NCBI GenBank assembly: GCA_965204055.1
Contig: OZ241967.1
Coordinates: 1,801,362-1,865,361, forward strand
Length of the DNA: 64,000 nt
Source of the DNA: Bdellovibrionales bacterium
GTDB lineage: Bacteria; Bdellovibrionota; Bdellovibrionia; Bdellovibrionales; UBA1609
Direction of reading: 5' to 3'
In this document: piece by piece, positions 1-64,000 of the stretch
Layout of the letters: every line of letters starts with the position of its first letter
How positions within the stretch are numbered: the first letter of the stretch is position 1
Notes under the pieces: generated by a model
The model's database searches: none
What the model saw: the letters and a program-made list of their open reading frames with translations, nothing else
Told to the model about the DNA's origin: nothing
Position numbers and translations under genes: made by a program

Positions 1-235
1 ACATTATTACTTCTTTTTCTTTAAGATCGGATAAAAAGCCTCATTTTACGCTCAATAATCAGTTAAAGATTGTGTTTCTCCGTGTGGTGTTTTTTTTAAA
101 TTTCTCCTGCTCAAGCCGATAAGCAATATTTGTTACTTTTTTTAAAAATTTTGTTAAGTTTCTGCTAATCAAGCCGATAAGTGATGTATGAAATTGATAA
201 TTCCTTTACACAAAAGAGAATCAGGGAGTGAAAAA

Positions 236-482
236 GTGAAAAAAACCCATTTTACCCCCCCCCCCCCCCCCCCCCGCACTGCGTCATTGCGGTTTTCTTA
301 AGAGAGTCTTACTTAACAATAAAGGCTTTAGCTTGGTTGAAATATTGGTTATGTCGGTTGTCGGTGTTTTAGCTATTTCTGGTAGTGCTGAATTTTTGAA
401 GGTTGTTTTTTATCTTCTGCCAAAGTTTCCAATTCCATACTAACAGAGAATGATTTTTTATTAAGGTTTACAGTGACCACTT
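236..482 (+). pseudogene. Frameshifted/truncated type IV pilin-like (prepilin N-methylation motif) gene
   Basis: GTG at 236 (MKKTHFT) runs into a C21 tract. From 276 another frame reads ALRHCGFLKRVLLNNKG|FSLVEILVMSVVGVLAISG, a class III signal peptide, and stops at 441-443. A further shift at a T6 run gives LSSAKVSNSILTENDF to a stop at 482. Not in the ORF track. Confidence 0.6.
255..275 (+). repeat. C21 homopolymer
   Basis: 21 consecutive C in AT-rich DNA. Confidence 0.95.
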
Positions 483-647
483 AGGAGATATATTATGAAA
501 ACCATAATTTTACTGTTTATCTTTGATCGACTGTCGGGTATTTAAACAGCCGTGTAAAAAATTCTCTCTCCCTATTTTGTCTTTGGTGTTTCTTATAAAA
601 TGCCTTATATTGCCCTTATTATAAATGAATAACAAAAGGAGTTTATT

Positions 648-971
648 ATGAAAACAATACTACTTATTTTATTATCTTTAAGCTTAGGCTTTTTTGCCAA
701 AGCTGAAGAGGAAAAAATGGAAGTTTGCCAAGATTTATCTTGCCTGTCCGAGGAACAAAAAGATACTTTACTAAAAATCGCAATCCCGATTTTAGGCTAT
801 CATTTCGGCTTAACACATAATTTTACCACACAAGAAGATTGTCCAGAAGGTGCGGTTTGCTTATCCAAGGAACAAACAGATTTGTTACAATCACTTTTTG
901 CCCCTGATTATAAAAAAGCCGAAAGCGAAAAACCCCTCAAGCAAAAAACAAGTAAAACGTTACTAAAATGA
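648..971 (+). CDS. Small secreted protein with two Cys-pair repeats
   Basis: Signal peptide MKTILLILLSLSLGFFAKA; internal duplication VCQDLSCLSEEQKDTLL / DCPEGAVCLSKEQTDLL; RBS aggag. Confidence 0.75.
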   Translation: MKTILLILLSLSLGFFAKAEEEKMEVCQDLSCLSEEQKDTLLKIAIPILGYHFGLTHNFTTQEDCPEGAVCLSKEQTDLLQSLFAPDYKKAESEKPLKQKTSKTLLK

Positions 972-1249
972 ATGTTGGGTAAATTAAACCATTTACGGGT
1001 TTTTTCTTCGTTGCCCAAAAAAATACCTGCTACATATTCTATTGCTCCAGCCAATTCTGCTATTACTTCCCTTGTTCTGTTAGCTGTTCTGTCCGGCCTA
1101 AGCTGATCTCCAGTGAGACCAAAGGCCCCTGCCAGTTCTTCCCTGGAAATATCCATAAAATTTAAAATTTTATCAATTTTCACATTTCCTTTTTTATCAA
1201 ACAAACCTATAGAAGTTTTTATATCAAAACCTGGAACTATATTTGACAT
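908..1249 (-). pseudogene. Xre/MbcA/ParS-like antitoxin, 3'-truncated, orphan
   Basis: HTH-like ISREELAGAFGL and KTRKWFNLPNIHF motif. The expected GGxxP continuation is replaced by the antisense of the convergent 648-971 gene. No RES toxin is adjacent. Confidence 0.55.
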
Positions 1250-1397
1250 TTTACCTCCTTACTTTAAAAAGACCTATTTTTTACCGATTTTATACCATAA
1301 TTTTACCTTATTGAAAAGGAGAAATAAAGTCAATTATTTTAATAACTTATCTCAAATGCTCAAATGCTCTACTGCTCTTTTCATCTCCTCCCCCTTG

Positions 1398-1461
1398 TTT
1401 GATAAAATCTCACATTCCTTCGCGCTTATTTTGATAAAATCTCGCATTCCTTCACGCTTAT
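1398..1461. repeat. 32-bp tandem duplication
   Basis: tttgataaaatctcacattccttcgcgcttat followed by tttgataaaatctcgcattccttcacgcttat. Confidence 0.85.
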
Positions 1462-1489
1462 ACTGTTAGATGTCTTTAAAATATAACAG

Positions 1490-2368
1490 TCAACTGTTGC
1501 TTTTGTTTCTTTTATAAAAAAATAAGGTTAATCTGGTAAGAAAATTGATAAGAAACACAAACAACACTAACACCATAGCCCCCGCCCAAGCTTGTTTTTC
1601 CATCTGCTCAAAAGGGCCTTTAGAAAGCTCGTATATTTGCACAGGCAAAGTGGCTATAGGCTCATTTAAACTTCTTGCATGATACTGGTTGCCCAAGGCC
1701 GTAAATAAAAGCGGAGCCGTTTCCCCCGCAATACGAGCCACCGCCAACATAATAACCGTAACCAACATGCTTAAAGCCCCCGGAACAATAATGCGAACTA
1801 TCACCTTCCACCTTGGAAGACCAAGAGCTAAGCCCGCCTCACGAATATGATTTGGGATCATTTTTAAAATCTCTTCTGTCCCCCGCGCCACCACAGGCAA
1901 CATTATCAACAACAAAGCCCCAGCTCCTGCATAAGCAGAAAACCCGTATCTAGCCACAATAACACCATAAATAAAAATCCCTACCACTATAGAAGGAGCA
2001 CTTATCAATAAATCGATTACAAACCTAAGTGCTCTGGCGGTTTTAGTGTGTTTATATTCACTGAGGTAAATGCCCATACCCATACCCCACGGAATGCCAA
2101 AAACACTGGCCATACCTACTACTATAGCACTCCCTAAAAGAGCATTGGACAGCCCACCCCCCTTCTCCCCAGGAGGCTTAGGAAGCTCAGTAAAAAAATC
2201 CCAGTTTAAAGCAGAAGCCCCTTTCCCTAATACATAATAAACAATAAACAAAAACGGAACGGCCGCTAAGAGGCTTAAAAAAAACAAACACCCTATCATA
2301 AAAACATTGTGCCACTTTCGCCGTTTATCTTTTAAGGAAAGAGACCATATTTGAGATTTATTTTCCAT
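1490..2368 (-). CDS. pstA: Phosphate ABC transporter permease PstA
   Basis: APSIVVGIF, ARIAGETAPLLFT, EAGLALG motifs; operon with pstC and pstS. Confidence 0.95.
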   Translation of the reverse strand: MENKSQIWSLSLKDKRRKWHNVFMIGCLFFLSLLAAVPFLFIVYYVLGKGASALNWDFFTELPKPPGEKGGGLSNALLGSAIVVGMASVFGIPWGMGMGIYLSEYKHTKTARALRFVIDLLISAPSIVVGIFIYGVIVARYGFSAYAGAGALLLIMLPVVARGTEEILKMIPNHIREAGLALGLPRWKVIVRIIVPGALSMLVTVIMLAVARIAGETAPLLFTALGNQYHARSLNEPIATLPVQIYELSKGPFEQMEKQAWAGAMVLVLFVFLINFLTRLTLFFYKRNKSNS

Positions 2369-3314
2369 ATTTTTTTTCCATCCTCCACACCAAAAGCAAT
2401 GCCAAACTGTTAATAAGCAAAGAAAGACAAAATAAAGAAAACCCTACAGCCGTAAGAGACGACAGATGCAGTTCACTATCTGCTTCCGCATATTGATTAG
2501 CCAGAATACTGGCCATAGTTTGAGCTGGCTCAAAAAGAGAAGCTTTAAGAGAGATGGCATTACCCACCACCATAGTGACAGCCATTGTTTCGCCCAAAGC
2601 ACGCCCTAAACCCATAATAACAGCACCCACAATGCCAGTAAACCCACCTCTTAACACAGCCACTTTCAACATCTCCCACCGGGTAGCTCCTAACCCTAAC
2701 ACCGCTTCCCTATTGGATTCAGGAATAGCGCGAAACACCTCTCGACAAACAGAAGAAATAGTGGGAACAATCATAATGGCTAAAATTACCCCGCCACACA
2801 TCATCCCCACCCCATAATAAGCCCCTTGGAAAAAAGGTAAAAAAGAAAAATATTTAGATAAAAAAGATTGAATGTAATCCCTAAGAAGAGGGGCTAAAAC
2901 AAAAAGCCCCCATAAACCATATACAACAGAAGGCACTGCTGAAAGCATCTCCACAATAAAGCTTAAAGGTCTGGCCAGCCATTTTGGAGCCAGTTCACTT
3001 AAGAAAAGGGCTACCCCTATACTAACAGGCACAGCCAACAATAAAGCTAAAAAGGAAGTAACTGCTGTGCCATATATTAAAGAAAGTGCACCAAAACTTT
3101 CTGTCCAGTTATTCCAGTCGGCATTAATAAAAAATTTCCAACCAAAATGAGAAAAAGCCGGCCAGGACATTCGAAAAATAACAACCAACATATAAAAAAA
3201 TAAAAAGATAAGAGACCAGGAAAAACCTTTTAGAATAAAATAAAACAGACGATCGGGAATATGGATGTCTTTTTTCTTTTCTTTATTAATTTTTTTTACC
3301 ATCATCTTTATCAT
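2358..3314 (-). CDS. pstC: Phosphate ABC transporter permease PstC
   Basis: VPSVVYGLWG, LGRALGETMAV, EAVLGLGATRWE. Confidence 0.95.
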   Translation of the reverse strand: MIKMMVKKINKEKKKDIHIPDRLFYFILKGFSWSLIFLFFYMLVVIFRMSWPAFSHFGWKFFINADWNNWTESFGALSLIYGTAVTSFLALLLAVPVSIGVALFLSELAPKWLARPLSFIVEMLSAVPSVVYGLWGLFVLAPLLRDYIQSFLSKYFSFLPFFQGAYYGVGMMCGGVILAIMIVPTISSVCREVFRAIPESNREAVLGLGATRWEMLKVAVLRGGFTGIVGAVIMGLGRALGETMAVTMVVGNAISLKASLFEPAQTMASILANQYAEADSELHLSSLTAVGFSLFCLSLLINSLALLLVWRMEKKYGK

Positions 3315-4347
3315 TAACTTTAATAGTCTGTATTCTGTTTTTTACTTCCTGTATAACTGGGCGCGGAAGAGGTATGTAATGTAGTTTTTTACAAAAGTTC
3401 TGCCCTGTATTTAAGTACCAATTTAAAAACTGAACCAACGCTTTTCCTTTTTCAGAAAACATTTCCTTATACACCAATAAATAAGTGTAAGAAGACATAG
3501 GATAAACATCCACTCCTTGAGCTGAAACAAGAGAAGGAAACAAATTATTTGTTTTTTTTAGCATTTCTTGAGCAGAGGAAGCAACGGTCTGAGAGGTAGC
3601 AGAAACAAAATGTCCAGATATGTTTTGCACATCTGCCATAGATAAGTGACGATTTACTGCGTAGCTCATAGCCACATATCCTATAGCACCGGGGATTTTT
3701 TGAACCAGACCCATCACCCCTTCATTTCCTTTGCCCCCCACTCCTGTTATCCAGTTAACTGCTTTTCCTTTGCCCACTTGCTTAAGCCACTCTGGAGAAA
3801 ACTGAGAGAGATATTCTGTAAAAACCGCTGTTGTGCCACTGCCATCTGATCGATAAACCGGCACAATATTTTTATCCGGTAAAGCCACCTGAGGATTTAT
3901 TTTACGAATATCCTTATGGTTCCACTTGGTGATCTTTTTTTGATAGATACCTGCTAAAACAGGAGCTGTTAGACGAAGAGTTTTGGTTTTTAAAGAAGGA
4001 AGGTTATAACTGATAACCACAGCCCCTAAAGCTGTGGGTAAGTGTAAAATTTCTTTTTTAGATTTTTTTAGACGGTTTTTTGACATAGGGACATCGGTCG
4101 CGCCAAAATCTAAAGCCCCTGCTAAAAACTGACGAATGCCCCCCCCACTTCCAATAGAGCGATAATTGATCATAACATCAGGAGCTACTTTTCTGTATTC
4201 TAAAAACCATTTAGAATACAAAATATACGGAAAAGACGCCCCCGCACCATTTATTAACAAAGGACGGCGGACACTGGACTTTCCAGTGGCCGGCAAAGCA
4301 AAAAAGCAACCCAAAAATAAAACAAAAATAACTCTAAAGTAAAGCAA
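3286..4347 (-). CDS. pstS: Phosphate-binding protein PstS
   Basis: GAGASFPY, YRSIGSGGG, RSDGSGTT, GKGNEGV. Confidence 0.95.
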   Translation of the reverse strand: MLYFRVIFVLFLGCFFALPATGKSSVRRPLLINGAGASFPYILYSKWFLEYRKVAPDVMINYRSIGSGGGIRQFLAGALDFGATDVPMSKNRLKKSKKEILHLPTALGAVVISYNLPSLKTKTLRLTAPVLAGIYQKKITKWNHKDIRKINPQVALPDKNIVPVYRSDGSGTTAVFTEYLSQFSPEWLKQVGKGKAVNWITGVGGKGNEGVMGLVQKIPGAIGYVAMSYAVNRHLSMADVQNISGHFVSATSQTVASSAQEMLKKTNNLFPSLVSAQGVDVYPMSSYTYLLVYKEMFSEKGKALVQFLNWYLNTGQNFCKKLHYIPLPRPVIQEVKNRIQTIKVNDKDDGKKN

Positions 4348-4458
4348 AATGAAAATCCTCTTATTACTTTTAGTAACCTGCCTTTGAGGTTATAACAAAA
4401 TAAGATAAAAACTTTATTAAATTTATGTTAAAATTCCAGGCCACTTAAAGGGGAATTT

Positions 4459-5211
4459 ATGACCAAATTAAGCGTAAATGTCAATAAAATTGCCACTCTC
4501 AGAAACTCCAGAGGGAAAAATCAACCCGATCTAATAGAGGCTGTCCGAAAATTGATTCATTTCGGTGTAACAGGGATTACTGTTCATCCCCGCCCTGATG
4601 GTCGACATATTCTTTATAAAGATGTTTTACAGATTAAAAAATGCTTAAAAAAACACCAAAAAGTGGAGTTAAATGTGGAAGGTTACCCCAGCCAGAAATT
4701 TATGACTTTAATAGAGGAGGTAAAGCCTGCTCAATGCACTTTGGTTCCAGATGCTCCGTCTGATCTGACTTCTAATGCGGGTTGGAAAATTCAAAAAAAC
4801 CGGGCTTTATTAACCCACACTCTTAAAAGCTTACAAAAAAATAAAATCCGATCTTCTTTGTTTATAGATCCTTTTTCTCTGACAAAAAAAGAGGAAAAAG
4901 GATTGGTTCAGCTTAGTCCTGATAGGGCAGAGCTTTACACAGAGGCTTATGCAGACGCCTTCTTCACCCTCAAAAAAAGCACTATAACCCAAACTTATAT
5001 TTCCACTGCAAAAAAGCTAATAGCTTATGGAATAGAATTAAACGCTGGGCACGATTTAAACCTTAACAACCTGGCTTTTCTTTTAAAAAAAATTCCTGAG
5101 ATTAAAGAAGTCTCCATTGGGCATGCTTTAATTTGCGAATCCCTTTACCAGGGATTAAAAACAGTAGTGCAAAAATATTTAAAAATTTGCCAAGCCACCC
5201 GGAGCACTTAA
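4459..5211 (+). CDS. pdxJ: Pyridoxine 5'-phosphate synthase
   Basis: LSVNVNKIATLRN, GITVHPRPDGRHI, NAGHDLN, EVSIGHALI. Confidence 0.95.
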   Translation: MTKLSVNVNKIATLRNSRGKNQPDLIEAVRKLIHFGVTGITVHPRPDGRHILYKDVLQIKKCLKKHQKVELNVEGYPSQKFMTLIEEVKPAQCTLVPDAPSDLTSNAGWKIQKNRALLTHTLKSLQKNKIRSSLFIDPFSLTKKEEKGLVQLSPDRAELYTEAYADAFFTLKKSTITQTYISTAKKLIAYGIELNAGHDLNLNNLAFLLKKIPEIKEVSIGHALICESLYQGLKTVVQKYLKICQATRST

Positions 5212-5233
5212 TTTCTGGGAAATAACAAAGGAT

Positions 5234-5458
5234 TTATTTACTTAAAAGCTTATCCAGCTTGGTATTTACTTCTTCAAACTTGTCATTTACTTCTTCAAAC
5301 TTGTCATTTACTTCTGTTTTAAATTGATTCATCTCTTTTTCTATCCGCGCTTGATTTTCCTTTACTGGATTCAAAAGCCAATTAAAAATCACACTCAAAA
5401 CAGTAAGAACAGCACAAACCGCTACAACAGTCATTAAAAGGGCTTGTAAAATATCCAT
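5234..5458 (-). CDS. Small TM + coiled-coil protein with 21-bp heptad tandem repeat (Bdr/DUF1640-like)
   Basis: N-terminal TM helix; EVNDKFE heptad repeated, encoded by tandem ttacttcttcaaacttgtcat units. Confidence 0.65.
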   Translation of the reverse strand: MDILQALLMTVVAVCAVLTVLSVIFNWLLNPVKENQARIEKEMNQFKTEVNDKFEEVNDKFEEVNTKLDKLLSK

Positions 5459-6519
5459 AATTACCCCTTTTGTTTAAAAAAATTTAAAAGCTGTTTAAAG
5501 CTATTAAATAAAACCCCTGTGCAAAGAATAAAAACAGTAATGGCGGGGAGTATTTTTTAAAAAACTTTCACCAGTGTATCACAACCTTTTTCCTTTTGCA
5601 AAAATAATCAAGCGGGGATTTTTAAAAGCGATTTTAGGGGGGTAAGCGATTACTACCTCTTTTCGGGAAAATCCTCAGAAAAGCTGTAAAACTGGATAAA
5701 AACCGGATTTTTCCGGCGCGGAAAAAATGAGAGGACCAGCACGCGATCGACCGGGGAGCTATTTCAAAACATCCCGTAAGGCACTATAAGTTATTAGCAT
5801 AGTTTACAATTTTATCATTCCACTTAAAAATCGCTTTTATTTTCATAATTTTTGGTCTTTCTATACAAAAATCACTACAAAAACAAGTTTGTTTGTTATC
5901 TGCCCCACAATCTTTTTTATTGGTTTTGATCTCTATATGGCCACTTGGGCTATCTGTGTCCATGACTATAATCGCACCCTCTGGAATGCTCTCTGGATTT
6001 TTTTTGTATTTTTCGTCAAGTGGGATTCTTTCAAATAAAGGTACGTCCTCCATTCTATTCCCATCTTTTATGATAGGAAAATTAAGTAATGCTTCATTTG
6101 TTCTTTTAGTGTGGTTATTGCAATTTTCTCTTACAGAGCTGTCTGTTATATCGTCTTTTGAAAAAGGCTGGTCTTTGTATTTGCCATCTAAGTTAAGGGC
6201 ACAGTAAGCATGTTCAAAAACAAAGCTATGTTGACAAATATTATATTTTCCTTTATCCCACTGTTTTAAACATTGTTTCCGATCTCTGGCAGTGGTGTTT
6301 GTATTAATGGCGTTTTCTTTACAGTGAATAGCAAGCTTATTATGAATAGTGTTCATAATAGCCCCCAAGACATGGCGCGCACACCATCCTGTGTCTTTTG
6401 CTGGGTTGTCCTCGCATTTTGATATAGGATGGGGGGTTTGATCTTTCTCTACTTCTCTCAAACATCCTCTTATACAGCCACCATTTGGCCCACACTCACA
6501 CTTAGAATTATCATAAATA

Positions 6520-6662
6520 GTCGTCCGTGAAAAAGTGTATTTCAACACAGTAAACAGGGTTTACTTTGCCCTAAAACAGGCAAGATTCCCGCTCAAGGCG
6601 GGACTGTAAAGCCAAGTACTTGGCTTTACAGTTGGAGATGAACAGGGTTTTTCACGACTGAC
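6520..6662. mobile_element. MITE (143 bp), IS5-element-related
   Basis: TIRs gtcgtccgtgaaaaa / tttttcacgactgac; perfect 6-bp TSD taaata (6514-6519, 6663-6668); internal 28-bp palindrome 6604-6631. Confidence 0.9.
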
Positions 6663-6925
6663 TAAATAGTATTTAAAAAATACTGAGTAAAAGAGTCTTT
6701 ATCAAGGTCAATATATTTCTGAATTATATTTTTTAATTCGTTTAAATCTTCGTTTTTAGTGGGGTCACAATCACTTGATGAGCAATGCGCTTCTGTTTGG
6801 GTATTTTCCGGCTCAAAGGACTGGTTTATTTCAATAAGCCTTTTTGTAAAATAATCGCAAGCTTCTATTTTTTTAGTGCAATTTTCTTTGATAATATCAG
6901 TAGCAGTCCTTTGATACTGTATATA

Positions 6926-7045
6926 GTTGGTCGTGAAAAAGTGTATTTCAACACAGTAAACAGGGTTTACTTTGCCCTAAAACAGGCAAGATTCCCGCTC
7001 AAGGCGGGAATGACAGAAGTAGTGAAAAGGTTTATCACGTGCGAC
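6926..7045. mobile_element. MITE (120 bp), IS5-element-related
   Basis: TIRs gttggtcgtgaaaaa / tttatcacgtgcgac; TSD tatata (6920-6925, 7046-7051); ~75 bp of interior identical to the 6520 MITE; gattcccgctcaaggcgggaatgaca REP/dRS3-like hairpin. Confidence 0.9.
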
Positions 7046-7981
7046 TATATAGTCTTTACGATCAATAGGTGTGTTTTTAGAGGCATTATAACATCTTTCA
7101 GAGATGGAGTCGTTGGGGTCAATCGGTATACATTTATGATTAAATATAAAACCACACTCAAATTTATTTTCTGAACCATCACAATGATTGTCACGGGAAG
7201 GGCAAATATCTCTTTTTAGATATTCAGAGAAAACTGTCTCGTTTAGATTACCACCTATAAGACAAGGTTCTGAAAACACAACAGCAGAAAAAGCTGGTGG
7301 AATAAAAAAATTAAGGAAGTTTAACCAAGCCGTTTTTTTTTGTTGCCTTTGATTTTTTATATCTATTTCAAAGTGTAAAAAGGCTTTTTTTATTTCTTTT
7401 ATATATCTTAACCTAAGAGAGGGGGACATTATTTGATATTGTTTTTTAGGAATAAGATAAGAAGTTTTTTTTAATGGTATATTAACCCCATCCCCATTGC
7501 CTTCTTTATCTACTCGGTCGCATGTATTAAACTTATCTTTAAGCAATCTTAGTTTTTTAGGGGATACAATTTTAAGTGCAATTTTAAAAAATTCACTGGG
7601 GTTTTTTAACTTTGTAGCTGAGTAGTAGTTATAAACACAAAATATTAAAGAATGATCAACCGAAAAATCAAAAGCTTTATCATAAATTTTAACAACTTCT
7701 TGTAATATTTTTTGTCTTATGTCTCCATTGATTTTTTGTGCTGATTCTATATCTTTTAAGCCTCTCATATAAGGGCATACTTTTTGATATACTATTTGCT
7801 GATAATTATAGCCATTAATTTTTATCCTACTTGATATTAAGTCTTTAAGGTAAACTTCCATATCCTTTGTTTTTGACTCTTTACCAAAAGCAAAAGAGCA
7901 ACAAATGATTAAAAATATAAAAAATAAGGTATCGATTAATTTTTTCATATTTTTTCCGTATTTACCTCAAAGGTTAAAGTA

Positions 7982-9895
7982 TTATTGACCTCCTTTATCC
8001 CAATCTTCGCGGTTTGTTTTTGTGGTTGTAAGCTGGCGTGTAGTAGCTTGCCTTTGTCCTGCTTTAGCAAGTCGGTTAGTGTGATCGAGGCAAGCAGGGG
8101 ATTTAGGTTCTTGTGTTTCCGCGCAAATAAAAAAGTCCTGCACAGCACAAACTCGGTCCTCATGGCCTAAGTTAATAAAGTCCATATACTTAAAGGTTTG
8201 CCCTCTGTGTTTGACCGAGGCGTTTTTACATTTATTGTTTATATTTTTGTCTATTGGTGTAAAACCAAGTAGTTTTAAACACATCTTGCTTTTTTCTTTT
8301 TCCCGATCTGAGGGGTTTGTTACTGCCATCTCTTTGTCAATATAATCAAGTGTCCCCTTGGCATCTTTTAAAAATATTTTAGAAAAACTTTTCATTTTTT
8401 GGTGACTACCATCAAAGGCTTGTCTCATATCATCTTGCTTTTGCGCTACTTCTATAAAACTGGAAATATTAAATATTTCATAGACTGTATTTATTTTTTC
8501 AGCATTAAAGTTTTTAGCTATGTTTTGGGGAGTATTATCTGGGTTATTCTGAAAGTGCTTTATTGCTCTTTGGATTTGTTGTTTATTACTATAGTCTATA
8601 AACTTCTTAAAATGTGACACCTGACTTTGAGTCTCTGGATTTGTTGCGGTTAAAAGCTTAAAGCTATTCATAAAGTCTTCTTTTAATTGAGACATCTCTT
8701 CGTCTGTAGTGTCGTCATTATCATAACCTGCTTCCAGTGCTCTATAAGCTGTCTCTGCTTTTTTGATTTTTTCTTTAAATCCCTTCGCTTTTGTTCTACT
8801 AAAAGCCCTTGATCGTTCTTCTAAAAGGTCATTATCTAAATCCGATAATTGAGATAGACTTTTTAAGGCAGACTCACTTTCCTGGTTTTCATACCACCGG
8901 GTAACAAAATCTTCTGAATCCTCTGTTTCTCTTGGTGTAAAAGAATCCAACACACCTTTTAATGAGGCAACCCCACGGTCTATACCATTATTGGAACAAT
9001 CAATACAAGATTGAGCCTCTGTATCTACCTGATCTATAAGTTTTTTATTTTTTATCAATTCACAATGCCCTTGATTAAGTGAGGATAAAGCACATCCTAA
9101 ACCCATAGCCATTAAGGGTTTATCCAAACCTTTAGTGTCGTATTTTTTTCCAATAGCAAAAAGGTTTCTGGTAAGCTTAACAGCTCCAGACAACCCTAAA
9201 CCTAAAGGGGTTGAGCTTAACATAAGGCCCGTTAACCCTGTTAAACTTAATAAAGCTTGTGTTGTGGCCCCACTATCTTTTTTAAGGCATTTTGACTGAA
9301 TAGCACTTCCTAAAGCTTGGGAATATTGATCAATGTTATCAATAATAGCACTATTGGCTTTAATTTGTTGATCTGTTTTACCTGCACCAAGTATATTTCT
9401 TTGTTTAAAAACTGTTAAATCCTGTTTAATTTCCATCTGTTTAGCTTTTAATTGCATTTTTTCAGATGGAGGTAAAAGTTTATCATTTAAGCTATTTTCT
9501 ATATCTCTTAACTCTCTTTCTTTCTGTTTTAGATATCGTAAAGCACTTTTTGCGCTTACAACCTTTTGTATGGCATTTATATCAGGGATATTGTCTAAGC
9601 TATCTTTTACCGCTTTACATCGATCGCTATCTTCTATATTACTGACCATAGTTCTAAAAGCATTGATAGACTTTCTTACCTTATCGGTTTCTGAACCGCA
9701 TCCATCGCTATAGGTGTCTGCCAATATGTTACCCGCCGGTTGACTATCAAATGTTTGACTACCATCCGTTTGACTACCATCCGTTTGAGGGGAGAACGGA
9801 CTCATAGGTGGTTGCATACCCGGCATATTTCCATCCGTTTGAGCTTGAGCTATATTCATTAAACCCATAAAAAAAACACAAACAAAAATAATCAT
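7982..9895 (-). CDS. Secreted Cys-containing hypothetical protein (637 aa) with QTDGS repeats
   Basis: Long ORF, signal peptide, 15-bp tandem repeats near the N-terminus, hydrophobic Gly-rich segment LLSLTGLTGLMLSSTPLGLGLSG. Confidence 0.85.
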   Translation of the reverse strand: MIIFVCVFFMGLMNIAQAQTDGNMPGMQPPMSPFSPQTDGSQTDGSQTFDSQPAGNILADTYSDGCGSETDKVRKSINAFRTMVSNIEDSDRCKAVKDSLDNIPDINAIQKVVSAKSALRYLKQKERELRDIENSLNDKLLPPSEKMQLKAKQMEIKQDLTVFKQRNILGAGKTDQQIKANSAIIDNIDQYSQALGSAIQSKCLKKDSGATTQALLSLTGLTGLMLSSTPLGLGLSGAVKLTRNLFAIGKKYDTKGLDKPLMAMGLGCALSSLNQGHCELIKNKKLIDQVDTEAQSCIDCSNNGIDRGVASLKGVLDSFTPRETEDSEDFVTRWYENQESESALKSLSQLSDLDNDLLEERSRAFSRTKAKGFKEKIKKAETAYRALEAGYDNDDTTDEEMSQLKEDFMNSFKLLTATNPETQSQVSHFKKFIDYSNKQQIQRAIKHFQNNPDNTPQNIAKNFNAEKINTVYEIFNISSFIEVAQKQDDMRQAFDGSHQKMKSFSKIFLKDAKGTLDYIDKEMAVTNPSDREKEKSKMCLKLLGFTPIDKNINNKCKNASVKHRGQTFKYMDFINLGHEDRVCAVQDFFICAETQEPKSPACLDHTNRLAKAGQRQATTRQLTTTKTNREDWDKGGQ

Positions 9896-10431
9896 TGTTT
9901 AACACTCCTACTAACTCGGTTTATTAAAGAACGATATATTTTTTTGGTAAGGCGATCTGTATTAGCGATCAAACAGTCCCCATTTGTGGCAACCCATATA
10001 AGGCTATCTTTTGATTTCCCTTTTTGAGCTTTAGTAACATAAGATAAAAAACTTTGAGCCTTGTTTATTTTTAAGGATTTCGTAACCCCTCCCCATTCTT
10101 TAATTTTTTGACGAGCTAAGGATAGGGAAAAAGGTTCACAGTCTTTAGAAACAAATAAAGTATTGTCTACAACCGGCCCATAAAGCATTAACATAGTGCT
10201 TTCAGAAAAAACAGTGCTTAAGTCCAGCTCTTTAGAGTCAATACGAATATTCCAAGATTTTAAGGTTCTTATACGAGAAGCAGGCGGTGTTTCAATAGCA
10301 ACAATATTTTCACTAACAACTAAAACCAACAAAAATATAAAGAACCTTAGTAAAACAAATGGGTTAACCTGGCCTTTTTTTAAAAATCGAAATGACGCGG
10401 TGCGGGGGGGGGTAAAATGGGTTTTTTTCAC
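9892..10431 (-). CDS. Hypothetical exported protein with C9 tract in its 5' end
   Basis: Overlaps the next gene by 4 nt; hydrophobic segment; 5' ~70 bp nearly identical to 219-295. Confidence 0.7.
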   Translation of the reverse strand: MKKTHFTPPRTASFRFLKKGQVNPFVLLRFFIFLLVLVVSENIVAIETPPASRIRTLKSWNIRIDSKELDLSTVFSESTMLMLYGPVVDNTLFVSKDCEPFSLSLARQKIKEWGGVTKSLKINKAQSFLSYVTKAQKGKSKDSLIWVATNGDCLIANTDRLTKKIYRSLINRVSRSVKQ

Positions 10432-10549
10432 TTTTTCACTCCTTGATTTTCTTTTATTTAAAGAAATTATGGTTTTTATATATCACTTATCGGTTTGAGC
10501 AGGAGAAACTTAATAAAATTAATTAAAAAAAAGTAACAAATACTACTTA

Positions 10550-12129
10550 GTCGGTCGTGAAAAAGCAGTTAACGCATTGTTATCACTTGATTTTTTTATA
10601 AAATGTTTGGAAAATAATTGCACTAAAAGTCCTAAGTATAGGACTTTTAGTTTTCCATAAATCTCTTATTTTCTTGCAAAATAAGGAAAGGAAAAAGCAC
10701 CATGATTCCAAGGAATAATCTTCACAGCGGGCAATATAATCTGTTTAAAAAAAGAACAGACGAGGTAGCCCATAAAGATCACCCTTTGGTTATTTTATCA
10801 AGAGCCTTTGATTGGGATATGTTTGATAAGTCCTTTGGGGAGAAGTTTCACCCTGATAACGGACGCCCCGGTCTTGCTACCCGTTTAATGGTAGGTCTTC
10901 ATTACATCAAGTATGCCTATAATTTAAGCGATGAGGTTTTAATAGAGAGATTTAAAGAAAACCCCCAGTGGCAGTATTTTTGCGGTTTAGAGTATTACAC
11001 AGATACTGTGCCTTGTGATCGGAGTTCTTTAACCCGTTGGAGGCAGAGGATGGGAGAGGATAAGCTTAAGCTGTTATTGCAAGAGACGATAGAAGTAGCT
11101 AAAAGAGGGGGTTTGTTGAAGAGGGGGGAGCTCAAGACCGTTGTAGTGGATACAACCATTATGGAGAAAGCCATAGCTTTTCCAACAGACAGCCGTCTTT
11201 ACTTTAAGTCTTTGCAGTCTTTGGTTCGTTTTTGTAAGAAGTCAGGGATTAAGCTAAGACAGACTTACAAGAGGAAGTCAAAAAAGAGTTTATTTAAGCA
11301 GGCCCGATTAGCCCACTTGAGACGATTTCGTCAGGCCCAAAGGGAACAAAGGAGGTTAAAAACTTACTTAGGTCGTGTGATGAGAGATATTCAAAGGAAG
11401 TGTCCCTCTTGGAAGGATAATGTTCGTTTGCGCAAGCTATTGGAGATAAGCCAAGCGGTGTTTGAGCAAAAAAGAAGTGATCAGGATAAAGTGTATAGTG
11501 TTCATGCTCCAGAGGTGAAGTGTTATTCTAAGGGAAAAGCCCATAAGCGGTATGAGTTTGGCAGTAAAGTGAGTGTGGTTGTTTCTGCAAAGACTTGCTG
11601 GGTATTGGGAGTTAAGTCCTTTACAGAGAGTGTGCACGATGTATTAACATTAAAGCCGGCCCTTTCTGATGTGCAAAGTTTAACGGGAGTTTGTTTAAAG
11701 CGAGTGTTTGTAGATAAAGGCTATAGAGGGAAGAAGCATCATCCTGAAGGATTGGAGGTTAATGTAAGCGGTCAGAGACCATCACCCAGTCGTTATCATC
11801 GCCGTTTGGCACGTCGAAGGAACAGTGTAGAGGCAGTGATAGGTCATTTGAAGGGGGATTGTCGTATGGAGAGGAATTTTTTACATGGTGAGCTGGGTGA
11901 TGGAGTGAATGCTCTACTTTCTAGAAGTGGATACAATATAAGGAGATTGATAAGAGAAGTAAATAGGTTGCCTTCTTTTTTTGTTCTTTTTATCAAGAGG
12001 TTTTTTACTATGTTATTTTGTTTGTCGGCAAAGCCTTAAGCGGTGAGGGTCCAAGCGTAAGCGTCCCGAACAAGCTTAAGGTTTTGCAGACCACAGCTTA
12101 AACTTAAAAGAGGGTTTTTCACGTGCTAC
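10550..12129 (+). mobile_element. IS5-family insertion sequence (1580 bp)
   Basis: TIRs gtcggtcgtgaaaaa / tttttcacgtgctac flank the transposase; flanks are tactta / tacata (non-identical). Confidence 0.9.
10702..12039 (+). CDS. IS5-family DDE transposase
   Basis: GRPGLATRLMVGL, NPQWQYFCG, VVVDTT, KRYEFG, VFVDKGYRG, RRRNSVEAVIGHLK; higher GC than flanks. Confidence 0.95.
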   Translation: MIPRNNLHSGQYNLFKKRTDEVAHKDHPLVILSRAFDWDMFDKSFGEKFHPDNGRPGLATRLMVGLHYIKYAYNLSDEVLIERFKENPQWQYFCGLEYYTDTVPCDRSSLTRWRQRMGEDKLKLLLQETIEVAKRGGLLKRGELKTVVVDTTIMEKAIAFPTDSRLYFKSLQSLVRFCKKSGIKLRQTYKRKSKKSLFKQARLAHLRRFRQAQREQRRLKTYLGRVMRDIQRKCPSWKDNVRLRKLLEISQAVFEQKRSDQDKVYSVHAPEVKCYSKGKAHKRYEFGSKVSVVVSAKTCWVLGVKSFTESVHDVLTLKPALSDVQSLTGVCLKRVFVDKGYRGKKHHPEGLEVNVSGQRPSPSRYHRRLARRRNSVEAVIGHLKGDCRMERNFLHGELGDGVNALLSRSGYNIRRLIREVNRLPSFFVLFIKRFFTMLFCLSAKP

Positions 12130-12320
12130 TACATAGCTGATCAAAAAGTGTTGCAGACAATAAAAACTTTAAGACTTCAGGGTTTTTCTTATAAGAGGGT
12201 TGCGCTGGCTCTGAATGGGTCCGGGCTCTTTATCTTTCTAAAGTTCCGCCTCGTGGTGGTGGCCAGTGGTTTAAGACACAGGTTATTAGAGTATGCAAAA
12301 GGAACGGGCTATCAGGGTAG
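12130..12320 (+). pseudogene. C-terminal remnant of a serine recombinase DNA-binding region, frameshifted
   Basis: DQKVLQTIKTLRLQGFSYKRVALALN, then in a second frame from 12237 SKVPPRGGGQWFKTQVIRVCKR*; the N-terminus is absent to the left of the IS. Confidence 0.55.
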
Positions 12321-12379
12321 AGTCACCCCCTATATGCTTATGTATACACCCCCTGATCACTTGTTTTTGGGATAATAGG

Positions 12380-12589
12380 TTATGTGCAATACTTTACTAT
12401 ATCTTCAAGGGCTTTTTCATAATCAGCATCAGCTTTTTTATAACTGGCGTTAGCTTTACCATAATTAGCCATCGCTGTTTCATGATCGCTTTTTATTTTT
12501 TCGCATATTTCAGTTTTCTTATATGGAATGCCGTCATAAAAAGCAAAAGCTACAAAGGGAAATAAAAGGATTATAAAAATTGCTTTCAT
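12380..12589 (-). CDS. Small secreted protein with heptad repeats
   Basis: Signal peptide ending AFA; YGKANAS/YKKADAD/YEKALED repeats. Confidence 0.6.
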   Translation of the reverse strand: MKAIFIILLFPFVAFAFYDGIPYKKTEICEKIKSDHETAMANYGKANASYKKADADYEKALEDIVKYCT

Positions 12590-12621
12590 ATACCTTGAAT
12601 CGGCACAATCCAGCCTATACT

Positions 12622-12849
12622 TTAGGATTTTAGAGCTTGTTCGATCAAATCTTTTATCTTTTTGTTTATTTTTAATTGGTATCCTTTTTGTGATGAATGC
12701 AAGTTATTTTTGAAACAATAGTCAATCATATCGCTTATTACACTTTTTGTTATATTAGGCCGGCCTTGAATACCGAAATCAGTCGCTATATTATAGACAG
12801 CCTCCCTTATAAAATCATACTCTTGCTTTGGCCTTTGTTGTCTATTCAT
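12622..12849 (-). CDS. Hypothetical protein
   Basis: 75-aa ORF co-oriented with its neighbours, RBS-like aaggggg. Confidence 0.55.
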   Translation of the reverse strand: MNRQQRPKQEYDFIREAVYNIATDFGIQGRPNITKSVISDMIDYCFKNNLHSSQKGYQLKINKKIKDLIEQALKS

Positions 12850-12869
12850 AAATCCCCCTTTACCAAATA

Positions 12870-13277
12870 TTATTTCTTTACCCGCTTTATTTTTTTATCT
12901 TTGGATAAGGGAGATTGCCTATTGTGTTTTTGTTTTTCTAATCCCATCATATCCATTTGAGAGGCATAAACAAAATTCTCCATTAGTGCAATACGATCAC
13001 TATTTACTTGGTCTACTTTTGTGCGCATAATCTCAAAGTAAGTAAAGAAACCCACAACAAAAATCGTGCCAACCGCAAGAACCCACTTCCCTAATATATC
13101 CAATCGTTTGTTTATTATATCAGCGGTTTTGGAATCTATCTTTGAGAGATATAAGTCAAACTTATTGCTCATACTTTCCTGGAATAGCTGAAATTCATGT
13201 TTCATTTCCTGTTTAAATAACATAAAATCAGCTTGTGTGACTGAATCTTTTTTTGAGTCTGACATTTCTCGCCTCAC
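12870..13277 (-). CDS. Coiled-coil + TM protein (DUF1640/Bdr-like)
   Basis: VTQADF..FKQEMKHEF followed by TM WVLAVGTIFVVGFFTYF; resembles 44943-45329. Confidence 0.65.
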   Translation of the reverse strand: MRREMSDSKKDSVTQADFMLFKQEMKHEFQLFQESMSNKFDLYLSKIDSKTADIINKRLDILGKWVLAVGTIFVVGFFTYFEIMRTKVDQVNSDRIALMENFVYASQMDMMGLEKQKHNRQSPLSKDKKIKRVKK

Positions 13278-13535
13278 TTTTTTATATTTTTTTTAATATA
13301 CCACACACAACACCGCAATTTTTACAATCCATTACATGGGCTGTCAATGATTTTACCGCAAATAACTGATATTGAGAATCATCATCATATAAACCTTACT
13401 TTTTTTCAGGATAAGCAATTTTTTCTATAAAAATTTTAAAATCCTTATATTTTATTTTTACTTCCTTTTCTATATCAAACCCGTGCGGTGCGCGGTCTTT
13501 TAATCTTTTATCAGTCTCTTTTAGAGGTATTTATC

Positions 13536-13685
13536 TTATAAAAGATATAATTGTAAGTTTACAATGGCTCTTAGCTCTTTCTGTATTCCATTCAATACTT
13601 TTGTTTGGCTTTTTTGTTGGACGGCGTCTGCAAGGTTTCTTAGCTCTTTCTGTAGCCCAATCAATGCTCTCGTTTGGGTATCCAT
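13536..13685 (-). CDS. 49-aa small protein with internal duplication (xLxGxQKELR x2)
   Basis: Translated by hand: MDTQTRALIGLQKELRNLADAVQQKSQTKVLNGIQKELRAIVNLQLYLL; ggag RBS; below the track cut-off. Confidence 0.5.
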   Translation of the reverse strand: MDTQTRALIGLQKELRNLADAVQQKSQTKVLNGIQKELRAIVNLQLYLL

Positions 13686-14097
13686 TTTATGTCTCCGATT
13701 TTTTTATTCTTTAAGATTTTTGTTTATACTGGGTATGGGGCTGACTATATTCCGCTTCAGTAACAGGTAAGAGCCATAAAACCATTGTAAACAGGCTTAT
13801 CGGACAGCCTGAACAAGACTTTAGGGAAATATTAAAAAATATCAGAAAAACTTGGAAAATATGAGATATTAAAATTAAAAAGTGGACTTTTTGGCTTTTG
13901 TGCCTATAAACAGAGACGGCCTTAAATAGCCAAAAGCCAGTAGCATACCAAAAGGGGTATAAAATGAGACTTCCCATCCTTCACCAAAATTTTCAACACG
14001 GCGCAACTCTTCAACACCATTCTTATACCCCCATTTAGAGGAATCCATCTAAAACACTTCTTGCCCTTAAAGAGTTTAATTTGATATAAACAAGAAC

Positions 14098-14499
14098 ATG
14101 AAAGAAAATACAAATCCCGCGCCTTTATCTGAAGTCTTACACACTTTTTTTAAGACTTATCTTAATAAAACAGATCAGGGGTTTGGAATAAAGCTTTGGC
14201 AAAATTGGCCAAAATTTGCCTCAACAGAAATTTTAAAACATACTAAACCCGTAAGTTATCAAAGTGGCCGGCTGGTTTTGTGGTCAGCTAACTCTGTTGA
14301 AATTCAGGAGCTAAGCTTTCAGGTAGAAGATCTAAAACAGGCCATCAACAACTATTTTGGTAAGGTATGGGTGAAGGATATTTATTTTACTGTCAATAAA
14401 GATATTTTAAACAAAAGAGAAAATTCTTTTCATATCTTACAAAAAATCTCTAAAGAGTTTTTTCAAGAAAAACCCCAAAAAAATACTATCACTACTTAA
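14098..14499 (+). CDS. DciA/DUF721-family protein
   Basis: PLSEVL...W..FA..EI..HTKPVSYQSGRLVL..ANSV..QEL pattern. Confidence 0.7.
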   Translation: MKENTNPAPLSEVLHTFFKTYLNKTDQGFGIKLWQNWPKFASTEILKHTKPVSYQSGRLVLWSANSVEIQELSFQVEDLKQAINNYFGKVWVKDIYFTVNKDILNKRENSFHILQKISKEFFQEKPQKNTITT

Positions 14500-14531
14500 A
14501 GCTTTTACCTTTTTATCTTGCAGGAAGGGGC

Positions 14532-15305
14532 TTAATTTTTTTTAACCGGGTTTTTGTTTTTTTCCTCCACTAAGGACGGAAGATATTTATGATAAGGGCG
14601 CCCCCCTAAAAGGCTTATCACACGGTTATAAAGACGTTTGTTATTGATCAAAGCCCCTGCTGTTCCTTCTCCCTCATCTATTTTCTTTAAAATGTTGTTA
14701 AGAATTTTTAAAGTTTGAGATATCTCTTGGGATTTATTTTCAGAAAACATACGAGACATATCTTTAGCTATCTGGCTTAACTGCCGGACCGTTTGCTCAG
14801 AGTTTAAAGCACGCGTAAAAATTAATAGCTCATCTAAAATAGCAGATATTTTTTCCCCTGTAGCTTGAGTTCCTAAAGTTCCCAACACCCCTGGAACAGG
14901 TTTTGTGGGAATAAAGCTGTTTTTAGCCAGCTTCCTGCCTTGTTTACCCTTAGTTATAATAGAGATATATTTATCCCCTAATAAACCCTTTGTCCTTAAA
15001 CTGGCAGTGGACTTATCCGTAATAACGGAAGTAAATTTACGCAAAACAGATACCACCACCTGTACAGCTCCTGTTTCCGACACAAAATGAATATCAGAAA
15101 CATTGCCAACCGATATTCCGTTAATCCTCACAGCACTTCCCACAAACAAGCCATCCACAGTTTCAAACTTTATTTTATATTTAGACACCATACTGAAATA
15201 AGTTTTATCGTCACCTATTAAAGCAACATAGGCAAACAAACACACCACACCTGCTAATATAAAAACACCTACTTTAAGCTTTATTCTTTGCTTTTTCTGA
15301 CTCAT
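14532..15305 (-). CDS. mlaD: MCE/MlaD-family protein
   Basis: KVGVF TM anchor, GLFVGSAVRINGISVGNV, GLLGDKYI. Confidence 0.9.
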   Translation of the reverse strand: MSQKKQRIKLKVGVFILAGVVCLFAYVALIGDDKTYFSMVSKYKIKFETVDGLFVGSAVRINGISVGNVSDIHFVSETGAVQVVVSVLRKFTSVITDKSTASLRTKGLLGDKYISIITKGKQGRKLAKNSFIPTKPVPGVLGTLGTQATGEKISAILDELLIFTRALNSEQTVRQLSQIAKDMSRMFSENKSQEISQTLKILNNILKKIDEGEGTAGALINNKRLYNRVISLLGGRPYHKYLPSLVEEKNKNPVKKN

Positions 15306-16050
15306 AGTTCTCTCCTTTTTTAAGACCTTTAATAAAATGACCTAAGACTGTGTCTTTATTTTTTCTCACATTTTGTGGGGTATCTATCGCCTTAATTTTT
15401 CCATCCCCCAACAAAGCAATGCGATCACAAACCCTTAAAGCCGTTGGCATATCATGCGTTACCAACATAGAACTTGCTCCTTTTTTTTGCAGTTTCATAA
15501 TAGTATTTTGCATATTTCTTTTTTTATACGGATCTAAACCTGTGGTAGGTTCATCATATAAAATGACCTTTGGTTTGATAATAGTGGCTCGCGCAATACC
15601 TACTCTTTTTTGCATTCCACCTGATAGCTCTGATGGATACATCTTTTCACTCCCAGTTAAATCAAATTCCTCTAATTCCTGTAAAACCGCTGTTTGAATT
15701 TCCTTTTCCGACCAATTTGTATGCTCCCTTAAAGGAAAAGCCAAATTTTCATAAACTGTCATAGAATCAAACAAAGCCCCTCCTTGAAAAACATAAGACA
15801 CCTTTTTTCTGATAAACACATATTGCTCTTCACTGGAACTTAAAACATCTCTGCTTTCAAAAAAAATCTTCCCGCTGGTGGGATATTCCAACCCAATAAC
15901 AGAACGAAGTAAAGTGGATTTGCCCTCTCCAGATCCTCCAATCAATCCCAGACACTCCCCTTCTTCTAAAAAAAAACTCACCCCTTTTAAAACCTTTTTT
16001 TTCTTAAAGGAAACATAGAGGTTTTTTACTTCAATTATAGGTTTTTGCAT
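15274..16050 (-). CDS. mlaF: MlaF-type ABC ATPase
   Basis: GGSGEGKST, VFQGGALFDSMTV, LSGGMQKR, YDEPTTGLDP. Confidence 0.9.
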   Translation of the reverse strand: MQKPIIEVKNLYVSFKKKKVLKGVSFFLEEGECLGLIGGSGEGKSTLLRSVIGLEYPTSGKIFFESRDVLSSSEEQYVFIRKKVSYVFQGGALFDSMTVYENLAFPLREHTNWSEKEIQTAVLQELEEFDLTGSEKMYPSELSGGMQKRVGIARATIIKPKVILYDEPTTGLDPYKKRNMQNTIMKLQKKGASSMLVTHDMPTALRVCDRIALLGDGKIKAIDTPQNVRKNKDTVLGHFIKGLKKGENYESEKAKNKA

Positions 16051-16065
16051 ATAATCTCCTAATTA

Positions 16066-16229
16066 ATCCTCCGTGATAAAGTCTATTTGTCTCCAAACTG
16101 CAAAACCAAGTACTTGGCTTTGCAGTCCTTGGAAAACGGGTATCCAGAACCTAAACTAAAGGCCTAAAAGGCTTTCAGCCTTTTTCAAGTGAGAATCCAG
16201 TCAAAAAAACAATCTTTTTCACGGAGGAT
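16066..16229. mobile_element. MITE (164 bp) inside the mlaE-mlaF operon
   Basis: TIRs atcctccgtgataaa / tttttcacggaggat; perfect TSD taatta (16060-16065, 16230-16235); carries the 28-bp palindrome module (16098-16125) inverted relative to the 6520 MITE. Confidence 0.9.
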
Positions 16230-16304
16230 TAATTAGTCCATCCTGAATAAGTCAGTTTAGTTAAATCAAACGCCTGGTACAATAACTTTTTCCCGGACCA
16301 CTAA

Positions 16305-17060
16305 TTACACCATCATCCAATAAAATTTCGTCAACAGATAATCTCCTAACACAATTAAAACAGAAGAAAAAACAACTGATTTTGTGGTCGCATTTCCCAC
16401 TTCATAAGTTCCTTGGCTCACTCTCAATCCAAAATAACAAGCTGTTAATATAATAAAAGAAGAGAAAAAATAAGTCTTTATATAACCAGAAAAAAAATCG
16501 TGTAAAGTAGGTGTGTCAAAAGCTTTGCGGAAAAAATAAAGCATATCCAAATTCAGCTCAAAATATCCCACCAAAGCCCCACAAATAATGGAAATCAGAC
16601 AAGAAAGCACACATAAAATAGGGACAGCCACCAACCCCCCTAAATAGCGGGGAATGACAATTCTTTTAATGGGAGAGGTGCCTAAGGCCAAAAGCGCGTC
16701 AATTTGCTGAGTGACTTTCATAGCACCGATTTCTGCTGTTATTCCTGCTCCCACCCGACCAGCTAAAATAAGACTTGTAAACACAGGACCAAATTCCCGG
16801 AATATAGATAAAGATAAAATTTTCGGACTGTATATTTTGCCTCCAAATTTTTCAAGAGTTAGCCCAAACTGCAAAGTTAAAACCATCCCTCCACAGGCAG
16901 CAGTAACAAAAATAATAGGTAACGACCTCCAACCTATCTCATAAATTTGACGAATAAAAAGATTAAAATAAAAGGGCCTGGTTTTAAGCTCCAAAACAAT
17001 ATCCCGAAAAAGAAGAACAATACCTCCAAAAAAGTGCACAACCTGCATAACCCAACTCAT
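16305..17060 (-). CDS. mlaE: MlaE-type ABC permease
   Basis: REFGPVFTSLILAGRVGAGITAEIGAMKVTQQIDAL. Confidence 0.93.
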   Translation of the reverse strand: MSWVMQVVHFFGGIVLLFRDIVLELKTRPFYFNLFIRQIYEIGWRSLPIIFVTAACGGMVLTLQFGLTLEKFGGKIYSPKILSLSIFREFGPVFTSLILAGRVGAGITAEIGAMKVTQQIDALLALGTSPIKRIVIPRYLGGLVAVPILCVLSCLISIICGALVGYFELNLDMLYFFRKAFDTPTLHDFFSGYIKTYFFSSFIILTACYFGLRVSQGTYEVGNATTKSVVFSSVLIVLGDYLLTKFYWMMV

Positions 17061-17680
17061 GGCGCGCGAAACTCCTGAATAAAATTTTTAAACACTAAAG
17101 TTTTAAAAGAAAGAGGATTCTTTGTTCCATGACTTAAAAAACTAAGAGCGTAAAAACAACTTTCTTTCTTAAATAAAAAAAGCTCCACAGTGATTTTTAA
17201 GTTCTCCGCTCCTAATTGGCTTAATTTTAAATAACGCGCTTTTTGACCTTGATGATGTGTTTTATCTCTATAAATGACACGAAATCTTTTTAAATCTTCT
17301 AAAATATCTTTTTGAAATTGCTCTAAAGAGGCAAAAGGGGCGGTAGAAGAGCAGTTAGAGAAAAAAGAGAGGATATTGCCATTTTTTGGAGCTTTCCAAA
17401 AAGCATCCACACTTTTTTTAGCCCACTTTTTATAAGGAGGAGGAGGTGGAATAAAAACCACACCTTTAGCTGTTTTATCTTTTAAAGAGCTTAAATCAAA
17501 TGATATGCAGGAGGTAAAAAGTAAAAACAAGCTGGTAAAAAGAGAAATATAATATATTCGCATAAACTGGTTAGATCTCACCTGGACTTTGAGGGCGTAG
17601 TCAGAAAATTCAAAAAAGATTGAGTTAAGCTTTTTTTGCTTAAAAAATTTTCTCAAATAAAAATATACATAATTTTTCAC
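17057..17680 (-). CDS. Putative lipoprotein, first gene of the mla operon
   Basis: LLFTSC lipobox-like motif after an internal Met; overlaps mlaE by 4 nt. Confidence 0.65.
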   Translation of the reverse strand: MKNYVYFYLRKFFKQKKLNSIFFEFSDYALKVQVRSNQFMRIYYISLFTSLFLLFTSCISFDLSSLKDKTAKGVVFIPPPPPYKKWAKKSVDAFWKAPKNGNILSFFSNCSSTAPFASLEQFQKDILEDLKRFRVIYRDKTHHQGQKARYLKLSQLGAENLKITVELFLFKKESCFYALSFLSHGTKNPLSFKTLVFKNFIQEFRAP

Positions 17681-17887
17681 AACAGACAGAATTTCCCATA
17701 ACTGCCTTTAGCTTTCAAGACCACCTGCGACTTAAAAAAAGGTCCTTAACAAAACAATAAGCCATAAAAAGCCTTTTTTCAACATTTAAAGTCAGAATAT
17801 AGAAGTTTTTTAAGAAAAGGGAAGGTATTTTTCTCCAGATGAATAGGTTTTTTTCCTGTATGATTAAACCCGAAGAGGTTACACTTT

Positions 17888-18574
17888 TCACCGGCCCCCT
17901 GTTCTACCACCTTCAGAGTTGTCTATATCTTTGTTTTCCAGCTCAGCTGTTCCTATTTCTGCGGTTTCACGGGCTGAACCTCCGTAATATAACATTACAT
18001 CTAAAATACCATATCCCCCAGCGGGATTAGTGGATGGACTTCTCAAAATAATAGAACCTGTATTGGTGCCTGTAAAACGCACATGAAACCCCTCATAATC
18101 ATTCCAATATTTTGCTGTTCCTTTTAGAATAATAGGAGATAAAAAATTTACTGTAAAACCACAAGCTCCTAAATAACCTTGAAAAAATGATCCACGACTC
18201 CCATTATAATAAGTTTTAATGGTCAAAGTGGCTTTAGAGGGAAATTCCTCTTTTTCAAACTGAATTTTTAAATCAGCTTTAGAATCAAAATTTTTACAAG
18301 AATACGGACCAATATAATGTGTGCAAGGGTCACATCTTCTGCTGTCTCTTAAAAAACTTCTATATTTGCCCGCATTTGTAAAATCTAAAGAACCAGACCA
18401 TATTAAAGAATTATTATCCACCGAACTTTCTTCCGTCTTAACTGGTTTAGCAGACTTAGTGGGAGTGGTTTGATTGGTGTTTTTGTTCGGCTTTTCATCT
18501 AAATGGCAAGCCATTAAAAAAAGCACCGCACAACACAATAAAGAACAATAAAGAAAGTGTTTTAATATTTGCAT
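17888..18574 (-). CDS. Hypothetical lipoprotein
   Basis: LMAC lipobox; Cys pairs. Confidence 0.75.
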   Translation of the reverse strand: MQILKHFLYCSLLCCAVLFLMACHLDEKPNKNTNQTTPTKSAKPVKTEESSVDNNSLIWSGSLDFTNAGKYRSFLRDSRRCDPCTHYIGPYSCKNFDSKADLKIQFEKEEFPSKATLTIKTYYNGSRGSFFQGYLGACGFTVNFLSPIILKGTAKYWNDYEGFHVRFTGTNTGSIILRSPSTNPAGGYGILDVMLYYGGSARETAEIGTAELENKDIDNSEGGRTGGR

Positions 18575-18756
18575 ATTATTTTAATCGGATTTTTTATTGG
18601 CTTTGCTTAAAATATAATTCTTTTAGGTGGCTTTTCTCGCTAATTTTCTCAGTAAAAAATAAAGATTTGCCAAAAAAACAAGGATTTTTCAAAAGCAGAG
18701 GAATATAATCTGGATTTTAGTCCAGCCTACCTAAAACTAAGAACCGAGCGAACCAC

Positions 18757-18954
18757 GGGCTAAATTGTCGCTTAAAAAACCCGTTTTTAGCACCTCATAA
18801 TATTAAATGGCCTATTTATGGGCTAAATTGTTGCTTAAAAAAACCTGTTTTTAGCATCTCACAATATTAAATGGCCGGTTTAAAGGCTAAATTGTCGCTT
18901 AAAAAGCCAATTTTTGGACTTTCTGCTTTATTAAATTCATTGAATATGTTATAA
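18757..18954 (+). repeat. 63/64-bp tandem repeat block, left copy of the direct repeat around the NYN gene
   Basis: ggctaaattgtcgcttaaaaa at 18758, 18821 and 18885; the tail to gaatatgttataa recurs at 19800-19933. Confidence 0.9.
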
Positions 18955-19052
18955 AATAGACTATATCTAACAGTTTTTTCTGAAAAATATTTAAAAAATA
19001 TATTTTTACTATTGATTACCACAACAAATATCCGATATATGTTAGTGTATCT

Positions 19053-19113
19053 ATCTCTTGACAGTAAGCTATCCCACTAATAGAGTGATATGCCAAACTC
19101 AAGAGATTTTTTT
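19053..19113 (+). promoter_or_regulatory. Structured leader hairpin + U-tract before NYN gene 1 (candidate ncRNA/attenuator)
   Basis: Outer stem atctcttga/tcaagagat, inner gc-tat-cact/agtg-ata-gc, T run, then ATG; second copy at 20352. Confidence 0.65.
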
Positions 19114-19806
19114 ATGATTAAAACTGCAATCCTTGTTGATGGTTCTTTCTTTATAAAAAGATATAGAAAACTATATAAGAAAGATAATCGTAATCCTGAA
19201 AAAGTTGCTCATTTTTTATATACTATATGCCACAAACATTTAGTAAATAAAAAACCCATAGAACATTATGAATCAGAACATCAAGACAATTTATATCGGA
19301 TTTTTTACTATGATTGTCATCCACTACAATTCAAAATTCATCACCCTATTACAAAAAAACTTATAGATTTCTCAAAAACGGAGGAATATAATTTTCGTAA
19401 AAACTTTTTTGAACAACTAAAGAAAAAACGAAAAGTAGCTCTTAGGTTAGGACAACTCACAACTTATAAAAAATGGAAGATCTCATCTGATAGTTTAAAA
19501 GTTTTGTTAAAAAAAGAGATTACTGTTGAAAGCCTTACAGAGAAAGAGGTTAGTTTAGATGTTGTTCAGAAGGGCACAGACATTAAAATAGGAATTGATA
19601 TTGCTTCTTTAGCTTTAAAAAAACAAGTTGGTAGAATTATTTTAATTTCAGGTGATAGTGATTTTGTGCCAGCGGCTAAATTGGCCAGACGAGAAGGTAT
19701 TGATTTTATATTAGATCCTTTATGGCAACCTATCAGCCCTTCATTATATGAACATATTGATGGACTGCGTTCCGTTATTAAGAAACCAGATTATAAAAAG
19801 GGCTAA
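19114..19806 (+). CDS. NYN-domain (LabA/DUF88, PIN-like) ribonuclease 1
   Basis: AILVDGSF, QKGTDIKIGIDI, ISGDSDFVP; ATG at 19114 preferred over the track start 19090, which lies inside the hairpin. Confidence 0.9.
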   Translation: MIKTAILVDGSFFIKRYRKLYKKDNRNPEKVAHFLYTICHKHLVNKKPIEHYESEHQDNLYRIFYYDCHPLQFKIHHPITKKLIDFSKTEEYNFRKNFFEQLKKKRKVALRLGQLTTYKKWKISSDSLKVLLKKEITVESLTEKEVSLDVVQKGTDIKIGIDIASLALKKQVGRIILISGDSDFVPAAKLARREGIDFILDPLWQPISPSLYEHIDGLRSVIKKPDYKKG

Positions 19807-19933
19807 ATTGTCGCTTAAAAAACCCGTTTTTAGCACCTCATAATATTAAATAGCCTATTTATGGGCTAAATTGTCGCTTAAAAAGCCAATTTTTGGACTT
19901 TCTGCTTTATTAAATTCATTGAATATGTTATAA
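19800..19933 (+). repeat. 134-bp right copy of the direct repeat; supplies the NYN stop codon and the probable ssrA promoter
   Basis: Near-identical to unit 1 plus the tail of 18757-18954. Confidence 0.9.
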
Positions 19934-19945
19934 GTAGGGAAAATC

Positions 19946-20301
19946 GGGGGCGAGTGGCTTTGACGCAGGCCATGAAGCTTCAGGAGCATACAGAGGCACA
20001 TGGGGACCTCTTTAAAAACATGTATAAAAACTAATTGGCAACTTTTTTCCAGTTGCTCTTGCCGCTTAATTTAAACAAGTGGCCGTTGACTGCCCTTTTG
20101 ACGATGAAGGGTGGAAGGCGTTGATTGAATCGTCTCGGCTTTAGACTGCTTTATCAGGGTAAAAAGCTTAAATTTACTGGTAAAAACCCGATAGATTGTG
20201 TTGGTGCCAGTTTATCGGTACTTTTTGCATCAACTAAGTATGTAGCTTGCCTGAATGTGGATGATTTGCGGACACGAGTTCGACTCTCGTCGCCTCCACC
20301 A
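19946..20301 (+). ncRNA. ssrA: tmRNA, tag peptide (A)GNFFPVALAA
   Basis: 5' GGGGGCG pairs with 3' CGCCTCC-ACCA; T-arm gagttcgactctc; internal ggc aac ttt ttt cca gtt gct ctt gcc gct taa. Confidence 0.93.
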
Positions 20302-20308
20302 TTTGCTT

Positions 20309-20332
20309 GCACAAGCCGATTTAATCTTGTGC
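20309..20332 (+). terminator. Hairpin after tmRNA
   Basis: gcacaag-N10-cttgtgc followed by an AT-rich run. Confidence 0.5.
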
Positions 20333-20351
20333 TTATATATTGTTGATGTAT

Positions 20352-20419
20352 ATCTCTTGACAGTCAAGCTATCCCACTAATAGAGTGATATGCTGAACTC
20401 AAGAGATTTTTTCCTGATT
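20352..20419 (+). repeat. Orphan second copy of the NYN-1 leader hairpin
   Basis: Near-identical to 19053-19119; start ATG ATT AA appears as CTG ATT AA and then diverges. Confidence 0.9.
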
Positions 20420-20464
20420 AAGTGTATTGGATATGTTATAAAAAATTTAAATATTTATATTATT

Positions 20465-21313
20465 ATGTCCCGCTTTCTTTTTTTTAAACCTTTTTTCGCC
20501 CTCATTGTCTTTTTGATCATAATAGCTGGCTGTAGTATGTCGGGACAAACTAACAGCACAGGACCTTCAGAAAATACAGTGGATATTTTTATAGCACCAA
20601 CGGGAGTACAACCACTCATTTTTTTAAACGAAGGGGGAGAGAGAATATGCAGACGAGGCATCCCAGATGAAACTATTTACGGCTTGGATCCAGAGGAAAA
20701 AGTAGACTCAGAAGAAGATAACGAAGAGGAAACACAGGAAGAAGATGACTCTTCCAGGAGTGCTCCCATTCCACCAATAAAAGTAGATAAAAATTGGTTT
20801 AAAATGGGCCTGGTGATAGTAAACAAATCAACAATCTATTGGCTTGTAGTAACTGATTTACAATTCAAGATAGAGGCTACTTGGGGTGATGAAACTTTAA
20901 AAGCAACAGACAATATTGGATCTGGATACTGTGGATCCAGCCCTCTTTATATTGTGCGTCCCACCCCTAAAAATGCTAAAAACTCTTACTCAGGAGATCA
21001 GTACGAACCTCTTAAGAAAGATTATGTAAACAATCTTACCTTATTTATCAGTGGAGTGCCCATTCCTGAAGGTCCCCCAACTTACAAAGAAAGGGAGAAT
21101 GATGCCAAATCTGCCGTGCAATCCACACGCCAGGAAGGGCAGGACGCCACCCAAAATGACCAAACAGAAGAAGAGGAATTTGTGCTTACATCTCTTCCTC
21201 CTTACAGGGTGCAAATGGTTGTACATGGTTACTGGGTTGACAAAAGCCGAAATACTGTAGCTAATTTCCAAAAATTAGTTCGTTTTTCGCTATCTTCTCA
21301 ATTTCTTTATTAA
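20465..21313 (+). CDS. Hypothetical lipoprotein with acidic linkers
   Basis: MSRFLFFKP...IIAGC lipobox; start 20465 preferred over 20390, which lies in the leader copy. Confidence 0.8.
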   Translation: MSRFLFFKPFFALIVFLIIIAGCSMSGQTNSTGPSENTVDIFIAPTGVQPLIFLNEGGERICRRGIPDETIYGLDPEEKVDSEEDNEEETQEEDDSSRSAPIPPIKVDKNWFKMGLVIVNKSTIYWLVVTDLQFKIEATWGDETLKATDNIGSGYCGSSPLYIVRPTPKNAKNSYSGDQYEPLKKDYVNNLTLFISGVPIPEGPPTYKERENDAKSAVQSTRQEGQDATQNDQTEEEEFVLTSLPPYRVQMVVHGYWVDKSRNTVANFQKLVRFSLSSQFLY

Positions 21314-21378
21314 AATTTAGACCATAGGTCGGGAGTTTGGTTTTACCACTTTTGGAGTGAAGTCCCCTTAAAATTTAA

Positions 21379-21405
21379 AAAAGTGTCTCTTTAAGAGACA
21401 CTTTT
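21379..21405. terminator. Intrinsic terminator
   Basis: aaaagtgtctct-tta-agagacactttt. Confidence 0.75.
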
Positions 21406-21539
21406 AATTATTTTTTAAGCCGTGAGATGGTTTTGACGATTATAAGTAATATAAAGCTCAAGATTGATTAAGTTCTGGAAAAAGTTTTATTTCCATTGCC
21501 AAGTCCTCTTCTTTTGAGCTGAGGGCAAGACACTTACGA

Positions 21540-22118
21540 GTGCAAAAAACTTTGGAAAAAGACATCCAGAATAACTACTTTTATTTAAGGAGATTGTTCG
21601 TGAAAACACAAAAATGTGAACCCGCTAACCCTCTTGTGCAGTCCATTGTTAATTTTATATCCCAAAGCCGAGGACTGAGGTTTTTAGAAAGTGGCACAGA
21701 TGAGTTAATCATCTGTCAAAGTGTGGATGGAAAGTATTTAAAAGTAAACACTAATACTATTGCAGAGGTTTTGCCTCGTCAGGATTCAAAAAAAGATTTG
21801 TTTTTACAGGTTAATTTTTCAGACGGGAAAAAAGTTATTTTAACAGATAACCTTATTGGATTTAAACCTGCTACTTATTCAGATCTGGATATGAACCGCC
21901 TACCTAAGGTGGTAACCACGCCGGATTTAATCAGCTTTATTGAGGTTTTAGAAGACTCCTTATACGACACAGAAGTTAGTATGGATGAAATTGAAGATGT
22001 AAAACAATATTTTGAGTCTGTGCTTATGGGGGCAGAAGCTATTGGCTTTAACTTAATTTGTGAAAGGATATGGATAGCCAGGCTTTTAAACCACCAAATA
22101 TCTACTGGTCATGCTTGA
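21540..22118 (+). CDS. Hypothetical protein
   Basis: 192-aa ORF with protein-like composition; no motif recognised. Confidence 0.7.
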   Translation: MQKTLEKDIQNNYFYLRRLFVKTQKCEPANPLVQSIVNFISQSRGLRFLESGTDELIICQSVDGKYLKVNTNTIAEVLPRQDSKKDLFLQVNFSDGKKVILTDNLIGFKPATYSDLDMNRLPKVVTTPDLISFIEVLEDSLYDTEVSMDEIEDVKQYFESVLMGAEAIGFNLICERIWIARLLNHQISTGHA

Positions 22119-22191
22119 GGGCCTGTTTATTATTATACCCACTTGATTTTTTAAGAAACTTAAGGTGTAAAGGATGAGTCTGATACAAAGA

Positions 22192-22267
22192 GGGGGTGTA
22201 GCTCAGCTGGGAGAGCATCCGATTTGCATTCGGAAGGTCGCAGGTTCGATCCCTGTCACCTCCACCA
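22192..22267 (+). tRNA. tRNA-Ala(TGC)
   Basis: Cloverleaf: acceptor GGGGGTG/CACCTCC, anticodon stem tccga/tcgga with loop tttgcat, GGTTCGATCC, encoded CCA. Confidence 0.97.
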
Positions 22268-22473
22268 ATTATAAAACAATAAACAGGGAGCGAAGCGAAA
22301 GCGCGCAGAAAATCAAGATAATTTTGACCTTTAATTGTCCACGGAAAAAGCTCTAAGTTAATAAAAAACGGAATGTTAGTTTTTTAACCCTATCTTTTCT
22401 TTATTTGTTCATCCAGCCTGATTTAATCATCTCTTGCACGATTTTAAAAAAACAGGTTTGTTGAAAGAGGGAT

Positions 22474-22574
22474 TTGACCCTATTCAATAACTATTGTAAC
22501 CTGTTTAGGAACCGCCCCTGCTTATTCGGGCAGGGCGCAAGGCTGTGGCTTACGGCTACAGCCTTTGCTTTTTT
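22474..22574 (+). promoter_or_regulatory. sigma70-like promoter + GC-rich double-hairpin leader + U-tract before NYN gene 2
   Basis: TTGACC-17-TAACCT (22474-22502); hairpins cgcccctgc/gcagggcg and gcaaggctgtggc/gctacagcctttgc, then T6. Confidence 0.65.
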
Positions 22575-22586
22575 ATCAGGTGTCTC

Positions 22587-23210
22587 TTGAAAACGATTGT
22601 TTACATAGATGGATTTAATCTTTATTATGGATGTTTAAAAGGCTCCTCTTATAAATGGCTCAATTTATTGAAGTTATCCAAACTTTTATTACCAAAGCAC
22701 AATATTTCAAAGATCAAGTATTTTACCGCTAAAGTGTCGCCTCAGCCCTATGATCCGGATTGCCATAAAAGACAATACACCTATATACGCGCTCTGAAAT
22801 CTCTGGAATGTTGCGAGATTCATTATGGATTTTACCTGTCAAACATTAAAAAAGTGCCACTTGCGCAACCCATCGCCGGAAAAAAATTTACAGACATTAT
22901 TCATACTGAGGAAAAAGGCTCTGATGTGAATTTAGCCTCTCACTTATTATTGGATGCCTTTAGAGACAGATATGAAACAGCTGTAGTAATTTCAAATGAT
23001 TCAGATTTTGCCTCAACAGTTCAAATAGTGAGAGATGAATTGAAAAAAAATATAGGGATCATTTCCCCTTATAAAAGGCCGGCAAGAGCTTTGCAAAACA
23101 AAGCGACTTTTTATAAAAAAATCAGGACAGGCGTTCTTCAAGCTACCCAATTTCCGGCGATTATCACTCTTGCCAATGGAGAAACCATACACAAACCGTC
23201 TGATTGGTAA
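22587..23210 (+). CDS. NYN-domain ribonuclease 2
   Basis: VYIDGFNLYYG, EEKGSDVNLA, VISNDSDF; TTG start at 22587 with aggt RBS (the track start 22545 lies in the hairpin). Confidence 0.9.
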   Translation: MKTIVYIDGFNLYYGCLKGSSYKWLNLLKLSKLLLPKHNISKIKYFTAKVSPQPYDPDCHKRQYTYIRALKSLECCEIHYGFYLSNIKKVPLAQPIAGKKFTDIIHTEEKGSDVNLASHLLLDAFRDRYETAVVISNDSDFASTVQIVRDELKKNIGIISPYKRPARALQNKATFYKKIRTGVLQATQFPAIITLANGETIHKPSDW

Positions 23211-23333
23211 AAAACTCAAAAACACGCTGTGATTTCGCTGTGATTTATTAGGATAGAGCGGGAAACTGCAGGAAGAGCAGGGAAAAGAATAGCGTTTAAA
23301 ATGAGTGAGTCGGACGCGAACGAATGAAGTAGG

Positions 23334-23355
23334 CGATCCCTCACACCTCCACCAA
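23334..23355 (+). repeat. att-like copy of the tRNA-Ala 3' end
   Basis: cgatccctcacacctccaccaa vs tRNA 22247-22268 cgatccctgtcacctccaccaa (20/22). Confidence 0.75.
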
Positions 23356-23483
23356 CTTCGATTTAATGCGCTAAAAATAGACAAAAAAGCAGTTTTTAAG
23401 CTCTTTAAGATCAATCTTGACAGCGAACAAGTATTGTCAGACAATAGTTGTTAGTGGTGGTATCAATCGCTTGGGAAGGAGTT

Positions 23484-23684
23484 ATGAATCAACTAAAAAA
23501 ACTTAAAAGTTCTGATTGGAAATATATATCAGAAGAGAGAAAAAAAGAAGTTGAGCAGGTTTTTCAAACTCTTAGAATACCATTAACAGAGAACCTTCCT
23601 GATTATTCTGAAGGTTATAACACTCCATTTAAACAACTTTCTGTCTTAAAAAATGAAAAAATAATTTTTAGTAGCTCTGGTTAA
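23484..23684 (+). CDS. Small protein coupled to the ClpP-like protease
   Basis: aaggag RBS before ATG 23484; ends 2 nt before the next start. Confidence 0.7.
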   Translation: MNQLKKLKSSDWKYISEERKKEVEQVFQTLRIPLTENLPDYSEGYNTPFKQLSVLKNEKIIFSSSG

Positions 23685-23686
23685 TT

Positions 23687-24589
23687 ATGCCCAGCTGGAA
23701 CACAATTTTAAAAGAGATCCAAAGCGATCCAAATATAGATCCTTTTCGTAATGTAAGGCAAAAATATATTCAAAAACTGTTTGAAAAGCGTCAGAGAAAT
23801 ATCATTGTCTATTACTCTGGTTGGCTTCAAAAACCAGGTATAAGAGGGACAGAAATTAATGATAACGATAAAAATGCTTTTATGGCGGTTATTCATGGTT
23901 TAAGTCGCGATAAAGGATTAGACTTGATACTTCACACCCCAGGAGGTGAAGTTGCCGCAACAGAATCTTTGATTGATTATTTAAGAAAAATGTTTGACTC
24001 CAATATAGAGGTGTTTGTTCCTCAGATTGCTATGTCAGCAGGAACAGTGGTTGCCTGTGCTTCAAGACTTATACACATGGGAAAACAATCCAACTTAGGG
24101 CCGATTGATCCTCAAATCGGAGGACTGCCGGCTGGTGCCATACTGGACGAATTTGAACAAGCCGCAAGAGAAATTAAAAAACAACCAGAAAAAATTCCAT
24201 TATGGCAGGCTATTGTTAGTAAATATCACCCCAGTCTTATACTGTCTTGTGAAAACGCTATTAAATGGTCAAAAGAAATAGCAGAAAAATATTTAAAAAC
24301 AGGGATGTTTTCTAATGATAAAGAGGTAAATATCAAGCAAATAGTGAGTAAACTTTCAGATTATAAGCAAATGAAGACCCATTTTCGACATATCGGACTT
24401 CGTGAAGCGCAAGATATTGGGTTAAAAATTAGTCAGCTTGAAGATGATGATGATCTTCAAGATATAGTTCTTACCATTCATCATACTTATATACATACGC
24501 TCAACAGCACTCTTGCCATTAAAATTATAGAGAATCAAAAAGGCATTGGGCAGATACAAAGTTTGCCACTCCGGCCAAACACTAATTAA
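23687..24589 (+). CDS. ClpP-class serine protease (SDH_sah/S49-like)
   Basis: LILHTPGG, AMSAGT, LGPIDPQ, THFRHI. Confidence 0.85.
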   Translation: MPSWNTILKEIQSDPNIDPFRNVRQKYIQKLFEKRQRNIIVYYSGWLQKPGIRGTEINDNDKNAFMAVIHGLSRDKGLDLILHTPGGEVAATESLIDYLRKMFDSNIEVFVPQIAMSAGTVVACASRLIHMGKQSNLGPIDPQIGGLPAGAILDEFEQAAREIKKQPEKIPLWQAIVSKYHPSLILSCENAIKWSKEIAEKYLKTGMFSNDKEVNIKQIVSKLSDYKQMKTHFRHIGLREAQDIGLKISQLEDDDDLQDIVLTIHHTYIHTLNSTLAIKIIENQKGIGQIQSLPLRPNTN

Positions 24590-24631
24590 ATTGCAATCAA
24601 TATAACCAGAGGGCAAAAGAAAAATTTACTT

Positions 24632-27274
24632 TTAAGGTTTTCTTTTCTCTAAGGACAAAATTCTTTTTTCTCCTTCTTTTATATATTCTGTGTGTTTGTC
24701 CCATAGAGGAATTGGAAGATTTTTTATATCGAAATTATTTTCTTCAATATATTGTTTGTATTTTTTAGATAAAAATAACCCTATAATATACAGAAAAACC
24801 TCCTGTTGAGAATGAAATCGTGTTGTTTTATTCTTCAACAATAGATGACATTTTATATTGATATTTTTTGCTGAAACAAATCTTGTTCCTGAACCTCCCG
24901 GTTTAAAATAATCTTTGGAAATAGGTTTATTTATTAAATCCACCTCAAATCTCCTTTTTCTCATACACCAACAAAGAGCTAAGTTATTATTCTTTAAATT
25001 TTCTCCCCATACTTCAAAGTGGTTTTGTGTTAACCTGTCTGACAAAATTTTTTCTGAATAAAAATATTTATTTTCATCTTTTCTGTAGCCGACTAAGCAT
25101 ATTTTTTCTTTATCAAATTTTAAACTCGCTGTTGCTTCGTTTTTGATTTTCTTTTTTAAGTCGAGGGAAAGTTTAATTTTTGGATTATCAGGATTTTTCT
25201 TTAAATCCTTTATCAAAAACTTTATTCTTTTCTTTAGTGCCTCTTTATTGGAGTCATAAACATCTTTGTCCCTGTTAGTCACAATTCCAAGAAAAGATTT
25301 TTCAAAAAGATCATTAATAGACAATCCTTCAAAAGGTGTTTCTTGGTTCAACCATTGATATCTTTTATTAGGAGTGATTACTTTAAATGGATATTGGTTT
25401 GGATTTTTATAGTTTGCTAAAAAAGTTTTTTTCTTTCCATTGTTTTCTTGATCAATAAAAGAATTATTTAGTGCTGTTAATTTATAAGATTTTTTATCTC
25501 CTTCCAGATGTTCTGATAATTTTATATACTTAATTTTTGCTTTTTTTTCAGTTCCTGACTTAACCAGAAAAACAATGGAAACCCCGGCTTGAATATCAAA
25601 TACATTGGAATCCTGCGGGTCTCCTGTTCTTATATTGCCCCCTAGATCTAAAATATAAATATGATCAAATTCTTGCTCTAAACAGTGTCTTACCCCTTTG
25701 CCACTGTCTGCATCCAAAAAAGATCGATTTACCACAAAAGATATAATACCTTGATTTTGTATTCTGTCTGTCGCCCATCTCAAAAAATAGATATATTTGT
25801 CTTGTGATAGTTTTTCTTTTTTTGACTTAATATGCCCATAAGTTTCCTTGATTCTTTGTTTCAGCTCAGGGTAATTTTTATTTGGATTGCCATCATCAAA
25901 TCTTTTCTGGTGCTGGTTGTATGGAGGATTCCCTAAAACTATCTGAATGTCTTTTTCATTTTGCTTTTTAACTCTTTTTTGATTCTCTGAAAAAGCATAA
26001 CCCTGAAAACTCATTTGACCTTTTAAAATACCAGAATTTTGCAGACTGTCCATAAGAACAAGGTTTGGAAAATGCTCATTATTGTTTGTCAATTTCTCAT
26101 AAGTGTATTCAATACTTAAATTCGCTACATAGTAAGGCAAAACAGAAATTTCATTGGCATGGATTTCATTCATATACTTATATTTGAGTGTCCGTTTGTC
26201 TGACTGATGGTAAATATATTCAATAAGTTCTGTGACAAAAGTTCCTGTTCCCGTCGCCGGATCCAGTATATGAACATTTTTATCTTTCAACTCTTTGTTA
26301 AAATGCTTTTTTAAAACCTGATTTGTGGATTGAACTATAAACTTAACAATCTCATTTGGTGTATATATAATACCCAGTCTGTCCGCTACTTTTTGATTGT
26401 AGGAATTATAAAAATCCTGATATATATTTTTAAGAAACAGTTGTCGCTCATTTAGGTCAATTATATTGGATCCATAGCTTGTTATAGGAGCCATATATGG
26501 CTTGATTTTTCTTAGTATTGCTCTCTTTTTTGCTCCAAGAAATTTCTTCTCTATGTCACTTATAGCGGCTGATATGTTGTTGGTTTTGTGATACTGTTGC
26601 TCATCAAAGACTTTTAAAAAAAATTGCTCTGTCAAAATATGTTGAATAAGCCAATCTTCTACATTCTCTCTTTTAAAATAAGGGTTAATAAACTTCTGAC
26701 ATTCTGAAACAAGATCATTAGTTTTTTTTATATATTCTTGATTTTCATTCATTTTCACTAACTCTTGTCTGATCTCTTTTGCAAGTGCCGGTAAGTTTTT
26801 ATTAAATTGTTTTTGAGCACTATAAAAACTTCTTTTCTCAGGAGATTCATAATTGAAAAATAGAGCTAAAAGCTCACTTAAAGGTTCTGGATTATCCCAC
26901 ATTCCTGATATTTCTTTTACAGGACGCTTGTCTTGATAAAGAATACAAGAATCTGAATTTTCAAAAATGGTGTTTTTTATCGGATAATTGTTGTTAATTT
27001 TTGTATTTATCGCTTTTTTTAAGTTTGTGGCAGGAGATTTAGCTTCATAATATCCATGAACTGTATAAAGATTTTTTATTGTAGCATCCGGTTTTTTGTT
27101 GTTGTTCAGTCTATCCTCAGCAATGACCCATAGGTTTTTATGAGATCCCGCTCTATTCAAAAGCTCTATAAAAACAGGTCTTAACGATTCTTCCGTGTTA
27201 TTGCTACTGCGTATTCGTCGTATTCTGGGCTTTAAATCAGAAATGTATTGGCTGATAATTTGTGTATTAAACAT
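24632..27274 (-). CDS. Type IIG/ISP-like single-chain restriction-modification enzyme (N6-adenine MTase)
   Basis: N-terminal KPD...YYEAK nuclease motif, ILDPATGTGTF, VLGNPPY, C-terminal TRD-like region. Confidence 0.85.
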   Translation of the reverse strand: MFNTQIISQYISDLKPRIRRIRSSNNTEESLRPVFIELLNRAGSHKNLWVIAEDRLNNNKKPDATIKNLYTVHGYYEAKSPATNLKKAINTKINNNYPIKNTIFENSDSCILYQDKRPVKEISGMWDNPEPLSELLALFFNYESPEKRSFYSAQKQFNKNLPALAKEIRQELVKMNENQEYIKKTNDLVSECQKFINPYFKRENVEDWLIQHILTEQFFLKVFDEQQYHKTNNISAAISDIEKKFLGAKKRAILRKIKPYMAPITSYGSNIIDLNERQLFLKNIYQDFYNSYNQKVADRLGIIYTPNEIVKFIVQSTNQVLKKHFNKELKDKNVHILDPATGTGTFVTELIEYIYHQSDKRTLKYKYMNEIHANEISVLPYYVANLSIEYTYEKLTNNNEHFPNLVLMDSLQNSGILKGQMSFQGYAFSENQKRVKKQNEKDIQIVLGNPPYNQHQKRFDDGNPNKNYPELKQRIKETYGHIKSKKEKLSQDKYIYFLRWATDRIQNQGIISFVVNRSFLDADSGKGVRHCLEQEFDHIYILDLGGNIRTGDPQDSNVFDIQAGVSIVFLVKSGTEKKAKIKYIKLSEHLEGDKKSYKLTALNNSFIDQENNGKKKTFLANYKNPNQYPFKVITPNKRYQWLNQETPFEGLSINDLFEKSFLGIVTNRDKDVYDSNKEALKKRIKFLIKDLKKNPDNPKIKLSLDLKKKIKNEATASLKFDKEKICLVGYRKDENKYFYSEKILSDRLTQNHFEVWGENLKNNNLALCWCMRKRRFEVDLINKPISKDYFKPGGSGTRFVSAKNINIKCHLLLKNKTTRFHSQQEVFLYIIGLFLSKKYKQYIEENNFDIKNLPIPLWDKHTEYIKEGEKRILSLEKRKP

Positions 27275-27462
27275 GGCCCACCTTCCAGAAGAAAATTGTT
27301 AAAGACAATTCGCTTATCGGCAGGCAAAGAGGAAACCTTAATTGAAAGCCCCGTCATAAGTATTGTTTTTTTGGAAAATCAGTCCATAAGCCAAGGTGAA
27401 AGCTTAAAAAAAGCTCATAATTTCTGGAGCCTTATAGAATTAACTAAATACAGAGAAAGCCA

Positions 27463-27666
27463 TTAAAAAGGAGTTTTAGCTGGGATGGTGTTTTGGTTTT
27501 GATCACCTTCTTTAACAAATAAACATTGTGTTTTTAACAAATACTCTACCACTTCTGAACCATTAGCGACAATAATGTCAAATTCTCTCTTTTGAAGATT
27601 ACCGTCAGGTTTTTTCCTTTGAGCATCTGATATTGCATTGCGCTTAATGGAAGTCGGAAGACCTTT
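27463..27666 (-). pseudogene. Possible PD-(D/E)XK nuclease gene fragment
   Basis: Start-less open frame containing KREFDIIVANGSEVV. Confidence 0.35.
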
Positions 27667-27672
27667 TTAAAT

Positions 27673-28806
27673 TCAAAATATTGTTTCTCCTTTTTCAACA
27701 GAATCAACCAATTCTTTTAATTTCCTACAATCTTCTTTTAAGTATTCTTTAAAAAAGTCAATACTTTTAGAAGAGTTAATTTCAATTTTATCTGGGCTAA
27801 CCTTTGTTAAACTGACTATTTCATTCATAGATTTAGACCTCTGAAACTGCTCAATTCTTTTTATAAAAACCTTCTTTTCTTTTTTATCTGGATCAACAAT
27901 AAGCATTTTCTTATTCAAATCAGAACTTAAATTTTGTATTAAAATATTGTTAATATATCTATCTTGAAAACTATATCCAACTGCGATAAATAAATTTGTT
28001 TTTTTTAAAGCTTCACTAAAAGCCCCTAAAAGTGATAAAAAAGGATCGTAAGATTGGATTTTTGAGCCAGAACCAAAAATAATTAAAGGCTTCTGGTTAA
28101 CTCTTCCTTGTTTAATTGTTTCCTCTTCATCATCAAAATACCAGTCAATAGAACCATGAAGTTTATAAAATTTTATTTTTTGAGGACTTTCCGGATCATT
28201 AAAGTCACCGATCCACTTGTTTTGAGAAAATCCAGTATCTACAAGATGCTCATTTTCTGTGTTAAAGGTTTTTTCAAGTATTATATCGTAATTAAGTGAG
28301 AATATTCGCAAATCAAATTTCTCATCAGACTGAATGAGTTTTTGAAATGGATTTAAAAGACATTGAGCTTTTTTATTATCGAATTTAGTCCATTTATTTA
28401 TAAGCTGATCATGTATAAAGTTATAAAAATCTTGAAAAACATTTTTGTCTTTAGACTCCCACAGAGTGATTTTATTATTCCAATTTCCTACTAAAGGAGG
28501 AGGAACAACATATTCTCTATCTATTATTTGTTGCAATACTAACACAAAATCCTCAATATTTGTCACTTCAGACACTTTTATTTCTGTATCTTTTAAACCA
28601 TATTGATATAGAAGGCTTTGCATAATAAAATTGTATATGTCAAGAAAATGGTTCTTGTTTGGCCAAGGAATTTCATAATCAAGTATAGATTTTTTTAGAT
28701 CGCACAACATTTCCTTCGATAAAAAACACCCGGCGTCTTTTGAAGACCCGGCACCAAAAAGAAACACTGTCTTTTCAAATAAACTTTTTAAACTCATAAA
28801 AACCAC
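27673..28806 (-). CDS. SIR2-like (SIR2_2) putative NADase, Argonaute-associated
   Basis: FLFGAGSS, FSLNYD, KLHGSIDW, AVGYSFQDRYIN; start overlaps the pAgo stop. Confidence 0.9.
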   Translation of the reverse strand: MVFMSLKSLFEKTVFLFGAGSSKDAGCFLSKEMLCDLKKSILDYEIPWPNKNHFLDIYNFIMQSLLYQYGLKDTEIKVSEVTNIEDFVLVLQQIIDREYVVPPPLVGNWNNKITLWESKDKNVFQDFYNFIHDQLINKWTKFDNKKAQCLLNPFQKLIQSDEKFDLRIFSLNYDIILEKTFNTENEHLVDTGFSQNKWIGDFNDPESPQKIKFYKLHGSIDWYFDDEEETIKQGRVNQKPLIIFGSGSKIQSYDPFLSLLGAFSEALKKTNLFIAVGYSFQDRYINNILIQNLSSDLNKKMLIVDPDKKEKKVFIKRIEQFQRSKSMNEIVSLTKVSPDKIEINSSKSIDFFKEYLKEDCRKLKELVDSVEKGETIF

Positions 28807-30827
28807 AATGTTTGTTTTGCTGTATTTGAATCAGGCAATTTGCTGTCACTAAAAGATGGTGTCATTTTGGCTATCTTTTCAGAGTATAAAACTGTTACAG
28901 GTTTCCCTTTTTGTTTTACACTAACCCAATACATTCTTGAAAATTGATAAATCTGATCTATAAGTAGTTTAATATCTCCTCTTAAAAGCTTTTCTTGACT
29001 CATTTTTGATATTTTTATTTGAATTGGAAAAGGGAAATCTCTAATTTTTGCTCCGGTTGTATTGGAATATCTCTCATTATTACACAAAAGATACTGCCTT
29101 TTATTATTAAGGATAACACAAGTTCCACTGACTGGCATTTTTCCATTATAAGAAGTATCAAATGGAATGTAATCCTTGTTTTCCGTAATATGTAAAACAA
29201 TATAAGGGATTTTAAGATTTAATTGACTTAGAGTTTCTTCTATTATTTTACTCTCTTTTTTATTCATTGTTTTGTAATAATGGATAATGATTCTTTTAAA
29301 ATTATTTATATCCTCTTTTGATATGCTCAATATGATCTTTTTAAGAAATTCTGAAACTTCATCAATAGAATTTGTTTTTGAGGAATCGAAGTGAACAAAA
29401 GTACCATCGTTTTTAAATGTCATGGTTGTGCCAATGTAAGTATTCTGGCTTGTGTTAAATGCTCCTACACCGATAATTAAATCATTTTCTATAGGGCGAC
29501 TTAATCTCCAAGGTATACCTCCCAGCTTGGCTAAAATAGCAACTCCAATATTTGGCAAAGAGTAATTAAAGTTTTGTTCGATTATATTACCTCTATAAAT
29601 AACTTGAGAAGTGATATTTTTTTTTAAAAATAACTCCTTCAATTTATAATAGATTCCTACCTTATTAGGATCAAGATCATCTTTTTTGATTCTGGAAATA
29701 TAAATCCCCAGATATTTTATATTTGAATCAAAACTTAACGATTCTAACTTCTGTTTAATTTCTGATAAAGGATTTTCCTCTCTAAATTTGATTGTTTTTT
29801 CCTTATCAATATCTATATTTAATTCAACAAATCGAGAAAGACCAGGAAAGCCTTTAATGCCTCTTGTAAAGTAAGCATATAGTTTATTTGCAATATCTTT
29901 GTCATCCTCGTGAAATATAAAAAAGAACCTATACTGCCCTTGTTCAACAGGCCGATATGGACCATACTCTTTAATTCCATAATAAGGGCTAAAATAAGTT
30001 CTGTTCTTACCAAATATTAATAAGTTAGAATCTTTTTTTGCGTATATTATTTGCTCATTACTAATTGTCTGAAAGCCCGATGTAAAAATGGATATTTTTT
30101 TATTGTCATTTATACTAATATCCTGATCTTTAATATATTTCTCATAGAAATCAGAAACTTCATTATAAAACTGAGAGTATTTATTCGGTGGTTTAGAGAA
30201 CTGCTTTAGCCAATTCATTTGTATCCGAAATTTATTACTTACATACGCTTTTGTTTTATCAGATTTTTTTTCTTCTGTAGTCAACCTATCCAAAGGCTTA
30301 ACGGTTTTTCCCACGAGAGCGTTTTTGATAAATCTATGATAATTTTCATAAGAACTTAGAGATTTTTTTGTGATTTCACTTTTCCCCATATAGGAAATAC
30401 TGAGATTCCAAGAGTTCTGCTTATTACAAGCATATTGTTGTTTGGGATGGATAATACGGACTGTAAATTTTTTATATATTATTAAATCAGGTATATTGGA
30501 CTGGTTTTGTTCTTCAAGCAAAATAAGCTCATCTATAAAATCATTATAAACAATTAGCCTTTTTTCTAAAAAATAATCGCGAAAGGATTTTTTTAAAATA
30601 TTTTTAACGACTTTAAAATTCTCTTTATCAATTTCTATTGGTATTGAACCATCAAACTCTTCCAGATCCCAACACACTTTCTTATTAGAATCTTTAAACT
30701 TATCAGGGTCAAGTAGTTTTTTTGGAATAGTGTTATGGCCTTCTTGAGTATCTTCTGAGTAATAAATTTTTACTTTCTCAAAAGATAATTCAAAAGGTAT
30801 TAGGTTAATTGTTAAATTCAGATTCAT
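28794..30827 (-). CDS. Prokaryotic Argonaute, long-B type (catalytically inactive)
   Basis: 677 aa; MID YYKLK...TSQVI...LAKLGGIPW; PIWI DLIIGVG (G at the catalytic D), RIIIHYY, FSRMYW..V...KPVTVLYSEKIA. Confidence 0.9.
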   Translation of the reverse strand: MNLNLTINLIPFELSFEKVKIYYSEDTQEGHNTIPKKLLDPDKFKDSNKKVCWDLEEFDGSIPIEIDKENFKVVKNILKKSFRDYFLEKRLIVYNDFIDELILLEEQNQSNIPDLIIYKKFTVRIIHPKQQYACNKQNSWNLSISYMGKSEITKKSLSSYENYHRFIKNALVGKTVKPLDRLTTEEKKSDKTKAYVSNKFRIQMNWLKQFSKPPNKYSQFYNEVSDFYEKYIKDQDISINDNKKISIFTSGFQTISNEQIIYAKKDSNLLIFGKNRTYFSPYYGIKEYGPYRPVEQGQYRFFFIFHEDDKDIANKLYAYFTRGIKGFPGLSRFVELNIDIDKEKTIKFREENPLSEIKQKLESLSFDSNIKYLGIYISRIKKDDLDPNKVGIYYKLKELFLKKNITSQVIYRGNIIEQNFNYSLPNIGVAILAKLGGIPWRLSRPIENDLIIGVGAFNTSQNTYIGTTMTFKNDGTFVHFDSSKTNSIDEVSEFLKKIILSISKEDINNFKRIIIHYYKTMNKKESKIIEETLSQLNLKIPYIVLHITENKDYIPFDTSYNGKMPVSGTCVILNNKRQYLLCNNERYSNTTGAKIRDFPFPIQIKISKMSQEKLLRGDIKLLIDQIYQFSRMYWVSVKQKGKPVTVLYSEKIAKMTPSFSDSKLPDSNTAKQTLWFL

Positions 30828-30860
30828 AGTTTTGTCTCTTTATTTTCTATTTTAATTTTT

Positions 30861-33506
30861 TTATTGGCTTGTTCTAAAAATGTTGTTTAAAGCCTTCCGC
30901 CACTCATCTTGTAGAATGAGATCAAAAGTCATTTTCTGATCTTGGATTTCAATGGTTCCGGCGTCTATGGATTTTTGAGAGTATTCCGTAAAAAGATCAA
31001 AGAGCTTTTTCTTGTATTTCGTGTCAGGATTCCCCATAAGGTGTTGCCCCTTTGTCTCCAAAATGGAAAAAGAGGCATTGCCGTTTTTAGATGACTTAAC
31101 ACAAATCAAAAAATCAGGATATATCTTGTGTTTTTGCCAGCCCTGTAAATACCAGTCCTGTCTCTCTATGATCCTGTGCCACCACTTAATGGCTGAATCC
31201 TCGTCTAAATACCAAGCCACCCTTTTTTCCAGATCATTGAACTTAAATTCGTTCTTGTAAATATCCTCAAAAAGAGATAGTTGCAAATCTCCGTTACTTT
31301 TTCTTCTCAATAATGTATCCTCCCCTGATACAGAGAGATTTAAAGTTTTCGCCATTTCCCAATTCAAATCCGAATCTCCCGCGCTTACAAGCTTAAATAT
31401 AATCTCATTGTTTTTTAGTTTCTTTCTGAAAATCTTTTCTGTTTTTTGGCTTATTTGACTTTGAAGATCATTTCTTAAACAATCCAGAATATAAAACCGA
31501 TTAGAATAAATTTTTTCCTTCCCGTGCTTTCTCTTTAAAGAGGCCAGAGCTTTATCCACTGTGACGCTTATATTCCAAGGGTTGGGAATAATATCGGAAA
31601 GCCTTTGGCATATAAAGCCAAAATCCTTATTATAATCTTCAGAAACTTTTTCCTCTTCGTTTTCACAAAACGAGTGGATCAATTTCATTTGCTCTTTTAT
31701 ATCAACCTGTGTATGAGATATATCAGGGGGGTTTTCATACAGGGTAAAATCCCTCCTCAATCTTAAGTTTTGCCAGTCAATGGGAAAAAGCAGATCTTCC
31801 TCATAACTCAGTTCTTTAAAGTTTTTTCTGTCCCTATGAAGAACTTTAGGTAAAAATATCTTTAAGCCCCTAAACGGCTTTCTTCTTTTTATATTGACTT
31901 GCCGGATAGTTTCTTTCCCTGAACCCAAGGCTTTTATTTCTCCCGCCAAACCATCCATTCCCTCGTTTTCCAACCCCTTTCGGATTCCCTCTACGGCTTG
32001 GTTTGTGTCCTGATCCATACAAACTATGTATGACTGATTTAAAGCCTCTATGCCGGTTTGCCTTGTTTCCGGCTGTCTTAAAACCCGCCCTATCATTTGC
32101 TCAATGGCCACAGGGGCCTTTGTCTTGGATAGAATTGTCAGGATATAAGCAAAGGGACAATCCCAGCCTTCCTTTAAAGCCTCCTTGGTGATTATATATC
32201 GAACTCTGGAATATTCAGAGAGCAAATCTTCATCTTTCAGCTCATCTTGGAAAGCAGACTTAACCCTGATTTCCAATGGATTCACATTAAAGTTTTTTAT
32301 AAGATATTCCCGAACATCCTCCGCGTGAATGAACTTTTTTTCCCTCTGATCTTTCCCCGTTCTTTCAACTCTTATCAGCTGGACAGGGCGAATATAGCGA
32401 CTCTCGATTGTCTGTAATTTTTCCGCAGATTTTGAAAGGCTTTGCAAGGTTTCGTAACCTTTAGCCAGAGCTTTTTTCCAGTCTTTGCTTTTTAAATTAT
32501 AAATATTAATGGGGAGCTTTATCATCTCCTCTTTTTTCAACTCTCCGCCGGATACAGACACCAAAACATTGCTCTCATGAGATTTTTTATTAGGAGTAGC
32601 GGAAAGCTCTAAAATAAACCGGGGGTTAAAATCCATTAAGGCGTTCTTGGCTTTTTCCGTATAAGCCCTGTGGCCTTCATCAATCACAATCAAAGGCTGA
32701 ACAAGTTTTAAGACATTTCCAAGACTCTGCTTTATGGATATATTTTTTGAACCGGGAAATAAAGGCTCTCCAATGTCGAGGTTAGGACATATATCAAGCA
32801 GTTTTTGATTTTCATAATGAGCATTGATTTCCGGGAAGAAATAAGGAAATTTCCCAGAATTTCTGAATATCCTTAAGGTTTCTTTTGACTGTCTTCCGGC
32901 GGATTGAAGCATCAACAACATCACACATAAAAAATTTTCTGTGTCTTGAGGATGAAAGCTGTCGGTTTTTTGAAGGATTTTAACTTTTCCGGCTGAGGCA
33001 CGATCCAAGGTTTGCCTGTAAAGGCTTTCTCGATTAGTAAGAGCTTTCAGGGTTTGTTTATAAATAGAATCACTTGGAACTACCCACAAAACAAAACCGG
33101 TATTCCTCTCAAAAAAACGAGTATTGATTCGCTCTATTCCTGCCGTCGCAAGTAGTGTTTTGCCACCACCTGTGGGAACTTTAAAGCATATATTGGGAAC
33201 AGGGCGACCCATGCCACTGAATCGGCTTTTATAGGACGCAAGCGTTTGCTCTTGGTTTTTAGAGATAAACAGTCTCTCTTTTTTATCGATGACTCTTCTG
33301 GAAATAAGAGGCAAAAGCCTTTGTTCGTTTAATTCATCCCAAGCTCTTTTGCAAAAGTTAAAATCTCCTGAAGTCCAGGATGCAGACCGTTTTCTGCTTT
33401 TTCGTGATTCCGCCAAAATTAAAGTATCCTGTCTTTTTTCCTTAAGAACCTTAAGGAAAACGGAAAGCCTGTCAAGGACAGCTGACTGATAGTCTTTTAG
33501 TTCCAT
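30861..33506 (-). CDS. res: Type III restriction endonuclease subunit Res
   Basis: PTGGGKT, DEGH, ALKEGWDCP, QMIGRVLR, C-terminal YPDF...ILETKG. Confidence 0.9.
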   Translation of the reverse strand: MELKDYQSAVLDRLSVFLKVLKEKRQDTLILAESRKSRKRSASWTSGDFNFCKRAWDELNEQRLLPLISRRVIDKKERLFISKNQEQTLASYKSRFSGMGRPVPNICFKVPTGGGKTLLATAGIERINTRFFERNTGFVLWVVPSDSIYKQTLKALTNRESLYRQTLDRASAGKVKILQKTDSFHPQDTENFLCVMLLMLQSAGRQSKETLRIFRNSGKFPYFFPEINAHYENQKLLDICPNLDIGEPLFPGSKNISIKQSLGNVLKLVQPLIVIDEGHRAYTEKAKNALMDFNPRFILELSATPNKKSHESNVLVSVSGGELKKEEMIKLPINIYNLKSKDWKKALAKGYETLQSLSKSAEKLQTIESRYIRPVQLIRVERTGKDQREKKFIHAEDVREYLIKNFNVNPLEIRVKSAFQDELKDEDLLSEYSRVRYIITKEALKEGWDCPFAYILTILSKTKAPVAIEQMIGRVLRQPETRQTGIEALNQSYIVCMDQDTNQAVEGIRKGLENEGMDGLAGEIKALGSGKETIRQVNIKRRKPFRGLKIFLPKVLHRDRKNFKELSYEEDLLFPIDWQNLRLRRDFTLYENPPDISHTQVDIKEQMKLIHSFCENEEEKVSEDYNKDFGFICQRLSDIIPNPWNISVTVDKALASLKRKHGKEKIYSNRFYILDCLRNDLQSQISQKTEKIFRKKLKNNEIIFKLVSAGDSDLNWEMAKTLNLSVSGEDTLLRRKSNGDLQLSLFEDIYKNEFKFNDLEKRVAWYLDEDSAIKWWHRIIERQDWYLQGWQKHKIYPDFLICVKSSKNGNASFSILETKGQHLMGNPDTKYKKKLFDLFTEYSQKSIDAGTIEIQDQKMTFDLILQDEWRKALNNIFRTSQ

Positions 33507-33566
33507 TCAAAGCTCCTGATTTTTTTAAAAATCCCAACAGAAGGAAAATAGCTGTTTTTTCACTTA

Positions 33567-35285
33567 TCAAACTCCCATAATTTTGTGAATATGAAAAGGA
33601 AGTTGGCAAAAGTGAATGCCATATTTTTTCTTAAGGTTTTTTTGATTGATATAGCTTGCCGGAGCAAACACCAAACTGATCTTGTTTGATTTTTTATTGA
33701 TTTTTTTTATTGTCTCTGCAAGATCCAAGTGCAGGGCGCATTCTTTTCCGTTCAGAAAATCCAAGTCAGGCTTATACACAAGATGAAAATTATAATTTTC
33801 CGTCTCACCAACCAACCAAGCCGGATTAGCTTTTGGAATAGTGTCCAGGTTTCGTCCCGTTGCTGTATAAAAAACATATCTGGCCAGCTGTTTGTAGTCC
33901 GGGAGATCTTTTCCTCTCAGCATATTTTCAATATTGATTTCCTCTCCCAAAGAGCAATAAGTGAAGGAACCGCCTAAGCCTTTCTTTAGTTTTTCATCCT
34001 TGGATTTTGGAACACCCTTAATTACACGACGAACCCGCTCCGCAGTGATTTTATCCGCGTAATCCTCACACTCAATAAGGATGAACTTGCGATGGCCTCC
34101 GTCCTCTTTGTTTAAGTCAAGAACCGCTTGAGCTGTTGTGCCCGAACCAGCAAAAGAGTCCAAGATAATAGAGTTTTTATCATTGTAGGTAACCGCCTGT
34201 ACAAGTTGTTTAATAAGACCGCTTGGTTTAGGATTTGTAAAAATCTGTTTGCTGAAAATGTTTATCATTTCTTTTGTTGCATCTTCATTTGTAGGGGTTT
34301 TATAATGGTTAAGAAAAGATAAAAGATTTTTCATTTTTTTTATTTCTCCGCCCTTTCTAATATGATTGGGCCGGAAAGGTATTTTACTTATGCTGATTTT
34401 AGCTCCTTCCAAAAGATATGAATCCAGTGTCTTTTGAGAATAGCCCCATTCCCCTTTAAGGCGAAACTCAGAGAGATTTGTTCCGTTTTTTATAATCAGT
34501 TTGTCCATAAGATGTGTCTTTATTTCCCCTTCTGACATATCCTGAGCCTCTATTTTTTGATCCTCACACAAAAACTGAACCGAACCTTTTGGAAATTTCA
34601 ACACAGATTCTTTATTTCCTGCCCGGTTAAGAGGATATTTCTTGCCTTCTGTTGTTTTCTCCAAAGAAAAGGGAAAAGAATATTCCTTATTTTTCAAATA
34701 ACAAACAATAAAATCAGTAACCACTCCAACATTTTTATGTAAAAAAGAGGGCTTTTTCTTTTTCTCCCATATAAACTGAGTAACATAATTTTCTTCTCCA
34801 AAAATTTCCTCCATAATGGCCATAAGCCGAAACTGCTCATTTTCATCAATGCTGACAAAGATCACCCCGTCATCGGAAAGTAGTTCTTTTAATAATTGCA
34901 ACCGTGGCCACATCATGCAGAGCCACTTGTCATGTCTTTCTAAGTCATCGGTCCCGATGCCGTTTTGTTTCAGCCATTCCTTTATTATGGGGCTGTTCAC
35001 TTTATCGTTATATTTCCAACCCTCGTTTCCAGTGTTATAGGGCGGATCAATGTAAATACATTTGATTTTCCCCGAATACCTGGGCAAAAGAGCTTTCAGG
35101 GCGTGAAGATTATCTCCATGAATAATTAAATTGTCATCCAAGTTGGGTGCGCGCCTTTTCTTGCCAGGCACTTCTCGTCCAGTGGGAGGGAGAGATTTTT
35201 TTGCAGACACTTTAAGCACTCGAAAAGGAACTCCTAAATGATGTGAATAGATGACAGATTTTCCCTTAAAATCCAAAAAAGGCAT
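33567..35285 (-). CDS. mod: Type III DNA methyltransferase Mod
   Basis: GDNLHALK, IYIDPPY, DSFAGSGTT. Confidence 0.92.
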   Translation of the reverse strand: MPFLDFKGKSVIYSHHLGVPFRVLKVSAKKSLPPTGREVPGKKRRAPNLDDNLIIHGDNLHALKALLPRYSGKIKCIYIDPPYNTGNEGWKYNDKVNSPIIKEWLKQNGIGTDDLERHDKWLCMMWPRLQLLKELLSDDGVIFVSIDENEQFRLMAIMEEIFGEENYVTQFIWEKKKKPSFLHKNVGVVTDFIVCYLKNKEYSFPFSLEKTTEGKKYPLNRAGNKESVLKFPKGSVQFLCEDQKIEAQDMSEGEIKTHLMDKLIIKNGTNLSEFRLKGEWGYSQKTLDSYLLEGAKISISKIPFRPNHIRKGGEIKKMKNLLSFLNHYKTPTNEDATKEMINIFSKQIFTNPKPSGLIKQLVQAVTYNDKNSIILDSFAGSGTTAQAVLDLNKEDGGHRKFILIECEDYADKITAERVRRVIKGVPKSKDEKLKKGLGGSFTYCSLGEEINIENMLRGKDLPDYKQLARYVFYTATGRNLDTIPKANPAWLVGETENYNFHLVYKPDLDFLNGKECALHLDLAETIKKINKKSNKISLVFAPASYINQKNLKKKYGIHFCQLPFHIHKIMGV

Positions 35286-35743
35286 ATTTCCCCTCTTAGG
35301 TTTATTGTCTCATTAAAATATGTTTCCTGTAAGTCCAAGGATTAGTGTTTATATCCAGTGTAAATTTCATAAATCAGCAAGAAAAGTTGCTCCTTCTAAG
35401 GCTTTCAAAAGATTCCAATAGGCCAAGGTAGAAAGAGGCTTATTAGGAAAATCGCACCTTTTTCCCAACCTCAATTTAACAACAAAACAGCTTATAAAGG
35501 CAAGCGCAAACTTCTGTTCCTGCTTTGTCTAAAGCCCCTTTCCAGCTCCTTAGAAAATAATACAATGCGTTAATTAAGTTTCTGTATCCAATCTGTTGGA
35601 GGTGGTTAATCAAGACTATAGACTTGGCACTTTTCCGGTAAGGCAGTTTTCAACTACAAGAGATGTGACATACTTTGTAACACATACTGATTTTTTAATC
35701 TTGACAACAAAATCCTACAAAGAATATAAATAAAGCCATACAA

Positions 35744-38491
35744 ATGAGTAAAAAATATGATTTACATCTTCCACAAACCCGCTTTCCTATGAAGGCCAAG
35801 CTCCCAGAAAAAGAACCTCAGTTTATCCACTTTTGGCAGAAAGAAAATATTTATCAAAAATTAACAGACAAAAACAAAAACAAAGCCTTTTTCAGCTTTA
35901 TAGATGGCCCACCTTATGCCAACGGCCCGTTACACATAGGCCACGCGTTAAACAAGATCCTAAAAGACATTGTGGTAAAATATATAAATCTTTCCGGCAA
36001 ACACTGCCCATTTACTCCTGTATGGGATTGCCACGGCCTACCTATTGAAATGGCTGTACTAAAAAAAATTAAAAAAGAAAAATCAGAAACAGCTCTTGAG
36101 CCAAAACAAATCCGCGCTCTCTGTCGAAAAGAAGCTCTATACTGGGTAAAAAAACAAAAAGAACAATTCGAAAGACTGGGAGTCCTGGCAGATTGGAGCA
36201 AGCCTCTTCTCACTTTATCCTCGCAATATGAGGCTGGGGAGATACACGCTTTAGCAAAGGTGGCTGAAAAAAATCTTCTTTACCGAGGAAAAAAACCTGT
36301 TTATTGGTGCTTTGCCCTTAAAACCGCTATTGCCTCTTCAGAAGTAGAATACCGGGAACATAAAAGCCCTTCTATTTATGTAAAGTTCCCCCTGCCCCAT
36401 CCCCCTCAAAACTGGAACCTGGAAAAAAAGCCCTGTTCCCTTACAATATGGACCACCACCCCTTGGACTTTACCAGCTAACCAAGCTGTGTGTCTCAAAT
36501 CAGATTTTACTTACGCTGTGTTTGACACAGGTGCAGAATTTTTAATTTTAGCTGAAGATTTAAAAGAACATTTTGAAAAACAAACCGGTTTAAATCTCAA
36601 AAAAATTATTTCCTTTAAAGGAAAAACCTTGGAAAACCAAAAATCCCGCCACCCTTTTATAGAAAGAGATTCTTTAATCATTTTAGGAGACCATGTCACA
36701 AAAGAAGAAGGCACAGGCTGTGTGCACACTGCCCCTGGGCATGGATTAGACGACTGGATAGTAGGAAAAACATACAACCTGCCTGTATCTGTTCCAGTGG
36801 ATGAAAAAGGAGCGTTTACTTCCTCTGTGCCGGAATGGGAGGGGTTAAATGTGTTTAAAGCCAACCCTTTAATTATTGAAAAACTAAGACAAAAATCCGC
36901 ACTCCTTGCGGAAACAGAAATTACACATAATTACCCTTTTAACCCTCGTTCAAACGCTCCTCTGATTTTTCGAGCCACCGATCAGTGGTTTATACAATTT
37001 GATAAAAAAGAATGTCCTGTGCGAAAAAAATCCCTTTCTGAAATAGAAAATGAAATTCAATTCTACCCAGAGTGGGGAAAACAAAGATTAAGAGCTATGA
37101 TAAAAGCCAGCCCCGACTGGTGCCTCAGCCGGCAAAGACATTGGGGTGTGCCTATTCCTGTTTTTTACTGCAAGAACTGCGACCACACTTTATTAGATGT
37201 AGCAATAATGAACCAAATAGGTAGCAAAATGGAGACCTCAAAAGAGGGTATTGAATATTGGTTTTCCAGGCCCGCAGATAAACTTTTACCTAAAAATAAA
37301 GCCTGCCCCAGTTGCAAAAACACAGCATGGGAAAAAGGGGAGGACATTTTAGATGTATGGTTTGATAGTGGTATTTGCCACGAGGTGTTTAAAAAACAAT
37401 ATGGGGAAAAAACTTTTCCGGCGGATATTTATTTAGAAGGGAGTGATCAACACCGGGGCTGGTTTCAAACCAGTCTTAACTCCTCTATTTGCCTGAACAA
37501 TAAAACTCCCTTTAAGGCACTAATCACCCATTGCTTTGTAAACGATGCTAAGGGATATAAAATGAGCAAAAGTAAGGGCAATGTGGTAAACTTAGAAAAC
37601 CTTATTCAACAAAGCGGGGCAGAAATTTTACGGCTTTGGGTATGTAGTGAAGACTACTCACAAGATCTGCAAATTAGCCATGAAAACTTTGAAAGAGTCC
37701 GCGAAACCTATAGAAGATTCAGAAACACCCTTCGCTTTATGTTAGGAAATTTATTTGATTTTGATCCAGAAACAGATAAGATAAATTTTTTAGAAATGAG
37801 AGACATAGATAAATGGATCTTAGGGAAACTGGCTCATCTTATCCAAAAGAGTCAGCTCCATTACAACCAGTTTTTATTCCATAAAATTTACCAGGACTTA
37901 AATGTTTTTTTTACCACAGATTTATCGTCCCTTTACTTGGATATTTTAAAAGATCGCCTTTACACCTTTAAAAAAGAGGGAATAAAAAGAAGATCTGCGC
38001 AAAGTGCCCTTTACCTACTATTAAAAAATCTCCTGCACTTAATGAGTCCTATCACGACCTTTCTGAGTGAAGAAGCCTATCAACATCTTCCCGGAAAGAA
38101 AAAAGAAAAAAGCGTTTTATTGGCGGGTTTTCCATCTGTGCCGGCGGAATGGGTCAACCCAGAAATACAAAAAAAATTCAGTCACTTTTTAAAAATCCGA
38201 CAAATAGCTTACTCTGATATAGAGCATTTAAGAAAAAACCAGAGCATCGGCTCCGGCCTGCAAACAAAGGTCCGGGTGACCTTGCCAAAAGTCCTGTTTC
38301 AACAAATGCAAGACTCAGCCGATGAACTAAGAGAGTTTCTTATTGTGTCTCAAGTGGAACTACTTTCTGGCACAGAAAGAAAAGTGGAGATAGAAAAAGC
38401 GAAAGGGGAAAAATGTGATCGGTGCTGGAATTACAGTGAACAGTTGAACTCTCAAAAAATATGTCCTAAATGTATAAGTAACTTATCCTAA
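35744..38491 (+). CDS. ileS: Isoleucine-tRNA ligase
   Basis: DGPPYANG HIGH, KMSKS, C-terminal Zn finger CDRCW. Confidence 0.97.
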   Translation: MSKKYDLHLPQTRFPMKAKLPEKEPQFIHFWQKENIYQKLTDKNKNKAFFSFIDGPPYANGPLHIGHALNKILKDIVVKYINLSGKHCPFTPVWDCHGLPIEMAVLKKIKKEKSETALEPKQIRALCRKEALYWVKKQKEQFERLGVLADWSKPLLTLSSQYEAGEIHALAKVAEKNLLYRGKKPVYWCFALKTAIASSEVEYREHKSPSIYVKFPLPHPPQNWNLEKKPCSLTIWTTTPWTLPANQAVCLKSDFTYAVFDTGAEFLILAEDLKEHFEKQTGLNLKKIISFKGKTLENQKSRHPFIERDSLIILGDHVTKEEGTGCVHTAPGHGLDDWIVGKTYNLPVSVPVDEKGAFTSSVPEWEGLNVFKANPLIIEKLRQKSALLAETEITHNYPFNPRSNAPLIFRATDQWFIQFDKKECPVRKKSLSEIENEIQFYPEWGKQRLRAMIKASPDWCLSRQRHWGVPIPVFYCKNCDHTLLDVAIMNQIGSKMETSKEGIEYWFSRPADKLLPKNKACPSCKNTAWEKGEDILDVWFDSGICHEVFKKQYGEKTFPADIYLEGSDQHRGWFQTSLNSSICLNNKTPFKALITHCFVNDAKGYKMSKSKGNVVNLENLIQQSGAEILRLWVCSEDYSQDLQISHENFERVRETYRRFRNTLRFMLGNLFDFDPETDKINFLEMRDIDKWILGKLAHLIQKSQLHYNQFLFHKIYQDLNVFFTTDLSSLYLDILKDRLYTFKKEGIKRRSAQSALYLLLKNLLHLMSPITTFLSEEAYQHLPGKKKEKSVLLAGFPSVPAEWVNPEIQKKFSHFLKIRQIAYSDIEHLRKNQSIGSGLQTKVRVTLPKVLFQQMQDSADELREFLIVSQVELLSGTERKVEIEKAKGEKCDRCWNYSEQLNSQKICPKCISNLS

Positions 38492-38713
38492 AAAATTATT
38501 AAGAAAAGGCTCAATCCCTAAAATTTACTTTTTTATTGGATGAGAATAAACTAAAATGGAATCACCTGCGGAACATTGCTACAACAAAGCAAATAAAATT
38601 TACTTTGCTTTAAAACAGGTGTGGATACCTACTACCCGCCTGCGCGGGACTGAAAAGTAAGTAGATGGGCTTTTCAGTTTCCCTTTTTCAGGGAATGACA
38701 ATTTTTTTGTGCT

Positions 38714-39244
38714 ATGAAAACTTACTTAAAATATTTTATATTTCTTTCTATCTCTTTTGCCATACTGGCTTTGGATCAAGCCACTAAGCTTATGATCCAC
38801 ACCCAGTTTAATTTAGGAGAAAAAAAGATAATCATCCCCGGATTTTTTAATATTACTTATGTTAGAAACACAGGCGGGGTGTTTGGACTTTTTTCTCAAA
38901 GCAACGATGTAATTCGTCTACTGCTTTTTCTAATTTTACCCGTTTTGGCGTTTGTTTTGATTGTCTCCATCATACATAAATTAGACATCAAGCAAAAGTA
39001 TCAATTATTGGCTTTTTCGGGTATTTTTGGAGGCGCGCTGGGGAATTATATAGATCGTATTCACTTTGGTTATGTGGTGGATTTTTTAGATTTTCACTAT
39101 AAAGGCCGAGCCTGGCCTGCTTTTAATGTGGGAGATATTTGTATTGTAGTGGGGGTTATTTCAGCGATTGTTATAATTTATGTCACAGAAGGAAGGGAAA
39201 TAAAAAAACAGGAAATGCAAAAATCACCACCACCGGCCACTTAA
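38714..39244 (+). CDS. lspA: Lipoprotein signal peptidase
   Basis: LDQATK, NTGGVFG, GALGNYIDR, VVDF, PAFNVGD. Confidence 0.95.
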   Translation: MKTYLKYFIFLSISFAILALDQATKLMIHTQFNLGEKKIIIPGFFNITYVRNTGGVFGLFSQSNDVIRLLLFLILPVLAFVLIVSIIHKLDIKQKYQLLAFSGIFGGALGNYIDRIHFGYVVDFLDFHYKGRAWPAFNVGDICIVVGVISAIVIIYVTEGREIKKQEMQKSPPPAT

Positions 39245-39792
39245 GAAAATAAATCAGAGTAAGAACCTACTTCCTGATTAGAGCCTGAATTACGAGCTTT
39301 TGTATTTCTTTTTTCACTGTTGATAAAATCTAATTCAATACGCATGCTCCGCATTTGCTCTAATAATTGATACATTTGATACTCATTCTTGGATAAAGTT
39401 TTTTTAACAGAATCAATTTGCAAGCTATAACTTTGAATAAACTGACTGTGACGGCGCATTAAATCCATAATTCTTCTTTGGTCTTCTTTTCTCTGTTCTG
39501 GTTGAACCCAATTCAGCAATTTAGCCTCCCACTCTTTAAACATATTTTTTGTTGCGGAATCCATTTCCGCTTGAGTGTTAGACACTGCATTTATTTTATC
39601 TCTCATCAGCTCCATCCACTTACTGACTTTAGAATATATAGCATTTATTGTTTCATGGTTAGATTCTATTTGAGTCTGAATATGATCCACACGAGACACC
39701 AGATCTTTCCAATCTTTCATGGAAACGAGGTGACTTTCTTCAGAAAGCACTGATTGATGTGGAAAAAGCTTGTCAATTATCTTTCTGGCCAT
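39241..39792 (-). CDS. Coiled-coil hypothetical protein
   Basis: 183-aa ORF with heptad composition. Confidence 0.7.
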   Translation of the reverse strand: MARKIIDKLFPHQSVLSEESHLVSMKDWKDLVSRVDHIQTQIESNHETINAIYSKVSKWMELMRDKINAVSNTQAEMDSATKNMFKEWEAKLLNWVQPEQRKEDQRRIMDLMRRHSQFIQSYSLQIDSVKKTLSKNEYQMYQLLEQMRSMRIELDFINSEKRNTKARNSGSNQEVGSYSDLFS

Positions 39793-40821
39793 TTTTTACC
39801 TATATTTCCTTTAAAAAATTACTCGACTAAAGCCCTGTTTTTAATCTATCTTATTCCCATGTCTTCTGTCACTGATTTTAAACAATATCTTTCAAAAAAA
39901 CTGTTAGAGAGCACAAGAGAGCAAACTGCCATTTATAATTACCTGCGTTATTTTTGTCGCAATGAGCAAATTTTAACAACGGGCTTTTTCAACCAATTTT
40001 ACAGAAAAGCCCTTTTATTTCCTTACTGGCAAGGCCATCTCCCCTTTTTAGAAAAAGTTTTGCGGGAAGAATTAACAGCTTTTTTTAAGTTTTATTACTC
40101 TACGGAATTTGACCCTCAAGAGCTTTCGCCTGGGGCAAAATGGCAGATGATAAGCTTACAAAGAGAAAAAGACCTCATAGATATGGTTTTCGCTTATTTG
40201 CAAAACCAATCTTCAAAAGGGGATCGGATACAGGTTTTGCCTTTTGGCCGAGAAAGAGTTTTAGCCTTAATACTCAAGTCGGACGGCAGGCTTAATGTGT
40301 TTAGTTTCAGCTCTTTAGCAATTATTAACAAGGGAAAATTAGAACCCTTAAGCCCACTTTCCGAATTGCGTTATTCTTGCGAATATGAGCTAAACCCTGC
40401 ATATCCACATATTTTGGAAGATAGACACTTAAACTTTATTCACTTTAAAATTAAAGAGCAAAAAGTAACGGGTTACCAGTGCAAAAATTTTTGCTGGCAG
40501 AAATCTTATCAATTTAAACAAAAAAATTTACACGAAATAAATACCCTTTTTTGCTTGTTAAAAGAAGTAGAAAGTTTTTTTATTCAATCTAAATCCGATC
40601 CACACTATAAACAGCTTATTCAAACTCTCTATAATCACTACCGAAAGCTCTTGATCTCTCCTTATAATCATCAGGCTTTGGAAACAGAACAAATACTCTC
40701 TCAAGCTAAAACCGCCCTTAAGAATCTATATCCTCATGATCATCTGCTTTTCTTACTCACTGCCAATATTGATTTTCACTTCAGAAACCAGCAAAAAAAA
40801 TCCGCAGATCTGGAAGTATAA
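39754..40821 (+). CDS. Hypothetical protein
   Basis: Long ORF; true start probably an internal Met (MSSVTDF). Confidence 0.75.
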   Translation: MMWKKLVNYLSGHFLPIFPLKNYSTKALFLIYLIPMSSVTDFKQYLSKKLLESTREQTAIYNYLRYFCRNEQILTTGFFNQFYRKALLFPYWQGHLPFLEKVLREELTAFFKFYYSTEFDPQELSPGAKWQMISLQREKDLIDMVFAYLQNQSSKGDRIQVLPFGRERVLALILKSDGRLNVFSFSSLAIINKGKLEPLSPLSELRYSCEYELNPAYPHILEDRHLNFIHFKIKEQKVTGYQCKNFCWQKSYQFKQKNLHEINTLFCLLKEVESFFIQSKSDPHYKQLIQTLYNHYRKLLISPYNHQALETEQILSQAKTALKNLYPHDHLLFLLTANIDFHFRNQQKKSADLEV

Positions 40822-40913
40822 CAGCTATATGAAAAATAAACCTATTAGATTGTTTTTTCCAGACCGGAGCAAACACTTACAACAGCTATATGAAAAATAA
40901 ACCTATTAGATTG
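40820..40913 (+). repeat. 33-bp direct duplication of the pseudouridine synthase gene start (period 61)
   Basis: aacagctatatgaaaaataaacctattagattg at 40820 and 40881. Confidence 0.9.
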
Positions 40914-41636
40914 AGTCATTTTTTATCGATCTCAGGAGTGTGCGCACGCCGAAAAGCCAACAGCATCATCAAAAATAAAACTGTAACTGTAAATAACAAA
41001 CGGGTATGCGACCCAAGTTTAAAAATTCAACCGGAAACCGATCAGGTTATTCTGGAGGGAAGGCCCATCCTACTTCCTAAAACAAAGCTTTACATAGCCT
41101 TTAACAAACCTAAAAAAGTTTTAACCACTATGAACGATCCTAAAAATCGGCTTTGCATAGCAGATTTTTTTAAAAAAACAAAAGAAAAAGTGTTCCCTAT
41201 AGGAAGATTAGACTGGGATTCAGAGGGGCTTATTTTACTCACCAACGATGGCTTTTTTGCTGAAAAACTGAAAAAAGCCCCTAAGACCTACCTGGTAAAA
41301 CTAAAAGGCCGTCCCACCTCCACTCAATTAACTAAATTAAAAAAAGGAGTTTGGACAGAAATAGGAAGGCTAAAAGCAGAATATGCAGAAATTACACGCA
41401 AAAAAAACAGTCCACATAGTTGGGTAAAAGTGATTCTTGCAGAAGGTCGAAACAGGCAATTACATCGTATGTTTGAAAAAATGGGATTTCAAATTAAAGT
41501 GTTAAGACGAATAGGTATTGGAAAATTAAAACTAAAATCTCTTAAACCTGGAGAATATTATCTGCTTTCCCCGGCGGACATAAAAAAAGCATTTTCTTCT
41601 CCCTTAAAAACAAAAAAACTATCAAAACTGGAATAA
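40890..41636 (+). CDS. rRNA pseudouridine synthase, RsuA/RluB family
   Basis: S4 domain RLSHFLSISGVCARR, GRLDWDSEGL, GRNRQL. Confidence 0.92.
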   Translation: MKNKPIRLSHFLSISGVCARRKANSIIKNKTVTVNNKRVCDPSLKIQPETDQVILEGRPILLPKTKLYIAFNKPKKVLTTMNDPKNRLCIADFFKKTKEKVFPIGRLDWDSEGLILLTNDGFFAEKLKKAPKTYLVKLKGRPTSTQLTKLKKGVWTEIGRLKAEYAEITRKKNSPHSWVKVILAEGRNRQLHRMFEKMGFQIKVLRRIGIGKLKLKSLKPGEYYLLSPADIKKAFSSPLKTKKLSKLE

Positions 41637-41669
41637 AAAAAATCTCCTTCCTAAACCCCTCTCATTTCT

Positions 41670-42878
41670 TCAAACCGGCAAAACATAAGTTCGAATAGAA
41701 GTACTTAAAGAACTAATAGCATGATAAAGTTGTTTTGTGTGTCTATCTTCCACATCCATAATCAAATAACCTATATCCTCTTTTGTGGATAGATATTGAC
41801 TCTGAATATTGATTTTCAAATTGGAAACCAACCCATTAATATCTCCTAAAACCCCTGGCACATTTTGGTGTATGTTAACCAATCTTTTGTTCTTCTTAGA
41901 TGGATCTAAAAGGGGAGGATTAAGTGATGGAAAATTTACCGCACCTTCTGTTATCCCATGAAAAAGATACTTTACAATAGAGGCACTAACTTGCTTTGCT
42001 ATATTTTCTTGTGCCTCTTCTGTACTGCCGGCAATATGAGGGGTAAGAATCACCTTCTGAATACCCTGCAACTCACAAATAAAATTGTTAGTTTGGCTTT
42101 GGGGTTCTTCAGGAAACACATCTAAAGCCACTCCAGCCAAATGTTTGTCTAACAGTGCACGCCGGACATCTTTTAAGTTAACCACAGTCCCCCGACTGGT
42201 ATTAATAAGAAAAGCCCCTGACTTCAGCCACTTTAATTGTTTTTCCTGGATCATATTTTTTGTTAAGGGAGTTTGAGGCACATGCAATGTTACAAAATCA
42301 GAACGACTCATTAGCTCTTTTAAGCTTTTTACTGGTTGAGCATTACCTAAAGGTAAAGTTTCAACAATATCAAAGTACATTATCTTCATACCCATTGCTT
42401 CTGCTAAAACGCTTATTTGTGTGCCAATATGACCATACCCCACAATACCTAAAGTTTTGCCTCGCACTTCCCGACTGCCCTGGGCGGTTTTATTCCATTT
42501 CTGTTGGTGCATACTGTGATTAAACTTATAGGTCTGGCGGGAAAGTGCGATAATGTGTGAGATCACCAATTCCGCCACACTCCTTGTATTGCCATAAGGA
42601 GCGTTAAAAACGGGTACTCCCATTTTGCCAGCAGACTCTAAAGCAATTTGATCTGTGCCAATACAAAAAGCTCCAATCACCCTTAAAGAGGGGCAAAGAG
42701 CTTTTAAAACATCTTCTGTAACTTGGGTGCGGGATCGCACACCTAATGCCATGCAGTTTACTTGCTGAGTCAACTCATCAGATCCTGGAGCAACCTTGGC
42801 ATGCTCTGCCGTCAATCCTTGGGCATGCAGATATTCCTCTGCGGATTTATGAATACCTTCCAATAATAGACACTTCAT
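41670..42878 (-). CDS. serA: D-3-phosphoglycerate dehydrogenase
   Basis: FCIGTDQI, NTRSVAE, GIVGYGHIG, TPHIAGST, C-terminal ACT domain. Confidence 0.95.
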   Translation of the reverse strand: MKCLLLEGIHKSAEEYLHAQGLTAEHAKVAPGSDELTQQVNCMALGVRSRTQVTEDVLKALCPSLRVIGAFCIGTDQIALESAGKMGVPVFNAPYGNTRSVAELVISHIIALSRQTYKFNHSMHQQKWNKTAQGSREVRGKTLGIVGYGHIGTQISVLAEAMGMKIMYFDIVETLPLGNAQPVKSLKELMSRSDFVTLHVPQTPLTKNMIQEKQLKWLKSGAFLINTSRGTVVNLKDVRRALLDKHLAGVALDVFPEEPQSQTNNFICELQGIQKVILTPHIAGSTEEAQENIAKQVSASIVKYLFHGITEGAVNFPSLNPPLLDPSKKNKRLVNIHQNVPGVLGDINGLVSNLKINIQSQYLSTKEDIGYLIMDVEDRHTKQLYHAISSLSTSIRTYVLPV

Positions 42879-42966
42879 AATGTAAACTCTTTATATCACT
42901 TAAACTATTAAGAACCCAAACAGAATTGGCCCAGAAAAGACATTAAAGTTTTGGAATCTACACAAT

Positions 42967-43722
42967 TTAAAAGTTTGTATAGCCTTTTTCTTCTAATTCT
43001 ACTGCCAATTTATGGTTTCCGCTTTGTTGTATTTTTCCCTCTTTCATAATATGCACAAAGTCCGGCTTAATATGATTTAACAGGCGATTGTAATGAGTTA
43101 TCAACAAAAACGCTGTTTGTTTGTTTTTTAATTTATTTAATACCTCCGCCACACAGGTCATAGAATCCACATCTAATCCAGAATCGGTTTCATCTAAAAC
43201 TGTTAGACGAGGAGATAAAATCGCCAGCTGTAAAATTTCATTTCGTTTTTTTTCTCCTCCTGAAAAACCTTCGTTTACTGAACGATGCAAGAAAGAAAAA
43301 GGAAGGCCAACCCATTCTGCTTTTTGTTTCACAAGAGAGGTAAACTCCTTTTCTCCCATTTCCGGCACTCCTTGGTGCTTGCAGACAGAGTTAAAAGAGG
43401 CTTTTAGTAAATTAAAATTACTTACCCCCGGCACTTCCACAGGGTACTGAAAAGCTATAAACAACCCTTCCCTGGCTCTTTCCTCTGGTGTCCATTTGCT
43501 TATGTCTTTGTAGTCAAAATTTTTTTCGTAAAGTATTTTCCCCTGGGTTATTTCATATTCTGGGTGGCCAGCAATCACCTTGGCTAAAGTGCTTTTTCCG
43601 GAACCGTTTGGCCCCATAATGGCATGAATTTCCCCAGCCTTAACTTCTAAGTTGATGCCATTTAAAATGGAATAGTTAGATGTCTCTAATGTTTTAACAT
43701 AAAGATTTTGAATTTTTAGCAC
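42967..43722 (-). CDS. sufC: Fe-S assembly ATPase SufC
   Basis: MGPNGSGKST, FQYPVEVPGV, RSVNEGFSGGEKKRNE, DETDSGLD. Confidence 0.95.
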   Translation of the reverse strand: MLKIQNLYVKTLETSNYSILNGINLEVKAGEIHAIMGPNGSGKSTLAKVIAGHPEYEITQGKILYEKNFDYKDISKWTPEERAREGLFIAFQYPVEVPGVSNFNLLKASFNSVCKHQGVPEMGEKEFTSLVKQKAEWVGLPFSFLHRSVNEGFSGGEKKRNEILQLAILSPRLTVLDETDSGLDVDSMTCVAEVLNKLKNKQTAFLLITHYNRLLNHIKPDFVHIMKEGKIQQSGNHKLAVELEEKGYTNF

Positions 43723-43875
43723 TTATTACTCCTATTTTATTGATACAGGAAGGGTTTTGATAGTTCAACAAAATAATTAATAGCTTGTGAAAAACCCCTG
43801 CTACTGCCTCTGAAAAGTAGGCAGGCTGGCCTTTTCGATATTGCAATTACACTTAAAAGGGGTTTATAAGATGCT

Positions 43876-44940
43876 ATGAACCGTGTTTATTTTTTACCCT
43901 TTCTAAACTGGACTACCTTAACTTTAGCTCTTTTATGGTCTTGCTCTGTTTTTGCACTCAAAGAGTCAGAAATATCAAAAGTTTATAAACTCCTGGAAAA
44001 TCAAAGTTTTTACCATATTAAAAGCTTTAAAGGAACAAATACTGTAAAACATACCAGCAGGGCAAAACAAAACACTATCACTTTGCGCTATGCCAAGTTT
44101 GGAAAAGGCAAAGGAGAAAAAGGCTCGCTTATGTTTATAAACGGTTGGGCAGAAAACTTACTCAAATACACAGAGCTTTTTTATGATTTACATCTCAAAG
44201 GTTTTTCCCCCATCTACACTTATGACCATAGAGGGCAGGGTTTTTCTGATCGCCTTTTACCAAACCCTCATATTGGCTATGTAGAAGATTACTCTTTTTA
44301 CAGAAAAGACATGAAAGCCTTTATAGAGATAGTTTTAAAAGATCCAGAAATAAATAAAGATAATTTATTTTTAATAGCTCATTCTATGGGAGGTGCTATT
44401 GCCCTGGATTATCTGCAAACCTATCTTGATCAAAAACATTTTAAGGCAATGGTGCTTTCTGCCCCTTTGTTAAAGATTCAGATAGGTTACCCTGTTTTTG
44501 ATCCTTTTATTTTAAGCTTTGTAAAATTAGCCTGCTGGTTTTTTTGCAAAAAACAAGTTCCCGGAATTAACACACGATATATGGAAAGAAAACTGATGAG
44601 TGGTAGTCAAGCCAGAATAAAGTTTGGAATACATATTGAAACAAAGTTCCCAAAAGCAATTTTAGATCGCCCCAGCTATCATTGGGTGCTTAAAAGCTTT
44701 TCAGCTACCAAGGACTTAATGCAGGAGAAAAAAATCCTTCGGATACATATCCCTTTGCTTATTTTGCAAGCAAAAAAGGAAGTCTTAGTCTCTAATAAAT
44801 ACCAAAACCAGTTTTGCGGGAAACTCCAGAATTATTGTCATATCAAACGGTTGGCTGGTCGGCACGAGCTTTTTTTAGAAACAGACACAATACGGGATAA
44901 AGCGATTGAGGAAACAATCCGCTTTTTTTCCATGTTATGA
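43876..44940 (+). CDS. Secreted alpha/beta hydrolase (lysophospholipase PldB-like)
   Basis: YDHRGQGFS, AHSMGG, RHELFLE. Confidence 0.88.
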   Translation: MNRVYFLPFLNWTTLTLALLWSCSVFALKESEISKVYKLLENQSFYHIKSFKGTNTVKHTSRAKQNTITLRYAKFGKGKGEKGSLMFINGWAENLLKYTELFYDLHLKGFSPIYTYDHRGQGFSDRLLPNPHIGYVEDYSFYRKDMKAFIEIVLKDPEINKDNLFLIAHSMGGAIALDYLQTYLDQKHFKAMVLSAPLLKIQIGYPVFDPFILSFVKLACWFFCKKQVPGINTRYMERKLMSGSQARIKFGIHIETKFPKAILDRPSYHWVLKSFSATKDLMQEKKILRIHIPLLILQAKKEVLVSNKYQNQFCGKLQNYCHIKRLAGRHELFLETDTIRDKAIEETIRFFSML

Positions 44941-44942
44941 GG

Positions 44943-45329
44943 TTATTTTTCTTCCGATTTGTTTTTATCTGCTTTTATGTTGTGCTGATTGGGAGAATTA
45001 AGAAGTAATAAAGTTTTTATATCTGCTTCTATCCTGTTAAATCTTTCGTCTATCCTGTTAAATCTTTCGTTGAATCGAGATTCTATATTGTCTAACCGCG
45101 CACTGGTTTTGCTATCTAAATAACTTATAAAGCCCGCAAATAAAACAAACCCGCTTATCACCACCCCTAAAGTCCAAAGCTTTAAATCTTTTTTCAACAG
45201 CTCCAGATCCCTTTTATTAACAGCCCTTTGCTCTACGGTCCGAATAATAGCCTCTGCTTGTTCTACTGTAAAGCCACTTTCTGTTAAATAATTAAGGTTT
45301 TGCTTTGTTAAATTATTTTCCATAACCAC
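44943..45329 (-). CDS. DUF1640/Bdr-like coiled-coil TM protein with 21-bp repeat
   Basis: LTESGFTVEQAEAI, TM segment, ERFNRID heptad repeats from tandem tctatcctgttaaatctttcg. Confidence 0.75.
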   Translation of the reverse strand: MVMENNLTKQNLNYLTESGFTVEQAEAIIRTVEQRAVNKRDLELLKKDLKLWTLGVVISGFVLFAGFISYLDSKTSARLDNIESRFNERFNRIDERFNRIEADIKTLLLLNSPNQHNIKADKNKSEEK

Positions 45330-45527
45330 CTAATGGTGAGCGAAATAAGCCATAAAGTCAAGTAAAACATACACTTTTACCCGTATTTTAGCTTTTTCTT
45401 AAAAGTCACCTACATTCCTTTGTCAAATAAATCATTACCTACATTTTGACTTCCTTCTCTAAAAACAGGAACATCTTTATTAAATAAGGATACCCCTGCT
45501 CGATTATTACGGCTTTCCCTATAGCTA

Positions 45528-45615
45528 TTCGGTCGTGAAAAAGTAGCAGTTAACGCATTATTATAACTTGATTTTTTTATAAGTTAAAATTAAAAAATAC
45601 TTTGTCACAGGCAAC
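45528..45615. mobile_element. Degenerate MITE derived from the IS left end
   Basis: ~55 bp matching 10550-10600 (cggtcgtgaaaaag..gcagttaacgcatt..acttgatttttttataa); degenerate right TIR tttgtcacaggcaac; no clean TSD. Confidence 0.7.
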
Positions 45616-45647
45616 TACTATAGTCGTCTCTGAAGAAGGAAACTAAT

Positions 45648-47037
45648 ATGAATAAAAAATCACTTTTCTTTGGCGCGATTTTTATATCATACGGCCTTTT
45701 AAGTCTTTTTTATGTTTTTCTATCTGGATGTGATTATGACGCCCCCCCCCCATTTTCCAAAAAAGTCCACACCTAAAGAAACCAAGGTTAAAAAAGACAT
45801 CCAGTTTTGCGATAAAGCCAGTGAAGAAAACTCTTGCAAAAAAAACTCTTCTTGCAAAAAAGATTGCGACAAAATTTTTTCTGAAAAAGAAAATGAAGAA
45901 AAATGCCAAGCCCTCCCAACAAACACAGTTAAAGCCTTTAAAACCTTAACTCAGCAAACAAAAGATAAGGACGAAATTCAAGAAATAGCTCCTAAAACCT
46001 TGGGTTGTTTTTTGCAAATTGATCCAGAAGAGTTTGCCGATTTAATAAAAACGGCCAGTCGCCAAACCACAAAGAATTTTTTAGTAGCTATAGCAGAAAG
46101 TAAAGCCTTGGCAGAGGCTTTAGAAAACAAGGACAGTGATTTTGATGTGTTGGAAGAGCTTTTTGAAAAAGCCGTGGGGGGCAAGAATCTGCATCGTGTA
46201 TTAACCCGGTCTATAGAGGATGGGAAAACTTTTTTACAAATAGCTGAGGAGGAAGAAAGCAATCAACCTGCCTTTTACTATTTGGATAACTATGTGGATT
46301 TAAGGTGCGAAGATGAGGATAATTTTTGCGGAGATAAGGAGGAGTCTTTAACGGCTTATTGTAAGGCTTTGGTTCGTTTAAGTGATAATAATTTAGAGGA
46401 TTTTTTAGATAATGCAAAGCACTTTGAGGAGGAATATTCAGGAGAAGTAAAAGACGCGGGATTTGATTATGATGAAGAGGGTTTTCGGGATTTTTGTTCT
46501 GATGATGATAGGGGGAGTAGTTCCGGCAGTGGTTCGTCTTCCGGCACGGGATCTACCCCTACTCCTGTTACCCCATGCCCTAACAGTAATCCTCCATCAG
46601 AACAAAAGCTGGCGGAAATTACTTTTTATCACCATGCCGATCAACCCAGTCTTCAGAGATATGAATATCGTCCCGCTCGTTTTTTTATTGATACCAATGT
46701 TCTAGGAGGCTCTGATATTAGGGGTAGTAGCACTCCCTCTACCATTAATGTTCTTCCAGGCATTTTAACCAGGACAGATAGGCCTCAATGGACACAAGTT
46801 TGGTTAAAAATAAGTGCAATACCAGGTTTTGATTTTAGTAACAATACCTGGTATATTTATATTGCAGGCACACGTTACACCTTAACTAGATCCAGTCCCT
46901 CATACACAGGAGGTGGCGACACATATCAAAAATTTTCCACATCCAATAACATAGTAATCTCAGACACCAACTCGAAAGTGATTCATCTTGCCTATCAACC
47001 ATCTGGTGGTTCTTGTGTGTATATCACACAACCATAA
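45648..47037 (+). CDS. Cys-rich acidic lipoprotein, frameshifted at a C10 tract (462 aa if C9)
   Basis: ATG 45648 with aagga RBS gives signal peptide + LSGC lipobox and stops at 45776; the long frame (track 45712-47037) joins if tract 45742-45751 is C9 or C12. Confidence 0.8.
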
Positions 47038-47055
47038 AATATATATTTATAGTTT

Positions 47056-47204
47056 CAGGCAAAGTATCAAATAAGCCTTAAGAGATTAAACCCTTCTTTT
47101 TCGCGGATGATTGTTATTAACCTTCTCAGACAAAGTATCAAATCAACCCGGAGAGATTAAACCCTTCTTTTTCGCGGATGATTGTTATTAACCTTCTCAG
47201 ACAA
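47056..47204. repeat. 71-bp-period tandem duplication upstream of argS
   Basis: gagattaaacccttctttttcgcggatgattgttattaaccttctcagacaaa twice. Confidence 0.9.
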
Positions 47205-47288
47205 AAAATATAAAGAATACTCTTGACTATGAATAATTATAAAGAAAATATTAATCTTCAGTAGCTATATAGTAATTAGTGATAAAGT

Positions 47289-49166
47289 ATGTTTTTTTTG
47301 GCTGTCATTTATTACAAACCACACTTTAGGAAAAATATAAAAATGAACTCTAATAATAAAAAAACTCAAACAACTACAGCAAAACAGTCAAATCACTTCT
47401 TTTTAGATGTGTTTACAAAAAAAATATGTTTAGAGCTATCTCAAAAAATAACAAATCTGTTTCAAATAAAGATAACCCCTTATGATTTAGCAACTACTTT
47501 TGGCCCTCCTCCTGCCACAGAAAAAGGACATTGGGCTTTGCCTTGTTTTTTCCTTGCTCAACAGCTTAAAAAAAAACCAGCAGAAGTAGCTCTTCAAATA
47601 GCAAAAGCTTATGATAACAGTAACTCACCTGTGTTTGAAAAAGCCCTTAATAAAGGCCCTTATGTTAATTTCTTTTTTAAGAAAGATTTTTTAAAGAACC
47701 ATCTTTTAACTTCTATTTTAACTAATGATTTTTTTCATACTCCAGCTAAAAAAATAGGCTCTTATCTTATTGAGTATTCACAGCCCAACACCCATAAGGA
47801 ATTGCACATAGGCCACACCCGAAACCTTTGTTTTGGCTTAAGCCTTGTTACTCTTTTGAAAAAAAGAGGTTTCCCGGTCATCACCTGCACTTACCCTGGA
47901 GATATGGGGACTCATGTGGCTAAGTGTCTTTGGTATCTTAAATATTACAACAAAGGTGTTCCCACTCATCAAAAAGGCCAGTGGTTGGGTGCAATTTACA
48001 CAAAAGCGTTCCAAAAATATAAAAAAGAAGAAGAAAACCCCTCAAAGAAAGAAAAAAACAAACAGCAGTTAGCAGAAATTTTACAGCAGTTGCAAAAACA
48101 GCAAGGGGAATTTTACGACTTATGGAAGCAAACACGTAGGTGGAGCAAAGATCTTATGGATGAAGTTTATGAATGGGCAGGAGCGAAGTTTGATTATTGG
48201 TATTGGGAATCAGAAATAGATAAACCCTCTGTCCAATGGGTAAAAGAGTTGTTACAACAAAAAAAACTTAAGCTTTCTGAAGGGGCGATCGGGCTGGACC
48301 TAAATGAGCTACTTGGGTTTTGTCTGCTTTTAAAATCAGATGGAAACGGGCTTTACGCCACAAAAGATCTTTATCTGGCCAGAAAAAAGTTTGCAGATCA
48401 TAACATTTCAGAAAATATTTATATTGTAGATCAACGACAATCCACACATTTTCAACAAATTTTTGAAACTCTAAAACAAATTGGCTTAACTAAAGAAGGA
48501 GAAAAGTCTCAGCATTTAAAATACAATTTTGTCCAGTTAAAAACAGGTGCTATGAGCTCTCGCGCCGGCAACATTGTCCCTATTATGAAACTAATAAGGG
48601 AAATGACAAAGTATATATCCACCGCGTTTTTACAAAAATATAAGGACAAATGGCCAGAAGAAAAAATTAAAAACACCGCAAATATTATTGCCCAAGGAGC
48701 TATCAAATACGGAATGAATGAGCAGGAGTTAAATAAAAAAATTATCTTTGACATGAAAGAGTGGCTAAAGTTAGACGGACGCTCCGGCCCTTATATACAA
48801 TATGCTCATGCTCGCGCCTGCTCGCTTTTAAAAAAGCTTGACGCTTTTGAAAATAATAAAAACACACTAACAAAAAATATTAATATAAACTATCTTAACT
48901 CCCCCGAAGAGTGGCAGTTAATCTTGCAGATGTCCTGGTTTTCTCTCATCTTAGAGAAAGCGAGCTGGCAGATGAAAACCTCTATAGTGTGCCATTATCT
49001 TTTTGAGCTGGCTCAAAAATTTTCGCGATTTTACCAAAATTGCCCTATAGGAACTTTAGACAATGAAGAGCAAAAACAATTTCGTTTGTTTTTAGTTCAA
49101 GCTGTCCGAAAAACCCTGAAAGAAGGTTTGTCTGCTCTTTCTATCCCCGCCCCTGAACAAATGTAA
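47289..49166 (+). CDS. argS: Arginine-tRNA ligase
   Basis: EYSQPNTHKELHIGH, YATKDL, MSSRAGN, GPYIQYAHAR; the start may be ATG 47343. Confidence 0.95.
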   Translation: MFFLAVIYYKPHFRKNIKMNSNNKKTQTTTAKQSNHFFLDVFTKKICLELSQKITNLFQIKITPYDLATTFGPPPATEKGHWALPCFFLAQQLKKKPAEVALQIAKAYDNSNSPVFEKALNKGPYVNFFFKKDFLKNHLLTSILTNDFFHTPAKKIGSYLIEYSQPNTHKELHIGHTRNLCFGLSLVTLLKKRGFPVITCTYPGDMGTHVAKCLWYLKYYNKGVPTHQKGQWLGAIYTKAFQKYKKEEENPSKKEKNKQQLAEILQQLQKQQGEFYDLWKQTRRWSKDLMDEVYEWAGAKFDYWYWESEIDKPSVQWVKELLQQKKLKLSEGAIGLDLNELLGFCLLLKSDGNGLYATKDLYLARKKFADHNISENIYIVDQRQSTHFQQIFETLKQIGLTKEGEKSQHLKYNFVQLKTGAMSSRAGNIVPIMKLIREMTKYISTAFLQKYKDKWPEEKIKNTANIIAQGAIKYGMNEQELNKKIIFDMKEWLKLDGRSGPYIQYAHARACSLLKKLDAFENNKNTLTKNININYLNSPEEWQLILQMSWFSLILEKASWQMKTSIVCHYLFELAQKFSRFYQNCPIGTLDNEEQKQFRLFLVQAVRKTLKEGLSALSIPAPEQM

Positions 49167-49197
49167 TACATTAAACCTTTGATACAACACAATAAAT

Positions 49198-49480
49198 CTT
49201 CTCAAAATTACCTCTTTTTGAGAAGATACGACAATACATGTAACAAAAACAAGCATTCTTGAGAAAATGAAAAATATCTGCTTCTCAAAATTACCTTTTT
49301 TTGAGAAGATACGGGAATACATGTAACAAAAACAAACATTTTTGAGAAGATAAAAAAGTATTTACTTCTCAAAATTACGCTTTTCTGAGAAGATAAGACA
49401 TTATATGTAACAAAAACAAACATTTTTGAGAAGATAAAACAACATATACAACAAAAACAAACATTTTTGAGAAGATAAAA
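49198..49480 (+). repeat. 83/84-bp tandem array (3 units + partial) of hairpin-containing repeats directly upstream of the Fic gene
   Basis: cttctcaaaa-N8-ttttgagaag at 49198, 49281 and 49365; tgtaacaaaaacaaacatttttgagaagata sub-unit repeated up to the ATG. Confidence 0.92.
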
Positions 49481-50530
49481 ATGAAAAACCCTATAAAACA
49501 GCCAAAAGTAGAAGAGTTAGAAAGCGTTAGAGTACTAAAGGCTCTTTCTGAGGCACACCGCTTCTTGGCTGAACTAAAAGGAATTGCCCATAGCATTCCT
49601 AACGAAAACATTTTGCTTTCCAATTTAAGACTTCAGGAAGCAAAAGAAAGCTCTGCTATTGAAAACATCATCACCACCCAAGACAGTATGTATAAACACC
49701 AAATAAACCTTGATTCACATAATACAGCTAATAAAGAAATTTACAAATATGCAAAAGCAATGGACGAGGGTTGTAAAAAAATTAAATCTGAAAAGGGCCT
49801 TTCTTTAAATACCATTCTTAAAGTTCAAAGAATTATTAAAAGTAATCGTCCGGGGTTTCGAAAACTTCCGGGGACTGTATTAAAAAATAACATCACACAA
49901 AATATTGTTTATACCCCTCCCTCTCCTGAAAAAATTCCAAAGCTTATGAATCGGCTGGAGAATTTTATTAATAAAAATTCCATAGATCCTCTTATAAAAA
50001 TGGCCATTGTTCATCATTGGTTTGAGAGCATTCACCCTTTTTATGATGGCAACGGCAGGACAGGCCGTATTATCAATATCCTTTACTTGATTTGTAAAGA
50101 GCTTTTAGACAGTCCTATTTTATATCTTAGTCGCTATATCAACAGATACAAATCCGATTATTACAAATTACTTCAGCAGGTGAGAGAGCAAGAGGTTTGG
50201 GAAGATTGGATTATTTATATGTTACAAGCGGTTTCTGTTACCTCTCAGGAAACAACTAAGTTAATTAAAAAAATAGATAAGTTGCTTACTGAATACAAAC
50301 ATATTATTCGTGAAAAGCATAAGTTTTATTCCCACGATTTGATAAATAATATCTTTTCTCATCCCTATACTAAAATAAAGTTCTTAGAAAAAGATATGAA
50401 AGTTTCCAGAGCTACTGCTACTCGTTACCTGGATGCACTAACAGAAGATAAAATTTTGAAAAAAAATAAATTAGGAAAAGAAAGTTATTATGTTAACACA
50501 AAACTTTTTGAATTGCTAAAAAGCTCTTAA
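49481..50530 (+). CDS. Fic-domain protein, class II (SoFIC/SO_4266-like)
   Basis: HPFYDGNGRTGR; N-terminal inhibitory SSAIEN; LAELKG...PNENIL; C-terminal HTH VSRATATRYL. Confidence 0.92.
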   Translation: MKNPIKQPKVEELESVRVLKALSEAHRFLAELKGIAHSIPNENILLSNLRLQEAKESSAIENIITTQDSMYKHQINLDSHNTANKEIYKYAKAMDEGCKKIKSEKGLSLNTILKVQRIIKSNRPGFRKLPGTVLKNNITQNIVYTPPSPEKIPKLMNRLENFINKNSIDPLIKMAIVHHWFESIHPFYDGNGRTGRIINILYLICKELLDSPILYLSRYINRYKSDYYKLLQQVREQEVWEDWIIYMLQAVSVTSQETTKLIKKIDKLLTEYKHIIREKHKFYSHDLINNIFSHPYTKIKFLEKDMKVSRATATRYLDALTEDKILKKNKLGKESYYVNTKLFELLKSS

Positions 50531-50581
50531 TACTTGATAATTTCCGGTAAGAATTTCGCCATTTTACAACCTAAAGCCTAA

Positions 50582-50738
50582 AGGTTTTTTTGCAAGAGCC
50601 ACCAACCTATGGATCCACCCTGCCTTCTTTGAAAAACACCCCATGTCTTAGGGTTTTTGTAAGAACCACCAACCTATGGATCCACCCTGCCTTCTTTGAA
50701 AAACATCCCATGTCTTAGGGTTTTTGTAAGAACCACCA
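50582..50738. repeat. 67-bp-period tandem duplication including the epimerase gene 3' end
   Basis: accaacctatggatccaccctgccttctttgaaaaaca at 50601 and 50668; ggtttttgtaagaaccacca three times. Confidence 0.9.
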
Positions 50739-51692
50739 GTTTATAGATTCTTGAATAGCCTTTTCGGCTGGTGCCGGTTGAAAGCCCAGCTCTTGCTTGG
50801 CTTTAGAATGATCAAACCAATGGTAAAGCCGGGCCATATACGCACTCTCTTTACTGACAGGAAAATTAAATCCTATTTTTTGCAAACCTGCACCAGTTAC
50901 TCCTAAAGTCCTAAGTAAAAAATTATTTAAAGGAATAAAGGGAGGTTTGACTCCAGCGGTTTTTGCTATAAGAGAAAAAAGTTTTTTTATAGTAATGTTA
51001 TCTCCACTTAAAATATATCTCTCTCCATTACGACCCTTTTCCACGGCCTTAAGGCAGGCCAAAACCACAGACTGCACATCCACCACACTCACCCCTCCTG
51101 AAGTGTAAAAAGGAAATCGCCCCTCTGCCACCCGCGCTTGTATTTTACGGCTTTGTTTTTTCATATCTCCCGCTCCATAAATAGTAGAAGGATTAAGTAT
51201 CACAGCGGATATCTCTCCTTTTTTTGAGGCTTTTTGCACCAATATTTCACCTGCCCGCTTAGTATGAAAATACCCCATTTTAGAAAGAGCTGGATTATAA
51301 GGGGATTCTTCGTTTAAAACCTGTGGTTTGTCACTTGCTCCCACAGCCACAACCGAGCTAATATGAACCAGCTTTGCCCCTTTAACACGACACACCTTAA
51401 TCGCATGGGCTGTCCCCTTTACATTTACTTCCTGCATAGCTGTTAAGTCTTTTTCCCGATGAGACACTAACCCCGATAGATGAAAAACTAAGTCCATGCC
51501 CTGGCCTGCTTTCGAAAAAGAATCCAGATCCGTCACATCTCCTATATGAAAATGCAAACCCATATCTTGAAGAGAGCTTTTATCACTAATGGGCCTAAGA
51601 AGGGCGTGAACTTCTAAGCCTTCTTCACACAAAGCTTTGCAAAGCCAGCCACCTAAAAAGCCACTGGCTCCTGTTACTAATGCTTTCATCAT
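50715..51692 (-). CDS. NAD-dependent epimerase/dehydratase (HpnA/DFR-like SDR)
   Basis: VTGASGFLG, HISSV, YFHTK, NPSTIYG. Confidence 0.9.
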   Translation of the reverse strand: MMKALVTGASGFLGGWLCKALCEEGLEVHALLRPISDKSSLQDMGLHFHIGDVTDLDSFSKAGQGMDLVFHLSGLVSHREKDLTAMQEVNVKGTAHAIKVCRVKGAKLVHISSVVAVGASDKPQVLNEESPYNPALSKMGYFHTKRAGEILVQKASKKGEISAVILNPSTIYGAGDMKKQSRKIQARVAEGRFPFYTSGGVSVVDVQSVVLACLKAVEKGRNGERYILSGDNITIKKLFSLIAKTAGVKPPFIPLNNFLLRTLGVTGAGLQKIGFNFPVSKESAYMARLYHWFDHSKAKQELGFQPAPAEKAIQESINWWFLQKP

Positions 51693-51734
51693 CTCTTTTT
51701 ATCACATTTCCTGATTTTTAAAAGAATATTCGCT

Positions 51735-51992
51735 TTACCTGTATACTTCTTTTCTATGCCCTATTTTAATCACGAAAACCGTAATGGTTTTCTTTTTAAC
51801 AGAATAGATTATTCGATAATCCCCTATTCTTAGTTTCATCAACCCTTTTAAGTTTCTCCTCAATGGTGTTCCATATTTAACAGGATCAGGAATCAGTTTT
51901 TCTTCAATAGCTCTTTTTATAAGATTACGCATTTTTTTAGGGATATTGTTCAGATCTTTTTGAATGGATTTTTTATAGACGATCTTCCACAT
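51735..51992 (-). CDS. relE: RelE/ParE-family toxin
   Basis: MWKIVY...KLRIGDYRIIY...IGHRKEVY; TAATG coupling to the antitoxin. Confidence 0.9.
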   Translation of the reverse strand: MWKIVYKKSIQKDLNNIPKKMRNLIKRAIEEKLIPDPVKYGTPLRRNLKGLMKLRIGDYRIIYSVKKKTITVFVIKIGHRKEVYR

Positions 51993-52216
51993 TATTTTGC
52001 AGACCATGTTTTTTTATGTGAAATAACAGGTTCTTTTGCTCTTTCTTCGGCAATTTTAGAAAAATATAAATCTTCCTGCAATTCCAAGGCAAACCTGGTA
52101 AGGTCAATCACTATTGCAGATAAAGAAGAGGCTTTTTTAATTTGTTTTAGTTCCCTTAACTGGCTGTAAAGCTTAGGGTCTACTGTAAGATTGATCCTTT
52201 TATGAGTGGTTGGCAT
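51992..52216 (-). CDS. RHH-type antitoxin of the RelE pair
   Basis: RINLTV..LY..L RHH pattern, ALELQEDLY; upstream of and coupled to the toxin. Confidence 0.8.
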   Translation of the reverse strand: MPTTHKRINLTVDPKLYSQLRELKQIKKASSLSAIVIDLTRFALELQEDLYFSKIAEERAKEPVISHKKTWSAK

Positions 52217-52290
52217 ATTGCCCTCCCTTTTCCAATTTTAAAACCACTGTAAGATTGATCCTTTTATGAGTGGTTGGCATATTGCCCTCC
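52182..52290. repeat. 45-bp perfect duplication of the antitoxin start + RBS (period 64)
   Basis: actgtaagattgatccttttatgagtggttggcatattgccctcc at 52182 and 52246. Confidence 0.92.
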
Positions 52291-52376
52291 TTCTTCCTCT
52301 AAAAATTATGTTACTTTAGTGTAACACCTTAAAACCTCCTGTCAAGCTACTTTTTTAAAGGATATTAGAACATCAT

Positions 52377-52408
52377 AAAAAAAGAAGGCAAAAATGGCCT
52401 TCTTTTTT
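52377..52408. terminator. Bidirectional intrinsic terminator
   Basis: aaaaaaagaaggc-N7-gccttctttttt. Confidence 0.75.
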
Positions 52409-52445
52409 AAAAACTTTAATAATAAACGGGGTGTTAAAAAAAATT

Positions 52446-53273
52446 TTACCGCCTGCATTTTTCCCTAAGTTCGCGTGCTCTTGCCAGCCTTTTAGAGGTT
52501 GTGTCATACCCTCTGCTTGCAAAAGCGTTGGTTAGGGCAACATGCACACCCGCACCACTTTTTATACCTTCATTAGTTTTTCGCGCTAAATCCAAAAACT
52601 CTCCACGAGAACTCGCAGGCCATGTTACAATATCATGTATATGTTGTGCTAAATCCAATACAATATTTGAACTTTCTGGAGCATTTTCACTTTCTGTAAC
52701 CCGTTCTGCGATTCTTTTTGTATTAGCCACAAACTCTAACATTACTGCAACATCTTCTGAACGAACATCTTTTTCATTGTTCGCTATCTTATCAGCCAAT
52801 CTTTTTAAGGAAAGTGCGGTGTTGGGCTTCTTCTGAGAGGTTATAACCTCCATAAGATCCGCTTTTTTATTTGCCACTACTGCTCCTGCCTTGCTCTCTA
52901 AAACCCCTATAATGGCTTGAGCATTCACCTTACTAATAGAAGGCTGGGTTGTAACTTGCAATAAGTTAAGTCCACCACTTTCAGCTGAACCTGATTGTGC
53001 TTTCAGCTGTTGTTCCCTTCTGGCACTTTCGATCCTTAGAGTTTCTACATATACTTCCTGTAAGTTTCGCGGGTTACTAAAAAATCCAGAATTCCGGTTA
53101 TGGATAGCATCTATCGCTTGTTGCAAGCGCGCTGTTTCCGTTGGTGTTAATTTTTCAGCCCCTTTTACTTCGCGTGCAATGGGCTTAGTAGTACTTCTTG
53201 CCTCACTCAGCGAGCTGACCATAAACAAACCAGACAAAATACCTATGGATAATAAAGTTTTCATAATTAACAC
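52446..53273 (-). CDS. Secreted helical hypothetical protein
   Basis: Signal peptide ending SEA; aggag RBS. Confidence 0.8.
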   Translation of the reverse strand: MLIMKTLLSIGILSGLFMVSSLSEARSTTKPIAREVKGAEKLTPTETARLQQAIDAIHNRNSGFFSNPRNLQEVYVETLRIESARREQQLKAQSGSAESGGLNLLQVTTQPSISKVNAQAIIGVLESKAGAVVANKKADLMEVITSQKKPNTALSLKRLADKIANNEKDVRSEDVAVMLEFVANTKRIAERVTESENAPESSNIVLDLAQHIHDIVTWPASSRGEFLDLARKTNEGIKSGAGVHVALTNAFASRGYDTTSKRLARARELREKCRR

Positions 53274-53446
53274 TCCTTTTTTCTATAAAATTATTTATTT
53301 TTTACAAATCTATACCGAAACAAAAAATAAAAAAAGTTTTTTTTCAAATAAACTAATATTTATTTTTCCAGCGTGAAAATTTTTCACCATTCTGTTTAAA
53401 AAACGCTTTTTTGTTCACATTGGATATCTAAAAATTACAATTTTTT

Positions 53447-54652
53447 TCATTTAAGCACAACCTCTTTTGGCAAATTCTGGGCATTATATTGGCTGGCCAT
53501 TACCACACCATAAGCCCCTGTATCTAAAACCACCATAAAATCCCCTTCTTTTAAATTAGAAAAAACCCGATCTTTTCCTAATACATCCGATGACTCACAA
53601 ATAGGCCCTACCACATCATAAATTTGCTTGGAAATTTGTCCGGAACTGGAAAAATGGCGGTTTAGAGGCAAAATCTGATGATATGCCTGATAAAGGCAAG
53701 GGCGGATAAGATGATGCGTCCCTGTATTTAAAATCACAAAATTTTTATAAGCATTGCTTTTTATATACTGTATTTCTCCGATCAAACATCCAAATCGCGC
53801 GGTGATAACCCTGCCCGGTTCTGTTAAAATTTGAGCTTTAAGGTTTTTAGAAAGCTCTGTTAAAAATAACCCATACTCTTTTACAAGCTCTAAATCCTTA
53901 GACCAATCCTGACTTTTATAATCAATACCTAATCCTCCCCCTACATCAAAAGTTTGCAAATCAAACTCTGAGCGCAATTCTTCATAAAGAGACTTAATTT
54001 TAAGGATACCTGTTTTTAAAGCCGTAAGATCTTGAATTTGAGAACCTATATGCAAGGTCAAACCGTATAATGATAGATGAGAAGAATGTTGTTTTAAAAT
54101 CTCCTTCAACTTCGGAATCTGCTCCGATTCCAGACCAAACTTATGCTGGCTTAACCCGGTTTTAATATAAGGATGGGTATCTACATCCATATCGGGGTTC
54201 ATTCGGAAAGCCACTCTGGCTTTTTTGTTCATATTAGCAGATATTTTGGCGATTCTTTTTAACTCACTTACACTTTCTACATTAAATTGTAAAATATCTG
54301 TTTTAAGGGCCAGCTTTATTTCTTCCTCGGTTTTTCCCACTCCAGAAAAAACAATGTCTCTCCCTTGGAATCCTGCTTTTAAGGCCAAGTTAATTTCCCC
54401 CCCAGAAACCACATCCACCCCTACTTTTTCTTTCTGAAAAGCTTTTAATATCTCTATGTTTGAGTTAGCCTTCATGGCGTAATGGACATGAGCGGGAGCA
54501 ATGCTTTGCTTAAAAAACTTTAATCTTTCTAACAAGCCTCTAAGATTATAAACATAAAGAGGTGAGCCGGATTTTCGTACTAAAGAAAGCAGATTATACT
54601 TTTTTTTACCCTGAATGATTTGCAATTCTTCTTTATAATATTCATAAGCCAT
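53447..54652 (-). CDS. lysA: Diaminopimelate decarboxylase
   Basis: HYAMKANSN, DVVSGGE, HIGSQ, DVGGG, EPGR, GPICESSD; downstream of aspartate kinase. Confidence 0.93.
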   Translation of the reverse strand: MAYEYYKEELQIIQGKKKYNLLSLVRKSGSPLYVYNLRGLLERLKFFKQSIAPAHVHYAMKANSNIEILKAFQKEKVGVDVVSGGEINLALKAGFQGRDIVFSGVGKTEEEIKLALKTDILQFNVESVSELKRIAKISANMNKKARVAFRMNPDMDVDTHPYIKTGLSQHKFGLESEQIPKLKEILKQHSSHLSLYGLTLHIGSQIQDLTALKTGILKIKSLYEELRSEFDLQTFDVGGGLGIDYKSQDWSKDLELVKEYGLFLTELSKNLKAQILTEPGRVITARFGCLIGEIQYIKSNAYKNFVILNTGTHHLIRPCLYQAYHQILPLNRHFSSSGQISKQIYDVVGPICESSDVLGKDRVFSNLKEGDFMVVLDTGAYGVVMASQYNAQNLPKEVVLK

Positions 54653-54707
54653 AACAATACCTTATAAAAACAAATCCCCTCTTAGTAAGTGCAGGACTAA
54701 AAAAAAC

Positions 54708-54810
54708 TGTTTATCTTTTTTTAACTCAAGCCCTTGCATTTGTAATATATTTACACTTGACTTTCTATTAGCTTGTTTATCTTTTTTTAGCTCAAGCCCC
54801 TGTATTTGTA
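54708..54810. repeat. 37-bp imperfect duplication of the lysC 3' end (period 66)
   Basis: tgtttatctttttttaactcaagcccttgcatttgta vs tgtttatctttttttagctcaagcccctgtatttgta. Confidence 0.85.
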
Positions 54811-56018
54811 TGGGCACTTTCTAAGTTAAACTCCTTATGCACTGCCCTGGCAGAAGACAACAGGTGTTTTTTATCAATAATAGCACTAATTTTTATTTCC
54901 GAAGTAGTCACTAAATGAATATCCAGCCCGATACTGTTTAAGGCTTTAAAAAAGCGACCAGCCACACCCGGATGATGAGCCATCCCCACCCCTACAATAG
55001 AGAGCTTTGCCAGACCTTCAATAACACTTACTTTTTTAGGATCTATCATTTTATAGACAATTTTTTTGGTTTCTAGCAAATCTTCTTTGTTAATAGAAAA
55101 AGCCAGCCTCTGCCCCTCCTTATTATAGCTTTGAGATATTATATCTACAGAAATATGTTGCTCGGCCAACACATTAAATAAATCGGTTATAAACTGAGAA
55201 CCTGATGGCACGGGATACATCTTAATAATAACTGTCCCCATATCGTGTGTGACGGCGGACACAAGTGGTTTTTCCATAAATTCCTCCTTTGGCAAGATCC
55301 ATGTCCCTTCTGTTTCCTGATAGGCAGATCGAACATGAAGCCTGATTTTATATTTTGCCGCTATTTCCACAGAACGACAATGCAAAACCCGGCTCCCTAA
55401 AGAGGACATTTCCATCATTTCTTCAAAACTAAGTTTCGAAATTCTGGCAGGATTTTCTATTAAACGGGGATCCGCTGTATACACCTTTGGCACATCTGTA
55501 AAAATCTCACAGTCCGGTTGTTTAAAAGCTACTGCTAAGGCTACAGCCGTGGTGTCGCTCCCCCCTCTTCCTAAAGTGGTGATGGTGCTTCCATTAGTTA
55601 CCCCCTGAAAACCCGCTACTAAAGGAACATAACCCGCGTTTAAATATTTTTCAATAGACTCTGTCTGAATTTCCTGAATGCGAGCACGGGAAAAAAGGGC
55701 ATCGGTTTGAATGCCCACCTGATGGGCCAGCAAAGGCATAGCTTTAACTTTTCTTTTTTCCAAAGCCAAGGCTAAAAGAGCCACACTCACCTGTTCACCA
55801 GTAGCAAGCAACATATCATAAGCTGGCCCTTTATAAGAAGGCCCTATTTGCTTTGCCAGGCCAATGAGCCGATTGGTTTCACCAGACATAGCAGACACCA
55901 CCACTAAAGGTTTTTGACCTTGGTGCTTGTCTTTCATAATTCTTTCGGCCACTTGTTCCAGTTTTTCTATAGAACCAACGGAAGTGCCACCAAATTTTTT
56001 AATATGTATTCGTTTCAT
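54792..56018 (-). CDS. lysC: Aspartate kinase
   Basis: KFGGTSV, LGRGGSDTTA, TDVPKVYTADPR, ACT domains TTSEIKIS. Confidence 0.95.
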   Translation of the reverse strand: MKRIHIKKFGGTSVGSIEKLEQVAERIMKDKHQGQKPLVVVSAMSGETNRLIGLAKQIGPSYKGPAYDMLLATGEQVSVALLALALEKRKVKAMPLLAHQVGIQTDALFSRARIQEIQTESIEKYLNAGYVPLVAGFQGVTNGSTITTLGRGGSDTTAVALAVAFKQPDCEIFTDVPKVYTADPRLIENPARISKLSFEEMMEMSSLGSRVLHCRSVEIAAKYKIRLHVRSAYQETEGTWILPKEEFMEKPLVSAVTHDMGTVIIKMYPVPSGSQFITDLFNVLAEQHISVDIISQSYNKEGQRLAFSINKEDLLETKKIVYKMIDPKKVSVIEGLAKLSIVGVGMAHHPGVAGRFFKALNSIGLDIHLVTTSEIKISAIIDKKHLLSSARAVHKEFNLESAHTNTGA

Positions 56019-56405
56019 TTTGCTGGTTTTTTAAGCAACTTTTGTGATTTTTAAGTGTGGTTTATATCCAAGAGCAGAAAGCACCCTCAACATTAAATCT
56101 GTAGATACACAAAAGTGGAAATCCAGTCAAGAAAAAGACCTTTTCAAGCCCGACTAAATAAGTTTTAACAAAATCTTAACATACTGTCCAGTTTTTAAAC
56201 AACTATAAACGAGTTAATCACTTTAAAAAAGTTCCTGTAAAAGTCGTATTTAATTGCCGTATTTGACTTAACTAAACATACTTTTTCACAGACCACTATT
56301 TAAACTTTAAACAAGTGTGAAATCTTTTCATTCCACCAAAAAAATTATTTTTTATTAAGCAGAAATTCATTATAGTAATGGCCTGCGAAACGAATAAATA
56401 ATTGA

Positions 56406-56501
56406 GTAGGATGTGAAAAAGCCTACAACTTGGCTTTGCAGTTTAGTCAAGAAGTAACAAAGGTTTTTTCAGTTAAGGAAAAGTATTTATTCACGGATGA
56501 A
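56406..56501. mobile_element. Possible decayed MITE just upstream of the giant gene
   Basis: gtaggatgtgaaaaa and ttattcacggatgaa resemble family TIRs; contains the half-palindrome acttggctttgcag; no clean TSD. Confidence 0.4.
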
Positions 56502-56524
56502 TAATCAAGGACGAAAAAACCATA

Positions 56525-59500
56525 ATGAGACAATTATTAAACCAGATCAGCATATTATTAATCATTTTCTTTTGTGTCTCCTTTTTTGCACACGCCACAG
56601 AAAATGACAAAAAAGTAGAGGTAGAGATTCCACCCACTTCACCAGCAGATAGGGAGGCTGTTAAGCCTTCTAATATCACCGGCCAGGATGTTATAGACCT
56701 ACTCCACTTTGCAGGAGTTCAGTTAACAGAAGAACAAATAAGAAATCTGCGTGCACTTACCCCAGAGGATAGCGAAAAATTTATCGCACTCAACAAAGAG
56801 CAAGAAGCAAAAATCCTTAAATTAACAAAGCAACAAAAAGAAGATTTTATAGAAATGACAACAGAGGAAAAAATAGCTCTCTTAGGATTAACAGAAAATC
56901 AAAGACAAAAACTGCGCAAGCAATCTCAGCAAGATATAATGCTCACAAACGCCTTTCGCCAGGCTCAAAGCAGAACCTACGGCGGAACATTCATGCACCA
57001 AGTTAAAGGTTTTCATTTAGAATCTTTGGTTTTTTATTCTGCTATGGGGGCCAGTATGGCCGCAGGAGCCTATATGGATTCTATAAAAAAAGGAAGTGCT
57101 GTAGACTGGACGGGCCTTAATAAAGGGGGAAGAGCTGACCCACGATGGATGGAAACCCTTATTTACGAAATGACCTCCCCAGTTGGTTTGTTCAGCTTCT
57201 TTTGCTTTGTAATTGCCAGCGGACAAATGAATACCCTTTACTCTAAATGGCTTACCAACAATATTACTTTTGCAAAAATCCCAGGTATTAAAAAAATTCC
57301 TGGAGCACATAAGATCCCATTAGGTCCAAGACACCAAAACCCTAAAGCGGTGCACAGTCGATTAGAACAGCTAAGAGTCAACAACACCATAAATGGGGGA
57401 TGGAAAAATGGGATTAAATACCATACCGCCCGCAGAGGAAGAAGAATAGCTGTTGCTTTAGGAGGGCAATTAGGTATGGCTGTTGGTATGATGGCCTCTA
57501 ATATTGTGCATGAGGTGCACTTTATTTTTTCTCAAAATCCTCACTCTAAACCCTGTTGGGATGAGTTAAAACCAGATCTCATATTCGGCCCATCTGATCT
57601 AAAGCAAAAAGACGGACAAATGCACTGTGATTTGTTTTTCGATCAGTTAGGGCACACGGCCTACACATGGATGCCAGGGATTGCCTCTTTACTTTCTGCC
57701 TCTCTACTTTCTCACTTCCTGGTAAATCAAGCTTATAAAGGAGGTTTTGTAACTGCTCAAGCTGGAAGACATATCAGTCAAAGAGTGGGCCAAGGCTTTC
57801 TTAAAGGGGCGGTTATTCGGACTTCCAGTCGTATCCCCTTAGGGGCACTGGCAAGGGGGGCGTTATGGCTTGTGCCTGTCCCCGTTGGTAAAGGTGTGGT
57901 AAAAGGAGCCCAGTTTGCAGGAGGTGGGATAAGGTCGAGTGCCCAGTGGTTTACCCGACAAATAAAACCTGGTGGCAGGGGCCATAGCTTCCTCAATCTT
58001 TTTACTTTTATGTTAACAGACACTTGGGTGACCCATAGCTTTTGGGCTGACTTTTGGACAGAAAAAGCAGTCGCAAACGATGTAACAGAAAGTATGGAAG
58101 AACTAATGAAACACCACAATGTGAACTACACCACAAATGAAGATACAAATTTTTTAGATTGTGAAGAAAATGGGGACGACTGTAATTACCACGAAAGTGT
58201 TTTTTCTGCACATAAAATGGGGCTATCGTTTGACCGATGGAGACAGTTTAGAACACAAATTGCTATGACCGCTCATCAAAATTGGTATAAATATGTTTCA
58301 GAAACTCTTGCTTCTTACGAGCATGCTCAAAAAGTCTATAAAGATTTGTTTATAGCTCAAAAAGAAAAAAGCTTTTTTCGTAATATGCGCTATTTTGGAG
58401 AAGTTAAAGAAACAACAGCGCAATGCGCTCTCCAACAGATGTTACAAACCCTTGATGAATATATACTAAACCATAACTTAACCCAACCGGAGGCCCTAAA
58501 CCTTCATGTCCTTTCTGCTGATCCCAATCGATTTTTAAAACCGCCAGAAGAATTGCGTGCAGAGGAAGCTCAAACCCAAGAGCAAAGAGGTAAAGGCTTA
58601 TCCTTTTGGAGCCGTTTTTGGAGATTTTGGACAAGGGAGGATAAAAAAACTACTGATAGAATATTCACCTTGCGTGCTTTATTAACCTCTTCTCATTCTG
58701 CCGAGTGCGAAAATCCTGAAAGCTTAAGCCACTCTCTACAGGTGTCATCTCAAGAAGGGAAAGTTCAGCCAAATGCTTTTTCCACAAACTTAGCCCCGCC
58801 AATAAATTCTTTAAACACAAAAGAAATACCTATTGAAATCTTTTACGGGGATAAATGGGATGAGGCTCTTCAGGTAGAAAAGGAAAAAATTCTAAAGTAT
58901 GAAAACCCGGAAAATATCTTGAGAGAACATTTTGCTGAATTAGAAAAAGTTTTCAATATAGCCAATCTTTCGGTTGAAGATAGCTCCTTCCCTATAAAGG
59001 AAAGAATTAATAATATATCCAGTATTCCAACATATCTTGTAAATAGAATCAACATTTTAGAAGATAAAATTAACAAAGACGAAATAATTTATAATGAAGA
59101 CCTCCCACAAGCCTTAACAGGTTATTTTGCTCTTACACAAAACGAAAATTATATTATCAATAATATTATTAATGGCTTTGGACAATCCACCTCGGAGGAA
59201 ACCAATATTGATCTTAACCAACTATTTAGTGATTACATAGCTGAAACAAACCAGCCGTCAGAAACAAACCAACTGTCAGAAACAAACCAACTGTCAGAGA
59301 TACCCTATACACAAAGCGAACAGAAGTTAAGGGATGGCTTTGCTATATGGTGGCCAACTTATTTAAGTAAATGGAAAACATGGCTAACAGAGCAAAAGCA
59401 AAATATATTAGCCAGCTCAGAAGAGCTTTTAAACCATAGCTCCATTACAGAAGTAGCTAAAGAGCGATTGAGGAAAAAAGCCCAAGCCGGGGCGGTAGAA

Positions 59501-61369
59501 TATTTAAAGTGGATCATAGAAGCAGAACGACTAAAAAAACGACTACCAGCACAAATAAATCGCGTTCACGAGCTGAACCTAACAGAAAAAACTAAAGCCG
59601 GATTGCCCCAATCCGCTTTATCCGCCTATTACCAATTAGGGACAGATAATATTTTTGCCCAACTATATGAGCAAACTTTTATAAATAAGGCTTCTGAAAA
59701 TAAGGCTCAAGATTTGTCTCCAGAAAACCCATATATAGATGCTTCAACTCCAGAAAATCAATACAGACAAATTAACCCCCAGACCCCAGGTATGAATTAT
59801 GTAAATTCTCACAATCAGCTGGCCAAAGTTAAAGAGGAAGGTTTTGATATTGAGCTACATCCTAAACGTTTAAAACTTATCAGAACAAACGGCATTATGG
59901 ATTTTTTTGTGGCCAGTGCACTTTGTGGCCCAGATTTAAGCAAAACAAAACACAACGAACTATTACAAAAATATAGAAACCTTTTAGATAGTAAAGAAGA
60001 AGATCGAAAGGCTTTTGACATTTTATTTCCTGATGAGTCAGCAGATGAGCTTATGAAAAAGTCTCCGGTGTTTGATCAATGGAGTAACGGTACTAATCCC
60101 GATTTTTACCCACCTCGCATTACCACTATAGATGAAAAAACAAGAGGAGAAATATGCAGTGGCCTTCATAGCCAAAACACAGCCGGAATATTGGAAAACA
60201 TTTATGATGGCCATTTTCCAGTAGGGGATAAAGTTTACAGTAATTTATTGCACCTGGTGATAGATCATATTGGGTTAACAGAGGCTTCCTCTTTAGAGGA
60301 ATTTAACACCTGGTGGATAGAGAAAGTAGAACCTTACTACTTGCTTTTTATTTTCTCAGCAGACAGAGAATATAAAAGAATCGTTAAAAACGAGTTTATG
60401 ACACCTCTGTTTGATAATAAAGTTACGGATGAGGATGTAAGTATAGGAAGTAAAGTTATTTCAGCAAACTCCGGGTCCTATCAGTCTGTATTAGATAACA
60501 CTAAAACATTTGATTTGATTCAGAACAAAGGCTGGATGGAGGAGGGAGAAGAGCATAACAATACTGCCCCTAACCATCTTTATAATTGGACCTCGTTAGG
60601 AGAAATGCCTGATCACAAACTTTATTCTTTAGATCTGCATAACGGGGTGTTTAAGAACCTTCATTTTGAAGCTCTTTATTGGGCTGGTGTAATACTTCAT
60701 TATGCCAAAAAAACAGAGTATTACAGTTCAGATCAAGATTTAGAAAATCTAAAGCAGGGCCTAACTGATGAAGAGATAGAAAATCTAAAACAAGGCTTAA
60801 TAACTGATGAAGATTTAGAAAATCTAAAAAAGAGCTTAACTGCTTTTGCAGAAGGTTTTAATACAGAAACTGTTATAAACATAGCAGAAAAAGGAGAATA
60901 TGGAGGAACAACAAAAATGGGTTTCCAAAAAACCCAGTGTGGGCAAACTGACTGTCGATATTATTGGGCAAAAAAATTTATAGAACAAGCTCAGGAAAAT
61001 ATAGGGCTACCTCTCTTATTGGGTTCTGGAGTGGGAGATCAATATGTTGGCATAGCGGGCACATTAAAGATAGATTATAACAGTTTATTAGGAGGAACAA
61101 AGCCAGGGAGCGATCAAACAGCTGAGTTAAATGAAGAGCGACTCAAGAAAATGCAAAGAGAAGCCGTAGGAGTGTTTAGCTGTGAGACAAATACAGGCAC
61201 AATAGGACCATCAGGGGAATGTGAAATGGTTTCTGTTCCAAGGCAGATTTTGCAATACTCTGTTATAAGGCTTAATCAAATGTTAGAAGAAGGTGTAATG
61301 TATGCAAACTTAATAGGATATATAACAGAGCACCCTGATGTAATAAGTGCTACCAACATAGCACAATAA
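56525..61369 (+). CDS. Giant (1614 aa) secreted hypothetical protein with several internal repeats
   Basis: Signal peptide; LT.EQ repeats; Gly/Ala-rich hydrophobic segments; SETNQL x3; ENLKQGL repeats. Confidence 0.9.
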   Translation: MRQLLNQISILLIIFFCVSFFAHATENDKKVEVEIPPTSPADREAVKPSNITGQDVIDLLHFAGVQLTEEQIRNLRALTPEDSEKFIALNKEQEAKILKLTKQQKEDFIEMTTEEKIALLGLTENQRQKLRKQSQQDIMLTNAFRQAQSRTYGGTFMHQVKGFHLESLVFYSAMGASMAAGAYMDSIKKGSAVDWTGLNKGGRADPRWMETLIYEMTSPVGLFSFFCFVIASGQMNTLYSKWLTNNITFAKIPGIKKIPGAHKIPLGPRHQNPKAVHSRLEQLRVNNTINGGWKNGIKYHTARRGRRIAVALGGQLGMAVGMMASNIVHEVHFIFSQNPHSKPCWDELKPDLIFGPSDLKQKDGQMHCDLFFDQLGHTAYTWMPGIASLLSASLLSHFLVNQAYKGGFVTAQAGRHISQRVGQGFLKGAVIRTSSRIPLGALARGALWLVPVPVGKGVVKGAQFAGGGIRSSAQWFTRQIKPGGRGHSFLNLFTFMLTDTWVTHSFWADFWTEKAVANDVTESMEELMKHHNVNYTTNEDTNFLDCEENGDDCNYHESVFSAHKMGLSFDRWRQFRTQIAMTAHQNWYKYVSETLASYEHAQKVYKDLFIAQKEKSFFRNMRYFGEVKETTAQCALQQMLQTLDEYILNHNLTQPEALNLHVLSADPNRFLKPPEELRAEEAQTQEQRGKGLSFWSRFWRFWTREDKKTTDRIFTLRALLTSSHSAECENPESLSHSLQVSSQEGKVQPNAFSTNLAPPINSLNTKEIPIEIFYGDKWDEALQVEKEKILKYENPENILREHFAELEKVFNIANLSVEDSSFPIKERINNISSIPTYLVNRINILEDKINKDEIIYNEDLPQALTGYFALTQNENYIINNIINGFGQSTSEETNIDLNQLFSDYIAETNQPSETNQLSETNQLSEIPYTQSEQKLRDGFAIWWPTYLSKWKTWLTEQKQNILASSEELLNHSSITEVAKERLRKKAQAGAVEYLKWIIEAERLKKRLPAQINRVHELNLTEKTKAGLPQSALSAYYQLGTDNIFAQLYEQTFINKASENKAQDLSPENPYIDASTPENQYRQINPQTPGMNYVNSHNQLAKVKEEGFDIELHPKRLKLIRTNGIMDFFVASALCGPDLSKTKHNELLQKYRNLLDSKEEDRKAFDILFPDESADELMKKSPVFDQWSNGTNPDFYPPRITTIDEKTRGEICSGLHSQNTAGILENIYDGHFPVGDKVYSNLLHLVIDHIGLTEASSLEEFNTWWIEKVEPYYLLFIFSADREYKRIVKNEFMTPLFDNKVTDEDVSIGSKVISANSGSYQSVLDNTKTFDLIQNKGWMEEGEEHNNTAPNHLYNWTSLGEMPDHKLYSLDLHNGVFKNLHFEALYWAGVILHYAKKTEYYSSDQDLENLKQGLTDEEIENLKQGLITDEDLENLKKSLTAFAEGFNTETVINIAEKGEYGGTTKMGFQKTQCGQTDCRYYWAKKFIEQAQENIGLPLLLGSGVGDQYVGIAGTLKIDYNSLLGGTKPGSDQTAELNEERLKKMQREAVGVFSCETNTGTIGPSGECEMVSVPRQILQYSVIRLNQMLEEGVMYANLIGYITEHPDVISATNIAQ

Positions 61370-61374
61370 GCAAA

Positions 61375-62691
61375 CTACTTAGTTGTCCAGGAAGAATCTG
61401 TTTCCGGATCTGCAGGCGGAGTAGGGGGTGCAAGCGGTGCAGGCGGTGCGGGCGGTGCGGGCGGTGCAGAAAATCCATCCCCATAATTTTTAAAAAGGGA
61501 CTTGGTTTTTTGTTTAAACCATTCTTTTTCCGCAAGAGAAACCAAAACGGAAGTAATAAGAATAGATAAAGGAATAATGGCAAAAATTAGGTTTTGTATC
61601 CACTCCCCATCAGTCAACCCACTTTGCATAGGTAAGGTGGCCAGCACCGCACAAGCCAAACCCCTTGGCCCCATAGCCACAGCAGTTACAGCATCTAAAC
61701 GAGAGGTCTCTTTGCCTTTGAATATCAAACGAACAGAAAGATAACGAGTGGCAAAAATCAAAACAGTTAAGAGGAAAGCCCATAAAACAGCAGACACTCC
61801 CTTTATTTGAATCAAAAGTCCTAAGTAGAGAAAGAAAAAAGTCCTAAGTAAAAAAGTAACCGCACTAAGGATAGTTAGCTCGTTAGTAGATACGGGTTTA
61901 TCTTCTAAAAAAGTTCTAAAAGCAGGGGGTAAAAGATTTATATTAGCCAAGGTAAAACCTAAACTCAAAACCCCTATGGCCCCGTTAAAACCCATAGTTT
62001 GCAAAACTCCGTAAGTTAGCAGTGCACCTGCTTCCCCAGCAAAAGGCAGTTTAGACACCTTTGTTGTTTTTTCTAAAAAAGCCCATAAAATACCGGAACC
62101 CACTCCCATACCAATAGATACTATGGGGGTGGAGCTTAGGCTGATAAAAAGTTTTCCTGCCCCTGCGTTTTCTGAAGTAAGATATTCCAGCAAGCCCAAA
62201 AAAATAATAATGGTCAATACATCTGTAAAAGCAGATTCTAAAGAAAGCACAGTTTTTGTTTGTTTTTTTATAGCAAGAGGCTTCACCATAGGAATCACAA
62301 TAGCAGAAGAGGTGCTTCCAATACCCACACCCACCAACACAGCAGACATGATGGGTAAAACCGGCATAAGCGCGAAAGTAGTAACTGCCGTTATAGAGAA
62401 AAAACTAAGGAGCGACAAAACAAGAGCCGAAAGAGAGGACTCCATTAAATCCTTAAAACTTAAATGCAAACCCCCTTCATACAAAATAACAATCAAAGTA
62501 ATAATAGAGAGTGCTTTTCCGGCTTGCCCTAAATGAACATCCGGCTGAATAACATTAGTAACCATAGGACCTAAAATAAAGCCAATAATAATCAGAATCA
62601 GTAGATCGGGAATTTTAGTTTTTATAAAAAACCAATTTAGGGCGTGGCCTAAAAAAAACAAGATAGAAAGCCCAAGAATAGTTATATCCAT
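61375..62691 (-). CDS. Cation:proton antiporter (CPA1/NhaP-like) with Pro-rich tail
   Basis: KIPDLLIL, LYEGGL, LESAFTD, GPRGLACAVLA; tail APPAPPAPPAP from 9-bp repeats. Confidence 0.88.
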   Translation of the reverse strand: MDITILGLSILFFLGHALNWFFIKTKIPDLLILIIIGFILGPMVTNVIQPDVHLGQAGKALSIITLIVILYEGGLHLSFKDLMESSLSALVLSLLSFFSITAVTTFALMPVLPIMSAVLVGVGIGSTSSAIVIPMVKPLAIKKQTKTVLSLESAFTDVLTIIIFLGLLEYLTSENAGAGKLFISLSSTPIVSIGMGVGSGILWAFLEKTTKVSKLPFAGEAGALLTYGVLQTMGFNGAIGVLSLGFTLANINLLPPAFRTFLEDKPVSTNELTILSAVTFLLRTFFFLYLGLLIQIKGVSAVLWAFLLTVLIFATRYLSVRLIFKGKETSRLDAVTAVAMGPRGLACAVLATLPMQSGLTDGEWIQNLIFAIIPLSILITSVLVSLAEKEWFKQKTKSLFKNYGDGFSAPPAPPAPPAPLAPPTPPADPETDSSWTTK

Positions 62692-62710
62692 AAAGTTTCT
62701 CCCTTAATAG

Positions 62711-64000
62711 TTATTCAGACAGGTAGGTGTAACCAGATAAAGCCTGAGAGTAATTTTTTAATAGCCTGCCTGCTTCTTCTCTGGAAAGTCTTTCGTTCAG
62801 CACAGCAGACTCTGTTTTTTGATGGATTTTTTCCATCAAATCCCGCCTATGATACCCCACATATTTAAGCATGTCATATATAGAATCCCCTTCCACATGA
62901 TGATCCACCGAGTAATTGCCATTTTTACTAATGGATACATGAATAGCATCCGTATCTCCAAACAAATTGTGCATATCTCCTAAAATTTCCTGATACGCTC
63001 CAGTTAAAAAGGCTGACATATAGTAAGGTTCTCCTTTTTTTAGGGGATGCGCCATTAAATGTTTTTCGTTTTTCCACAAATTATAATTCATAAAATGAGC
63101 AATTTTTCCGTCTGAATCACAAGTTAAGTCTGCTAAACTGGCCCTTCGGGTGGGTTTTTCGTTCAGGCGATGAATAGGCATAATAGGAAACAAATGGCCT
63201 AAAGCCCAGGAATCTGGCAGACTTTGAAATACCGAAAAATTGGAAAAATAAACATCGGCCAATTCATCCGTTAAAGCTTGAAAAATTTCTTCATGATCCT
63301 CTTTGCCTTCTGTTAATTTTTTTAACCGGCTGGCGGTCCGGGAGTAAATGTTTTCTGCCAATGCGGCCTCTTTTAAACTAAGGACACCATAGATAAATAG
63401 TTGATGAATATCCTTCTTTTTTTCAGTCAGATCGTTAAAGGATTCATTAACCGGTGTTTTTTCCAAACCCTTATATATTTCGTAAAGATCTCGAACAAAA
63501 GCATGGGTTTTAGGTGGAATTTGAAACGGGAGAGGATCTGTAGTTTTACCCGCACCGGGTTTAAGTGGTAAATCAGAAGTGGGAGGGGTTTCAATTAAGT
63601 TAGCATCCATCACATTAAAAACCAGCAAAGAGCTATGGGCCACTAAAAACCTACCTGATTCAGAAATAATATTTGGATGAGGAATATTTTTTTCATCACA
63701 AATGTTTTGCAGGTGGTAAACAATATCATTCACATACTCTTGCGCACTATAATTTGTAGAGGAATGAGACTGCCCTGATCCATCATAGTCTACCCCTAAA
63801 CCTCCTCCTACATCCATGTATTCTACCCGTGCCCCAAAGTTATAAAGCTCTGTCATAATCCGGGCAGATTCACGAATGGCCGATTTAATGGGGTGAATAG
63901 AAGGAGCTTGAGAACCAATATGAAAGTGCAGTAATTTTAAATACTCTAACGCAGAATCCTTTTTTAGTATTTCAAGCCCTTGCACAATCTCACTGGCTGT
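62711..64000 (-). CDS. speA: Biosynthetic arginine decarboxylase, 5'-partial
   Basis: HFHIGSQ, DVGGGLGVDYDG, SESGR, FSVFQSLPDSW, LTCDSDG, GAYQEILGDMHNLFG; frame open to the window edge. Confidence 0.95.
   Translation of the reverse strand, partial: TASEIVQGLEILKKDSALEYLKLLHFHIGSQAPSIHPIKSAIRESARIMTELYNFGARVEYMDVGGGLGVDYDGSGQSHSSTNYSAQEYVNDIVYHLQNICDEKNIPHPNIISESGRFLVAHSSLLVFNVMDANLIETPPTSDLPLKPGAGKTTDPLPFQIPPKTHAFVRDLYEIYKGLEKTPVNESFNDLTEKKKDIHQLFIYGVLSLKEAALAENIYSRTASRLKKLTEGKEDHEEIFQALTDELADVYFSNFSVFQSLPDSWALGHLFPIMPIHRLNEKPTRRASLADLTCDSDGKIAHFMNYNLWKNEKHLMAHPLKKGEPYYMSAFLTGAYQEILGDMHNLFGDTDAIHVSISKNGNYSVDHHVEGDSIYDMLKYVGYHRRDLMEKIHQKTESAVLNERLSREEAGRLLKNYSQALSGYTYLSE

Follow-up and report, generated by a model that had tools for sequence, protein, structure and literature searches.

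An Argonaute gene that directly follows a type III restriction-modification (RM) pair raises the question of whether the two defences form one coupled machine or two independent ones. We addressed this question in the window, a 64,000-nucleotide stretch of DNA from a Bdellovibrionales bacterium, in which mod, res, ago and sir2 are co-oriented on the minus strand. The gaps between them are 60, 33 and -13 nt in ORF coordinates, as an earlier note on this DNA had described, and the last of these values requires the GTG start of sir2 at 28806. Our preferred reading, to which we give a probability of about 0.72, is that ago-sir2 and mod-res are autonomous layered defences, possibly co-transcribed, neither of which requires the other. 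An obligate functional coupling is unlikely, and the link to type III RM looks real but modular.

With regard to the RM pair, Mod (572 aa; 33567..35285, minus strand) was identified as a beta-class N6/N4 methyltransferase with a central target-recognition domain, encoded 5' of res. It matches N6_N4_Mtase (2e-35, over residues 74-410 with a long insert) and PADLOC MTase_III (4e-164), and DPPY precedes FAGSG in its translation, as read by eye. The central target-recognition region shares 13-47% DNA identity with its paralogues, which implies a different specificity. A search for phase-variable repeats found no simple-sequence repeat in mod. Res (881 aa; 30861..33506, minus strand) has ResIII (7e-17) and ResIII/DEAD matches, as well as a PADLOC REase_III match (6e-253) over residues 1-871 of 881. 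It probably combines an SF2 helicase ATPase with a C-terminal PD-(D/E)xK endonuclease, a PD-(D/E)xK-like motif, YPDF...ILETKG, having been read by eye at its C-terminus. Type III RM also occurs in the absence of a pAgo: the genome holds two further mod-res copies, and others are found in 8 congeners.

The ago gene (28794..30827, minus strand) encodes a pAgo of 677 aa, which had no Pfam match but matched PADLOC pAgo end to end (1e-165). In a ranking of PDB profiles, AfAgo (1.5e-32), EcAgo (4.7e-28) and RsAgo (1e-20) came before the long-A AaAgo (3e-9), a short pAgo (5e-8) and CbAgo (7e-4). The best PDB match of the AF2 model (pLDDT 87, pTM 0.82) in Foldseek was RsAgo, over the whole chain (TM 0.67-0.70), which together with the profile ranking places the protein in the long-B clade. 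The truncated AfAgo, which pairs with a separate N-domain protein, aligned to the C-terminal half of the model only. As modelled, the pAgo is full length in respect of its N-lobe, MID and PIWI; about 300 residues lie ahead of MID, and at 677 aa the protein is small among long pAgos. When 45 sequences of the family were aligned, the positions of the PIWI catalytic aspartates were found to be occupied by G455 (..IIGVGAF..), which is invariant, and Y518 (..IIHYYK..), which is nearly so, and the MID 5'-phosphate pocket Y393/K397/Q408/K434 (YKQK) is invariant. The top PDB alignments shown were all to inactive long-B members; the DEDX tetrad was hence mapped by motif position, and D1 and D3 were placed on G455 and Y518 by motif rather than by alignment to an active Ago. 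Judged by these residues, the PIWI domain is catalytically inactive, and the earlier note's description of a full-length Ago without the catalytic aspartates is borne out.

The sir2 gene extends on the minus strand from 27673 to 28797 (ATG) or to 28806 (GTG) and encodes a predicted SIR2 NADase effector of the bAgaS type. The ATG at 28797 (about 374 aa), which creates a 4-nt ATGA overlap with the TGA stop of ago, is the more likely start than the GTG (377 aa). The protein matches SIR2_2 (5e-13) and PADLOC Aga_SIR2 (7e-69). GAG (18-20), N172 (LNYD) and H217 (KLHGS) do not vary among 11 homologues, all of which are encoded after a pAgo. N172 was equated by motif with GbAgaS N155 and ThsA N112, and the catalytic Asn and His of the NADase appear to be intact. 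The SIR2_2 partner, which has no APAZ, lies immediately downstream of the pAgo, and the same gene order was found at 12 loci in genomes and about 30 in metagenomes. By its gene content, ago-sir2 adds one more member to the BPAS system that Song et al. described (2023, Nat Commun 14:6970), the class to which the earlier note had assigned it.

The four genes belong to a defence island of ~12 kb, flanked by a tRNA-Ala/NYN islet and ileS. A separate unit of this island, 398 nt from sir2, is the gene of an MmeI-like type IIG restriction-methyltransferase (880 aa; 24632..27274, minus strand; GC ~0.30), which matches PADLOC REase_MTase_IIG (3e-133) and Pfam ISP_coupler, N6_Mtase, Eco57I and Type_ISP_C. 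This gene is missing from the one other locus of the family with the same four-gene order (L001). On the opposite side, ~316 nt 5' of mod (35286..35601, minus strand) form a putative leader/promoter region of mod-res with no ORF of at least 80 aa. They are 75% identical to C1:752263-752545, upstream of a paralogous mod, and to nothing else in the genome. A bounded mobile element comprising mod-res-ago-sir2 was considered and rejected, as these 316 nt match one paralogue only, a search for terminal repeats or MITEs found no second copy of the 398 nt downstream of sir2, and a search for an element-defining recombinase found no integrase near the four genes.

Base composition switches at the A-rich res-ago spacer of 33 nt (30828..30860, minus strand). 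GC and GC3 amount to 0.38/0.37 in mod and 0.39/0.39 in res, compared with 0.28/0.23 in ago and 0.28/0.22 in sir2, confirming that the latter two genes are the more AT-rich. The drop in GC3, from 0.37-0.39 to 0.22-0.23, falls exactly at the res|ago boundary, likewise in L001, and argues for a separate origin of the cassette; at each of 14 further loci checked, the GC of the BPAS cassette was also below that of its flanks. That misassembly produced the break was ruled out by the same break in L001 and by independent short-read contigs of two runs, which span the junction with no mismatch. A ~97%-identical strain, from a metagenome of another study, also spans the junction and retains the genes. 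As a separate observation, a low-depth contig joint (depth 2.9, 23-nt anchor) would delete res, from 30861 to 33683; this signal is too weak for interpretation.

The 33-nt spacer contained no terminator-like site and no stable fold (z 0.27), which makes co-transcription of res and ago plausible. Read-through from the mod-res promoter into ago is likely on this evidence, and the two layers may consequently be co-expressed and co-transferred. The only promoter-like match found is a weak one, TTTAGA-18-TAAAAT at 30878-30849, in the res 3' end and spacer. In L001 the spacer is longer, 83-95 nt according to which start codon is taken, and contains TATAAT.

Within the family, the post-res slot is variable and pAgo is rare: among 15 genomes of the genus one carries it, and among 109 genomes of the family, two. 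Res itself is present in one to four copies in 8 of 14 congeners, in three copies in the window's genome (80% identical) and in two in the genome of L001, each copy with different flanks. The mod-res-ago-sir2 order is found again in a second genus of the family, that of L001. Given that identity between the two pAgo-bearing genomes is 74-80% for ago, SIR2 and Res and only 53% for IleRS, the first three have been exchanged horizontally. The last ~370 nt of res are 99-100% identical to a paralogue (G000b), pointing to gene conversion, and sliding-window identity shows that such tracts between res paralogues stop near the res stop codon. The Res and Mod trees are incongruent. The Res tree was indecisive as a test of whether the four genes are inherited as a unit, since the ago-linked Res proteins of the window and of L001 are not sisters and gene-conversion tracts are present.

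Behind 18 other res copies, we found Shedu SduA in a congener (2e-91, 28 nt after res), an HD/dGTPase-like gene 27 nt after res, unknown genes at gaps of 0 and -1 nt, genes for a pentapeptide-TM protein and for a hydrolase, a transposase fragment, convergent genes and an ago relic. The relic corresponds to 109 nt of the ago 5' end and lies 4 nt after a paralogous res (G000c) in the window's own genome (alignment score 39, control maximum 22). No further ago or sir2 relic was found behind the 17 other copies at E<1. The res-ago junction thus occurs at least three times in the family, in the window, in L001 and in the relic, always co-oriented; a slot filled purely at random would predict fewer.

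The relic and the absence of pAgo from 107 of 109 family genomes could indicate that ago-sir2 is decaying or silent cargo heading for loss, as behind the paralogous res. We consider this highly improbable, because both ORFs are intact, the ATGA overlap expected of translational coupling is kept, the family-invariant residues of the YKQK pocket and of SIR2 (GAG, N172, H217) are preserved, and the second strain retains the genes. Alternatively, the multi-copy res may act only as a homology arm that captures whatever follows res in relatives, through homologous or homology-facilitated illegitimate recombination, with ago-sir2 keeping its own promoter and adjacency having no meaning for expression or fitness. 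The near-identical tracts that end close to the res stop codon, the incongruent trees, the changing cargo, the longer TATAAT-bearing spacer of L001 and the weak promoter-like match would all suit such hitch-hiking. Nevertheless, spacers of 33 nt in the window and 4 nt in the relic leave little room for a promoter outside the res coding sequence, and co-orientation in three of three junctions also speaks against this reading. Hitch-hiking alone is very unlikely; it largely overlaps with autonomous layered defences and differs from them on co-transcription only.

The earlier note had suggested counting how often homologues follow mod-res. Type III RM was found within the three upstream genes at none of 19 other BPAS loci, and RM genes in the BPAS clade showed no significant excess upstream (7/21) over downstream (3/18; p 0.29). 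In the wider pAgo clade, type I/III RM genes lie upstream and co-oriented at 32 of 63 loci, compared with 1 of 60 downstream (Fisher p 7e-11), and they belong to several unrelated Res and HsdR lineages. This asymmetry stems mostly from Bacteroidota integrative elements, which make up most of these loci; in these elements every gene is co-oriented, and the cargo is inserted between the primase/HTH backbone and ago. Orthogroups of type III REase, SAM-MTase, HsdS and RND efflux were previously catalogued in same-strand pAgo 'operons' (Ryazansky et al. 2018, mBio 9:e01935-18), and all of these neighbour types were recovered again in the present analysis.

A two-layer circuit would give the adjacency a function: the ends or resected single strands of Res-cut invader DNA would serve pAgo-SIR2 as targets or as a source of guides, and selection would keep the genes together. 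We regard it as unlikely. Three junctions in one bacterial family, tight spacers with no terminator, an upstream bias involving unrelated Res/HsdR lineages and the presence of Shedu in the same post-res slot are what such a circuit could produce; Shedu has been reported to sense DNA ends. Against this, the 19 other BPAS loci do without type III RM, the BPAS clade shows no significant RM excess, the bias derives mostly from elements in which all genes share one orientation, the break in GC points to a separate origin, and BPAS functions alone when expressed in E. coli (PMC10620215). The guide half of the idea, which the earlier note had raised, is itself improbable, as characterised long-B pAgos use RNA guides (PMC10620215) and DNA fragments made by Res are thus unlikely to serve as guides. 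A more general proposal, that long-B pAgos are kept behind translocating type I/III restriction enzymes because the DNA ends or single strands left by cutting license target binding, in a wired two-step immune circuit that cuts and then reads the debris to set off suicide, is quite unlikely; the three junctions and the upstream bias would then be its genomic footprint. If restriction products did feed Argonaute sensing, this would account for the long-noted crowding of RM genes around pAgos. Cooperation wired between innate cutting and abortive infection could then also be tested directly at this locus, whose four genes are small enough for cloning and testing in E. coli. The specific coupling to type III RM that the earlier note had put forward has weak support, from the recurrence in L001 and the relic behind a paralogous res. 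The absence from other BPAS loci, the exchangeable contents of the slot, the autonomy of BPAS, its low GC relative to its flanks wherever checked and the already catalogued RM neighbours weigh on the other side.

Autonomous layered defences therefore remain our preferred reading, its mechanism being modelled on characterised relatives. The locus consists of a self-sufficient type III mod-res pair, a BPAS cassette directly behind it and a separate MmeI-like type IIG enzyme next. The mod-res family is multi-copy, horizontally exchanged within the bacterial family and recombining between copies, and the cassette would be foreign low-GC cargo in the variable slot just behind res. Mod would methylate its own sites and Res would cut unmodified invader DNA. 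Independently of RM, the pAgo, loaded with 5'-phosphorylated small RNA guides, would restrain SIR2 until it binds complementary DNA of an invader such as a multicopy plasmid or phage. The released SIR2 NADase would lower NAD+, and the infected cell would stop growing or die. Through read-through, the two layers may be expressed and transferred together. The locus may thus be a natural example of how an Argonaute suicide cassette spreads, as exchangeable cargo behind a mobile, recombining RM pair.

Among known systems, the closest likeness is to BPAS, such as GbBPAS of an unclassified gammaproteobacterium (Song 2023), with which the window shares a two-gene cassette of an inactive long pAgo followed by a ~375-aa SIR2_2 protein without APAZ and with conserved NADase Asn and His. 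GbAgo associates with GbAgaS in a complex, bAgaS is toxic by itself, and NAD+ is depleted only in the presence of an invader plasmid (PMC10620215). Across BPAS loci, the identities of pAgo and SIR2 co-vary (Spearman 0.72). The window differs in that its pAgo is short, lies 33 nt behind a type III res and is only 38-49% identical to BPAS pAgos found outside this family. It thereby adds a divergent member from a small-genome Bdellovibrionales-like bacterium. RsAgo, EcAgo (BPAN) and AfAgo are the best sequence and structure matches and have in common with the window's pAgo a dead PIWI and a MID pocket that binds 5'-phosphate, but identity in the structural alignments is 13-22%, and EcAgo has a nuclease partner rather than SIR2. 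SPARSA (short pAgo with SIR2-APAZ, e.g. GsSir2/Ago) would resemble the window in Argonaute-gated NAD+ depletion by SIR2 and abortive infection. In contrast to SPARSA, the pAgo gene comes first in the window, the pAgo has an N-terminal lobe, and SIR2 is of the SIR2_2/ThsA-like kind without APAZ. SPARSA was rejected, as the earlier note had anticipated, because the folded N-terminal half of the pAgo aligns to RsAgo and the SIR2-APAZ model gave no more than a marginal match (E 0.004), confined to the first ~50 residues. Finally, a co-oriented second defence system on an RM unit recalls the embedded defence genes of Hma, BREX, DISARM and type I RM (Payne et al. 2024, bioRxiv 10.1101/2024.01.29.577857), except that the cassette in the window sits behind the last RM gene, res, rather than nested between RM genes.

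This study confirmed the array as a whole, together with the gene identities proposed in the earlier note, which had described a type III RM system, a pAgo and a SIR2 as one apparent operon. Four co-oriented ORFs on the minus strand lie exactly where they had been placed: Mod, a type III methyltransferase of 572 aa (33567-35285; N6_N4_Mtase 2e-35; PADLOC MTase_III 4e-164), Res, the type III restriction subunit of 881 aa (30861-33506; ResIII 7e-17; PADLOC REase_III 6e-253, end to end), a pAgo of 677 aa (28794-30827; PADLOC pAgo 1e-165 over its whole length) and a SIR2 protein of 377 aa when read from GTG (27673-28806; SIR2_2 5e-13; PADLOC Aga_SIR2 7e-69). The gaps of 60 nt between mod and res and of 33 nt between res and ago were also reproduced, and the 33-nt spacer contains neither a terminator-like site nor a stable fold. 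The ago-sir2 gap of -13 holds for the upstream GTG, but sir2 probably starts in fact from the ATG at 28797, where its start codon and the ago TGA share the overlap ATGA. The res-ago junction is spanned mismatch-free by short-read contigs from two runs, and a strain of ~97% identity, from the metagenome of another study, spans it as well. In sequencing run X2, one contig fuses position 30861 to 33683, i.e. the end of mod to the region of the res stop; with a depth of 2.9x versus about 35x and a 23-nt anchor, this would-be variant without res is too weak to trust.

With regard to the pAgo, the Pfam domain search returned no match. Among Argonautes of solved structure, three members of the long-B clade (AfAgo, EcAgo and RsAgo) are nearest to it in sequence, with long-A and short pAgos far behind. 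A confident AlphaFold2 model built on 45 homologues (pLDDT 87, pTM 0.82) superposes best on RsAgo over the whole chain (TM 0.67-0.70), whereas the truncated AfAgo covers only its C-terminal half. The protein is thus a long but compact pAgo, with about 300 residues preceding the MID domain. Across the aligned family, the MID pocket is invariant at Y393, K397, Q408 and K434; the positions of the catalytic aspartates, mapped by motif, are occupied by G455 (IIGVGAF), which is invariant, and Y518 (IIHYYK), which is nearly so.

The SIR2 protein is a SIR2_2-type sirtuin in which Pfam and PADLOC domain searches detected no APAZ. The GAG of its Rossmann fold, N172 and H217 do not vary in 11 homologues, each located behind a pAgo. 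Systems in which a SIR2_2 protein, termed bAgaS, is encoded after a long-B pAgo were defined as BPAS by Song et al. (2023, PMC10620215). In the characterised GbBPAS, pAgo and bAgaS co-purify, bAgaS is toxic by itself and neutralised by pAgo, and NAD+ depletion with cell killing occurs only with an invader plasmid, an effect abolished by the Asn mutant; in the sister system BPAN, which pairs a long-B pAgo with a nuclease, recognition of target DNA is RNA-guided (PMC10620215). The pair in the window agrees with BPAS in every respect that can be read from sequence, and we assign it accordingly. Across loci, pAgo and SIR2 identities co-vary (78/79%, 49/58%, 45/53%, down to about 39/44%; Spearman 0.72).

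The tight coupling to type III RM, on which the earlier note had laid weight, was surveyed in 80 genomic loci that carry a pAgo homologue and in a further 37 from metagenomes, recovered with the SIR2. Among BPAS-type loci, mod-res-ago-sir2 is repeated only in L001, the pAgo locus of a Bdellovibrionales MAG from another genus of the same family. Within three genes upstream of ago, none of the 19 other BPAS loci carries type III RM; three have type I RM (in one case on the other strand), two near-identical loci have N6_N4 methyltransferases, and the remaining genes include relaxase/RadC, KilA-N, peptidase and carboxylase. RM genes are not in significant upstream excess in the BPAS clade (7/21 upstream versus 3/18 downstream, p 0.29). 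When all pAgo-homologue loci flanked by 8 kb or more are counted, type I or III RM is upstream and co-oriented in 32/63 and downstream in 1/60 (Fisher p 7e-11). This striking asymmetry matches the same-strand neighbourhoods tabulated by Ryazansky et al. (2018, mBio 9:e01935-18), which list type III REase, SAM-MTase, HsdS and RND transporters, and is largely a property of element architecture. Distant pAgo homologues (33-41% identical) without SIR2 form a conserved cargo in Bacteroidota integrative elements (loci L012-L080) with a co-oriented backbone of integrase, HTH_17, BT4734/VirE-N protein, DUF3987 primase and HTH. The stretch between backbone and ago is interchangeable: it holds type III RM, whose Res proteins represent three or more unrelated lineages, or else type I RM, RhuM or a pair of M78-HTH and PIN genes, and ago is followed by FUR, DUF6660 and RND efflux genes or by GmrSD. 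Five Bacteroidota loci encode a 303-aa DUF5655/HSDR_N_2 protein at position -1 of ago, which might be an unrecognised pAgo partner.

Within the host family, pAgo is rare (1/15 genomes of the genus, 2/109 of the family), and res occurs in three copies in the 2.31-Mb source genome (80% identical), in two in the L001 genome and in one to four in 8/14 congeners, with different flanks at every copy. The two pAgo-bearing genomes share 53% identity in IleRS, but 74-80% in Res, 78% in Ago and 79% in SIR2, so the RM family and the cassette are both exchanged horizontally among members of this bacterial family. Of the Res proteins linked to ago, those of the window and L001 are not sisters, that of L001 joining a non-ago paralogue of the source genome (support 98/99). 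The last ~370 nt of the window res (30861-31230) are 99-100% identical to this same paralogue (genome C1:754254-756902), compared with about 80% elsewhere, and a second tract lies mid-gene. This mosaic indicates gene conversion among the three type III systems; the copies thus actively recombine, and the Res tree is not decisive. The mod target-recognition regions of the three systems are unrelated, implying different specificities. A leader of about 316 nt without ORF (35286-35601) precedes mod; it is common to one paralogue and partly to the L001-genome copies, contains the motif ..acgcattgtattattttct..ctttagacaaa.. and may be a regulatory region of the RM unit.

Outside the window, we also identified a relic of the ago 5' end on the minus strand at C1 about 839281-839386 (109 nt, frameshifted, codons 1-35, about 68% nucleotide identity), only 4 nt behind the stop of the genome's third res (C1:839397-842045). 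Its alignment score of 39 exceeds the maximum of 19-22 from 2000 shuffles and 3000 random genomic segments. The relic documents an earlier mod-res-ago array from which the cassette was lost; the res-ago junction has thus arisen or been present at least three times in the family, with at least one loss. Behind 18 other res copies the contents of the slot vary. On the res strand, Shedu SduA (2e-91) follows at 28 nt in one congener (L093; G010:C1, res 1105984-1108569) and an HD/dGTPase-like gene at 27 nt in another (L142; G001:C1, res 530395-533001). Proteins of 267 aa (G012, gap 0) and 234 aa (G006, gap -1) are possible new defence candidates, and other occupants are a pentapeptide-TM protein, a hydrolase, a transposase fragment or merely a convergent gene. 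As the earlier note had remarked, ago and sir2 are more AT-rich than mod and res (GC3 0.22-0.23 versus 0.37-0.39). BPAS cassettes fall below flank GC in 14/14 other loci checked, so this break is the signature of a module that travels and need not mean that it arrived recently.

The array is flanked on one side by ileS/lspA; on the other lie tRNA-Ala and a small islet with an NYN-domain protein (22545-23210, plus strand; PADLOC candidate HEC-09, 4e-46). Beyond sir2, a 398-nt gap leads to an MmeI-like single-chain type IIG restriction-methyltransferase (24632-27274, minus strand; PADLOC 3e-133) and then to a ClpP-like SDH-type serine protease (23687-24589, plus strand) without PADLOC match. The type IIG enzyme comprises an N-terminal PD..EAK motif, a coupler, an N6 MTase and a Type_ISP_C TRD; its gene has low GC, as in ago-sir2, and is missing from L001, which has a 269-aa N6_N4 methyltransferase after sir2 instead. 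No recombinase was found in this ~12-kb defence island.

A modular reading has the best support. In it, the type III RM unit is self-sufficient and belongs to a mobile, recombining family, and the variable slot after res is occupied by an autonomous BPAS cassette, which is probably expressed through read-through from the RM unit and co-transferred with it. Unmodified DNA would be restricted first, and Argonaute-gated NAD+ depletion would act against invaders that escape restriction, which corresponds to the "back-up" idea of the earlier note. That Res products feed the pAgo seems improbable to us. Res is an unlikely source of guides, since those of the characterised long-B relative are RNA, but a supply of accessible DNA targets is conceivable, and the proposal is retained at these low odds because the res-ago junction recurs in the family and RM is biased to the upstream side of ago. 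The new details that can be checked are the relic of ago and the variability of the slot behind res. By its gene content, the locus is a BPAS in an already-known type of setting, where a defence island is attached to RM. The modular two-layer array, with its co-oriented cassette behind the last RM gene and not nested between RM genes, would correspond to the broader pattern of defence genes appended to or embedded in other systems described by Payne et al. (2024, bioRxiv 10.1101/2024.01.29.577857).

Follow-up and report, generated by a model that had tools for sequence, protein, structure and literature searches.

A phased array of putative operators precedes a SoFic-type fic gene in a Bdellovibrionales bacterium

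Introduction

What restrains the single-gene toxin/defence system SoFic has yet to be explained (PMC12249575; bioRxiv 10.64898/2026.07.09.737422). The family acts as an anti-phage abortive-infection toxin (bioRxiv 10.64898/2026.07.09.737422; PMC12249575), and EcSofic is toxic enough that it could be cloned only under three lac operators (PMC12249575). Published knowledge of SoFic goes no further than the binding of its dimer within the 100 bp that precede its own start, where a monomer mutant fails to bind (bioRxiv 10.64898/2026.07.09.737422). In the stretch of DNA analyzed here (64,000 nucleotides from a Bdellovibrionales bacterium; hereafter, the window), a fic gene, fic1, has a tandem repeat array directly before its start. 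What might such an array do there? A first-pass annotation, made from the sequence alone, offered two answers: multiple operators for the C-terminal helix-turn-helix, or a processed repeat RNA as in type III toxin-antitoxin systems. It also held that no such array had been described for Fic genes, and this stands for the literature that we searched, in which single operators and promoter binding are described.

Anatomy of the array

The argS stop (49166) and the fic1 ATG (49481) are separated by a gap of 314 bp (49167-49480). The array was initially taken to consist of 83/84-bp units, each with a palindrome, that fill this gap and are fused to the start of fic1. The 83/84-bp copies are real; however, the array covers 282 bp of the gap and ends in TTTTGAGAAGAT-AAAA-ATG, with 4 nt between the last right arm and the start codon. 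Full palindromes are found in units 1, 3, and 5, and the array is better described as seven units of ~41 bp (Table 1). Tandem Repeats Finder reported both periods (period 84 x 2.9 at 49198-49439, with 88% matches and a score of 364; period 41 x 6.4 at 49215-49480), and a repeat search placed 84-nt copies at 49187, 49270, and 49354 (spacing 83 and 84), with a copy offset by 41 at 49395.

The general form of the unit is a dyad, [..TCAAAA]-N8-TTTTGAGAAGAT, with a 10-N8-10 geometry that recurs every 40-42 bp. The right arms lie at positions 49216, 49257, 49299, 49340, 49383, 49424, and 49465 (spacing 41-43). Units 1, 3, and 5 have a perfect left arm, and that of units 2, 4, 6, and 7 is degenerate; of the seven dyads, three are thus perfect or near-perfect and four are degenerate. 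Perfect inverted repeats comprise the whole of unit 1 (49196-49227) and, in unit 3, CTTCTCAAAA-N8-TTTTGAGAAG (49281-49308). The GAGAAG of unit 7 occupies positions -12 to -7 relative to the fic1 ATG, i.e., the place of a Shine-Dalgarno sequence, and the ortholog in genome G358 has GAGGAG there.

Table 1. Coordinates of the array, fic1, and neighboring features in the window
Feature	Position	Strand	Description or basis
argS, arginyl-tRNA synthetase	47289..49166	+	Pfam tRNA-synt_1d, DALR_1, Arg_tRNA_synt_N; 5' neighbor of the array
Candidate sigma-70 promoter, weak	49179..49208	+	TTGATA-18-CAAAAT; consensus scan, 9/12 matches; overlaps the first left arm
Whole array, putative operator	49196..49477	.	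seven ~41-bp units: three 83/84-bp super-units and a further 41-bp unit
Unit 1	49196..49227	.	perfect dyad ATCTTCTCAAAA-N8-TTTTGAGAAGAT; 12-nt arms, 100% complementary
Unit 2	49239..49268	.	degenerate dyad TGTAACAAAA-N8-TCTTGAGAAAAT; weakest right arm, 2 mismatches
Unit 3	49281..49310	.	perfect dyad CTTCTCAAAA-N8-TTTTGAGAAGAT
Unit 4	49322..49351	.	TGTAACAAAA-N8-TTTTGAGAAGAT; only CAAAA of the left arm remains
Unit 5	49365..49394	.	dyad CTTCTCAAAA-N8-TTCTGAGAAGAT; one mismatch
Unit 6	49406..49435	.	TGTAACAAAA-N8-TTTTGAGAAGAT
Unit 7	49447..49476	.	TACAACAAAA-N8-TTTTGAGAAGAT
fic1, SoFic-type class II Fic protein, 349 aa	49481..50530	+	Pfam, PADLOC, and PDB matches
N-terminal helix aligned with the SoFic dimerization helix	49511..49579	+	alignment
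Inhibitory-helix motif SSAIEN, aa 57-62	49649..49666	+	fits (S/T)xxxE(G/N)
Fic catalytic motif HPFYDGNGRTGR, aa 185-196	50033..50068	+	fits HxFx(D/E)GNGRxxR
C-terminal winged-helix domain, SoFic-like_C, aa 270-342	50288..50506	+	PF21248
Putative recognition helix SRATATRYL	50405..50431	+	helix conservation; covariation with the core

The core 12-mer TTTGAGAAGATA occurs on the + strand of the array in five exact copies and one copy with a single mismatch, a total that none of 100 shuffles of the window reached. The whole 2.31-Mb genome contains six copies of this 12-mer, five of them in the array, and the longer unit is found nowhere else. When the three super-units were compared with one another, 3 of 44 columns were variable within the arms versus 16 of 40 outside them (Fisher p=4.5e-4). 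Substitutions avoid all four arm classes, and the arms of the super-units thus seem to be under constraint.

The fic1 product

The assignment of fic1 as a SoFic-like gene is supported. Its product contains Fic_N (E=6.5e-24), Fic (E=9.6e-21), and SoFic-like_C (PF21248, E=1.2e-21) domains, matches the PADLOC SoFic model over aa 7-347 (E=3.2e-116), and matches the solved SoFic structures (PDB 3EQX/9TC4) over aa 8-346 (E~1e-77). Both the inhibitory motif, in the form defined previously (PMC9755527), and the catalytic motif are present. In the alignment, Fic1 residues E14, V16, L19, and K20 correspond to E26, L28, L31, and K32 of SoFic, which were named as dimer-interface residues (bioRxiv 10.64898/2026.07.09.737422). 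By homology, the fic1 product is a SoFic-type class II Fic AMP-transferase.

Genomic setting

The array and fic1 are flanked by argS and an epimerase gene. A + strand scan from argS to the array and from the array to fic1 detected no terminator-like site, and an Rfam search of the region returned no match. Promoter-like sites in the array region were no more common in a consensus scan than in shuffles of the region. Sigma-70 promoters within the units were considered and rejected, as the hexamers are 10-13 bp apart or the -10 element is absent. Coding in the minus-strand open reading frames over the array was also rejected: the period of 40-42 bp is mostly no multiple of 3 and varies (40, 41, or 42) among orthologs.

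Tandem arrays are common in this genome. We counted 318 that do not overlap (period >=20, score >=100), among which the fic1 array ranks approximately 78th. A tandem array alone is therefore unremarkable here; this one stands out by its link to a fic gene. A dispersed repeat of the REP or MITE type and a replicon iteron were both rejected, because five of the six core copies are at this locus and no replication-initiator gene adjoins it.

The array accompanies the gene

Inspection of the regions upstream of homologs, which the first-pass annotation had proposed as a check, revealed repeats there as well, the opposite of the absence listed among its refuting outcomes. Nine fic1 orthologs from the same bacterial family (51-81% identity) are preceded by 1-13 units of the form [..TCAAAA]-N8-[TTTTGAG.AG.T] at 40-42-bp spacing. 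Their neighborhoods differ: argS and the epimerase gene are shared only with G349, where they are rearranged, and no other gene is conserved beside the array. When 384 genomes of the order were scanned for the pattern, true arrays appeared only beside members of the fic1 clade; the remaining hits were single matches, plus an array in G297. The latter (9 x 45 bp, with the core 12-mer) was rejected as a false positive, because it codes for a 15-aa repeat in a secreted protein. Judging from these comparisons, the array travels with the fic gene.

The genome that contains the window encodes three proteins with the Fic_N, Fic, and winged-helix domains, and all three genes have upstream arrays, each with a different core. 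The Fic2 array is 41 x 2.3, and the Fic3 dyad is AACTTCCAAAA-N8-TTTTGGAAGT. No upstream array was found at the four other Fic-motif genes of this genome. Across clades, helices and cores pair as follows: SRATATRYL with TTTTGAGAAG, ITYQTASKYL with TTAATATA/TATATTAA, and SLQTVLRSL with AACTTCCAAAA. At the sequence level, the putative recognition helix and the array core covary between clades.

SoFic-like genes at large

Phased sites are not limited to the fic1 clade. An inverted repeat that was matched by no more than 1 of 40 shuffles was found in 20 of 57 regions upstream of SoFic-like genes, where ~3 would be expected. Offsets between direct 10-mers peak sharply at 40 and 41 bp: 10-mers recur at 40-42 bp in 24 of 43 loci, compared with 1 of 43 in the coding control; these 43 loci are SoFic-like genes outside the fic1 clade from several phyla and from plasmids, and the phased ones include plasmids of Psychrobacter, Azotobacter, and Vibrio vulnificus. 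Loci outside Bdellovibrionales typically have two to three sites.

A metagenome scan with a pattern too loose to be informative (TTTTGARAAGRT-N24-32-TTTTGARAAGRT) yielded at least 80 loci, with no Fic gene among the matches listed, which were unrelated TTTTGAAAAGGT repeats and coding repeats. The exact dyad had a single match in viral contigs, within coding sequence of a phage, and the direct pair had none; there is no sign in these contigs of phage-borne decoy sites for the fic1 core.

A model of multiplied operators

We consider it probable that the array is a set of seven operators for Fic1's own C-terminal winged helix. This reading is supported by published work, because the dimers of both CccR and SoFic were reported to bind their own upstream DNA (PMC9755527; bioRxiv 10.64898/2026.07.09.737422), and the operator proposal of the first-pass annotation is accordingly the one that the comparative evidence favors. 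That evidence consists of the anatomy of the array, its link to the gene, the phasing across the family, the clade-level covariation of helix and core, and the constraint on the arms. Binding and repression in the Bdellovibrionales host, cooperativity, the position of the promoter, and any gain of seven sites over two or three are inferred. Self-repression in this family is already known; for the multiplied, 41-bp-phased layout, the literature that we searched has no description.

Within each dyad, the specific hexamers CTTCTC and GAGAAG lie 22 bp apart, or about two helical turns, a distance that a pair of N-terminally dimerized Fic proteins could span. The distance from dyad to dyad, 40-42 bp, corresponds to about four turns and would place bound dimers on one face of the DNA, where they could bind cooperatively. 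Bound protein would then stop fic1 transcription, either because it occludes a promoter located at or within the array or because it forms a series of roadblocks along the leader, and the last site would also cover the ribosome-binding region. The outcome would be that a toxic AMP-transferase represses its own gene tightly and in a switch-like manner.

Several observations do not fit this model readily. There is no convincing sigma-70 promoter inside the units, and the sole candidate (Table 1) is weak; for this reason, we keep both occlusion and roadblock as possible mechanisms. The direct repeats of half-sites are a misfit for a strictly two-fold symmetric dimer, so the degenerate left arms would have to count. 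The mapped operator of CccR has a different geometry, 10-N26-10. Finally, tandem repeats arise everywhere in this genome, and its general habit of tandem duplication may account for part of the copy number. Genome-level repeat dynamics rather than gene-specific selection may set that number, as is suggested by G299, in which each of the three Fic genes has many copies (13, 14, and 5.6). In G299, moreover, the internal units mostly have GAAAAG in place of GAGAAG.

Alternative explanations

It is possible, although we rather doubt it, that just two or three operators matter, in line with most of the family, and that the extra copies are a functionless by-product of a strong bias of this lineage toward tandem duplication of short segments, perhaps helped by slippage at the palindromes. 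On the one hand, the abundance of tandem arrays in this genome and the two to three sites that are usual outside Bdellovibrionales agree with this explanation, as do the units themselves, which are far more alike within genomes (0.70) than between them (0.47). Close relatives range from 1 to 13 copies, and the arrays are expanded at every one of the three Fic genes of G299. On the other hand, substitutions that followed duplication avoid the arms, and therefore each copy seems constrained. Furthermore, multi-copy arrays are present in orthologs down to 62% identity, and the 40-42-bp register is unbroken in every expansion. A different role for the number of sites, which appears unlikely, is that of a DNA scaffold or sponge: the array would mainly hold a set number of Fic dimers and set their AMPylase versus deAMPylase state, and dimers would be released or activated when DNA or protein level changes, e.g., during phage attack. 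Coxiella CbFic2 dimerizes and switches activity on DNA binding (PMC10628234), EF-Tu AMPylation by SoFic requires the dimer (bioRxiv 10.64898/2026.07.09.737422), and 13-14 sites at most would dock ~26-28 monomers. [quoted passage not shown] A further proposal, to which we give little credence, is that the phased array forms a chromosomal docking lattice, the "antitoxin" of this one-gene toxin, and stores a fixed number of inactive or deAMPylating SoFic dimers on DNA. The 40-41-bp register would let dimers polymerize along one face of the helix, and each paralog would have its own orthogonal lattice. Its loss through phage-induced DNA damage, replication through the lattice, or titration by incoming DNA would free active AMPylase.

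It is very unlikely that the units are promoters or UP-like elements stacked to boost fic expression, or sites for a regulator other than Fic. The A/T tracts of the units are phased with the helix, and units of the Fic2 array hold TTGACT and TATAAG (with 18-bp spacing in the last unit), but the best hexamers in the fic1 units are too poorly placed, as described above. Moreover, no other gene is conserved beside the array, and the cores covary with Fic's own helix. The type III-like processed RNA of the first-pass annotation, or alternatively a leader whose hairpins control translation, is hardly credible. Tandem direct repeats do lie directly 5' of a toxin gene, the GAGAAG arms look like Shine-Dalgarno sequences and could be masked by the CTTCTC arms, and + strand RNA, with three hairpins, has a fold much more stable than those of shuffles (z=-5.8). 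The low folding energies are trivial, though, because inverted repeats are present, and they do not discriminate among the readings. Fic is no endoribonuclease, no terminator lies between the array and the gene, and Rfam has no match. In all palindromic units of G356 and in the single full palindrome of G358, CTTCTC faces GAGCAG with an uncompensated T.C mismatch, and the 13-unit array of G299 has neither inverted arms nor a defined per-unit or centroid fold. Strict 40-42-bp phasing over unrelated sequences, in turn, fits the helical repeat of duplex DNA rather than RNA.

Implications

The comparative data suggest an operator grammar for the family, which reads as a specific hexamer, an A-tract, N4-8, a T-tract, and the mirrored hexamer, with a 40-41-bp register that is conserved across phyla. 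The arrays that occur in nature have 1 to 14 units; together with what are predicted to be three orthogonal protein-array pairs in one genome, they offer material for studying whether DNA binding is cooperative and specific and whether it is linked to enzyme activity. For annotators, arrays before Fic genes should be taken neither for CRISPR-like arrays nor for RNA antitoxin arrays.

Comparison with known systems

CccR from Yersinia pseudotuberculosis is, like Fic1, a class II Fic protein that carries an inhibitory motif near its N terminus and a DNA-binding domain at its C terminus. The CccR dimer footprints a palindrome upstream of its own gene and represses the promoter of that gene (PMC9755527); the presumed counterpart at fic1 is the set of upstream dyads. 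In contrast to fic1, a single operator has been mapped for CccR, in which 26 bp separate the 10-bp arms, and there is no tandem array. The relationship of CccR to SoFic is only distant (29% identity, 45% coverage), and the protein is a T6SS effector with FtsZ as its target (PMC9755527). SoFic/MloA from Shewanella oneidensis and EcSofic from E. coli are homologs of Fic1 over the full length (E 1e-77 to 1e-80), share its three domains, and have solved structures (PDB 3EQX, 9TC4, and 9VJC); Fic1 keeps the aligned dimer-interface residues of SoFic. Neither of the two papers defines an operator sequence, spacing, or repeat array (bioRxiv 10.64898/2026.07.09.737422; PMC12249575). A 47-aa downstream antitoxin, AS1, was reported for EcSofic (PMC12249575), whereas none is evident at fic1.

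Type III toxin-antitoxin systems (ToxIN) resemble the fic1 locus in having short tandem direct repeats immediately 5' of the toxin gene. However, the ToxI repeats are an RNA that is cut by the endoRNase toxin, and a terminator precedes the toxin gene, none of which applies to fic1. AbiEi-type winged helix-turn-helix antitoxins bind paired inverted repeats in their own promoter cooperatively and thereby autoregulate a defence/toxin module. There, a separate antitoxin binds the DNA, at two sites only, whereas in Fic1 a single polypeptide combines the toxin with the putative binder, and arrays of the Fic genes reach 13-14 sites.

Fic1 and its upstream array

Judging by its sequence, the 349-aa product of fic (Fic1) belongs to the SoFic type of class II Fic proteins and carries a winged helix at its C terminus. 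Pfam detects Fic_N, Fic, and SoFic-like_C domains, the PADLOC SoFic model matches Fic1 end to end (E=3e-116), and residues 4-346 match the solved structure of SoFic and a related E. coli-type structure (E 1e-77 to 1e-80). Both the catalytic motif, HPFYDGNGRTGR, and the inhibitory one, SSAIEN, are intact, and the SoFic dimer-interface residues E26, L28, L31, and K32 align with E14, V16, L19, and K20 of Fic1. In the closest ortholog (L052 in genome G349, 81% identity) the catalytic motif reads HPFYDGNSRTGR: the second Gly of GNGR is Ser, which may weaken catalysis, yet a four-unit array is kept.

The first-pass annotation had placed a repeat array directly before fic. Apart from minor corrections of coordinates and description, these repeats proved real: Tandem Repeats Finder and a separate repeat search both detect them, as 84 bp x 2.9 (88% matches) and also as 41 bp x 6.4, and five of the six copies of the 12-mer TTTGAGAAGATA in the whole genome fall within them. 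Read in register, the array contains seven right arms TTTTGAGAAGAT (five exact, one with one mismatch, and one with two) spaced 41-43 bp apart, every one of which has a left arm 8 nt before it. In units 1, 3, and 5 the left arm is CTTCTCAAAA, and the palindrome is perfect or nearly so; in units 2, 4, 6, and 7 it is TGTAACAAAA or TACAACAAAA, where only CAAAA is kept. Four nucleotides separate the end of the final right arm from the fic ATG.

The source genome is a single contig (C1) of 2.31 Mb with a G+C content of 36.4%, and the public genomes nearest to it are metagenome assemblies labeled "Bdellovibrionales bacterium". Because it is crowded with tandem repeats, a tandem array as such is unremarkable here: there are 318 non-overlapping arrays of period at least 20, among which the window array ranks approximately 78th by score. 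One family of GC-rich arrays, with many members of 82-90 bp in up to 16 copies (CCCGCTTTGCGGG ... TTATCCATGTCCC), dominates the repeat list and is unrelated to the Fic array.

Coordinates of the features discussed (window positions unless marked C1)
Feature	Position	Strand	Remark
441-aa ORF	45712-47037		upstream of argS
71-bp x 2.1 tandem repeat	47055-47205		just 5' of argS; unique in genome
argS stop codon (TAA)	49164-49166		
Seven right arms TTTTGAGAAGAT	49216, 49257, 49299, 49340, 49383, 49424, 49465		array read in register
Fic1 (349-aa ORF), start	49481	plus	window gene with upstream array
67-bp x 2.3 tandem repeat	50587-50738		96% matches
42-aa ORF	50590-50718		TTG start
ParE-family toxin gene	51735-52216	minus	two genes downstream of fic
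Fic2	C1:1985257-1986336	minus	
Fic2 upstream array	C1:1986358-1986453		41 bp x 2.3
Fic3	C1:2266862-2268022		
Fic3 upstream array	C1:2266550-2266830		on AACTTCCAAAA-N8-TTTTGGAAGT

Neighboring genes

The 67-bp repeat occupies the space from the fic stop codon to a convergent epimerase gene, and its unit has no other copy in the genome; the 42-aa ORF inside it has no Pfam match. For comparison, the antitoxin reported downstream of EcSofic has 47 aa. An overlapping 74-aa ORF, also without a Pfam match, lies before the gene for the ParE-family toxin (Pfam E=2.5e-11); the two are probably a type II toxin-antitoxin pair. The 441-aa ORF is rich in Asp, Glu, and Ser, has a Gly/Ser tract, and belongs to no Pfam family. 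Downstream of fic, G299 (L051) has a 411-aa gene that encodes a type I restriction HSDR_N_2 domain and shares 4 nt with fic, and G350 has an ATP-grasp-like gene; plasmid SoFic-like genes often adjoin methyltransferase or restriction-subunit genes.

Linkage of the array to fic

A 40-42-bp array with the same core (the clade-specific arm sequence) lies upstream of all three of the closest homologs found in public genomes (81, 67, and 62% identity) and ends at or near the start codon. A scan of 384 genomes of the order for the DNA pattern revealed true arrays only at Fic1 orthologs, and the remaining hits were single matches apart from a multi-copy match in G297, which we rejected as a coding repeat. 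It lies at G297:C1:684667-685036 (L050), in the gene for a secreted 319-aa protein built of 15-aa repeats (KTERAQTKPSQKKAP), whose DNA contains TTTTGAGAAGGT every 45 bp by chance and is a trap for motif searches. In viral contigs the exact dyad matched once, inside a phage coding region, and the direct pair not at all, so a phage link of this core did not emerge.

We then searched 109 genomes of the family at the protein level and inspected the upstream DNA. Unit counts were 1 in G291, 2 in G351, 2-3 in G358, 3 in G361 and in G277, 4 in G349, 5 in G356, 7 in the source genome and in G350, and 13 in G299. The G291 gene (L185) is a pseudogene with three in-frame stops, yet a single dyad, TGTTCAAAA-N8-TTTTGAGCAAGG, survives intact ahead of its start. 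In G292 the contig starts within the fic gene, as expected if the assembly broke in the repeat. The neighbors of fic are different in G356, G299, and G350, and argS and the epimerase gene are common only to G349, where they are rearranged; among the compared neighborhoods, no gene other than fic was found conserved beside the array. Mean unit identity is 70% within a genome versus 47% between genomes, and the columns AAAA(A)-N8-TTTTGAG.AG.T are conserved across orthologs. Judged from these comparisons, the array is an old feature, yet one continually remodeled by duplication.

The putative recognition helix of the winged helix reads SRATATRYL, or differs from that by one or two changes, in every case with TTTTGAG[A/C]AG as the core; with other upstream motifs it is HRNTARRYL or TRITAKKYL. 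Across three paralog clades helix and core covary, SRATATRYL occurring with TTTTGAGAAG, ITYQTASKYL with TTAATATA/TATATTAA, and SLQTVLRSL with AACTTCCAAAA. Among the three super-units (two units each) of the window array, 3 of 44 arm columns are variable versus 16 of 40 non-arm columns (Fisher p=4.5e-4), and the low variation extends to the degenerate left arms, which suggests that every copy is constrained.

Paralogs and the wider family

The source genome has seven Fic-motif genes. All three that combine Fic_N, Fic, and a winged helix have upstream arrays, and none was found upstream of the other four. The core of the Fic2 array, ATATTAAA..TTTAATAT with TTGACT/TATAAG, differs from those of Fic1 and Fic3; TTGACT-TATAAG spacing reaches 18 bp only in the last, shortened unit. 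G299 has arrays at all three of its Fic copies (41 x 12.7, 41 x 14.3, and 70 x 5.6).

Of 57 SoFic-like upstream regions drawn from several phyla and plasmids, 20 have a best inverted repeat that no more than 1 of 40 shuffles equaled; approximately 3 such regions were expected. The layout that recurs runs from a specific 6-8-mer through an A-tract, 4-8 nt, and a T-tract to the mirror image of that 6-8-mer. For 43 genes outside the TTTTGAG clade, we also tallied offsets between recurring 10-mers (at most one mismatch) within 260 bp of upstream sequence, with windows of equal size within coding sequence as the control. The tally peaks sharply at 40 bp, with 14 loci, and at 41 bp, with 10, and shows lesser peaks at 30, 70, and 82 bp; offsets of 40-42 bp occur at 24 of 43 upstream loci versus 1 of 43 coding windows. 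Plasmids of cultured bacteria provide examples in Psychrobacter (40 bp), Azotobacter salinestris (42 bp), and Vibrio vulnificus (41 and 41 bp). Thus, on these sequence patterns, the family norm is two or three phased dyads, amplified in the Bdellovibrionales versions.

Function of the array

Two readings of the array had been offered at first pass: multiple operators for the C-terminal HTH, or a processed repeat RNA. That the repeats act as RNA is very improbable. The plus strand does fold well (z=-5.8), because of its three palindromes, but the Fic toxin is not an RNase, no terminator was found before fic, and there is no Rfam match. Nor is a fold conserved: in all palindromic units of G356 and in the single full palindrome of G358, CTTCTC pairs with GAGCAG, leaving an uncompensated T.C mismatch, and the 13-unit array of G299 is without inverted arms or a defined fold. 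Helical-repeat phasing over unrelated sequences, moreover, is a property of duplex DNA. The proposal of a processed RNA is therefore unsupported, whereas that of sites for Fic's own HTH gains support from gene linkage, helix-core covariation, and arm constraint, and we consider it likely that Fic regulates itself through the array. Copy number can be argued both ways. On the one hand, the genome is repeat-prone and the G299 pattern is genome-wide, as would suit drift, with seven copies not exceeding two or three in effect; on the other hand, constraint is seen on every arm.

Under autoregulation by Fic, one dimer would occupy each dyad, and, the 40-42-bp repeat being approximately four helical turns, successive dimers would lie on one face of the DNA. 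Same-face placement is the usual condition for cooperative binding. No convincing sigma-70 promoter was found within the array units, nor a terminator after argS; the sole promoter candidate is a weak TTGATA-18-CAAAAT at the array's upstream edge. With a promoter upstream of the array, bound sites would act as serial roadblocks, leak-through dropping multiplicatively with site number; with a promoter inside it, they would occlude that promoter. Since the final right arm spans the ribosome-binding position (GAGAAG at -12 to -7; GAGGAG in G358), the last bound site could additionally hinder initiation.

Comparison with characterized Fic regulators

SoFic binds the 100 bp before its own start codon as a dimer, whereas a monomeric mutant does not, and the dimer is also required for AMPylation of EF-Tu (bioRxiv 10.64898/2026.07.09.737422). 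In Coxiella CbFic2, DNA binding leads to dimerization and an AMPylase/deAMPylase switch (PMC10628234). EcSofic is toxic enough that its cloning required three lac operators upstream, and a 47-aa antitoxin downstream of it has been reported (PMC12249575). CccR of Yersinia pseudotuberculosis, a dimeric class II Fic protein with a C-terminal HTH, represses its own promoter, where its footprint covers AGATAATCAT-N26-ATGATAATCT (PMC9755527). Neither these papers nor a full-text literature search yielded a description of a repeat array or a 40-41-bp register. The footprinted arms of CccR are separated by 26 nt, in contrast to 8 nt in the Fic1 dyads. Within one dyad, the specific hexamers are 22 bp apart and the arm centers 18 bp apart, corresponding to 61-75 A; one dimer per dyad is plausible because this is close to the 70 A between the DNA-binding helices of CccR (PMC9755527). 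By its sequence, then, the array is a new variant of a known control, a series of predicted operators that expands "SoFic binds its promoter" into an exact grammar, one that can be tested and for which nature supplies variants in copy number.
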